From contig OZ024751.1 in the NCBI GenBank assembly GCA_964016885.1, forward strand, positions 51,212,001 through 51,276,000: a stretch of DNA of 64,000 bases, read 5' to 3'. The notes under the pieces were generated by a model that saw nothing but the letters and a program-made list of their open reading frames with translations, was not told the DNA's origin and did not search any database. Positions 1-64,000 of the stretch are shown one piece after another (positions within the stretch are counted from its first letter, which is position 1; every line of letters starts with the position of its first letter). The translations under genes and the position numbers were made by a program. The DNA comes from Eledone cirrhosa (taxonomy: Eukaryota).

Positions 1-87
1 GAAAGAAAAAAACAAGAAATAAAATGAAGAAAAGGAAAAGAAATAAGTTGCTTTAAGATAAAAGAGGTTCATTTAGTAGTTATAATG

Positions 88-288
88 GTTTCTTATGTAG
101 GCACAAGGCCAGCAATTTTGGGGGAGGGGAAAGTCAATTAAATCAACCCCAGTGCATTACTGGTACTTTATTTTATCGACCCCGTAAGTTAACCTTGGCG
201 GGATTTGAACTCAGATCATAAAGGACTGTAACTCTATGCTGCGAAGCATGGCGTCTGACCCTCTACTGATACTGCCAATCCACCGCCT
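88..288 (-). mobile_element. tRNA-derived SINE, family A
   Basis: Minus strand has A-box TGGCAGTATCAGT and B-box GAGTTCAAATCCC, then GGGGTCGATAAAATAAAGTACCAG; about 10 copies in the window. Confidence 0.85.
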
Positions 289-304
289 CATTTAGTAGTT
301 ATAA

Positions 305-520
305 TGAAGGTAAGAGAGAGGCTGTATGATGGAAACATGAGAAGGCATACTCAAACATTGCTACTGAAATGATATGGGCATCATCAGTGTAGGACACTCT
401 CTGGCCTGCAGAATCCCAGACACAAGCCAGCTTTTGGTCACAGCAGACAGAATGGGGAAAGCTTTGCCTTGGAGTAGGGTGAGGAAGACACATTGAAATA
501 GACATTCCTACTTGTGGGGC
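305..520 (-). pseudogene. Highly decayed non-LTR retrotransposon RT fragment
   Basis: Minus translation ...RVSYTDDAHII resembles the YADD motif region; otherwise degenerate. Confidence 0.35.
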
Positions 521-589
521 CCTCACCAGTGGCTGGCCAACTCTACCCTGATAGTAGCGATACCATTCAGTTATTATTATTATATATAT

Positions 590-787
590 ATAGGAAAATG
601 TATGACCTCGACGCCAGAGCTCAAGCCGTTTCGACGGCTATTTCTGGAGTCCAGAAATAGCCGTCGAAACGGCTTGAGCTCTGGCGTCGAGGTCATACAT
701 TTTCCTATTACCCACTCTACTACCCTAAGTATTGAGTACTCTGGTGCGTTATGGTCCATCTGGTTCCTTACCACAACTCCTTCGTTA
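590..787 (+). mobile_element. PLE-type terminal remnant: perfect 119-bp palindrome (590-708) plus unique 3' tail, in (TA)n
   Basis: 59-bp arms around a 1-nt spacer at 649; carries the 3' half of the HHR seen whole at 47847-47942; same tail at 57186-57268 and 61791-61817. Confidence 0.8.
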
Positions 788-2679
788 TATATATATATAT
801 ATATATAATCTGGGTATTACTCGAAGTTGTAGCCACAATATAGCTGGTACTAATCGAATTGTTTGAGGCAACCACAAAGAACTCAATGGAGCAGGAAGTT
901 AATACATTATCGTCCAGAGTAAACACAAAAGTTAAAAAAGTGTGACAACAAGAAAACCGACTGAAGGCAGTGGCAATACTTATACCACAATATATATATA
1001 TATACTATAGTTGGATGTAGTATAAATTATGTCATGCGCATATAATATGGCATAATTATGACATTCACATAGTATACTTTAGGAGACACATATAGTACAG
1101 AATAAGTTAAGACTATATTTATGGTATAGTATGATATAAGTTATGATATTGGCTGCTATTAAAAAAAATTGCAATTTGGTGGTAGAGTCACATATTGAAG
1201 TGATTGTTTTTTTTAATTTGGCTGCTCATCACCTCTACAACAAAAAGAATGACAGTATTGACAACAACAACTGCAAGAATATAAACAAGGAAGAACCTTC
1301 TTCACATCCCAACACCAGAAAAAGAGACTTTACCAGAAACAATAATATCAAAACCCAAAACAACAAAATACCTAAGAACTACAACATTAGCAGAAACAAC
1401 AACTGCACCAATGACAACAACACCATCAATCATATATATCTGTTCTACTAAACCAAGAAAATCTAAATTTTTTTTTTTTTTATTCTTACAACAGAGCCAT
1501 AATGTTTCAGCTTAGTATTTAGTAAGCTTTATCAGAAAAAAAACAAAAACTTTTCCTCTGATAAAACTTAGTGAATACACATACTTTGCTCTTTGCTGAA
1601 ACATTGTAGCTATGTTGTAAGAATATAAATAAATCTTTTTATATAAAATTCTGGTGTTTTTTTTAAATATCTTTTATTTCATTAATTAGAATGAAATTGT
1701 GATCACCTTTATTTCAGGCTGTGGAAGAGAAAGAAGAATATAAAGAAGTAGAAAAGAAGATTGACAGCAGCAGCAACAGCAGCAACAGGAGTTGCAGGAG
1801 GAGTAACAGCATAAGGTAACATCAACAACAGCAGCAGCAGGAGTTGTTACAGCAACAGTAATATGAACACCAGCAACAACAGGAAGGAAGAAAAGAAGAA
1901 AAAAGAGATAAAAATGAGTGAGTGTGTGAGAGAGAGACGGGAGAGAAAAATGGGGTAGAGGAGGGGAGGGAGAGAATTTGCAAAGGAGGAGCATTGGAAA
2001 ATATCATATAAGTAGTGGATAATTCGTGATAATTAATGTGAAGAAGAAGAAGAAGAAGAAGGAGAGATTGAGTGAAAACTGATATTTAGTATTGATTTTT
2101 GCCCCTTCACATTTTAACAAACACATATACACACACACATGCGTGCACATGTTTGGGTAAACATCATCGTGCTTGTGTATATGTTGCTCTCTATCACTAT
2201 CTCTCCATATATATTTATATATACACCATCATTTTATGTCTGTTCATGCTTGCATGGATTGGACAAACCATTCCAAACCAAGTCAATACTTTATCAGAGT
2301 CACCATCATCCTAAAAGGCCCAAGTCTTCTTCAAACACATTCCTGCTTTAGCATGGTTTCCATGACTGGTTGTTTTTCCTAATGCTAACCACTGTTCAGA
2401 GTGCACAAGATACATTTTATCATGCCACTACTCCATGTAAGTATATGTGCACGTGTGTTTGTGTATGGTGTTGTGTTTGTCAGAAAGCATTGTTTAAAAA
2501 AAAACCCCCAAAAACTCATGATAAGCACAAAACCTCACATGGTTTGTAAGTTTAGTATTGCTTTAATGGGAGAAAATGACTTGGTGCTACACATATACTC
2601 TCTCTGGCACACACACATACACACACACACACATATATATATATATGTGCATATATATATATGTGCATATATATATATA

Positions 2680-3015
2680 CAATGATATTAAATAAATGGA
2701 AACTATATTTATAAAACCATATTTATTCAATTATATATATTTCAAGGGTACCAACACTTTGGTATGCTCTCATCAGATAAAATACAAAATTTGTTTTATG
2801 AATATTGACATAACCAGGAAGAAGATCTTAAAGGTTCAAGTTTTTCCTGGAAAACTTCAACCGTTAAGATCTTCTTCCTGGTTATGTCAATATTCATAAA
2901 ACAAACTTTGTATTTTATCTGATGAGAGCATACCAAAGTTTTGGTACCCTTGAAATATATATAATAGAATAAATATGGTTTTATAAATATAGTTCCCATT
3001 TATTTAATATCATTA
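2680..3015. mobile_element. PLE pLTR fold-back palindrome (about 168-bp arms) with an HHR on each arm
   Basis: Axis near 2848; arms about 93% identical by eye; same sequence ends the PLE at 9270-9400. Confidence 0.85.
2911..2971 (+). ncRNA. Minimal type I hammerhead motif (mirror copy 2724-2784 on minus)
   Basis: TATTTTAT-CTGATGA-helix II (GAGCATACC..GGTACCCTT)-GAAA-TATATA-TA-ATAGAATA. Confidence 0.7.
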
Positions 3016-3391
3016 TAAAGTCGAGTCTGCTTAAGAGTATACTCTCGGGAATGGAAAATAGTATGCTCTTAACCGGACTATACTCCTATTCGGACTAAGT
3101 AAAAATATTCCATAGTATTATTATTTTGAGTCTTACAATGATTAAAAATCGCTTTGTTATCGTTTAAAATGCATTTATAAGTAAAAAAAATGAAAGTTAC
3201 ACCAAAAAATTCAACAAGAATTATTGCAAATTATTGCAATATTTCAACATATTGGTATGCAATTTGTATTTCCTAAAAATAGTCCAAAATGCTTTTTTGC
3301 ACTCGATTGCTTGCAATTTTTTTTTCAATCAATTCCTCAATCTCAGACAGAGTATAATTTTCAAAATTTTCAAACGATTGCATCATATAGG

Positions 3392-3533
3392 TAGGGCCGT
3401 CTTAATAGCATTACAGGTCCCCAGGCAAAGCAGAGCACTGGGACCCCCTACCTACACAACCACTCACAGGAATAAAAATACAAATGGGCCCCCGGGCAAC
3501 TGTCCAGTGTGCCCATGCGTTAAGATGGCCCTG
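3392..3533. mobile_element. hAT-type MITE (142 bp)
   Basis: TIR TAGGGCCGTCTTAA / TTAAGATGGCCCTG; exact 8-bp TSD CATATAGG at 3384-3391 and 3534-3541. Confidence 0.9.
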
Positions 3534-3894
3534 CATATAGGACCGTACAGTGAACAAAGTATTTATTCCTTCTTTTCCAGAGATCTAAAATATTGATAAA
3601 TGATTAAAGTTATGTTAGGTACCTATGCACATTCATATTATAAACATAAAAATAATACATACTAACCTTTGAGTAATGGATAAAGCAGAGCGTTTCAAAG
3701 ACATTTTTATGACACAATGAATTATTATTTTTGTATTTACATATATTAAACTTTAAATTGCTTTTAGAATGGTTGTATAAATGACATCATCACATTTCAT
3801 TTTGAATTGTTTAAAATGGTTATGTTACATTATAAGCCCAATTTACTTTACCGTATTCATTATACTCTTATTCGGACTAAATTATATAGCAAAT

Positions 3895-4242
3895 ATCATC
3901 ATCATCATCATCATTCCATTTTACGTCCGCTTTTCCCTGCTTGCAAGGGTGGGACGGGAACTGATGCTGGCTTGATTTCTACAGCTGGATGCCCTTCCTA
4001 ACACCAACCTCATTTACAGTGAGTGCTGGGTGCTTTTTTGCCGTGGCACCTCCACAACCACTTTGCAGTGGAATGATAGAGACCCCAGTCCCTATCATCT
4101 CATTTCTACAGCTGAGTAAACTGGAGCAATGTGAAATAAAGTGTCTTGCTCAAGGAAACAACACATCACCCAGTCTGAGAATTGAACTCACAACCTTTTG
4201 ATTGCAAGGCCAATGCTCTAACCACTAAGCCATGTGCCTCCA
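3895..4242 (-). mobile_element. Composite SINE: tRNA/CORE-like head (family B) plus RTE-type tail and (GAT)n
   Basis: Head GGAGGCACATGGCTTAGTGGTTAGAGC..GAGTTCAATTC; TCCTTGAGCAAGACAC; tail matches the LINE end at 52930-52965. Confidence 0.85.
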
Positions 4243-4445
4243 AATATATAAACGGGAATTGATTATGCTATACTCTTATGCGAACTATACTCTTATCCGA
4301 TATACTCTTAAGCGGACCCATGCATTGTACAACACATAGTACATAAATTCGGGAACTGATTATGCTATACTCTTAAGCGGACTATACTCTTATCCGATAT
4401 ACTCTTAAGTGGACTCGACTGTATATATATATATATGTATGTATG

Positions 4446-4480
<35 letters not shown>

Positions 4481-4632
4481 GGAGGCACATGGCTTAGTGG
4501 TTAGAGCATTGGGCTTGCAATCGAAAGGTTGTGAGTTCAATTCTCAGACTGGGTGATGTGTTGTTTCCTTGAGACACTTTATTTCACATTGCTCCAGTTT
4601 ACTCAGCTGTAGAAATGAGATGATAGAGACTG
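4481..4632 (+). mobile_element. SINE family B, head only
   Basis: Near-identical to 4085-4242 in the opposite orientation. Confidence 0.85.
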
Positions 4633-5033
4633 AAAATGAAATGATATGGACTCCTGATGGAGTCATAAGGGTATTGCTTTGATATATAGTGTTCCTTGAA
4701 TATTTTAAAATCTATATATTTGGCAGAGTCATTTGAGCTTTGGATATTTGTTCCATGTCTCTGCATTTTGAGTTCAATTCCCGCTGAAGTTTACTTTGCC
4801 GTTTATCTTTTTGTGATTGATAAAGAAAGTATAGGTCCAGTGTTGCTGCAGCCCTCCTTCAAGCTGTCACATCTTGATCAAAGAAGGGAGGCTTGAGAAG
4901 GTGACTGCAAAAGCATTGTATGTACTACTGTGTCATACTTGACAGAGTGTGAAGGATGTAGTTTAGTTTATATGTATATAATACATGGTTTTTATAATAA
5001 ATAAAAACACTACCAGTTTCATAGACATTATTA

Positions 5034-5218
5034 GTTGGCAGTATCGGTAGAGGGTCAGACGCCATGCTTTGACACAAAGAGTTACGGCCCTTTCTATTCT
5101 GAGTTCAAATCCCGCCGAGGTTAACTTTGCCTTTCATCCTTACGGGGTCGATAAAATAAAGTACCAGTAATACATTGGGTAATTTGCTGGCCTTGTGCCA
5201 AAAGTAGAAACAATTATT
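5034..5218 (+). mobile_element. SINE family A
   Basis: B-box plus GCCTTTCATCCTTACGGGGTCGATAAAATAAAGTACCAG. Confidence 0.85.
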
Positions 5219-5869
5219 AGTAAAAGCATGTATTCTTCATTATGAGAACTTGTACATAATGGAGAATACGTGTTTTCACTAATAATGTATGTATATATAT
5301 ATACTGTATATATTTTACTAACCTTCCATTTGTGTGTGTATATATATATATTTATATATATGTTTGTGTCTGTGTGTTTGTTTCTTTATTCATTTATCTA
5401 CAGATATATATATTTTTTTCCACATTTACACTGACTGCTAAAACTCCAATTTTAATAATCTAAGCATGGCATGAATTTACATGATTTTTTTGGAGTGGGG
5501 AAATTTGTCTTCCCACAAAGATTCTTCAAATCATAACTACATTTCCAAATATGGTAACAGACTGGCAGTAAATCCTGTTCTGTTGCATTGAAATATCTGT
5601 GATTTTCAAAGATCATTGACATTCCACAGGGAAATCTAGGAATTACAATTGAACTTCAGATGTGATTTTTGATTGAGTTAAGCAATATTGTCAGAAATTT
5701 GAATAAACTTTTGTATTTATAAGTCTTATTCTAAAAGAAATAAAATATATAGAATAAAGAATACTTTCAAACCAGAATGGAATGGGGGAAAAAAAGACAG
5801 CTAGAGTTAGATAGATAGATAGACAGAAGGTGGGGAAAGCAGGAGGAAGTTAAATTTATGTACTCACAC

Positions 5870-7520
<1,651 letters not shown>

Positions 7521-9487
7521 TACAATAAGTGGAAACTATATTTATAAAACCATATTTATTTTATTATATATATTTCAATCTTTAACAGACATACAATAAA
7601 ACTATCTTACTCTACTACTATGAACATAGCACAAAATATAAATAGAATCAATAATAGAAATTTACACCATAACCAAAATAGCAGTAATATCTCTAGCAAT
7701 ATCCAACATAATAGTACAGTTCCAAATAACATCAACTCTGCTAAATGTAACTGTAGAATTAAATCAAACTGTCCTTTAAAAAATAAGTGCTTAGATAAGG
7801 ACGTGTTCTATAAATGCACAGTCAAAACCAGTGATAATAATATTTAACTATGTAGGTTCAACTTCTACAGACTTTAAAAGTCGTTGGAATAATCACAAAT
7901 GCTCTTTCCGAAAACTTGATAAAAAAATCGTCAACTTCTCTATCAAACCTGATATGGAATTTAAAATCCAAAAATATGGACTATTCTTTAACTTGGGGAA
8001 ATAATTTCAAAAGCATCTGCCTCCCAAAACACAGCTTTATCTAGATTTTGCAAATTGTGTGTTGAGGAAATTTTTTTCATACTTAAATGTAAGAACTATT
8101 AATGTACGGACGAATTTATTTAGTTCTTGTAAACATCGCCTAAACTCAACGTTTAGAACTATATACTAATTATAATTACACTTATAATATTTCTACTTAT
8201 TTCCATAACAATCTTATCCACTCTGTTTTAATATATTGTTATATCTAAATCATATCTATAATATTTGCTATAATTTCACTTCTTAAAATTTCTTAAAATA
8301 TATACATATATGATCCTAACTTTTACATTTTTATTTTAACTTTAATTTTAATATTTTTTAAGTTTTTTAATTCTTTATTTTTTATTGTTTATTTCTTAAA
8401 CTTTTCATATATTTTAAAAATTACTTATTTTTTTAAAATTTACTTATCTCTTATAAATTGTTTTAAAAAATTTTCCCGAATTTTTAATATTTTTTAATAA
8501 AATTTTTTAATGTCTTTTATTAGATTTATAACCACTAATTCAGGCTAAATATATCTTTCAACATTTATATCTTTAACATTTAAACTTATTTTGACAAAAT
8601 AGTCTCGTACTAACGAATAAATAAACAAAACTGGAGTTTTTTTCCGTATCTTTCCAATTTAAAATATATAAATATAAATATTCTTATTAACTCAGTTAAC
8701 TTAATTACTTACATTAAATATAAACCAATATCCCTCATAACTCATTAAAACAATTATCTATAACATGATCTATCCATTTATCTATCTATTTATCTATTTA
8801 TTTTTCTATTTATTTTTCTATCTATCTATTTTTCTATCTATTTATTTTTCCATATATTTTTCTATCTAATTTTATATATATATTTATTTTTCTATATATA
8901 TCTATTTATTTTTCTATCTACTTATAACAGTAAATATTATATTAGAAAAGAATTTTAACAACTAAATAATCGTAAATATACGTACCATTAGTAGATATAT
9001 ACTTAAAAGTTATTCCCCCATATTAACGTTACATGAGTTCTATTCATCCTCTTGTTAATTTATTCTCTCTATCTCTCTCGTAATATTAATATTTTTTCTC
9101 TCTCTCTTTCTTCTCTATCTTTCTCCAGTGTCATTTAAATAAACGGTTGTTTTTCAATTATTTACATATTCATTTGCATATTCACACATAAGTTTGAATA
9201 ATCCCTAATATATTTCCACTATCCAATGAATTTCCAACCTATAAGGTATGAATTTCATGGGTACGTCTCTATTTATAAAACAAACTTTGTATTTTATCTG
9301 ATGAAAGCGTACCAATGTTGTCTTGGTTGCCCTTGAAATATAAATAAGAAAATAAATATGGTTTTATAAATATAGTTTCCATTTATTTAATATCATTGAA
9401 TATTTACTCCAGTAACTTGTTGAGTGCTCTAAATCAGTTATAAACATTTATGTTTGTCGGACTTCCAACAAATTAAATACAACTTCT
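7521..9487 (+). mobile_element. 5'-truncated PLE: inverted pLTR piece (7521-7578), decayed GIY-YIG coding region (about 7620-8160), 3' pLTR with HHR (9290-9354)
   Basis: KCNCRIKSNCPLKNKC..FYKC, then after a frameshift YVGSTSTDFKSRWNNH; CTGATGA at 9298 and GAAA at 9335; flanked by TA tracts. Confidence 0.85.
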
Positions 9488-9697
9488 ACATATATATAAA
9501 TATGCGTGTGTGTATGATTATAATTATTATAATAATTATTTATCTATATACAACTATATACATATATATATATATGTGTGTGTGTGTGCGTGTGTGCATG
9601 TCGTGTGTGTGCATGTGGTGTGTGTTTTCATGTATATATTCATGTTTAAAGTTACACTATTTAAAGGTCAAATATATATTTTAGTAAGTTTAGAAAG

Positions 9698-9737
<40 letters not shown>

Positions 9738-9959
9738 TAAATATTGATAAAATAGATGTTCTTTTGATCAATTACATTTTATTATACATATTTCGGATGT
9801 ACAACAGTACGTTCTCAGAGTGCTTCCAATCTACTGTAAAACTCATTCTTTGACATACTCATCATTGTTTAACACTTTAATATATATATATAATTGAATA
9901 TAATAGTGAAAGAGGAAATAAATGTAGTAAAGATTTGACACACTGTACCTGTAGGGTAT

Positions 9960-11200
9960 TGTGATGATGGTGGTGGTGGTGGTTGTGTGATGGTGGTAGT
10001 GGTGGTGGTGTGGTAGGGATGGTGGTGGTGATGGTGGTGGTGATGTTGGTGGTGGTGGTGGTGGTAGTGGTGGTGGTGTGATAGTGGTGGTGGTAGTGGT
10101 GGTAGTGTTGGTGGTGCTGTTGGTGGTGGTGGTGATGATGGTGGTGGTGGTGATGATGAGGGTGGTGGTGGTGGTGATGTTGTTGTTGGTGGTGGTGGTA
10201 GTGGTGGTGGTGTGATGGTGGTGGTGGTGTGATAGTGGTGGTGGTGGTGATGGTGGTGGTGGTGGTGGTGGTGTTGGTGGTGCTGTTGGTGTTGGTGGTG
10301 GTGGTGGTTGTGTGATGGTGGTAGTGGTGGTAGTGTTGGTGGTGCTGTTGGTGGTGGTGGTGATGATGGTGGTGGTGGTGGTGATGTTGTTGGTGGTGGT
10401 GGTGGTAGTGGTGGTGGTGTGATGGTGGTGGTGTGATAGTGGTGGTGGTGGTGATGGTGGTGGTGGTGTTGGTGGTGGTGGTGGTGGTTGTGTGATGGTG
10501 GTAGTGGTGGTGGTGTGGTGGGGATGGTGGTGGTGGTGGTGATGTTGTTGGTGGTGGTGGTGGTAGTGGTGGTGGTGTGATGGTGGTGTGATAGTGGTGG
10601 TGGTGGTGATGGTAGTGGTGGTAGTGTTGGTGGTGCTGTTGGTGTTGGTGGTGGTGGTGATGATGGTGGTGGTGGTGGTGATGATGAGGTGGTGGTGGTG
10701 GAGACGGTGGTAGTGGTGATGGTTGTGGTGACAATGATGACAGTGGTGGTGCTGGTGACAACGATGATGATGGTGGTGGCATGATGATGATAATAATGTT
10801 GGTGGTGGGGTTGTAGTGGAGATGGTGTTGCTGATGATAGTGGTGGTGGTGGCATGAGGAAGATAATGATGATGGTGGTGGTGGTGGTGGTGGTGATGGT
10901 AATGGTTGTGGTGAGGATTATGGTGATGATGAGGATGATGATGTTGGAATGGTGGTGGTGGTGGTGATTATGGAGACGGTGATTGTGATGATGATGACAT
11001 TGGAGTTGGTGTTGATTATGTTGATGACGATGGTGATGTAGTTGGTGATGGTGATGAAGAGTAGGATGATGATGATGACAGTGATGATTATGAAGAGGAT
11101 TATCATGGTAAAAAGGATAATGATGCTGATTCTGATGATAATGACAATGATGATTGTGATGATGCTTGTGATGATGATGATGATAATCATGATGAAGAGG
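9960..11200. repeat. (GGT)n/(GAT)n trinucleotide low-complexity array with higher-order duplications
   Basis: Direct inspection; source of the spurious poly-His/Pro/Thr ORFs. Confidence 0.95.
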
Positions 11201-11471
11201 CAAATATCATAAAATAATAGCAAACAAGAAAAAAAATAGAAGATATAAAAAAAAGGTCTGTAGAATTTGAAAATATTGCTAAAATATGCTTATAAAAGTA
11301 TGGATGACCATAACAGTATCAATATTTCTTTGATTGAATACAGCCCAGTGGTATACAAATAGGATCCATTTTTTAAGTCGAGGGGAGGAACAGAAGCTAT
11401 TGAAATAGTGTTGAAAGAGACACAGAATGGATATTATCCAATTGAGGAGAAGGTGGATTAGAAGGTTCAGA

Positions 11472-12013
11472 TTTAGTGGATCAGATGCCACAATTTTAAG
11501 ATCAGATGCCACAATTTTAGTGTATCAGATGCCACAATTTTAGTGCATCAGATGCCACAATTTTAGTGCATCAGATGCCACAATTTTAGTGCATCAGATG
11601 CCACAAGTTTAGTGCATCAGATGCCACAATTTTAAGATCAGCTGCCACAAGTTTAGTGCATCAGATGCCACAAGTTTAGTGCATCAGATGCCACAATTTT
11701 AAGATCAGCTGCCACAATTTTAGTGCATCAGATGCCACAATTTTAGTGCATCAGATGCCACAATTTTAGTGCATCAGATGCCACAATTTTAGTGCATCAG
11801 ATGCCACAATTTTAGTGGATCAGATGCCACAATTTTAAGATCAGATGCCACAATTTTAAGATCAGATGCCACAATTTTAAGATCAGATGCCACAATTTTA
11901 AGATCAGATGCCACAATTTTAGTGGATCAGATGCCACAATTTTAGTGGATCAGATGCTACAATTTCAAGATCAGATGCCACAATTTTAAGATCAGATGCC
12001 ACAATTTTAAGAT
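11472..12013. repeat. Minisatellite of mixed 23-bp and 21-bp units (about 24 copies)
   Basis: ATCAGATGCCACAATTTTAGTGC and ATCAGATGCCACAATTTTAAG. Confidence 0.95.
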
Positions 12014-13624
12014 ACAGTTTCAGGGTAATTGTAGTTATTTCAAAAATTTGTACCATTAAACATTTATATCATGGAAGAGCCATTTAGGCCATATTAAAAA
12101 AAAAATAAAACACAAAACAACTGTTTTATTAACTTTTCATTCATTTTGTAGTGTCAAAAGGTTCATCATACTTTCTGTGACCTGGTCACTGACACAATTC
12201 TACTGTAACAGTTTTTTTGTGTTTTTAGAATAATTAAAATGGCTTCTCCATGATGTAATTGTTTCAGTTTCAACACACGGTCTCACATTAAACCACTTGA
12301 AATTTATACCAAATATCTCTACAAAGATGTAAGAAATTATTTATCCGTTTTTACTTTTTAATGTTTATGGAATATTATTTTGATTATAAATCATTGATTA
12401 GTACACTGTATAATTTGAGGTAATTATTGTTGTGTTTATCAGAGAATGTTTGCCACAGGCTGGGAAACTGTAAATATTTATAAATTGTTTATAATTTGAC
12501 AAAAGATCATGGAATTTTGACAAAAATTGAAGTTCATTAGAATCCTAGTGTTTATGAAAATCATCTCAGTTTTGGTTTCCAAACACACATACACTTTTGT
12601 AACCCAGGGGCATGTAAACTCGCAAATTATTTTCTAACAAGCATAAGTTATATCTTCAAGTATATGATATTATATGTGAATTTGATTTTTTTTTTAAATG
12701 GTGAATTGAATTATAAATTGAAATATAGGAAATTCTAAATATCTAAAAAAAGAAATTAAAAAAAAACTGCAATAGCAATCAGAAAATGTATAAAATTGCA
12801 ACCTTCATGCAAGACATTAGTGACAAAGTTAAAAATAGATGACAGAAATAATGCCTCATTGTATGAGCATACCAAGTATAAAATATTTGAGGGAGGTTGA
12901 GACACTCATGACTTCCTTAATGACATTAGTATGAGATGTGAGTGAATAATTGTTTATATATTTGCATTTTATATTTTATGCCGTTTAATTCGGGAGGAAA
13001 TTATTCTCAGACTGGAAAATTGTCCAAGATGCTTACAATATAGGGGACTCAAAGTCACCAAAGGGCCTGATGGTGGTGTTAAATAAAGCAACAAATTAAG
13101 TCAATTAACCATATATCATACCATTTACTTCTACCAAATTTCACCTTGAACACTTTAGTTGACGTTATAAAAAATTCTTTCGCCCAAAATGATCCCAATT
13201 ATTGGCTTCCACTATATATATGTAATTATATATATATATATATGAAATATAAAGAAAATTCTTGGTACAGTAAAATATTTGAAAAGTAAAAATGACTTTG
13301 AAGAATAACAACCACCTGAAAAGTAATTCTTGTTTTTTTTTATATATAATATATATGATTGGCAGTAGCACTAAGACAGAATTTAAGCATAATAGAGGTG
13401 CATATGAAAGTATATAGTATATACAAAAATATTTCTTCATGATGAAAATATTTTTTTCTCTTTTCCTTTGTGAATATATCACAGAGTTGCCAGTACGTTT
13501 GAGAATGTAAAACAGTGCTGTTTCAAAATTTGTTAATCTTTTGTTAGTGAAACTCACTCAACCCATACTGAGATGGAAATAGACTAGAGTTTATATGGAA
13601 TTTTGCATGATGAAAATTTGCATA

Positions 13625-13663
<39 letters not shown>

Positions 13664-13670
13664 TTACATA

Positions 13671-13709
<39 letters not shown>

Positions 13710-13719
13710 TTACATATAT

Positions 13720-14151
13720 ATAAATGATTACAACAGTGACATAAACAGGTACTTAAGTTTTGTTCAGTTCTGGACCCAAACTCATTCAGCCTGTCATAAT
13801 AAAAATAAAAATAGCTGCCTTAGGTTGATTGTGCTTTCCTTTTAGAAATATGTCATAAGAGTTTAAACAAAGGCAGGTCAATTTGAAATTAGTTAGAAAA
13901 AGGGGGCCTTTGTTTAAACTCTTATGATATATTTCTAAAAGGAAAGCACAATTGACCCCAGCCAGCCATCTTTATTTTTCTTTTTCTTATGACAGGCTGA
14001 ATGAGTTTGGGTCCAGAACCGAACAAAACTTAAGTACCTGTTTATGTCACTGTTGTAATTATTTGTTTATACTAAACTCATCCTATGGACTGAGTGCTCT
14101 TACCCTTGGATATTTCTACCAAACTTTTACTACAGTAATCAGCTCCAGAAG

Positions 14152-14153
<2 letters not shown>
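13720..14153 (+). mobile_element. PLE-type fold-back remnant with degenerate HHR (13992-14041), between TA tracts
   Basis: Arms about 13720-13873 and 13906-14065; ACAGG-CTGAATGA-helix II-AAAA-CTTAAG-TA-CCTGT (G12 changed to A). Confidence 0.7.
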
Positions 14154-14208
<55 letters not shown>

Positions 14209-14666
14209 GGTCAAGAAAATTACAGACGTCCTACTATAGCCATGATTGTTACAAGAGAAAGGGTTTGGCCCTTGTGATTTCAAATAGAGATTAATGTGTA
14301 AACAAATATAAATGGATATAACTAATAATCTCATATGATAAAATATGAAAATATGGAAGGAAGCATGCACAATAATCACCAATGACACATATAAGATAAG
14401 AGTGGGTCAAATAGAAACTTCAAACTGAAGTAAGTGTTAAAAAAAATGCAGTATACACATACTAAAGGCAGTGCTCCATTATCTCCTTAAATGTAATGGT
14501 TAATAAAAACAACTATAGAACTAAATTTCTAAAGAACTCATTGACAGACAAACACAAAAGAAACAGAAACTAACAAAAATAGAGAGAAAAGAAACAAAAA
14601 AAAAATACAGATGTATGAAAAATAAGAATTATGTAGGAAAGCAATTTGAAAGAAATTCTTCGTGAA

Positions 14667-14705
<39 letters not shown>

Positions 14706-15258
14706 AAACACTTGTTTAAAATGTGATATAGAGAGAAGAAAAAGAAAAACTTGAAGCCGAAATGTTAAGTGTCACCTTTAAATCTCTCTGGTTTAGGTAA
14801 GGCGTAGTGTGTAGGAGAGCAAAGAGAACATTGATGAGGAATGTAAAAAAAATGTCAAGGATTTAAAGACATTAACATGAAAAAGAAGCTCCATTACATC
14901 ACATATAAATATTTTGTGAGAGTCATTCTTTCAAACATTTTCCTTTTTTGTATCTTTTTGTTTTATTAACCTTTTCATTACCATATTTTTAATGAAAGAC
15001 AATGACTTTGAAATCATTTTGAAAACTTTAGTGAAATAGCATTTTTTGAAATTCTTGGGCAAATGTCATTATATGGTCAAAGAAAGAGAAAGAATAAATC
15101 CCAGAACCAGCCAGGAATTTTATTTATCAATCTCAAAAGGATGAACGACAATGTTGACTTCAACAGGATTTGAACTCACAACACAGTAAAACAAAATACT
15201 AAGGCATTTTTAATCTGATACACTAAGAACTCTGCCAAATATTCACCTTACATACATA

Positions 15259-15562
15259 CTCTTGGGCCCCAAATAATAGTGGGTGGTGAGGGTAAAGATT
15301 GGTAATTTTTCTAAAATTAAAAAAAAACGGAATTAGTCGTTTAGTTTACATATTGCGACCCCCAACCCATCATATTTATTTTATAATGTATGAGATTTCT
15401 TGTAATGTTCATTTTTTTTACATTTATAATTTTTTTAATGTCCAAAGAAAATTAATTATCACAGGAATGCTACCACTTAAAATGAAATTTTGCTGGAGAG
15501 AGATTAGTAAAATTTAATAAGCAGGGTGGGTGGCTGGGGGACGATTATTTGAGACCCAAAGG
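15259..15562. mobile_element. Degenerate MITE
   Basis: Imperfect TIR CTCTTGGGCCCCAAATAATAGT / ACGATTATTTGAGACCCAAAGG with TA flanks. Confidence 0.55.
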
Positions 15563-15572
15563 TACATACATA

Positions 15573-16446
15573 CAAAGTGTGTTCAAAAAGTATCTGACTT
15601 TTGGGCATAAAAGACTGTTTTGTACATTTCACAATTTTTAATTAAATACCTTCAAAATACTCCCCTTGAGAATTCATACACTTCTCTCCGTGGTGCTGCC
15701 ACTGCTGGTAACACATTTGGAATATTAGGGAACTCCGCTGTCACTTTTTCTCATAATTTTCTCACTCGACTCAAATCGCTTCCCTTTCAAAGTAGTTTTC
15801 AGATTGAGGAAGAGCCAGAAGTCATATGGTGTCAGGTTGGGAAAGTAGGGATCTGTCGAACAGGAGGTGTGTTGTTCTTGACTAGGAAAGCTTGGATTAT
15901 GTGGAAGGAATGAGTGGGCACATTCTCATGGTGAAGTTGCCAATTCTTTGCTGGCCACATGTCCAGCTGCTTTTGATGAACACATCATGAAGGTGATGTA
16001 TAATCTCCAGCTATTGATAGTTTAGCCTAGTAATGCAGATTCAAGATATATAACACCAAGGGAGTCAAAGAAACAGATCAACTGAGTCGCAGGTTATGTT
16101 TGAAGTGGTTGTTCAACTCTTTGATCTAAATTTTTCCCATGGCATCATTGCCAAAGGCCTGCTGAATCTTCTGGATGGTTTGAGCTGCTTGAGTATTACC
16201 AAGTTTTTGACAAAACTTGATGCAATAGCTCTGCTCAATGTGTTTGGTAACCTTGCATGAAAACGAAAATCTAACAAGTGTACATAAATGTCCGTACTCT
16301 AGCCATAAGATCCAGGAACTGATGTGGACAACCCACACAAACATTTTCACACGGGTGCAGGAAGGGTGGCCCCATCTCCTGCCCAAAGATGCAGCATTAG
16401 TTTTTTTGGGAAAAAATAAAGTTGGATACTTTTTGAATACACCTCA
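15573..16446 (-). mobile_element. Internally deleted mariner transposon
   Basis: TIRs with TA TSD; N-terminal EQSYCIKFCQKLG..IQQAFGNDAM; C-terminal PYFPNLTPYDFWLFLNLKTTLKGKRFES (YSPDLAP-type motif). Confidence 0.9.
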
Positions 16447-17787
16447 TACAAATATACATACATATATGCAGACATGCATACGTACATACATACAGATAGA
16501 CATACATACATACATATATATATATATAGTCAAAAATGTATTCGAAATTAAGAGAAAGAGAACATACATATATATCTACTTAAATATGCTAAGCTGCTAA
16601 GTTCTGGTTTGTATTAAAATCAAATAATTGAATCATCAAATCACACAGGACACGAAGACAATGAGCGGAGAAAATCAGAAAAGAGCCAGAGTTTTGTGTC
16701 ATCTGTTTTTACTAGAATAATGTCACTAAGTGTTTTGGCATCATTAAAAGCCTATTTAGACAAACAGCCCCAAAGACTTGTCATTGTTATCATTGATATT
16801 GTTTATTTGGTTTATTCTATGATGGTAATAATTGAATCAAGGCTCTCTCACATCTAAAAATCTGATCAATAATTGTAATACAGAATTTGGCACCATTAAA
16901 AATATTGAAAATATTTGCCAAATAATCAGTACTATATTTTGGGTTTTATTTTTCACACAGACTCTCAAACGTGTGTGTGTGCATGTGTGTACAGTATACA
17001 TGTATGTATGTGTATACAGGTGTGTGTATGTATGTATATTTGTATATGTGTATGTATGAATGTATGTGTGTATGTGCATATGTATGAATGTGTGCATGTG
17101 TATATGTATGTATGTAACCATGTGTGTATGTATGCTTGTATTTTATAGAAAATACATGACTGCATTTAACTTTAAATTTTTTAACAATTTTTCATATTTT
17201 CTTATTAGTTCTTCATGTTTAATTTCAAACAGTGCTGTTATTAATTCTTTTAGTTAATTAAAATTAATTCTGTCTGTCCATTAAAATTTCAAGACTTTCT
17301 CAGCTTTATCCTCAGAATGAAATAATGGAAATAATTGTTTTGAATTTTAGGCACAATACCAGAAATTTGTAAATAAGGAGAAGGAAAGCTGATTAAACCA
17401 GCCCCAATACTTGCGAGGTACTGTATTTTATCAGAAGGATGAAAGGTAAAGTTGACAATGACAGAAATAATGGCATATTGCAGTAGGTTGCAAATGGCCC
17501 TGGTAATAATACTTTTAAAACTTTAATGTTTGATTATAAACATTTTGTCAACAATCTCATTGTTAAAGTAGTGTACATCATCATTAGATCTCAATGAATG
17601 CTCATAAACAAAGTGACGTGATGTGTGTATGTATGTGTTTATATGCAGATAGATAGAAAGATAGAGGGAGAGAATGAGCTAGCAGTAGAGTTAATGTAGA
17701 GGAATATCATACTGAATTTAAAAGTTTTACTTGCATACATATATACACACACATCTATTTTGATGATAAAGAACTAGAAAGTATATA

Positions 17788-18722
17788 CCGTATATACTTG
17801 AATATAAACCAATTCGAATATAAGCTGCCCCCCCCCCCCCCCACACACACACACACTTCCTATTTTAAATCTGAGAAATTAGTAAAAGTCCAAACCTTGT
17901 TTATAAGCTGAGGCAGCTAATCAACACATTATGGCACAGTTTTGAAATTCTCATGAGTGGAGAAAATATTTGCAAAGTTGTAATATTTTAATATTTAATA
18001 TGTTTTAAGTGACGTTTAGAGTGTAGTTTTTGTTTCACAAATCCACAACATACAAAACCCCCAAGTGAAAATAAAACAACCCCTAACACAATTTTAGAAA
18101 ATTTTATTTCTTTATAATTAGAAAATAAATAAGCATGAGAAAATTCTAAATTAATATAATATAGAGAAATGGAGATATATTTTTTAGATAAAGGTACTAT
18201 TTAAAAAAAAAAAAAGATTTTCTTAAACCATTAAGGAGATCATTAAAAACACGAGGGAGAGATCGAAATGAATATGGAATAGTTGAAAGAGATCAACTAA
18301 AAGAACACTGCATAAGGATTCAGTGTAGAAGTAAGAGAGAAAAGAGGCAGAGTGAGAAGAAGAGAGGGAGAGAGAGTGAGTGAGCGAAATAAAATAAAAG
18401 AAGATTGAAAAATAAGTATAATTAAGTCACATGTGTATGTGTGCACATGTGTGTATGTGTGTAGGGGATATATATGTATGAAAACGTCTAAATAATAAAG
18501 ATTTGTTGCGAATGTTCTCAAGGTAAGGAATAAATAAAACTCATGACAATATAGTAAATGTAGAAAAACAATGTTTCATTGTAAAATAATCACTCCAGAT
18601 ATTTTAGCAACTTATTTATGTAGAATTTGGTGTTGGTGAATATTGTCAAAATATTAACCCTGAATATAAGTCTACCCACATTTTACCATCGATTTTATGG
18701 TCACATATTCAAGTATATACGG
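17788..18722. mobile_element. Non-autonomous Tc1/mariner-superfamily (Tc2/pogo-like) element
   Basis: TIR CCGTATATACTTGAATAT / ATATTCAAGTATATACGG, TA TSD, subterminal GAATATAAG repeats. Confidence 0.75.
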
Positions 18723-18783
18723 TATCATAAGTATATATAAAGTATAGACAAAAAATATCAAATATATAGAATTATAATATATA

Positions 18784-18822
<39 letters not shown>

Positions 18823-19009
18823 AATATAAAGTATTCACCTTAACAGCCAATGTCTGTAGTTATCCCAGCAGCAACAGCAGCAGTAAGAGAGAAGTAAAGA
18901 AAGAAAAGGAAGACAGAAAATTGAGTAAGTAATGTGGGTCATGAAAAGAGTTTGAGATGGAAGGGTCATGATCAGGGTCAATGTATCGTAACATAAGGGG
19001 GGGGGGGGG

Positions 19010-19455
19010 AGAATAGACTGCGTGAACAAATTCTATCAGGCCATCATATGAAGGAAAACAGTGTCTATTTGTCTTGTAAGGGAATAACAGGGTAGACTGG
19101 ATGAATCCATTCTGTCTTGTAAGGGGATTCCCAAACTGACTGGATGAATTCATTCTGTCAGGGCATTACATGAAGAAAGGCACTATCTATATGTATTGTT
19201 AGTGGGTGACAGGCTAGACTGGGTGAATTCATTGTCGGAGCATCACATGAAGTAAGGCACTATCTATATGTATTGTAAGGGGGTGACAGGATAGATTGGG
19301 TGAAGCCATTCTATCAGTGCACCACATGAAGTAAGGCCCTATCTATATGTATTGTAAGGGGGTGACAGGATAGATTGGGTGAAGCCATTCTATCAGTGCA
19401 CCACATGAAAAAAGGCACTATCTATTTGTATTGTAAGGGAGTGAAAGGATAGATG
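19010..19455. repeat. About 79-bp tandem repeat, roughly 5 diverging copies
   Basis: Unit GAAGTAAGGCACTATCTATATGTATTGTAAGGGGGTGACAGGATAGATTGGGTGAAGCCATTC... Confidence 0.9.
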
Positions 19456-20208
19456 TTTTTCATATGGTTGCTTAAACATCACAGTGTTAATGGTGATTCA
19501 TCAGACTTGCAATCAAAAAGGGTTCAGATATGACCAAATTTTCTTCTTTTTTTTTTCAGACATACCATGTTTATGATCACACCATCTAATATTCCCTTCA
19601 ATTTTAAATATTTTATGGTGTATTATTCAGGTAGAGTTAGGTGTATGTTTTAGCATGTCAAGAAACTAGCTAGAAACAGCCTCATTTTCTTCAGATCATT
19701 GTCACCAGCCATAATACTTGTCATTCAGACATAACATAGCCAATTCAACTAGCTGTAAACATACAGTGCCATGAAGCATGATACAGTTCACTTTCTATAT
19801 CAAACAGTAGCAACACAATATAATTAATGAAAACTTTTGTAGCTTGCAAGTCCTTGTATAATACAAAAAGAAGAAAGATGAAGGAAGACAGCTGGAAATC
19901 TTTGTCTTTGTTAATTGTTGCTATCATATTAAAGACATCTTTAGGTCAAGAAGTGTTTCATGACTGTTGATTTTAAATGATATTTCCATTTATATGAGAG
20001 GTTTATTGTAAGAAACACTGTCCCAGGGCAAAAATGATCTTGTTTTCACATGAATAAACATCAATTATATATATGTATGTGTATATATATGTATGTGTAT
20101 ATATATATGCAAAATCAAAACAAGCTATTTTTGCGAGCAATGAACCTCAACGTAGATTTAACCCCAAAAACTCTTTCCGAGCAATGTAAGGAACACTTGA
20201 TTATTTAT

Positions 20209-20248
20209 GCCCTTGAGAAGCCCAACCGGGCGAAACGTACATAGGTGC
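20209..20248 (+). ncRNA. Hammerhead motif, U3-A8 core variant, in a 200-bp insert between TA tracts (about 20110-20304)
   Basis: GCCC-TTGAGAA-GCCC(AACC)GGGC-GAAA-CGTACA-TA-GGTGC. Confidence 0.6.
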
Positions 20249-20306
20249 TGTTTTAAATAAACATGTTTTAACGGTCTATTCTCCGATTTCTTACTTTCCC
20301 ACGTAT

Positions 20307-20394
<88 letters not shown>

Positions 20395-20414
20395 ATATAT
20401 ATAATATATATATA

Positions 20415-20772
20415 TCATCATCATCATCGTTTAACGTCCATCTTCCACACTAGCATGGGTTTGGACGGGAATTTTCCCACTTGAGGCAAGATTGGTTGTC
20501 TTGATCGTATAGGACTGTCTGGCAGGTTTTCTATGGCTGGATGCCCTTCCTAACACCAACCACGTTTACAGTGTGGACTGGGAGGTTTTTACCGTGTTAC
20601 CTACATGGCCACATTACAGCGTGGACTGTGTGTTTTTTTGTCGTGACACCTACACGCCCTCATTTGTTTCGGACTTGATGCTGTGGTACCAACATAACTT
20701 TATATTGGAAGGGGTGGTGTGGATGGGATGGGGGTAGTGGGGCCGGGGTGTATTTTTGTTAGAGGTGCCTAC
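20415..20772 (-). mobile_element. 5'-truncated RTE LINE 3' UTR copy
   Basis: Matches 61205-61657, including the (GAT)n tail. Confidence 0.85.
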
Positions 20773-20789
20773 TGATATATATATATAAG

Positions 20790-21312
20790 TAGTCATGTAG
20801 GTGTCATCACAAAAGGTACCCAGCACACACTGAAAATGTGGTTGGCATAACGAATGGCATCCAGTCATAGAAACAAAGCCATAAACAATTCTGTATGAGC
20901 AAGAAACGGTCAGATGACCCAACTTGCCTCAAATAACACATCCCATCTAACCCATGATAGTATGGAAAACAGACGTTAAACGATGATGATGATGAAGATA
21001 TATATATAAGTGTGTGTATATATATATATCTTCATCATCAAAATCATCACCATTTTACGTCCGTTCTTCCACGCTAGCATGGGTTAGACGGGTTATCCTG
21101 TTGTAGGCAGTGTCCGGTTGGCTGACCTTCTCTTGCTCATATGGGAACTGATTTTGGCTTGATTTCTACAGCTGGATGCCCTTCCTAACACCAACCTCAT
21201 TTACTGTGAGTGCTGGGTGCTTTTTTCCGTGGTGCCTACACGTCCACTTTATAGTGTGGGCTGGGTGCTTTTTTGCCGTGGCACCTCCACAACCACTTTG
21301 CAGTGGGAGGGT
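20790..21312. mobile_element. Two RTE-tail-related repeats, tail to tail (20790-20998 plus; 21030-21312 minus)
   Basis: GGCATCCAG core motif and TAACCCATGCTAGC..(GAT)n-type ends. Confidence 0.75.
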
Positions 21313-21882
21313 GTGGGGACATATTGTCGATATGCTTCAGCTTTATTGTCTATATGCTTCATATATATGTGTGTGTGTATGTGTCATTATTTATTTAAGT
21401 GTTTAATTCTGAGGAGTGTTGCTTTTGTAGCATCTCAATCAATAAATCTAACTGGAAATAACTTATGTGGTGAGTAAAAGCAACCAAACCAAAACAATAC
21501 AATACAATCCTAGTCATTGACTAATGTTGTTCTAATTACATGGCCATGTGTTTGGTATTTTTATGACCTCATCAATAAAGCATACATATCCAGTGTATTT
21601 AATGTTATTATAGGATGTCACTGATTTGTTTTGTTTTTTACAAATTTCACATGATGTACATTGGACACACAGACAAACATACAGCATTCACATTTAATTT
21701 ACAGCATGCATTACTTCATGAAACACAGTTATGGAACCATCATACAGTGTATACTTATACTTGGTCTAACTGCATGTTGTGTGGTAGTGTTTGATTTGGG
21801 AAAGAAAGGAGTAAAATTTAGAAAGGAAGTAATAAAATGAAAAGTGCCAGAAAAGTTTCTGCCTACCTACATATATATGTGA

Positions 21883-21947
<65 letters not shown>

Positions 21948-21964
21948 TAGATAGATAGATAGAC

Positions 21965-22277
21965 AGTATTAATATATAAGGGAACAAAGAATCAGTGTTG
22001 CATCATATACATATTTACATATTTAATTACATATTACATATGTTTCACTGTCGATCAGCTCAAGGAACGATCTATTAATGATCGAACCTGACTCTGGAAT
22101 TGGAAGCTCCTCAGGTATATTTTAACATATAGACTCGCGTCTACATGAAACATATGTAATTAAATATGTATTTGATGCAACACTGATTCTTTGTGCCCTA
22201 ATATATTAATACTATTGATACTCTTCTCCCCAAGAGCATTGAGTACTCATCCGGCATACTGCCTACAGACACAATTA
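21965..22277 (+). mobile_element. PLE-type fold-back remnant
   Basis: Arms 21965-22046 and 22146-22213; GAAACATATGTA helix III half retained; TGAGTACTC tail motif. Confidence 0.6.
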
Positions 22278-22285
22278 TATATATA

Positions 22286-22316
<31 letters not shown>

Positions 22317-22317
22317 T

Positions 22318-22640
22318 ATATATCTAGTGATATATGATATGTTTATGAATAAACATTTTTGAAAGACTTCAGCTATGAATTTGGAAACTGATGAGCAGAG
22401 AGCATAGTAAGGGAGCACAGTCTTGGTAATGACCAAAGTCAGAAATGGTGTTCATCATTGACAGTTACCCACCCGTTGCTTCTGCTGGAATCTGCTAGAT
22501 GGCGCTACGTCATCAGTTTCCAAAGTCATAGCTGACGGGTTTCAGAATGTTTATTCATAAATGTATTGTAAATCGCTAAATATACAAAATGCTCATACTT
22601 ATATGTATACAGCTATGTTAGAGTGAACACCTTAATCATA
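22318..22640. mobile_element. Fold-back element, about 75-bp imperfect arms
   Basis: 22318-22394 is inverted relative to 22510-22583; flanked by TA tracts. Confidence 0.6.
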
Positions 22641-22645
22641 TATAC

Positions 22646-22690
<45 letters not shown>

Positions 22691-22695
<5 letters not shown>

Positions 22696-23631
22696 CAAAT
22701 AACGAAACGAAATTAAATTTCGTTTCGTTTGTAACTCACTTTTGTATGACTGACGCTTAAACAATTAAGTTAAAAATGTACATCCACATATGTATACTGA
22801 AATACTAGTATGCATATGAATACACACACGTATACATATGTAGATGTACCGATTTTTTCACTGGTCACTTTACTGTGAGTGACCAGCTATTCTGTATGTA
22901 AACACACAGACAAACCGGTTTTTAGAGTCATACTGGTTTTTGAGGAAACACCTTTCCTCTATTCTCCAGAAAGCCAGACAAGGAATATTGAACTAGTTTC
23001 GTTGTTGTTACAACTCATCAGCAATATTTACCTATCTTCCGGCCTTTCTAGAGAATCGTAAAAGCACATAGGTAAATATTGCTGATGAGTTGTAACAACT
23101 GTGTGTATTCATATGCATACTAGTATTTCAGTATACATATGTGGATGTACATTTTTAACTTAATTGTTTAAGCGTCAGTCATACAAAAGTGAGTTACAAA
23201 CGAAACGAAATTTAATTTCGTTTCGTTATTTGTTTTTATCGTCTCCGTTGAACCGGTACGTACTCACGCTCTATGCAAATTAGTCTGCCCACTACTAATT
23301 TTCATAGAAAAAGCATATAACGATATGTGCTTTTACGATTCTCTAGAAAGGCCGGAAGATAGGTAAATATTGCTGATGAGTTGTAACAACAACGAAACTA
23401 GTTCAATATTCCTTGTCTGGCTTTCTGGAGAATAGAGGAAAGGTGTTTCCTCAAAAACCAGTATGACTCTAAAAACCGGTTTGTCTGTGTGTTTACATAC
23501 AGAATAGCTGGTCACTCACAGTAAAGTGACCAGTGAAAAAATCGGTACATCTACATATGTATACGTGTGTGTATTCATATGCATACTAGTATTTCAGTAT
23601 ACATATGTGGATGTACATTTTTAACTTAATT

Positions 23632-23636
<5 letters not shown>
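22691..23636 (+). mobile_element. Retrozyme-like 466-bp HHR unit: inverted copy (22691-23068) plus about 1.15 direct units, in (TA)n
   Basis: GTATTCATATGC recurs at 23105 and 23571 (period 466); homologous to the 48427-49918 array; non-coding. Confidence 0.85.
23366..23410 (+). ncRNA. Minimal type I hammerhead (mirror copy 22984-23028 on minus)
   Basis: AATATTG-CTGATGA-GTTGT(AACA)ACAAC-GAAA-CTAG-TT-CAATATT. Confidence 0.9.
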
Positions 23637-23688
<52 letters not shown>

Positions 23689-23950
23689 TGCATGTATATA
23701 TATATGTATATATAAATATGTATATGTATGTATATATATATATATATATACATATATAGAAAGATTTGAATGGATACAGTTTAGTTGAAAGGAATTTATT
23801 GACACGTGTTTCTATAACAGTTACGTAACCTAAAACAGCTATCTACAAACTTTTAGTTATGCAGACATTCAATATTTCAATGTTATTGTTTACTGTCATT
23901 TCATCAGAATAATATTACTGAGGACCTATTTAGTTTTTATAGAGAATATA

Positions 23951-25126
23951 GGACTAACTATAACATATGAATACAACCTTAAAGTAGTTAACTTCCTGGA
24001 TGTCACACTCAATTTAAACTCTGGTTTGATTAAACCGTTTCATAAATTGAATGAAAATCTCAAATACGTAAATGTTGGGTCTAACCACCCCATCTCTATA
24101 ATTAAATCTATCCCTAAAAATATTTCCCTTAGAATCTCGGGTCTATCTTCTAACATACAAGTATTTAAGGAACACGCCGAGTACTACGATAACGCCCTTA
24201 GTAAAGCAGGCTACCTCAACAAAATAGAGTACATAGATGGGAACAATCAAAACACCCAAAATAAATCCCACATAGGTAGATATAATAACACAACACCAAA
24301 CCACACTTACTACCATAGTATGCACACCAGTAAACCAACAAACAAAACTAATAGAAAGCGATGCAAAGAGTACTTATGGTATAACCCCGAATACAATAGC
24401 TCCATTAGTACAAATTTACCAGTACTCTTCTTTAAAATAATTAAAAGACATTTTCCCACATCACACAAATACCACAAAATCCTAAACCCTACCACTATAA
24501 GACTGTCATACTCTACAGCGTTAAACCTTGAACAACACATAAAAAAGATCAATACTAGAAGGTTAAACGAAAACACTAAGAACTTAAGTACAAAGAACCC
24601 CCAAAAAACAGTAGACAATACACTACAGAACATAAATAAACCACACCTAAGTTCGTCCGCAATACTACTCCAGAGAAAACCCAACGTACACAACTGTAAC
24701 TGCACCTATCTTGACAACTGCCCCCTCGGCAATAACTGCCTGGAAAAAAATATTATTTATAAGTGTACCATTAAATCCGGAGGCAACGAGTGGTATTACG
24801 TGGGATCAACGGCAACATCGTTTAAATCTCGATTGTATAGGCATTCTTACTCAATAAAACACCAGAGCCAAAGAAATGTAACAACTTTAGCAGAGAAAGC
24901 TTGGACGCTCAGGGATAGCAATCAAAAGTTTACCCTAAAATGGGAAAAATTAGCTAAAACCCAAAGCTTTTCCAGGAGCCAAAATTTCTGCAAATTGTGT
25001 AATCTTGAGATTTATTACATAATCACACACAAGAAGAAACTGCTGAATAACAGAATTGAACGAACATTATTCTGCCGTCACAGAACTAAAACCCTTTTTT
25101 CCCACTACAAGCCGAATATTACATAA
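23951..25126 (+). CDS. PLE RT C-terminus, linker and GIY-YIG endonuclease (5'-truncated, still open)
   Basis: VNFLDVTL, SNHP, WYNP, CNC..CPL..C, IIYKC..YYVGST..R..H, CKLC. Confidence 0.9.
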   Translation, partial: GLTITYEYNLKVVNFLDVTLNLNSGLIKPFHKLNENLKYVNVGSNHPISIIKSIPKNISLRISGLSSNIQVFKEHAEYYDNALSKAGYLNKIEYIDGNNQNTQNKSHIGRYNNTTPNHTYYHSMHTSKPTNKTNRKRCKEYLWYNPEYNSSISTNLPVLFFKIIKRHFPTSHKYHKILNPTTIRLSYSTALNLEQHIKKINTRRLNENTKNLSTKNPQKTVDNTLQNINKPHLSSSAILLQRKPNVHNCNCTYLDNCPLGNNCLEKNIIYKCTIKSGGNEWYYVGSTATSFKSRLYRHSYSIKHQSQRNVTTLAEKAWTLRDSNQKFTLKWEKLAKTQSFSRSQNFCKLCNLEIYYIITHKKKLLNNRIERTLFCRHRTKTLFSHYKPNIT

Positions 25127-25399
25127 AAGAGGGACATCCCCCAACTATATAAACCTTAATCTAGTTAGAAAAATATAAAAACAATCTCTTTTCAACATAT
25201 ATTAATAACCTTAAATTACCATACTAATAATGAAAAGATATGCTGATGAGAATAGGTACAAATATGCGATAATGAATGTGTCTAAAAACGTCCATAAGTA
25301 TGTATATATATATGTGAAAATGTATATAAATAAGTAAATATATATATATATGTTTGATGTGTATAGTTAGATGTAAGTGTATTCATGTATTAAAGTGCT

Positions 25400-25448
<49 letters not shown>

Positions 25449-26084
25449 GTATGTGTATATATATATATATATGTATATATATATGTATATATATGTATAT
25501 GTATATATGTATATATATATGTGTATGTATGTATGTGTATATGGATGTGTATGTATGTGTATGTGTGTACACATGGACTAGAGTATGTATGTATATATGT
25601 GTGTGTCTATACGTGTGTATATATAAAGATAAGTTGAGTATGAAAATGTATACACATGAGCGCGTATGTATGTACATGAATACATGTGTGTATATATATG
25701 TGTATGCATGTGTATATATATGTAAGTATGAATATGTGAATTGTGAGTATATGTATTTTGTAGAGGTGTGCAAATATATTTGTGTGTGAATGCGTGGGTG
25801 AAAGAATACGTACACTTGAAAGAAAAATTTAAGTCTGAATGTTAAGTGCAAACACAAAACCAACCACGCATATCTTTACTATCTCTAATCCTTCTATAGA
25901 TTTAGAAAAATAACCAATAATATATTCTATAAAAAATGTCAAAACAACAGATGGGAATCTAATTAATCACTGCCACCAAGAATTCTCACTGCTATCGAAA
26001 AACCACTCCTTCAACTATTCTTCTAACAACTTCACCCCTTCCTCCTAATATTCTCTATAAAAACTAAATAGGTCCTCAGTAATA

Positions 26085-26201
26085 TTATTCTGATGAAATG
26101 ACAGTAAACAATAACATTGAAATATTGAATGTCTGCATAACTAAAAGTTTGTAGATAGCTGTTTTAGGTTACGTAACTGTTATAGAAACACGTGTCAATA
26201 A
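26085..26201 (+). ncRNA. Hammerhead motif with about 70-nt loop 2 (mirror copy 23796-23912)
   Basis: TTATT-CTGATGA-aATGACAGT...ACTGTTATa-GAAA-CACGTG-TC-AATAA. Confidence 0.65.
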
Positions 26202-26349
26202 ATTCCTTTCAACTAAACTGTATCCATTCAAATCTTTCTATTTTTCTCCGGATTACTTTTGGAACTACAACTGGAACCGTCGAGCAAACTCTACGTGAGC
26301 TGATAATCTACTGTGTGTAATATTAATATTACAACACAACGGAAAAAAC

Positions 26350-26837
<488 letters not shown>

Positions 26838-27421
26838 ACCCATACACGCATGGAAAAATAGACATTAAACGGTGATGATGATGATAAGACGTGTGCATGC
26901 AAATCTATGCAACAATATTTATCTCTATGTTACTAGACATCTTTAGAAAGACAGACAGACACTCAAAAAACAGGAAGGAAAGAAGATATACAGTATAAAG
27001 ATAATAAGACAATAAAAATATGAGAAAATAGATAGAAAAATATTTTAATAAACATGAAGGAAAAATACAATTTCCCTTTTCTTTACAAAGGGAAAAATTG
27101 TATATTGAAATAAATTTTAATTATGAAGCAAACTAGTTTTATGAAAATTAGTTTTCATCTGAATGAAAGTCATGTGTTCATCAATAAGACCAACAGGCAA
27201 GAAGATATGAAGGATACATAAACTGAATGATATATTGAAACAGAAAGAGAGAAATTGGTAGAGAGAGGGGGTGAGATTGGTAGAGAGAGAGGGAGAAAGA
27301 AAGACATTGAGAGAAAGAGAGAAATAAATAGATTGATAGATACTTACACACATACAGATATACATAGAGAGAAATATCACCAATCATATCACACATGCAT
27401 AGAAATGGAAACAGACACTCA

Positions 27422-27455
<34 letters not shown>

Positions 27456-27529
27456 CTGACAATGACAAGCAACAGACAATGCATATATATTTACATATGC
27501 ATACATCTTATATATATATATATATATAC

Positions 27530-27584
<55 letters not shown>

Positions 27585-28135
27585 TGTGCATTTATTTATG
27601 TCTGTCTGTCAGTGTATGATATATGTATACAAAGTTTGTATACATACATGTATGTTTGTAATAAACATACATACACAGATAAACAGTCATATTTCAATAA
27701 AATATCTTTCAGCATTTGAAAAGAATTAAGCAACAAAATTTCAACATCAAAATCTAAAAGCCATTTGCCAAAACTTGGCACTCACTTCCAAAAAATAACG
27801 TTTTTCAGAGAAAAAATTTGAAGGATGTGAATTTGTCTTTCTTTGAAGAATATGTTTCAATGAATTCTTCATAATTTTTGTGTGTTGTTTTTCTCCTTTA
27901 AGCATTAAATTAGATTTGGGGTTTTATCATTTACTTTTCATTAACATGGAAGAGACATAACTCAAAACTGATAGCAAATACATCACAGAATAGTTTTTCA
28001 TATGCATCAAAATAGCACATCAAAAATATCTACTATATAGGCCAGCAAACAGATTTTACACACAAACACACACATATATATACATACGCATATTTATGCA
28101 TATATACATATTTATTCGTATATACATATTTATTC

Positions 28136-28266
<131 letters not shown>

Positions 28267-29276
28267 TGAGGGCTGCAACTCGAGTAAAGCTACCACTTAG
28301 TACTTAAGCATGAGCAACATGGATGTTGCTTTTTAGTTCTGTTAAGGACTCACAGTAGCAGGATGGTGACCAGGCCCAGACTTCAGTGCCCTGGGACACC
28401 TGCCAAGGCTAGATCCTCTCATTAATTGTTCCAAAGTCCAAAGGCTAGCCATGCCATGCAATGCAAAAGATGTTAGATATCAAGCGATGTCTGTGCTTGA
28501 AGCTTTATTAAGTAAGGAAAGGCTTTGCTCAGAGCCAATCCCACTCTTTGAACACTGAATGCATTTGCCCCAAAAGAAGAACTGGTCTACATCATTGGAT
28601 GCAAACAATGTTGTATGTTTTGTATAAGAGTGACCTTCTAGAGAACTGGCTACAGCCAGTTTGAACAGAAAGGTGAGAGAATTCTGGCCAGATATGGCTG
28701 GTTTAAATATTAAATGGTTAATTATATTAGCTCTACCATCTGGTTTTCATGTAGAACTAGATGATGTCCTTCTAGGAATCTCTCCCTATGTCTTATAGAT
28801 AAGATAAATTATACATAACCAGCTCAACTGAATGATTTAAATGAAAGCCAGGATTGATACAGCATTTCAAGAGGGATTTAGCAGGTTGTATGTCACAACA
28901 AGTAAACTAATTACATATAACAAATCCTTCCTTGAGAAAAAAATAACAAAAATAATTACAACAACTACTACTACTGTTGATACATACAAGAACAATGACA
29001 ACATCATGCATATTGTAGTCTACATTACAAATAGGGTTGTTATTTTTTTTTTAAAGAAATTTCAATTAGAGGAGAAATATAATTGTTATTCACCTGGGAT
29101 TTGTTCTGGGGTTCGTGTGAAGAATTTGGTAAAAAGAGAGAAAAGGAGAGAAAAAGAAAGTCAAGCAAAGTGAATAAATAGAGTACAGAGAAGCAGAGGT
29201 GAGGGTATGTGAGAGAAAGAGAAAAGAAGAGATAGTGAAAGAAAGAATTAAATACAGAAAGACGGAAGAACTGGAG

Positions 29277-29279
<3 letters not shown>

Positions 29280-29360
<81 letters not shown>

Positions 29361-29400
29361 AGCAGAGAGAGAAAGAGAGAGAGAGAGAGAGAAGCAGAGA
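29280..29400. repeat. (GA)n microsatellite
   Basis: Direct inspection. Confidence 0.95.
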
Positions 29401-29707
29401 GGAGAAAAAGAGAAAGTTAAAAAATTTGATTGAATTAGCAACTGTTGCAAAAGATATTTATTTCAAAGTAAAGAAAATGAACAAACAAGGAAGATTTTTG
29501 TGAAATTCTTAACCTCATCTTTCTCAGCATTTGGATAATGTATTAACATTAAAGACAACAACAACAACAAAAATAACAATTTAATACTGAAGATATATCG
29601 ATTTCTTTTGATAAACAACAAACCTAATTATCATTTTTTTTTTTTTTATAAAAGAAAGCTGTGTTTGATTGGAATTAAACTTCACTCTGTATATTACTGG
29701 TACTATT

Positions 29708-29895
29708 AGTGTGGAGTGGAGCCTGAAGTTGAATGGAAAGTGAAGTGGAGTGGAGCCTGGAGTGGAGTTGCGAAATGGAGTGGAGTGGACTCTGGAGTTG
29801 CAGAATGGAGTGTAGAGTAGTATGGAATGGAGAGTGGAGCCTGAAGAGAAGAATCTGGAGCAGAGTGGTGGAGTGGAGGGGAGTGGAATGGGATG
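29708..29895. repeat. Degenerate (GGAGT)n pentamer repeat
   Basis: Direct inspection. Confidence 0.85.
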
Positions 29896-29930
29896 AAGTC
29901 AACTTCTGGTACAATTTTCTGTCAGTATTC

Positions 29931-30138
29931 AGAATGGTAGATTAGCAGAATTGCCAGAACATTAGACAACAAAATGTTTTGCAGCATTTAGTTACAGCCC
30001 TTTACATTCTGAGGTTAATTTTATTTTCATCTTTCTAGGGTCAATAAAATAAAGTACCAGTCACATACTGAGGTCGATGAAATCGACTTTCCTCTCTTCA
30101 CAATTTGTTAGCCTTGTGCCTAAATTGGAAATAAATAT
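29931..30138 (+). mobile_element. Diverged SINE family A
   Basis: GGGTCAATAAAATAAAGTACCAG..GCCTTGTGCC. Confidence 0.75.
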
Positions 30139-30959
30139 TCAAAATGGTGGATTGATAGAATTGGTAAAGTTACAACTCTTCATTATGTTTTGGTGAAGTA
30201 AAAATAAAATACCAGCCAAAAATCTTTATCAACAATCCAAAATAAAATATCAATACTGATAGCTATTAATATAGAAGATTTTATTATTGCAAATATATAA
30301 AAACCATAAATACATTAACTCAGAAGGAACTCAATACATGCAGTAGAGTTTAAAATGTAACACTCTTTCTCCCTCCCTCCACACACTTTTACCAGCTTCT
30401 TTTCAGCATAGCAGATTTTTACACCACAGATACACCAGCTTTAATATAATTCATAATAAAACAAGATCAAGTTATTGTACTTAAGCACAATTAACTGTGG
30501 AAGGAAATAAAGGATATAATTGAAATTTTTAACATAATGAAATAAATTTCTGAGTTATACTTTAAACACACTTAACTATGGAAGGAAATCAAAAACATAA
30601 TTGAGATTTTTAACATAATGAAATGATGTAATGATCATCGATAAATGTATGTATCAAAACAGAAATAAGCACATATGTACAGGCAGCCCCCTGTAAAGAC
30701 CAGTATGGTTGAATATGACTGCTAAAAAAAAAAGAAAAGTACTTACACAATTCATATAAGTAAATATTTCAAAACAAACATATTAAACACCTTGGAAAAT
30801 ATCTCGGAAGCAGAATTATACACTATCCATTAATGTCAATCATAGAGCTTAAATGAAATGATCAGCCAAATTTATATGACATGCATTCGTTTGACAAAAT
30901 AATTAATGATATTAATGTATAACAGCATGTATTAGACAATCTAAGTTAAATTTAATGTA

Positions 30960-31680
30960 AATATAGCTAGATGTTTCCATATGTCTAGGTCACTCTGATG
31001 TTTAGGGTAGGCCCCCACTTCCTAATAAAATGTACTTCAGCTATTTGTAGGCCTATTGTGTTTCTTTGCTCCAGAAGTATTTTTGTGGTTATGCTCCTTC
31101 CACAAATTTCTCTATATTAAAACATTGCTTGGAGGCATCGCTTTTTAAAAATGTTCTTGAATTATGTTATATAGTTGGCATGGAACCCAAGTAGGTGGCT
31201 GTGCATGTACAGTTAAACCCATGCACTACATGGTCTCTCAAGTATATTGGTTTTGTGGTGTTGTTAATTCCTCCAGTAGTTTATTCTCTGACAGGTCCTT
31301 GTATGCCTTGTTATTCACACTGGGAGACCTGAACTTTTATACAGATTCTCACACAATTTTCTGTCTGTTCCCCTTGGCATGCCAAATCAATGTAGACTCA
31401 GATTTTATCTTCGTTCTCTCATTTCTTTCTTCTTGTTGGTGGTGTTGTGTCTTTCATCATTGTTGTTTGTCTGGAAGTGGTTGCAGTTGCTATTAGAACT
31501 AAGGGTGGTGGTTGGTGTTGTTGTTGTGTGGTGTCTGTGACAGAGTTTGTGTTTATGTTCTCCTCAAACTCATGACAACACTTTTTACAAAACGTTGTCC
31601 ATAGCATCTCTTTAGCAGCAGTTTCTAAAAGTTGCTTAGCACAGATCTAGCTTGGGTAGACTCCTTGTATCTGACCATGC
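30960..31680 (-). pseudogene. Old, decayed PLE GIY-YIG coding remnant
   Basis: Minus frame KPIYLRDHVVHGFNCTCTATYLGS resembles the VVY-x-F-x-C-x-C-x3-YIG motif; many stops and frameshifts. Confidence 0.5.
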
Positions 31681-31957
31681 AGTGTAGATATAGATATATA
31701 TGTTGAAAGACTAATGTGAGAAACGTTAAGACATTTTTCCTATTATTTAAAGTGTTAAACTAATATATTTCTTCAAGATACTGTGTCGTTTGCTTTACTA
31801 TTTCTGTTTACTTTTTACATACATACATATAAATATAGATATATGCACATAAATACACATCTATACACACATATATATACATATATATATACACATATAT
31901 CATCATTTTATGTCTGTTGTTTCACGCTTGCATGGGTTGGACATACATATACATTTG

Positions 31958-32012
<55 letters not shown>

Positions 32013-33354
32013 TATATATATATGTATATATATACACATATCTATATATATATATGTATATATATACACATATCTATATATATAAATATATTTATATATA
32101 TAAATACATAAATATATATATGTATATATATATATATAAATATATATATATATACATATATATATTTTATGTTATATATGTATATATATTATATATATAT
32201 ACATATATTTTATATTATATATATACATATATTTTATGTTATATATGTATATATATTATATATATATATATATTAGGTATGTGTATATATATATGTATAT
32301 ATGTATGTATATATATATGTGTGTGTGTATATAATTATTTTTCAATGTCTTTTTACAGCTCTTACATTGTTTTATTTTGTTTGTTGCACTTTTATTAAAG
32401 ACTGCCACCAGATATTAATTTGTGATTAACGGTCGGCTAACTTGGTTCTGCCTAATTAGTCTATCATTGAATTGTAGAAATCACTTCCTTCATTTCGTTC
32501 ACCCTTCTCCTCTGCTTATCATCATCATCATCATCATCATGAAGATTCTTTGTCGCCATTTTCGTGGTGCCGTTATATGAAATCAACTTTAATTTCATTA
32601 TAACTGTCTATCTAGTTTTGTGTACTTCATATTATACGTATGTGCCATTTAAATAAATAATAAGGTAAATAATATCAAAAGAGTAGAAATCCCACCCCCC
32701 CAACCACATTCCTTCCTTTACCGTTAACACCTCGAACTCACATCATATCACACATAAGAAATGAAACAATTTCAAAGGAACTAATGAAGTTAACGAGACC
32801 AAAGATTAAATAGCATTAAGGATTTTAATTAGCCTTTTTTTGTAAGTGTATATATATATATATATACATACATACATATATACAAATATTTCTATATATA
32901 CATATATGCATGCATATTATATATATATATGTATATATACACACATATATGCTCATACACATATATATGTATGTGTATATATATATATACATACACACAC
33001 ATATATATGTATGTGTATATATACATACACACACATATATATATTTGGATCAAGCTTCAAGAACAATCTACAATCAACTTTGAAATAATTTTTTTTACAC
33101 AGTTGTTTAAACTTCAGTAACTGTAACTGGCCAATAATTAATTTAAAGTTATTGGAAACTCCAAAAATGGAACAGTATTATGAAAAGACAAATTTATGAT
33201 ATAAAGAATAATTTAAACCCCCCCCACCAAAAAAAAAAAATCAATTCAGCCTTTTCTTTCACCATTAATAAAAACCATACAAAAAAATTTTGTTATTGAA
33301 AATATTTTTCTGTCAATATAATTGGTTGATGCCTACTGGGTGACATTATATATA

Positions 33355-33545
33355 AGGGTGGTGGATTGGCAGTATCAGTAGAGGGTCGGACGCCATGCTT
33401 TCCAGCATAGTTACGTCCCTTTACGATCTGAGTTCAAATCCCGCCGAGGTTGACTTTGCCTTTCATCCTTACGGGGTCGATAAAATAAAGTACCAGTAAT
33501 GCACTGGGTAATTGCTGGCCTTGCGCCTAAAGTAGAAACAATTAT
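33355..33545 (+). mobile_element. SINE family A
   Basis: Intact A and B boxes and central domain. Confidence 0.9.
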
Positions 33546-33694
33546 ATATATATGTGTGTGTCTGATGGTAGCTAAGATGCTTCCATAGGCAGTATGCCGG
33601 TTGAGCACTCTATGCTCTTACAGAGCAGAGTATGATAGAAAAGAAAACGAAAAATCAGTGATGCATCTGAACTCAATTTATTGTGCGTTACAAT

Positions 33695-33990
33695 TGCTTC
33701 GGCGGCGGATGAAGAACTCAGAGCTGTATGGTAGCCGCCCAAAAGTCAGTTTGAAAGTGACACAGAGGAGACTGAACTTAGCTGGACATGCTCACCGACA
33801 TCCAGAGTTGACACTGCACTCAGTGCTCCTGTGGGAGCCCCTGCATGGACATACTGGAAGAGGAAGACCGAGGTTAACATATGTTGATGCCCTAAAGACA
33901 GACACTGGTCTGTTGGAGACGCAGGAATGGCAGCAATAATGAGGGACAGAGAACTCGTCCATGGATCTCGGGAATTTTACCCGCCCTAGA
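33695..33990 (+). mobile_element. RTE-like LINE 3' fragment
   Basis: QRRLNLAGHAHRH..LLWEP..GRGRPRLTYVD; ends TTTTACCCGCCCTAGA next to (TA)n. Confidence 0.85.
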
Positions 33991-33991
33991 C

Positions 33992-34022
<31 letters not shown>

Positions 34023-34044
34023 CATATATACATATATATATATA

Positions 34045-34255
34045 GGGTGGTGGATTAACAGTATTGGTAGAGAGTTGGACACCATGCTTTGTAGCATAGA
34101 GTTATGGACTATTACATTCTGAGATCAAATCCCGCTTTGCATTTCATCCTTACGGGGTCGATAAAATAAAACACCAGTAATACACTGGGGTTGATTTAAT
34201 CGACTTTCCCGTCTCCTTCAAATTGCTGGCCTTGTGCCTAATGTAGAAACAATTA
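34045..34255 (+). mobile_element. SINE family A
   Basis: Central domain match. Confidence 0.85.
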
Positions 34256-34675
34256 TATAATATATATATCATCTGTATCCAGTGTGAATAAGCAAACTAT
34301 ATCCCTGAATGTTGTAAGAAGCAACTTTTAGGGTCAAGAAGGCCATATGGCTGTAAAACATTGCCTCAAAATGACCCATCTAACCCATGCCAACATAGAA
34401 AAGTCAACACTGAAAGGATTATGATGATGATAATGATGAAGTTCAAATCTATCCAAGGTCAGCTTTGCCTTGCAAAAATTGTACCAGTCAAGTACTGGGG
34501 GTCGATTCTTCCTTAATGTTTCTTTCTCACTTCTTTTCTCTCACTCACTCTATCCTTCTCTGGAAGAAAGCTGTTGTATTCAGGCCTGGAGAGGAGATGG
34601 GCTCCAGCTGGTTTAAAAAATGACCTAGAAACGCTGTATGTCAATAGGGCACCCCTACGATTCTTCAGAAGTTAT

Positions 34676-35112
34676 GGGCACATGGCTTAGTGGTTAGAGC
34701 ATTGGCCTTGCAATCGAAAGGTTATGAGTTCAATTCTCGGACCGGGTGATGTGTTGTTTCCTTGAGCAAGACACTTTATTTCACATTGCTCCAGTTTACT
34801 CAGCTGTAGAAATGAGATGATAGGACTGGGGTCCATACCATTCCACTGTAAAGTGGTTGTGGAGGTACCACGGCAAAAAAGCACCCAGCCCACACTGTAA
34901 AGTGGTCGTGGAGGTGCCACGGCAAAAAAAGCACCCAGCACTCACTGTAAATGAGGTTGGTGTTAGGAAGGGCATCCAGCTGTAGAAATCAAGCCAGAAT
35001 CAGTTCCCGTATGAGAAAGACAAGGTCAGCCGACTGAACACTGCCCACAACAGGACAACCCGTCTAACCCATGCTAGCGTGGAAGAACGGACATAAAACG
35101 GTGATGATGATT
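34676..35112 (+). mobile_element. Composite SINE: family B head plus RTE-type tail
   Basis: tRNA head, CORE-like box, CACTGTAAAGTGG subrepeats, (GAT)n end. Confidence 0.85.
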
Positions 35113-35397
35113 CAATGAACTTATAACATGAAGTTCACATGAATATATGTCACTATCTTTACACCAATTATTGCATTTTATCTCACGAAATTGTACTTAA
35201 ATATTAGTACCCTTGAAATACGTATAATAAAATAAATATGGTTTTATAAAGATATTTTCCATTTATTAATATTATTGATATTATAGATATATATATATAA
35301 TATATATAGATATATATATTCTCATCTCGGGAACAATTTTGAATAGCGCCAGTTCGTAATTCGAACTCGGAAATTTTATATTCTCCGAGTGAAAAGA

Positions 35398-35483
35398 ACC
35401 TTCTGACGAGAGTCTTTCTTTTCGATGGAGGCCCGTAAGGACTCTCCATTTATTTTTGAGACTCGAAACCGTACGGTAAAGGT
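35398..35483 (+). ncRNA. Canonical-core type I hammerhead in a 230-bp insert between TA tracts (about 35320-35552)
   Basis: ACCTT-CTGACGA-GAGTCT...AGACTC-GAAA-CCGTACGG-TA-AAGGT. Confidence 0.9.
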
Positions 35484-35550
35484 AACCATAGCAGGTAAAG
35501 TGAATTTTTAAAAATTTATTTTAAAACTTTTTCTTATTTGCTAAACCTTG

Positions 35551-35601
<51 letters not shown>

Positions 35602-35604
35602 ATA

Positions 35605-36020
35605 TAATTGTATCTACTATTGACACAAGGCCAGCAATTACCCAGTGTATTACTGGTACTTTATTTTATCGACTCCGTAAGGATGAAAGGCAAAGTTAAC
35701 CTCGGCGGAATTCGAACTCAGAATGGCAATGGCCGTAACTCTATGCGTCCGACCCTCTACCGATACTGCCAATCCTCTGCCCTCTATAATATAATATAGG
35801 TTTGCAGCTATACCAATGATGCACAACATGAAGCAAAATACTATGCAGCAATTATTTCTAGTCTTTACATTCTGAGTTCAAATCCTGCTGACATCAACTT
35901 TGCCTTTCATCTCTTCGAGGCTGATAAAATAAAGCCCCAGTAATGGCCCAGAGTCGATTTAATTGACTTTCCTCTTCCCTTCAAATTACTGGCCTTGTGC
36001 CAAAAGTAGAAGCGATTATT
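35605..36020. mobile_element. Two SINE family A copies, head to head (35605-35785 minus; 35797-36020 plus)
   Basis: Central domain present on each strand. Confidence 0.8.
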
Positions 36021-36305
36021 ATTATCAACATCGTTATTAACATAATTATTTCAAACTTTCACAAGTTTTATAATCAAATAATTAAACAGATACAGATCTC
36101 ATACTTAACAGAAAGAAGAAGAAATGGAATAAAATATAATAAACAACAAAAACATTGATTTAATCTTCAATGTTTCTTAATTAATTTACAAATGTGATTT
36201 TGGAATATTAGCTGAAATAATATATATGTCTGTGTGTGTGTGTGGGAGGGGGGGGGATATATATACTTAATAATGTTCAACCTTATTAAGACAGGACATA
36301 CAAGT

Positions 36306-36459
<154 letters not shown>

Positions 36460-36462
36460 CAT

Positions 36463-36900
36463 GGAGGCACATGGCTTAGTGGTTAGAGCATTGGCCTTGC
36501 AATCGAAAGGTTGTGAGTTCAATTCTCAGACCGGGTAATGTGTTGTTTCCTTGAGCAAGACACTTTATTTCACATTGCTCCAGTTCACTCAGCAGTAGAA
36601 ATGAGATGATAGGGACCCCTAACACCAACCTCATTTAAGTGAGTGCTGGGGCTTTTTTTCCGTGGCGCCTACACGTCCACTTTACAGTGTGGGCCGGGTG
36701 CCCCCCTGCCGTGGTACCCCCACAACCACTCTACAGTGGAATGTAAAGTGGACGTGTAGGCGCCACGGAAAAAAAGCCCCTGTAAAAAACTCACTGTAAA
36801 TGAGGTTGGTGTTAGGAAGGGCATCCAGCTGTAGAAATCAAGCCACAATCAGTTCCCGTCCCACCCTTGCAAGCAGGGAAAAGCGGACGTAAAGTGAAAT
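36463..36900 (+). mobile_element. Composite SINE family B with an internally inverted segment (about 36619-36740)
   Basis: CCTAACACCAACCTCATTT at 36618 is inverted relative to AAATGAGGTTGGTGTTAGG at 36798. Confidence 0.8.
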
Positions 36901-37525
36901 GAAGGAATGAATATACATACATATATATATATGCATATTTGTATATATTATATATATATATATATATGTGTGTGTTATATATGTGTGTGTTATATATGTG
37001 TGTGTGTAATAATAGGTAGATTCCTCAGAGAACCTGAAAAGGGTCCTGGGCACTATCCTTCATTCCTTGACTGAACAGTAAAACAAACACACGCATATAC
37101 ATGAATGCACACACATATATATATATAAATATATATATTACTATAGATATGTGCCTGTACATGCATTGGTGTGTGTATGTATATGTATGCATATATGTAT
37201 ATATATATACTACTATAGATATATATGTGCCTGTACATGCCTTGGTGTATGTATATATATATATATTTATATTATATTATACTAATACACTGTAGATTAT
37301 CTATGTGATTTTTGCAAAATACTGAAGATGGAAATGGCAAGAACAAAAAACAACATAACTGGCTACTGAAGAAATTGGATAAATGGAAAATATAATTGTT
37401 TTCTGGTTAGTTGAAGATTTGGTGATGGAATGATGGAATTATATGGAATACTCCATAAGAAAACTGAGATTATTTTGACATTTCAGGCTTCTTGACTGAC
37501 TTTTCTGTAAATTGGTTTATACAAA

Positions 37526-37630
37526 TAATTGTTTCTACTTTTGGCACAAAGCCAGCAATTACCCAGTGCATTGCTGGTACTTTATTTTATCCACCCCAAA
37601 AGGATGAAAGGCAAAGTTAACCTTGGCGGT
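37526..37630 (-). mobile_element. SINE family A, 3' half
   Basis: Central domain; truncated at the TA tract/LINE insertion. Confidence 0.75.
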
Positions 37631-37636
37631 ATGTCA

Positions 37637-37673
<37 letters not shown>

Positions 37674-37674
37674 A

Positions 37675-38153
37675 TCTAAGGCGGGTAAAATTCCCAAGAT
37701 CCATGGACGAGTTCTCTCCAGCGGTCTCTGTCCCTCATTATCGCTGCCATGTCCTGCATCTCCAACAGACCAGTGTCTGTCCTTAGGGCATCAACATACG
37801 TTAACCTTGGTCTTCCTCTTCTAGTGTGTCCATGTAGTGGCTCCCAAAGGAGCACTGCGTGCAATGTCAACTCTGGATGTCGGTGAGCATGTCCAGCTAA
37901 CCTCAGTCTCCTCTGCGTCACTTTTGAGCTGACTTTTGGGATGCTCCCATACAGCTCAGAGCAGGAGAGTTAGGGCGAAAAAGGTATCGGATGCTGAATT
38001 TGCCGACGACATAGTTTTGGTGACAAATACAGTGAAGGAGGCAGAGGATTTGATGCGGGAGGTTGAGAATGTGTCGATGAGTGTGGGGCTGAGAATGAAT
38101 GAGACTAAAACAAAATATCTGGTAGAGAATGTTGAGAAGCCAGAGGGGATCAC
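37675..38153. mobile_element. RTE-like LINE with 5' inversion (3' end on minus 37675-37953; RT segment on plus 37954-38153)
   Basis: Minus: QRRLRLAGH..RGRPRLTYVD; plus: SDAEFADDIVL..VGLRMNETKTK. Confidence 0.85.
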
Positions 38154-38672
38154 TAATATATTAAAATACTTGCTTATATTTCTTTATATTCTCTATATAT
38201 TTTTTTAATATATATATTTTTTATCTTTATTCTTATTTTCACTTTTATCCTCCTTTATATTTTACCTTATTCTTACTTTTATACCTTATTATAGTGTAAT
38301 CTTCCCCATGCCTTATTATACATTATTAATTATAGATTATTATTATTACTCTCTTTCCATTTCTAATTACCTCATGTACTTTCTCCTCCGTTATATATAT
38401 ATATATATATATATATTGTATGCCCTTTGTGTGTGTGTAGCCTCTGCACACCCTCTGCACTCTACTATCGACGCCACCCCATCTATGGTTCAGCTAACCA
38501 CTCGACTCCCGGGAATGAATATGACCGCAGCTAGTAAACAAGGACCCACACCCCACCCTCCCGCACCAAAATTAGACTTATCGTCCCCTACTTTTGCTCT
38601 TTACTCTCTTTACTCTTTGTTCTTGAATGTTTGGTTGGTAGAGTCCATAACACCAATCAAACCCCTTTTATA

Positions 38673-38717
38673 GCTCTGACGAATCCTACGGTTACGTAAG
38701 GAAGAAACATTGTAAGC
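38673..38717 (+). ncRNA. Hammerhead motif in a pLTR-like insert (about 38440-38763)
   Basis: GCT-CTGACGA-aTCCTACG(GTTA)CGTAAGGAa-GAAA-CATTG-TA-AGC, followed by AATAAA. Confidence 0.7.
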
Positions 38718-38859
38718 CAATAAAAATCTGTTGATGTTGTAGACGCTCTTGTGTTCTTTATCATATATATATATATATATACACACAAATTTATTATGTA
38801 TACGCATAATTGTGTATGTGAATACCTGTATATGAGATGCATATATATGTATGTGCTTA

Positions 38860-42723
<3,864 letters not shown>

Positions 42724-42739
42724 GAAAAAGCATTAAAAG

Positions 42740-43316
42740 TGGACAATTTCACCAACACAACATACGCCAGAACACGTGCCAACACAAACCTTACCATGAA
42801 TCAAAGAAGAACTACGGTAATAACTCTTCGCTTTTTCTACAAAAACACCCTATCGCACACAACATGAACAAAAAGCACAAACACGATAGATATTCCTTTG
42901 ACCAGACCATGAGAAGTAGTAAAACCAGGAGATCATTCTCAAGATCTCAACAGAGACTACCAACAAGGAATGTGGAAACAAAATGTAGAATAACCAGATC
43001 ACTCTCAAGATCTCAACAGAGATTGCCCACAAGAAACTGGGCGAAAAAACGATCTAAACCTGAAAGCAAACCTAGGTCATTTCCCCAGATTGTTAAAAAT
43101 AATGCTAACAGGAAAAATAATATACATAATACCAAAAATAGGACAAAATACATAACGAAACCAAATATAATATCACGACCAAAAGTTCATCAAGCGAACA
43201 CCAACAGGAATATAAATCCTGAACAGAGAAAAATCCATTTTTTAACGTCAGGACAACAAAAACCGGAAAAAGAAAAACTCCAGGAGGAAACATACCCAAA
43301 ACAACTGTACACGTAG
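42740..43316 (+). CDS. PLE upstream ORF1, 5'-truncated, basic and Arg/Ser/Asn-rich
   Basis: Open in both arms; repeated RSxSRSQQRLPTRN motif; overlaps the RT frame. Confidence 0.6.
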
Positions 43317-45550
43317 ATCCTAAAATAATTAATTTATCTAAAAGAGATCTTGACAATGATGAAATGCAAATTCTGTCAAAAAGACTGAAATTCACACCGA
43401 CTCCAACAGTCAACCACCAAGAACTGAAGGAGGATACCCAAGAATTCTGTCGAAAATTACGTCTTGTAGAATTCTTCGCTGATAAAAGTAATGAGAGTGA
43501 TGAATCACTAGTAAAGAATATATCAAATTTCAGTGCGCCAAAAGGAAGAAATATCTATCTGGACCAATACATTGACATCCTGTCTAAATTTCCTCTTAGA
43601 CGTAATACTAATGTTAGGCCAAACATTAACAAATCAGAAATGTCTGCACTTAAACGTATACAAAATGATAAAACAATAATAATTAAACAAGCAGATAAAG
43701 GGGGTGCAGTTGTTATAATGGATACTGAATACTACAAGGATTTGGTTGAGGAACAACTGAAAGACACAACATTCTATCATGAAATACCGTCAAATATAGA
43801 CCACAACATCATGAAGAAGATCAACAACCTGGCTTCAAAATACCACAACTCACTTACTGATAAGGAAAGAGACTACATCACCAATTTTGAGCCAAATCCC
43901 AGCAACCTGTATGGCCTACCGAAAGTTCATAAGTCAAAAGAAATACAACTGGCAGTAAGAGAACAAAACAGTGAGTACATTAAATTACTACACCCAAAAG
44001 ACTTAAAACTTAGACCTATTATAGCTGGTCCAACATGCCCCACCCACCGTCTAAGCAATTTTGTTGACATTATTTTGAAACCACTATGTATTCACATACC
44101 CAGTTTCATCCGGGATGATATCGACTTCCTGTCCCATCTTCCCAAAACCACGGAAACGAATTCACTTCTACTTAGTTTTGATGTGGTAAGCCTTTACACA
44201 AAAATTATACATGATTTAGGAATAAAGGCGGTTAAATACTGAGTGGAAAAACATAGAGAAGTGATTCCCATCAGATTCACAGCGCCATTTATATTAGACG
44301 CAATTAAACTTATTCTGGAAAACAACACTTTCTTCTTCAATGGAAAGAATTACATCCAAATTAGAGGCACAGCGATGGGAACGAAGTTTGCTCTCGTTTA
44401 CGCGAACTCTGTAATGGAATACTTAGAACAACAACTCTACCAAGAAATAGAGGAAAAATATAGTACTGACATTAGAAAGTACATTGAAAAATCTTGGAAG
44501 AGATACCTTGACGACTGTTTCATCAACTGGACAGAATCTCTATATACTCTGGATGAGTTCAATATCCTCCTGAATAACCTACACCTATCTCTCCAATTCA
44601 CAAAAGAGATGAGTAGGACCAAATTACCATTCCTAGATATAATGATAATCAAAAACGACACCACCATTACCACGGATGTATATTATAAACACACAGACAC
44701 CCATCAATATCTGAATTTTAAGTCGTGCCATCCACCTCATACAAAACGCAACATCCCATACTGCCTAGCCAGAAGAATTTGTACCATTGTAGAAGATACG
44801 AATACCAGGTACAAACGCCTAACAGAACTAAGAGAATTTTTGCTCAAACAAAAATACCCATCTCTACTTATAGAAAATGGCATACAGCGGGCTATAAAAA
44901 TACCTATACAACAACTTAGGACAACCCAAGGAAGAAGAAACCAAGAACTGGTCATACCATTTATAATGACACACAACCCATGTCACCAGAATATCTTCAA
45001 CACTGCCAAAGCAAACCTACCGATCATTGCTCATAGTAATGAATTAAAAGGCTTAATCACAGATCGATCTTTGACTCTTAGTAAAAGACAGCCAAAAAAT
45101 GTGAAGCAATTACTAACAAAAGCAAAGTTTGACCTTAACAACAAAGACCAATCATTCACTGTATCTAAATGCAATGATAGTCGATGCGGCACATGTCAAT
45201 CCATACACGCCGGTCAATATATGAAAACAAAAACTGGAAAAATATTCCCAAATGCAAATATGAACTGCAAAAGCAGAAATCTAATTTACTGCATTAAATG
45301 CCCGAATTGTGAAGAACTATATGTCGGTCAAACTGGAAATGCACTATCGGAACGTGCACGGGTACACCGTCAGCAAATCAGAGACCCAAATGTCCGTCAG
45401 ATACCCCTAAGTAACTATCTAACAACATGTGGTCAGGGAATATTTATAATATTCCCATTCTACAAATTACACAGCCCAAGTGAAATCAAGAGAAAAATCA
45501 AAGAAAAGAATTTTATTGATAAATTCAAACCCAAGCTAAATGAACAATAA
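43223..45550 (+). pseudogene. PLE reverse transcriptase plus GIY-YIG endonuclease, one nonsense codon (TGA 44240-44242)
   Basis: INLS..ILSK.LKFTPTP, KQADKGGAVV, LYGLPKVHK, LRPII, SFDVVSLYT, GTAMG, RYLDD, FLD, KCNDSRCGTC, LIYCIKCPNCEELYVGQT. Confidence 0.95.
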
Positions 45551-45612
45551 TAACGCTTAGGGGTATTACTTCTACTATGACTATGACTACGACCATGTCG
45601 ACTACGACCACT

Positions 45613-45672
<60 letters not shown>

Positions 45673-45977
45673 AATAATAATAACAAAAGTGATGTTGATG
45701 GTGATGATTAGTAGAAAATGCTATTTTCATCATTTCTAAAAATAGCAAAACAATTGATGCTTTGGATAGGATTAATTATTGGTCGTTAGACATGCTCAAC
45801 CAGCCGTGACGCTTAAACCAATCAGCTTTAGTAATTCAGTGAAACTACACACCGATTGGTCGAAATACAGTTTGGAAGATTTAGCATTCTGGAGCCACTT
45901 TTCACTGTATATAAGGTACAAAATTTACCCATCTCATTACAGTTGAAAATTGCAAACTTGACTGTCACCACATATTA

Positions 45978-46016
45978 TGAACCTGAAGATTGCGAAAGCA
46001 TGAAAGTACTTGTTAA
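45978..46016 (+). ncRNA. Minimal hammerhead motif in the PLE 3' end (mirror copy 39509-39547)
   Basis: AAC-CTGAAGA-tTGC(GAAA)GCAt-GAAA-GTAC-TT-GTT. Confidence 0.7.
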
Positions 46017-46178
46017 ATTAACACTTAGAATTTAATATTCTATCATACTATTTCATTATAATACCATTATATATTTTAAAGGATTGTAAATAAAACGAGT
46101 AAATCAGACAAAGTTGGAATTCCTCTTATTAATATAATCTTCTATACACAATCATACACACCCGTGTATATTTATCTA

Positions 46179-47956
<1,778 letters not shown>

Positions 47957-48015
<59 letters not shown>

Positions 48016-48048
48016 ATATATATATATACATATATACATATACATAAA

Positions 48049-48140
<92 letters not shown>

Positions 48141-48155
48141 CATATATATATATAC

Positions 48156-48224
<69 letters not shown>

Positions 48225-48286
48225 CATATATATATAGACATATATATATATACATATATATATATATACATATATATACATACATA

Positions 48287-48318
<32 letters not shown>

Positions 48319-48377
48319 CATATATATATATACATATATATATATACATATATATATATATACATATATATATATAC

Positions 48378-48427
<50 letters not shown>
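47957..48427. repeat. (TA)n/(CATA)n tract
   Basis: Direct inspection. Confidence 0.95.
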
Positions 48428-48431
<4 letters not shown>

Positions 48432-49918
48432 AATTAAGTTAAAGTGTGCATCTACATATGTATACGGAAGTATTAGTATGCATATAAATACACACATGTA
48501 TACATATGTACATGTACTCAGCTTTTCACTAGACACTTTACAGTGAGTGTCAGCTAGTCTGTATGTAACCACACAGGCGGACCGGGTTTTAGAGTCATAC
48601 GAGTTTTCAAGGAAACACATTTCCTCTATTCTCCAGAGGGCCAGACAGGAATATTGGACTAGTTTCGATGTTATTACATCTCATCAGCAATATTTACCCA
48701 TCTTCCGGCTTCTCTGGAGAATTGTAAAAGCACATATCGTTATATGCTTTTTCTATGAAAATTAGTAGTGGGTAGACTAATTTGCATAGAACGTGAGTCA
48801 TTGTACGCACCGGTTCAGCGGAAACGATAAAAACAAATAACGAAACGAAATTAAATTTCGTTTCGCTTCTAACTCACTTTTGTATGACTGACGCTTAAAC
48901 AATTAAGTTAAAGTGTACATCTACATATGTATACGGAAGTATTAGTATGCATATAAATACACACATGTATACATATGTACATGTACTCAGCTTTTCACTA
49001 GAAACTTGACAGTGAGTGTCAGCTAGTCTGTATGTAACCACACAGGCGGACCGGGTTTTAGAGTCATACGAGTTTTCAAGGAAACACATTTCCTCTATTC
49101 TCCAGAGGGCCAGACAGGAATATTGGACTAGTTTCGATGTTATTACATCTCATCAGCAATATTTACCCATCTTCCGGCTTCTCTGGAGAATTGTAAAAGC
49201 ACATATCGTTATATGCTTTTTCTATGAAAATTAGTAGTGGGTAGACTAATTTGCATAGAACGTGAGTCATTGTACGCACCGGTTCAGCGGAAACGATAAA
49301 AACAAATAACGAAACGAAATTAAATTTCGTTTCGCTTCTAACTCACTTTTGTATGACTGACGCTTAAACAATTAAGTTAAAGTGTACATCTACATATGTA
49401 TACGGAAGTATTAGTATGCATATAAATACACACATGTATACATATGTACATGTACTCAGCTTTTCACTAGACACTTGACAGTGAGTGTCAGCTAGTCTGT
49501 ATGTAACCACACAGGCGGACCGGGTTTTAGAGTCATACGAGTTTTCAAGGAAACACATTTCCTCTATTCTCCAGAGGGCCAGACAGGAATATTGGACTAG
49601 TTTCGATGTTATTACATCTCATCAGCAATATTTACCCATCTTCCGGCTTCTCTGGAGAATTGTAAAAGCACATATCGTTATATGCTTTTTCTATGATAAT
49701 TAGTAGTGGGTAGACCAATTTGCATAGAACGTGAGTCATTGTACGCACCGGTTCAGCGGAAACGATAAAAACAAATAACGAAACGAAATTAAATTTCGTT
49801 TCGCTTCTAACTCACTTTTGTATGACTGACGCTTAAGTTTTACAATTCTCCAGAGAAGCCGGAAGATGGGTAAATATTGCTGATGAGATGTAATAACATC
49901 GAAACTAGTCCAATATTC
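48427..49918 (-). mobile_element. Retrozyme-like array: 3.0 x 469-bp units plus an 82-bp inverted piece
   Basis: Unit starts at 48427, 48896 and 49365; only a few substitutions between units; one HHR per unit. Confidence 0.9.
48650..48694 (-). ncRNA. Minimal type I hammerhead with GUC site (also 49119-49163 and 49588-49632 on minus; 49873-49917 on plus)
   Basis: AATATTG-CTGATGA-GATGT(AATA)ACATC-GAAA-CTAG-TC-CAATATT. Confidence 0.92.
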
Positions 49919-50336
49919 TCTTCGTTAATTTTCAAATTCTTTTAATTTATATATTATCTTCCAACGGTTTTTCAACCTCTCTATGTAAAACAATATATTT
50001 TTCTCAGTTATAAAAGCTATCTCTGTCTCTCTATCACCCATCTCTCCTCCTATCTCATCCTTCCTCATTATACTCCCCCCTCCACTTTTTACTCTCATCT
50101 CCTCCTCTTTTTCATCCTTTCCAACCTCCCCCGCCCCCTCAATTTTTTCCCAATATCACATCAATCTAAAACTACTTTTCATATGTTGATTTAAAACTGC
50201 ACTATTCACAAGTGTTCTTTTACCTTCATATCATGTCTCCCTATTTTATCTGACGAAAACGCAAATGTTATTGCATGATGATATTGCATGATGTTATTGC
50301 ATATATATATATATATAAATATATATATATATGTAT

Positions 50337-50377
<41 letters not shown>

Positions 50378-50378
50378 C

Positions 50379-50480
<102 letters not shown>

Positions 50481-50488
50481 GTATATAC

Positions 50489-50547
<59 letters not shown>

Positions 50548-50564
50548 TATTTTTTTTTTTCTAT

Positions 50565-50772
50565 CGATCGACTTTCGTCAAATCGGACTGAGGAAACAAT
50601 TTTTCCGTTGGTCTTTCCAGTTGCTAGTACTATCTATCGGTCGCAACTCCAGGTAGAAGGAGCAACGTGTAAAGTGTCTTGCTCAAGGACATAACGCATC
50701 GCCCGGTCCAGAAATCGAACTCACAACCCAAAGATTGTGAATCCAATTCTCTAACCCCTCAGCCACATGCCT
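50565..50772 (-). mobile_element. SINE family C
   Basis: Homologous to 6222-6438. Confidence 0.8.
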
Positions 50773-50878
50773 TCACTGTACACTTCCCACGTCCTAACAC
50801 CCAACCCTTTACCCATTTCCCTACACCAAACCCTTCACCAGATAAGTGCTCCACTCTACATCTACCTCTTCAATCCCC

Positions 50879-51003
<125 letters not shown>

Positions 51004-51029
51004 CATATATATATATACATATATATATA

Positions 51030-52297
51030 GTAATAATAATAAAATTGAAGACTAAAATCCAAAGAGGGCTCGATAAGGAAAATATATATCAAATATATAA
51101 GAACCGTAGAGCAAATATTTATTAAAATAACAGATTAAAGTTTAAGCAAAGAATCGCTGCTTTCACCCTTAATGGGATCTTCTGAAACTAACAAAGTCAA
51201 TCTGTTTACGCAGAACTGGATATTTCAAAAAACGTTGCAACCGGAGGAAGACAGGAAGACGATACTTTGGTTCGTGGAAACGTTCGCTATGCAAATAAGT
51301 AAAGGAATAAACAAAACATATACTTAGCTCCCACATCAAGACGTAAAATATCCACGTATAGATCGTGCTATCCGTTAGGGTATAACGTGGGGCTGTAATA
51401 CAGGAAAGTTTTGTGCAATTTATGTTTACAAGCCGAAATTGCCTCAGATTTTTTGTTTAAGATGTGGTCTGTGGCGTAGAGTATTTCCAGGGCCTCAGCT
51501 GCGCAGAGGTCACATGGTCTTTTATTTCCGTTATACGATCTAGCCCTAGCTAGGATCTCCCAGTGTAACTTATATTGGGTGTGGTTGTCTTTTAGACTCC
51601 AGATATAAGCTGAAAGTGACGTCATATTCCTTCTTAGAGGGTAACGAAAAGAATGGGTATGCATGTAAAGACGCTGCTTGAAACTATTGGCGGTTAACCC
51701 TATGTAGGCCCTACGGGACGTGGGTGTTACAACCTTACATTTGTAGACAATGTTACTAGAGAGGCATTTCCCGGATAGGGGGCAATCAGCCCGATTCCTA
51801 CAGTTACAGTTAGTACTAACTACAGGGTTGCACGTGTTCCTACGGCTAGGTAGTTTAGCTAAATTTGAAGCTGTGATGTTATGTGCAATGTTAGGAGTCG
51901 TAGAGTAAGAAATTTTAATAGTATTTCTATTAAAAATTTTTACTATATTTATGTGTAGGGGGAAAATGCTTCGTAATAAGGGAAAGAAAGATCTTAGCTA
52001 ATGGTGTGGCCACCTCCATATTATATGGAGCAAGAGCTTCGCTCGAAGTGGATTTGTCGATAAGTTAGCATATACAGAGTACGAAAATAGACCTAGAAGA
52101 AATAGATCCCGTCGCATTTGTTGGTTTAACCCACCATATAATATGGAGGTGGCCCCACCATTAGCTAAGATCTTTCTTTCCCTTATTACGAAGCATTTTC
52201 CCCCTACACATAAATATAGTAAAATTTTTAATAGAAATACTTTTAAAATTTCTTACTCTACGACTCCTAACCTTGCACATAACATCACAGCTTCAAA
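51030..52297 (-). mobile_element. 5'-truncated PLE (GIY-YIG region on minus, 52028 to 51368) with inverted 5' coding segment (52030-52297)
   Basis: WFNPPYN, CNCRNRADCPLSGKC, IVYKC..AYIGLT..FKQR..H, CDLC. Confidence 0.9.
51140..51188 (-). ncRNA. Hammerhead motif, CAGAAGA core variant
   Basis: GTTT-CAGAAGA-tCCC(ATTAA)GGGt-GAAA-GCA..TGC-TT-AAAC. Confidence 0.6.
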
Positions 52298-52686
52298 CCC
52301 TTCACCAGATAAGTGCTCCACTCTAGATCTACCTCTTCAATCCCCATGCATCTCCCCCATCCCATCCCATCCTCCAGCCACACCGTAAAGTGGTCATGTA
52401 GATGCCACAACAAAAAGCAGCCATTCCACACTGCAATGTGGTCATGTAGGTGTCATAACAAAAAGCACTCAACCCACACTGTAAAGTGGTCATTTTGGTT
52501 CCACAATAAAAAGCACCCAGTAAACAGTATAAATGTGGTTATTATTAGTAAAGGAATCCAGCCATAGAAACCAAACCAGAATCAGTTCTGTATGAGCAAG
52601 ACATGGTCATCTGATCCAACTTGTTTTACATCTAGACAACTCGTCTAACCCATGCTAGCATGGAAAAATGGGCATTAAATGATGAC
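52294..52686 (+). mobile_element. Diverged RTE 3' UTR-like repeat
   Basis: CACACTGTAAAGTGG subrepeats; TAACCCATGCTAGCATGGAAAA end. Confidence 0.75.
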
Positions 52687-52754
52687 TGCTGGGTATATAT
52701 ATGACTACATATATATATGACTACATTAGCATGTGATGCGCATTAATGATGACT

Positions 52755-52975
52755 GCTGGGTGAAGCAGTGCCAAATAATCCCAGTGGAAGGAAGACACAG
52801 TAGCGGAAGACCACGGAAAACAGAAAACATGGGTGGAAGTGGTGAGAGCTGACCTCAGATCGCTGAAGCTCATAGAGGAAATGACGAAGGACCGGGACAC
52901 ATGGAGAGATGCTGTGCCGATGAGGACCTGTCCCACCCTTGCAAGCGGGGAAAAGCGGATGTAATATGCTGATGA
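52755..52975 (+). mobile_element. RTE LINE extreme 3' fragment
   Basis: GRPRKT..EVVRADLRSL..MTKDRDTWR; tail CCCACCCTTGCAAGCGGGGAAAAGCGGA. Confidence 0.8.
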
Positions 52976-53502
52976 TACACATTATATATATATATATATA
53001 TATTTAGATCAATATCTGAAAACTCATCTCTGCATGCATTTTATGGTGTACTTTATACAAGATTATATTGCAATAAATGACCATTTATGATAAACAAAAT
53101 GTTTGATAACTTTAGATATTGACAGTACAAATTTGTCTCTTTGTGTTTGGACAATTATCTTATCAGCATTTCCATTTTGAAAAATATTACAGAAATAATA
53201 AAAGAATAAACTATATGGCTGTTAGAATGGTTTAGAGGCCTTGTTTGCATGAATGCTAATGAGAAGTGTTTCCTAATCAACCAGGTAAGATTAGATTATG
53301 TATGAGAGAAAGACAAAACACTGGATTAACTCTGGTACAAGATTTAATTGCATTACATAAATCTATTGATTCGGTCAGCTTGGAATATAGGGACAGAATT
53401 ACCAGCTTGTTTATACAATGGTTGCCAGGCAAAAACTGCTTCCAACAATATATAAACATATATGCAAATGCATACACTTACATCATAATTTTATATATAT
53501 AT

Positions 53503-53725
53503 CATCATCATCATCATCGTTTAACGTCTATCTTCCACGCTAGCATGGGTTAGACTGGAGTTGTCCCACTTGAAGCAAGATTGGTCGCTTGTATAAGACT
53601 ATCTGGCAGGTTTTCTATGGCTGGATACCCTTCCTAACACCAACCACATTTACAGTGTGGACTGGGAGCTTTTTACCGTGTTACCTACATGGCCACATTT
53701 CAGCGTGGACTGTGTGTATTTTGTC
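53503..53725 (-). mobile_element. RTE 3' UTR copy
   Basis: Matches 61435-61657. Confidence 0.85.
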
Positions 53726-53790
53726 CAGATCCGAAAAGATATAGAAAAATTAGAGGTTCACAGTGAATATCTCAAGAAAAAAAATATTAT

Positions 53791-54433
53791 ATATATAGCT
53801 TTCACCGTATTTTTGACTAAAGGAATTTTAGCTTGATAACGGGGTTTAGAACCCTCAGATAAATGGAAAAAGATGAGTATTGACGTACATGGGAGTCGAA
53901 CCCACATCTGTGGTTATCGCGACCACTGTGCTACCATTACACCAACACATCACCCATCTCTCTCCATTCAAATTAGAAACTACATTCTTAGCGAGTTTAA
54001 ATGGCAAGTAAGTATGTTTTGAAACAGTGAGCGAGTTTGAAATTAGAAAATATATAGCTTTCACCGTATTTTTGACTAAAGGAATTTTAGCTTGATAACG
54101 GGGTTAAACCCCGTTATCAAGCTAAAACCCTCAGATAAATAGAAAAAGATGAGTATTGACGTACATGGGAGTCGAACCCACTTAAACTCGCTAAGAATGT
54201 AGTTTCTAATTTGAATGGAAAGAGATGGGTGATGTGTTGGTGTAATGGTAGCACAGTGGTCGCGATAACCACAGATGTGGGTTCGACTCCCATGTATGTC
54301 AATACTCATCTTTTTCCATTTATCTGAGGGTTCTAAACCCCGTTATCAAGCTAAAATTCCTTTAGTCAAAAATACGGTGAAAGCTATATATTTTCTAATT
54401 TCAAACTCGCTCACTGTTTCAAAACATACTTAC
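53791..54433. mobile_element. 259-bp tRNA-headed unit in tandem plus inverted arrangement, between short TA tracts
   Basis: GCTTTCACC at 53798 and 54057; 54182-54433 is the inverted copy. Confidence 0.8.
54231..54301 (+). pseudogene. tRNA-like cloverleaf (mirror copy 53881-53951)
   Basis: GATGTGT-TG-GTGT AATGGTA GCAC-A-GTGGT CGCGATA ACCAC-AGAT-GTGGG TTCGACT CCCAT-GTATGTC-A; no U33, several G-U pairs in the acceptor stem. Confidence 0.7.
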
Positions 54434-55488
54434 TATTATATATATATATATATAATGTTAAGGTATCATAACATATATAATATGTATGATGATTATGTTT
54501 CTCAATAAAAAAACTCAATGGACCTTGGCTCAGAGCATCAATAATTAAAATCAAAAGATATATTTAAAGAGAGGGAAAGAGCCATATATCGTTTGAGAAA
54601 CACATAGTATTTTGTACATATATATAAAGCACATAATATTCAGGAAAAAATACATACTTTAAGGTGGAAAATCCATTATTTTCCTTATGGTGCTATTTCA
54701 TTAATCAACTATCGATTACCAACCATCATTTTTAATAAAGCTATGCAAGACAGGAACTAATCATCATAGGAATCATCTTTAGATATGTCCCGAACTAAAG
54801 TCTCTGATATCTGAATGAGTAAAATATCAACAGAAGGGCACCCAGGAGTCATGACCTAGAAACAGCCCGGCCCAGTCCCCTTAGAGTATAAGGAGGTCAG
54901 GGCCAAAACACTTTATAGAGCGGGGGTGGGGGATTCTTCTCTAAAGATCTACAGACCAGCTCGCCTGAGAGTTTCTTACCACCACTATATATATATATAG
55001 TATACAGGTGGTTGGTGAGTAATAATATATTATAATAGGTGACACTTTTTTTAACCCTATGCTTTTATGTGAATTATATATTCAGTGTTAAAAGTGAGTA
55101 TTAACACCAATAACTGTTTGCTATTGGTGTTATATACTAAGTGTTTATATTAAGAATGAGGGATCAAAGTTTCTGTTTGTAATTATTCATAGCAAGTGTT
55201 TTGCAAATGACCAGCTTGAAGCCTGGGTCGATCACAATCACCTTCAAATCTCTCATAGATTTACTCATCAGACAGTGGAGATCAGTATCAGAATATATTC
55301 ATCTCAGAGATGGACATATTCTGATCCTGATCTCCACTGCATCAGTTGAGCAACTCGATCTCAGAGCCAAAGCTGATTGTAATCGATTAAGGCTCCAAGC
55401 TGGTCATTTTGTTATGTGTGATTACAAATAAAATATGTTAAACTGAAACTTCCACCTCTCATAATTAATCTCTCTCTCTCTCTGGGTG

Positions 55489-55527
<39 letters not shown>

Positions 55528-55528
<1 letters not shown>

Positions 55529-55780
55529 TGTAGGTGTCACGAGAAAAAAACACAGTCCACGCTGTAATGTGGCCGTGTAGGTAGCACAGTAAAAAGTTCC
55601 CAGTTCCACATTGTAAATGTGGTTGGTGTTAGGAAGGGCATCCAGCCGTAGAAAACCTGCCAGATAGTCCTATATGAGCGAGACACGGTCACCCGACCAA
55701 CCTTGCCTCAAGTGGGACAACTCCTGTCTAACCCATGCTAGCGTGGAAAGTGGACGTTAAACGAGGATGATAATGATGAT
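55528..55780 (+). mobile_element. RTE 3' UTR copy
   Basis: Matches 61413-61657. Confidence 0.85.
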
Positions 55781-55882
55781 ATATATATATATCATCATTG
55801 TCATCATTTAACGTCCGTCTTCCATGCTATTATTATTATTATTATTATTATTACTATTATTATCATTATTATAGATATTCTT

Positions 55883-56030
55883 ATGGTGACAGATTGGCAG
55901 TATTGGTAGAGTATCGGACAACATGTTTTGCAGCATAGAGTTACAGCCTTTTATGATCTGAGTTCAAATGCCGCCAAGATAAGCCTTGCCTTTTTTCCTT
56001 ACAGGGTCAACAGCATAAAGTGTTCAGTAA
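55883..56030 (+). mobile_element. SINE family A, 5' part
   Basis: A and B boxes. Confidence 0.75.
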
Positions 56031-56104
56031 ACCTGATTTTTTAATCTATTTTTTATTATGATCAACTGTTATTAGTTATTTTCTGCATTTGGGATTCCCA
56101 CATC

Positions 56105-56139
<35 letters not shown>

Positions 56140-57112
56140 TGTGTGTGTGTGTGTTTTTTTTTTATTAAACTTTTAATCAGTGTTAATAATATTAACTCTA
56201 CTGGTTTATATATATATATATAACTTTATCGTGTCCTCTCTGGGATTTGGTCTTTGTATTTATTATTATCACTAATATAATAGAAGCAAGTGTAGCACAA
56301 TAATAAATATAGACTTCGGCAAGAGGAGATAGTAGAAGATATATATTGGCTTTAACATATGTTTCTGTGCCTTTTATAATAGTCTACATATGCTGACTGC
56401 AATATATATTGTTCAATATATAAACATACATACCAGTATTCTATTTTATATAAATATTGTGAGAAACTGATTGGTAAAACTTGTATTACAAGTTACTTAT
56501 ATTGAAATAAATAATTTAAATTATCCCTATATTCCTCTGTCAACAGATAATGTCTACAACCTGTAAAATATATACCAGCGTATGTCATTAAAAAGCCCAT
56601 CTAGAGACACTTTCCTTGATTGGGTGTGGAATATGTATTCATGACATCATTTTCATATAAATCTAGATATTTCTCTTTTTTCTATCTCTTATATTAAATC
56701 CATCATAATCAATTTATATTTTTAGACTTTGCCAAGAGGGCATTGCTTTGCTTCAATTCTATACTACATAGTATGTTCTATAATTGAACATTCAATATCT
56801 ATACTATACACAAAGTGTTTTTTTTTTATTGAATCAAAACTGACAATGATATGGTAATATTGTTAGAGTAATATATTCTACCTTGTAAATAATAGAAGCC
56901 ATGTGAAGTGTAGCGAATTAATGTGGAGTGCATCATAAATCATATATTCATTTATAATTCAAACTTCATCACTCAACCTGTTAGCATGAATTTTAAATAA
57001 AAGGTGATTACTTTTTTTTTTTTTTTGCTTTAAAACTATGAATAAAATCTACATAGACATTAAAATTGTGTAAGAGCCTTCTCCTACAAGAAAGCTTGTT
57101 TTATTTATATAC

Positions 57113-57265
57113 ATTTAGTCCAGAATTTAGTCCAGAATTAGCCGTCGAAACGGCTTGAGCTCAGCCGTCGGGGTTCTACTCGTTCCTATTACTCACTCTG
57201 CTACCCTAAGTATTGAGTACTTTGGTGCGTTATGGTCCACCTGGTTCCTTACCACATTTCCTTCG

Positions 57266-57268
<3 letters not shown>
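57113..57268 (+). mobile_element. PLE-type terminal remnant (3' half of HHR plus tail)
   Basis: Same family as 590-787; TTTAGTCCAGAA duplicated at the 5' junction. Confidence 0.8.
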
Positions 57269-57311
<43 letters not shown>

Positions 57312-57323
57312 GTATATATATAT

Positions 57324-57377
<54 letters not shown>

Positions 57378-57378
<1 letters not shown>

Positions 57379-57640
57379 GAGGAACGTGGTAAGGGTATTG
57401 GACTTACAATCATAATGTCATGGGTTTGATTCCTGGGTTTTGTGTTGTGTTCTTGAGCAAAACACTTCATCTCATGTTTCTCCAGTATACTCAGCTGAAA
57501 ATGAGTGCCAGCAATAGCTGGGAGTTTAACCCTGTGATGGACTGGCATCCTCTCCAGGGGCGAAGTCTTGTACTCTCAGTCACTTCACGCCAAGAAACCG
57601 GGATAAGCACTGGCCAAATGAGCTGCTATCACGATGTAAT
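57378..57640 (+). mobile_element. tRNA/CORE-like SINE with a different 3' domain
   Basis: TTCTTGAGCAAAACAC box, then CCCTGTGATGGACTGGCATCC. Confidence 0.75.
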
Positions 57641-57859
57641 GTAACGTACAAATATTTCTTCACTCTTCTCACCATTTTAATTCCCTAGTCCATTCATCAA
57701 TCTGTATCATTTCTCCCTGAATCCAATCTTTGCTTTTCTATTCGATAATTCTAGCGTATTTTTCAAAACAAATCTTGTATTATTGTTTTATGCTTGTTAA
57801 ATTATGCCCAAAATACGGGGATCTTATTTAAACCTTAACCTTCTTGCTAACTACCCAAT

Positions 57860-60800
57860 ATCCCTCCCACAAGCACCACCATTATTACGTGGGCCAATCA
57901 TAAGTCAGCGGCCTATGCTATCGCTTACCTGGTTGCCTTTCGATATGATGGATGGACTACGGAATTCTGGAGAGTTTGAAAAGAAAAAATCTGGACACTC
58001 AGTGACAATGCCAAAGATAAAGACAAATTCACCTCATGGACGAGAATGCAAGGACTCCTCCTCTTTGTTTCGGCCGTGGATGGCTAACATAACCCCCCCA
58101 CCCCCCACCCCCCCTGCGCCCCACCGCTCCCACCCTCCAAACGCAATCCAAAACTTCAGAGTTGGTACCATGAATGTAGGCACCTTAAAGGGTCGCTCTA
58201 ACGAGGTTGTAGAAATGCTTGAAAGTAAGGAGATTGATGTTTGTTGTATTCAAGAGACCAGGTGGGTGGGTGGGGGGGGGGGTCTGCTAGATTCATCATG
58301 GGTAAAGAACGATGCTATAAGCTTTTCTGGGTGGGAAATGACAATGGGCTGGGTGGAGTAGGAATCATGGTAGCAGAAAAGTGGGCAGATAAGATAATAG
58401 ACGTAAATAGGGTGAATGACAGAATAATTAAAATAAGACTTTTCCTCAATAGAACTACTGTGACAGTAATATCTGTGTACGCACCCCAATCCGGACTGCC
58501 CGGCACTATAAAAGACAGATTCTATGAGACACTGATGCTCACTACCTCCCAAATAACCGACGGTGACTATATAATTATTGCTGGCGACCTAAATGGTCAC
58601 GTTGGACAACATTGTGACGGCTATGACAGAATCCATGGAGGCTATGGGTTTGGTACTAGAAATGAGGAAGGCTCCAGAATCCTGGAATTCTGTGATGCAA
58701 ATATCCTAACCCTCTGTAACACTAACTTCAAAAAACGAGACAATCACTTGATCACCTATAGATCGGGGGAACACACAAGCCAGGTAGATTATATCCTTAC
58801 CAGGAGACGTGACAGAGTGTCTGTTGTAAACATTAAATCCCTCCCCCATGAAGAATGCACCTCTCAACATAGACTCATAATTAGCGACCTCATAGTCAGG
58901 ACGAGACGTATTCGACAACAGAAGAGGACTATTGTCAGGAGAAAAATATGGAAGTTAAAGGACCCCACAGCCAGTAATAAATTTAAAAGCATATTACTTG
59001 ATGCTTTTGATAGTAAGGAAGAGCAATTAGAGTCGTACAATATAGAGGAACAGTGGGAATTCCTGAAAGCTAACCTGCTGAAGGCGACAGATGAAACCTG
59101 TGGCTGGAGCAGACCTATAGGCAGGAGGAGAGTAACTTGGTGGTGGAACAGTAAGGTGGAGAGGTCAATCAAGGCCAAAAAGCAGGCTTGGATAGCATGG
59201 TGGGATGGGGGAAGTAGAGAAGACTATCAAGTGGCCAGGAGGGAAGCTAGGAGACAAGTGTACTTCGCAAGAAGGGAAGCAGAGGAAAGAAAGTTCAAGC
59301 ATGTTCTTCAACGCGAGGACCAAAAACGTGAGGTGTTCAGGATTGCTAGGCAATATGTCAAGGAAAACAGTGATATTGTCGGGGAGAAGTGTGTCCTTAA
59401 TGATGATGGTGTACTTGCCATCACTGACGCTGATAAGAAGGTAGCTTGGAAGTGTCACTACGAAAGGCTACTAAATGAGGAGAATAATTGGGAGAAAGAC
59501 AGTCTCCCCCACATCGACCCAATAGAGGGACCAGCAGTGCAAGTTGAAGGTAGTATAATAAGTAAGGCGATCAAAGACATGAAGACGGGCATGGCGGCCG
59601 GGCCTTCGGAAATAGTTGCCGAAACGCTGAAAGCATCTGGAACAGTGGGACACACTATGGACACCCGGATAGTAAACCAAGTCATACAGAATGGGTCGTT
59701 CCGAAGGACTGGCGCAGCAGCATCATCATTAACTGCTACAAGGGTAAAGGTGATGCCATAGATAGGGGAAACTATAGAGGCATTAAATTAATTGACCAGG
59801 TCATGAAGGTCACAGAAAAAGTAATAGCACAACTAATCAGAGAGCAAATTGATCTAAATGAAATGCAGTTCGGGTTTGTGTCAGGTAAAAGTACAACAGA
59901 CGCTCTTTTCATTGTACGACAACTACAGGAGAAGTACCTAGCTAAAAGATAACCCCTATACTTAGCTTTTGTTGACTTGGAGAAAGCCTTTGACAGAGTA
60001 CCCCGCTCAATTATCTGGTGAGCCCTTAGAAAACTAGGTGTTGATGAATGGCTTGTGAGAGCTATACAAGCCATGTATAAAGAAACAGTCATCAAGGTTA
60101 GAATTAACAACGAATATAGTGAAGAGTTTAGCGTAAAAGTTGGTGTTCATCAGGGCTCTGTCCTTAGCCCCTACTATTTATTATTGCCCTTCAGGCTATA
60201 ACAGAGGAGTTCAAGACCGGCTGCCCATGGGAACTCCTATATGCAGATGATCTAACGCTCATAGCTGAATCAATGGCTGAACTAGAGAAGAAATTCCAAA
60301 CATGGAAGCATGGCCTAGAATCAAAAGGCCTTAAAGTTAACTTGTCTAAGACTAAAGTTCTAGTTTGTAGGAAGGAAAATAGGGCACCGGTCCCATCTGG
60401 GAAATGGCCATGCTCAGTGTGTAGGAAAGGAGTAGGCAGAAACTCCATTTTATGTCCCAAATGCAAAGTATGGGTGCATAAAAGATGTAGTGGGATCACA
60501 GGTAAGCTAACTAAGAATATAGATTTTATATGTGGCCGGTGTTCTGGTGCAATAAGTAGCAGCAAGTGCCCACAGAATACTAACTCATTCCATTGCACAG
60601 ATGGTTCTATAGAAATAGTGGACAGCTTCCGTTACCTGGGTGACAAAATCAGCAGTGGGGCAGGGTGCTCTGAAAGTACAGTAGCTAGAGTCAGAACGGG
60701 ATGGAAAAAGTTCAGAGAGCTTATACCACTATTGGCCGCTAAAGGGTTCTCTCTAAAAATGAAAGGCAGGCTGTATGATGCCTGCATACGAACAGCAATG

Positions 60801-61658
60801 TTACATGGCAGTGAGACCTGGGCATTGTGTGCAGAGGATATACGCAGACTGGAGAGAAACGAAGCTTGCATGCTCCGCTGGATGTGTAATAGTAATATAC
60901 GTGAATGGCAAAGCATAAACGAACTAAGGGAGAAATTAGGAATAAGAGGGATCAGATGTTGTTTACTACGTTGGTACGGTCACGTGATGCGCATGAAAGA
61001 CGACAGCTGTATAAAAAAGTGCAGGGCGATAAAAATAGACTGTAGCCACGGAGTAGGCAGACCCAGAAACACCTGGGACGACTTGATAAATTCCGACCTC
61101 ACACACTTACACCTCTCCAAGACAATGTCACTGGACTGAGAACTTTGGCGCTACACAGTTATACAGAAGACCCGCCTTGCCTAAGTACAAAGCGAAACCT
61201 ACAGTCAGTAGGCACCTCTAACGAAATACACCCCCGCCCCACTACCCTCACCCCACCCACACCACCCCTTAAATGTGAAGTTATGTTGGTACCACAACAT
61301 CCAGTCCACGCTGTAATGTGGCTGTGTAGGTAACACGGTAAAAACCTCCCAGTCCACACTGAAAACGTGGTTGGTGTTAGGAAGGGCATCTAGCCGTAGA
61401 AAACCCGCCAGACGTGTAGGTGTCACGACAAAAAAACACACAGTCCACGCTGTAATGTGGCCGTGTAGGTAACACGGTAAAAACCTCCCAGTCCACACTG
61501 AAAATGTGGTTGGTGTTAGGAAGGGCATCCAGCCGTAGAAAACCCGCCAGACAGTCCTATACGAGCAAGACAACCAATCTTGCCTCAGGTGGGAAAACTC
61601 TCGTCCAATCCCATGTAAGCGTGGAAGATGGACGTTAAACGATGATGATGATGATGAT
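57860..61658 (+). mobile_element. Near-full-length RTE-clade LINE, inactivated by frameshifts and stops
   Basis: APE motifs (TMNVGTL, CIQETRW, SVYAPQ, GDLNGH, VDYIL, SQH); RT motifs (NYRGI, QFGF, FVDLEKAFD, GVHQGSVLSP, YADDL); Cys/His finger; GRPRNTW; (GAT)n tail; 5' boundary approximate. Confidence 0.95.
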
Positions 61659-61666
61659 ATATATAA

Positions 61667-61717
<51 letters not shown>

Positions 61718-61719
<2 letters not shown>

Positions 61720-61817
61720 GGAACGAGTAGGACTCCGACGGCTGAGCTCAAGCCGTTTCAACGGCTAATTCTGGACGCAAATTCTGGACGCGGTTCCTTA
61801 CCACATTTCCTTCGTTA
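61718..61817. mobile_element. Collapsed fold-back of the 590/47847 family
   Basis: Inverted arm starting ATAGGAA, joined to the last 27 nt of the tail. Confidence 0.75.
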
Positions 61818-61941
61818 TATATATATATATATACACACAAAGATTTATAAATGGGAATGGTTTTGATTAAACAAGATGATGGAAATCTCAATGTGTTGTT
61901 CTGATTGTTAATCATGAACATGAAAAATATCTGAGGTAAGG

Positions 61942-61985
<44 letters not shown>

Positions 61986-62205
61986 GTGCATACACATATG
62001 TATGTATTCAAAAGTATTAGTAAAAGAAAATTGACGGATCAAAGTTGATTAGAATAACAGATAGTTTGCCATCTGAAGGCAAATTAGAAAATAGAATGAT
62101 TGGAAAATGAGGCCGAGAAAGACATATAGAAAAAGGAAATTAAATTATTATTGGAAAGTGGAGAAGAAACAGAATAATTTATCTATTAGTAAACATATAC
62201 AACAT

Positions 62206-62236
<31 letters not shown>

Positions 62237-62551
62237 ATGTATATATGTATGTATATAAACATGTGGTAGAAGAGTAATTCTTTCATCCTGTCAACATCGT
62301 GAAGTACCAAAATGCAGTTAGTAATGCTAATATATACATAATTATTTATATGTACATATTTGTGTGTGTATATTTGAAATTTTTGTGAACAGATTTCAGA
62401 TGAAATGAAAGAATGAATTCTCTAAAATTACTATTTGCATAATGAATGACAACACAGAAACACAAATCCTCCATCACAATTTTACTTGTGAAAATCATAA
62501 GAACTGTGAAACCAACAAAGTAAATAAATATTCTTAAAAGACTCCAGTTGC

Positions 62552-62587
<36 letters not shown>

Positions 62588-62590
<3 letters not shown>

Positions 62591-63360
62591 ACTAGAAATT
62601 GATTAACATATATATAAACATGAATAATCACAGGAGATAATTTTTACAAGTGTGTAACCACACATAGCTAGGTAGGTAACTAAATAAAGTTGACTAGAAC
62701 TTCAAAAATAGATACCTTATACGGCATGACACCCATAATTTTGATTTAGATTAAATTCATTTAATTTATCTTAATTTTGGATATAGATATATAAATACGG
62801 CTCCTTAATTGTAGAGCTAACTCTGTTGAAAGGACTCGACTGCTGTTTCTAGTTGTCGATGACCCTATTCACGCCACTGGGACGAAGCTGCTGTGGTGTG
62901 TGTATTTATTTATAATAGATGCAAGACGTGGTAGTAGCCACTTGCAGATTTGAACTTGAAGTGTAAGCACGGATAGCTGGATATTTTCTTCCTTGTTGAA
63001 AATCCAAAATCTCCACTTCTGTGGTTTACCATCTGATTAATTGGTGAAATATATTTCTTTAATGGAATATATACAGGGAAGGTTAATCATATTATAAGGT
63101 ATCTATTTTTGAAGTTCTAGTCAACTTTATTTAGTTACCTACCTAGCTATGTGTGGTTACACACTTGTAAAAATTATCTCCTGTGATTATTCATGTTTAT
63201 ATATATGTTAATCAATTTCTAGTTATTATAAAATGCTCAGACCTACTTGTTAGAATCTTAGAGCTTATTTTCCGGGTGATATGGCGCATGCCTTTCCGGC
63301 ATGACATCCATAATTTTGATTTAGATTAAATTCATTTAATTTATCTTAATTTTGGATATA
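62588..63360 (+). mobile_element. Non-coding PLE-type element: inverted 5' piece plus partial tandem of an about 575-bp unit
   Basis: 62588-62721 is the reverse complement of 63093-63226; 62722-62785 is repeated directly at 63297-63360. Confidence 0.85.
62989..63080 (+). ncRNA. Hammerhead motif, U3-A8 core variant
   Basis: TTCCTTG-TTGAAAA-tCCAA...TTGGt-GAAA-TATATT..AATATA-TA-CAGGGAA. Confidence 0.65.
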
Positions 63361-63469
63361 TATATATATATATAAGATCTCAACACTACCTATGATTTCA
63401 AACTTCAACCAATATAAGCCATAGACATTCTATGTTTGCTAGTTTAGTTATCTTCATGTAGAACCAAAA

Positions 63470-63636
63470 TGGCTACGGTAGAGGGTCGAACACCATGATT
63501 TCCAGCATAGTTACGGTCTGAGTTCAAATCCCGTCGAGGTTAACTTTGCCTTTCATCCTTACGGGGTCGATAAAATAAAGTACCAGTAATGAACTGGTTA
63601 ACTGCTGGCCTTGTGCCAAAAGTAGAAACAATTATT
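63470..63636 (+). mobile_element. SINE family A
   Basis: B-box plus central domain. Confidence 0.85.
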
Positions 63637-64000
63637 TCATAGATGAAATCTTGTCAGATATAAAGGCAGTGACATGCATTTTTGTTGAGATCTTATTCTA
63701 ATATATGTTTTTACTCTGTACATTGCATATACCCTTTTTTCTTGATCTATTTCTTCAGAAACTCTTGGCTATATAATATAATGAAAATAAAAAAATAAAA
63801 ATAAAAAAAAATATATACACACAGACACACATATATATATGTATATATATATGCATAAACAGCAACAGACACACATATATGTGTAAGAAGAGTCTTTAGA
63901 ATCTTTAGTAGAAACAAGTGAGCATTAACATTTATTGTTCATAAAATCTGAAACTACAGGACATAGAGATGTAAAACTAAGGAAATAGCAGGTAAAGATA

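Follow-up and report, generated by a model that had tools for sequence, protein, structure and literature searches.

The window, that is, the whole 64,000-nucleotide stretch of Eledone cirrhosa DNA analysed here (C11:51.21-51.28 Mb of a 3.0 Gb genome), contains a tandem array of three units on the minus strand with a period of 469 bp and starts at 48427, 48896 and 49365. Units 1 and 2 occupy 48427..48895 and 48896..49364, and the third (49365..49836) includes 3 nt of a fourth unit up to the 5'-truncation point, with the 469-nt periodicity extending to 49836, 3 nt beyond 3.0 units. The units are 99.1-99.4% identical and differ pairwise at 3, 4 and 3 positions, in agreement with the three near-identical units described by the first-pass annotation. 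The first base of unit 1 corresponds to the family's proximal start site (unit position 1) and lies in a (TA)n target tract (47955..48428) at the 3' (RNA-sense) end of the array. This left arm is canonical, with a proximal start in (TA)n and a length of 1,410 nt.

On the other side, an unmatched single G at 49837 separates the unit 3 array from a short inverted arm on the plus strand (49838..49918), which runs from unit 303 to 223, matches unit positions 223-303 at 100% and ends 8 nt beyond the predicted cut site of its hammerhead. The inversion proposed earlier is therefore real, but its matched length is 81 nt, the figure of 82 having counted the unmatched G. Across the three units and this cap, 6/1,473 positions (0.4%) depart from the commonest letters. 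One variant, 113G, occurs in the window only in units 2 and 3 and, of 35 loci compared, at no other; given this distribution, the present unit count may differ from that at insertion.

The cap shares a 3-nt TTC overlap with a 385-bp remnant (49916..50300, plus strand) of the 3' UTR/pLTR of a coding Hydra-type Penelope-like element (PLE), here called element B; the remnant breaks off in stem II of the hammerhead. Element B has its own hammerhead and a CxCX5C linker, the latter being a feature of the Hydra clade (PMC8557442). A further (TA)n tract (50301..50550) bounds the right side of the composite. Of the TA borders initially proposed, the left junction does lie in (TA)n, whereas the right side meets the PLE remnant, and TA begins only at 50301. 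The locus has no tail end, and its right end, at unit 223, is non-canonical.

Other mobile elements lie in the same window. A second insertion of the array's family (22689..23636), from a subfamily 86-88% identical, is canonical, with a left tail end and a right proximal end, both in (TA)n. At the inner junction of this older copy lie 32 additional nt of hammerhead sequence (23068-23099), which suggests that a short template jump preceded the joining of the arms. Two coding PLEs are present: a 5'-truncated Hydra-type element on the plus strand (23756..26352), with an inverted 199-bp pLTR and a tail of ~113 nt at one end only, and a fold-back Neptune/Nematis-type element of ~7 kb (39392..46166), with reverse transcriptase (RT) and GIY-YIG domains and a tail likewise at one end only. 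Both are fold-backs in (TA)n. A 340-bp fold-back at 2678-3017, with hammerhead-like cores at 2776 (minus) and 2919 (plus) and a related copy at 9298 (within 9280-9400), is probably another PLE-type remnant. An inverted tRNA-like pair forming a long fold-back at 53881-54301 (Rfam 42-44 bits) is possibly an inverted tRNA-derived SINE. A LINE at 57801-61139 encodes AP endonuclease and RT, and its RT frame extends to include a PHD finger (Pfam E 6e-7); several of the loci retrieved contain close relatives. Rfam miRNA matches across the window were rejected as AT-repeat or fold-back artefacts, all under their gathering scores.

The hammerhead and the predicted fold of the unit RNA

Each unit carries a hammerhead core (CTGATGA..GAAA..GTC) on the minus strand, at 48687, 49156 and 49625, and a fourth core lies on the plus strand of the inverted arm (C3 at 49880), so that the earlier placement of one hammerhead per unit and one in the inverted piece is borne out. 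The Rfam model HH9 matches all four (E 2.3e-4 to 4.6e-4, 32-33 bits), under its gathering score of 52. The three complete motifs, at 48628..48722, 49097..49191 and 49566..49660, are of type I with an extended helix I, and cleavage is predicted at 48657/48656 (GUC/CAAUAUU), 49126/49125 and 49595/49594, respectively. The fourth, with a predicted cut at 49910/49911, is without the 3' strand of distal helix I. In the predicted fold the core is intact; proximal helix I has 7 bp and continues into two further helices, helix II has 5 bp and a 4-nt loop, and helix III, formed by the palindrome ACUAGU, is only 1-2 bp long. Among 21 aligned copies from several subfamilies, 98.9% of the hammerhead pairing cells are standard pairs, compared with 36-47% in slid controls. 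Two-sided (covarying) change is found at two of the hammerhead pairs, representing two subfamily-level events among related copies, not many.

The first-pass annotation had proposed dimeric cleavage through the ACTAGT palindrome. The palindrome is invariant in 21/21 aligned unit copies and fits the published dimer model. In the energy model, closing helix III within a monomer costs 5.9 kcal/mol, while the ACUAGU self-duplex yields -4.8. For the hammerhead of this family, cleavage is predicted to occur in dimers that pair through ACUAGU. Published work already describes such cleavage of dimers by way of a palindromic loop 3 (PMC4209133), and the axolotl HHR_Amex1, with a minimal helix III and a palindromic loop, cleaves in this way (PMC7229834); among Xenopus dimers, cleavage in vitro is reported for only 1/9 tested (bioRxiv 10.64898/2026.07.22.740005).

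The monomer running from cleavage site to cleavage site is predicted to fold far more stably than shuffled sequences (z = -11, or z = -8 with the AT-palindrome block removed), and the circular 469-nt form has a predicted MFE of -151.6 kcal/mol with 68% of its bases paired. GC content is 0.367 in 49001-50000. No protein-coding ORF was found in the 469-bp unit: read across unit junctions, the longest stop-free frame has 84 codons, 64 of them from an ATG. A sequence-archive look-up with 36 sampled words listed no RNA run; six runs of unknown kind, from four studies, hold 36-78% of the words, and one of them may be the source of the assembly.

A dispersed family with two fixed outer ends

The array belongs to a non-coding family that is large, young and dispersed, with ~2,000 scattered insertions. 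An exact 45-nt hammerhead word has 901 matches in the genome and the TA-plus-tail junction 1,970, with none for either control; the proximal junction pattern of the young subfamily has 561 matches, partly redundant. Identity to the window unit varies among subfamilies between 81% and 100%. A sister family, also non-coding and hammerhead-bearing, has a unit of ~430 bp that is 62-70% identical, keeps the ACTAGT loop and a tail hairpin, and shows 2,986 TA-plus-tail junctions; its loci include L096:3572-5000, L109:3070-3750, L153 and L229-L258. With a hammerhead in each unit, no ORF and wide dispersal, the earlier assignment to non-coding tandem hammerhead repeats of the retrozyme type holds, and on sequence grounds the array appears to represent a new family of non-LTR retrozymes, an already known kind of element. 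The literature covered, with subscription papers mostly outside scope, yielded no account of this family or of a tail and fold-back footprint in a retrozyme; Repbase may already list the family.

Insertion structure was mapped at 76 loci, a sample of the ~2,000 in which the beginning of contig C1 and the best-scoring matches predominate: 36 were unselected for their ends (34 from hammerhead or BLAST matches and the two in the window) and 40 were selected for a tail end. Left out were L092 (a duplicate of L091), L081 (ends not reached), and L124 and L146, whose second end coincides with the limit of the retrieved sequence. L091 and L092, at C1:55.97 and 55.99 Mb, have identical breakpoints 17.7 kb apart and are a segmental or assembly duplicate.

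The outer ends of these insertions fall at two fixed sites, a proximal one at unit 1-6 and a distal one at unit 401, which lie 63-69 nt apart along the RNA with a hairpin between them. In the window array the corresponding 69-nt tail segment (unit 401-469) is found on the minus strand at 48827..48895, 49296-49364 and 49765-49833. The hairpin inside it, CGAAACGAAATT-A-AATTTCGTTTCG, lies at 48841..48865, 49310-49334 and 49779-49803, which confirms the strong hairpin per unit noticed earlier. Two arms are present in 29/36 of the insertions unselected for ends; 25 of these 29 have one proximal and one distal end, the other four have one non-canonical end (unit 223 at the window locus, and units 106, 43 and 352), and none has two ends alike. 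If ends were independent and equally frequent, 25/25 unlike pairs would have a probability of 3e-8. The insertions selected for a tail end follow the same rule, with a proximal partner in 20/22 resolved two-armed cases, a non-canonical one in two, and no second tail. Altogether, 45/51 resolved two-armed insertions pair a proximal with a distal end and none has two alike. The sister family (30 loci, 1.5 kb each) gives 14/17 unlike two-armed insertions, one of them doubtful, and again none alike. The outer ends lie in (TA)n, where a target-site duplication is not readable.

Conservation is concentrated in the same region. In 27 diverged loci, mismatch to the window unit is 3.4% in the tail and 0.7% in the hairpin, against 8% in the hammerhead core and 12-18% elsewhere, although most of these loci were chosen by an exact distal 26-nt match, which inflates conservation at the tail end and in the first few hairpin bases, not in the rest.

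This footprint has a close counterpart in the literature on PLEs. Their insertions often carry a tail of 30-40 bp at one end only (PMC8557442). In vitro work places the tail between two start sites that the RT uses within the RNA and shows cleavage and extension of both target strands; the same study predicts a dimeric protein and calls the one-tail pattern unique to PLEs (PMC11167929). To judge from sequence, the one-sided tail of the present family, set between two sites, is this published PLE tail. The two fixed start sites around the hairpin, absent from the first-pass annotation, are the strongest evidence for PLE mobilisation. That annotation had relied instead on a fold-back cap and a TA target in common with neighbouring PLEs. 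Fold-back structure and TA target do occur in both PLEs, but this particular cap is atypical: rather than a typical end of the family, it is one of six non-canonical ends among 51 two-armed insertions.

Neither the unit number nor the inner breakpoints follow such a rule. Arm lengths range from <0.1 unit to ~50 units, and the inner breakpoints of 127 arms are not distinguishable from a uniform distribution over the unit (P=0.17), the histogram being approximate in that BLAST over-extended a few of them, including those in L111, L113 and L116, into the AT-palindrome block. Only 4/87 arms of at least 400 nt end within 5 nt of a whole unit number, with 2.0 expected (P=0.15). The integer of 3.0 units to which meaning had been attached does not stand out in this distribution, and exactly three units are a matter of chance. 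The longest arm, of ~50 units (23 kb), belongs to a fold-back that keeps both canonical ends (G000:C1:127664426-127688966, covering L109, L110 and the matches between); its repeated partial variants suggest later expansion.

Candidate partners and competing origins

At least two intact coding PLE families are present in the genome; both were traced by way of the neighbouring elements in the window, and they are candidate partners. The Hydra-type family (RWK, DKT, CxCX5C) has 11 intact frames of 785 codons that are 99.3-100% identical (region of loci L191-L198), and the young subfamily of the Neptune/Nematis type (GxKF, DKG, CX4CxxC) has nine of 775 codons at 99.8-100% (L280-L284). The Hydra-clade family of the element at 23756-26352 is very young and abundant; PMC8557442 reports only a few Hydra families outside cnidarians. 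In the Neptune/Nematis-type 3' UTR, the sole CTGA.GA motif pairs poorly. Compared with the two intact families, the unit showed no nucleotide homology, only short matches, the best with E 0.002 on the opposite strand. The tails of these PLEs and that of the unit have in common only a hairpin shortly before the distal end, which is too generic to pick a partner.

The absence of homology bears on the reading that takes the unit simply for the pLTR or 3' UTR of an autonomous PLE and the arrays for its 5'-truncated copies. PLE pLTRs likewise have a type I hammerhead, a tail, a fold-back and a TA target, and in Xenopus 24/57 retrozyme families match annotated transposable elements, nearly all of them PLEs, at their ends (bioRxiv 10.64898/2026.07.22.740005). 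Arms of the present family, however, cross many whole head-to-tail units, up to ~50, and no ORF intervenes. The 76 insertions were searched by tblastn with the PLE proteins of the window and read by eye, and the unit never followed a PLE ORF end in sense; at these loci it is not the pLTR of a coding PLE, the reading that the first-pass annotation had named as a refutation. The nearest cases are L089, where a 41-nt stub abuts the middle of a broken PLE frame, and one among 60 further loci, mostly of the sister family, with a Hydra-type fragment at most 1.5 kb upstream that ends mid-ORF. Rarer ACTAGT-loop motifs were followed as possible pointers to a parent PLE; none of the 14 loci chosen for them had an adjoining ORF. 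A locus at C1:95.62 Mb, considered as an ORF-flanking pair with two exact hammerheads 3.3 kb apart, proved to be a diverged array of at least 20 units. Among ~2,000 insertions, a rare coding master could have escaped a reading of 76, but a pLTR origin of this kind is improbable.

Local amplification is a different proposition, according to which the repeat is a satellite or minisatellite derived from one pLTR and multiplied by unequal exchange, with hammerhead and hairpin as passengers. Such a model is discussed in the same preprint, and it finds some echo in the long arrays (L082, L109/110 and L095), which repeat variants in some units only, as 113G recurs in just two units of the window; because of such variants, some local exchange probably occurs. 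That process accounts for the growth of long arrays, not for their spread. Dispersed insertions that each have their own fixed outer ends and scattered inner breakpoints, rare variants common to both arms in 8/28 young two-armed loci, and constraint on tail and hammerhead make amplification as the origin of the family quite improbable. Mobilisation by an ordinary LINE with twin priming, for instance by one of the nearby CR1-like elements, is more improbable again. The genome does contain abundant LINEs with AP endonuclease and RT, and PMC7229834 names LINEs as possible partners; the ends of the present family nonetheless lie at two internal sites, have neither a poly(A) nor a simple-repeat 3' tail belonging to the element, and face outward into the target on both arms, and the one-tail pattern is described as unique to PLEs (PMC11167929). 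Twin priming of the L1 type on one linear RNA predicts that the inner breakpoint of one arm equals the outer end of the other. No such match is seen here.

The right flank of the window array raises a narrower alternative, limited to this locus, namely that the RT switched template from the RNA of Hydra-type element B to retrozyme RNA within one event, in which case B would be the partner. Stub and remnant agree in RNA sense, share the TTC overlap and terminate in (TA)n; the window contains none of the B sequence that would lie further upstream, and L089 is similarly arranged with a coding PLE fragment, although that fragment contains stops. The divergence of the remnant (5/370 substitutions, 1.35%) falls within the 0.5-3.5% of 19 other B copies and exceeds the 0.4% (6/1,473) of the array (P=0.05), the closest of 40 scored B copies is only 96% identical to it, and it stops inside B's hammerhead, away from B's usual ends. 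Such a chimera is accordingly rather unlikely, and the sequence comparison suggests that the B remnant is probably older than the array and was present first. The right arm would then be an 81-nt non-canonical stub, produced by off-site priming or by later deletion and joined through TTC microhomology to the older PLE remnant.

A proposed route of mobilisation and its significance

The array is best read, with good though not full confidence, as one recent insertion of a protein-free non-LTR retrozyme, likely copied into (TA)n by the RT-endonuclease of an autonomous PLE. The retrozyme likely spreads by means of this borrowed copying enzyme because its insertion ends match those of Penelope-type elements. 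The template would be an RNA longer than one unit, either a read-through multimer or a 469-nt circle formed by hammerhead cleavage and ligation, and the tail hairpin may be the site at which it is bound. The endonuclease would nick both strands of AT-rich DNA, and each DNA end would prime reverse transcription inside the RNA, one at each fixed site. The two cDNAs would stop at random and then be joined head to head. At the window locus, the left arm would have begun at the proximal site and run for 1,410 nt.

Since all arms read through the cleavage sites, the template RNA appears to have been either uncut or re-ligated. Its source may be read from sequence variants. At 8/28 young two-armed loci, a rare variant is present in all the segments that cover its position, on both arms alike, and haplotype markers mostly agree between arms, which argues that both arms came from the same source. 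Counted per locus, 50 variants are fixed in all covering segments, 25 occur in some and 143 in one. Variants common to both arms would fit a single circle, or several RNAs from one homogeneous source array, and the 25 partial ones point to later exchange or to linear multimer templates. A more specific possibility, put forward only tentatively, is that a dimeric PLE RT holds one retrozyme circle at the hairpin, primes from both target strands on either side of it and rolls around the circle to produce multi-unit arms. This would explain both the 45/45 canonical unlike pairs and the rare variants fixed in both arms. If true, the family would offer direct genomic evidence for rolling-circle target-primed reverse transcription, and the 469-nt RNA would be a minimal substrate for the PLE tail mechanism.

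The family resembles the metazoan non-LTR retrozymes of coral, mussel and axolotl/newt (satellite 2) described in PMC7229834, which consist of non-coding head-to-tail units of a few hundred bp with GC below 50%, a type I hammerhead per unit and a strongly folded monomer; its minimal helix III with a palindromic loop resembles that of axolotl HHR_Amex1. Its 469-bp unit exceeds the 150-450 bp given there and falls within the 51-972 bp of bioRxiv 10.64898/2026.07.22.740005. Mobilisation of retrozymes by PLEs was proposed in the former source and argued from phylogeny in the latter; the main text of PMC7229834 contains no fold-back arms, (TA)n targeting or pair of fixed start sites ('inverted' and 'microsatellite' have no matches in it). 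The preprint likewise treats retrozymes as PLE-dependent, on the basis of co-occurrence with PLEs, namely vertebrate co-distribution, and of pLTR homology, and its main text has no match to 'tail'. The argument for the present family comes instead from its insertion footprint, and no coding pLTR of the two intact families compared proved homologous to the unit.

Likeness to PLEs that encode an endonuclease is equally close. Hydra and Neptune/Nematis elements, and PAc Poseidon in vitro, combine 5'-truncated arms in tandem and inverted arrangement, a tail on one side only, two internal start sites with the hammerhead upstream of them, and AT-rich or (TA)n targets (PMC8557442, PMC11167929). Unlike them, the retrozyme has no RT or GIY-YIG frame, its tail measures 63-69 nt rather than 30-40, and the whole unit is the repeat. 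PLEs with an N-terminal endonuclease are described as without canonical hammerheads (PMC8557442), whereas the present family has one; insertion by PAc in vitro does not need hammerhead cleavage (PMC11167929). The non-autonomous Chlamys PLEs, such as MRC1, are also non-coding, multicopy in head-to-tail arrangement and PLE-dependent for their insertion, but they resemble an autonomous family at the 3' end (PMC8557442), a similarity to a partner that was not found here.

The retrozyme class, the dimer idea and the PLE link are thus already in print, and what this family adds is evidence and a test system. The case for how metazoan retrozymes move has so far drawn on co-occurrence and on homology to pLTRs. 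The non-coding family described here frequently shows the PLE-specific footprint of two start sites, a one-sided tail, a fold-back and a TA target; constraint is highest in the hairpin that the start sites flank, and the family appears to provide unusually clear genomic evidence for mobilisation by PLEs. The 469-nt RNA, its two predicted start sites, a candidate recognition hairpin and two candidate enzymes together make this mobilisation testable in an existing in vitro assay.
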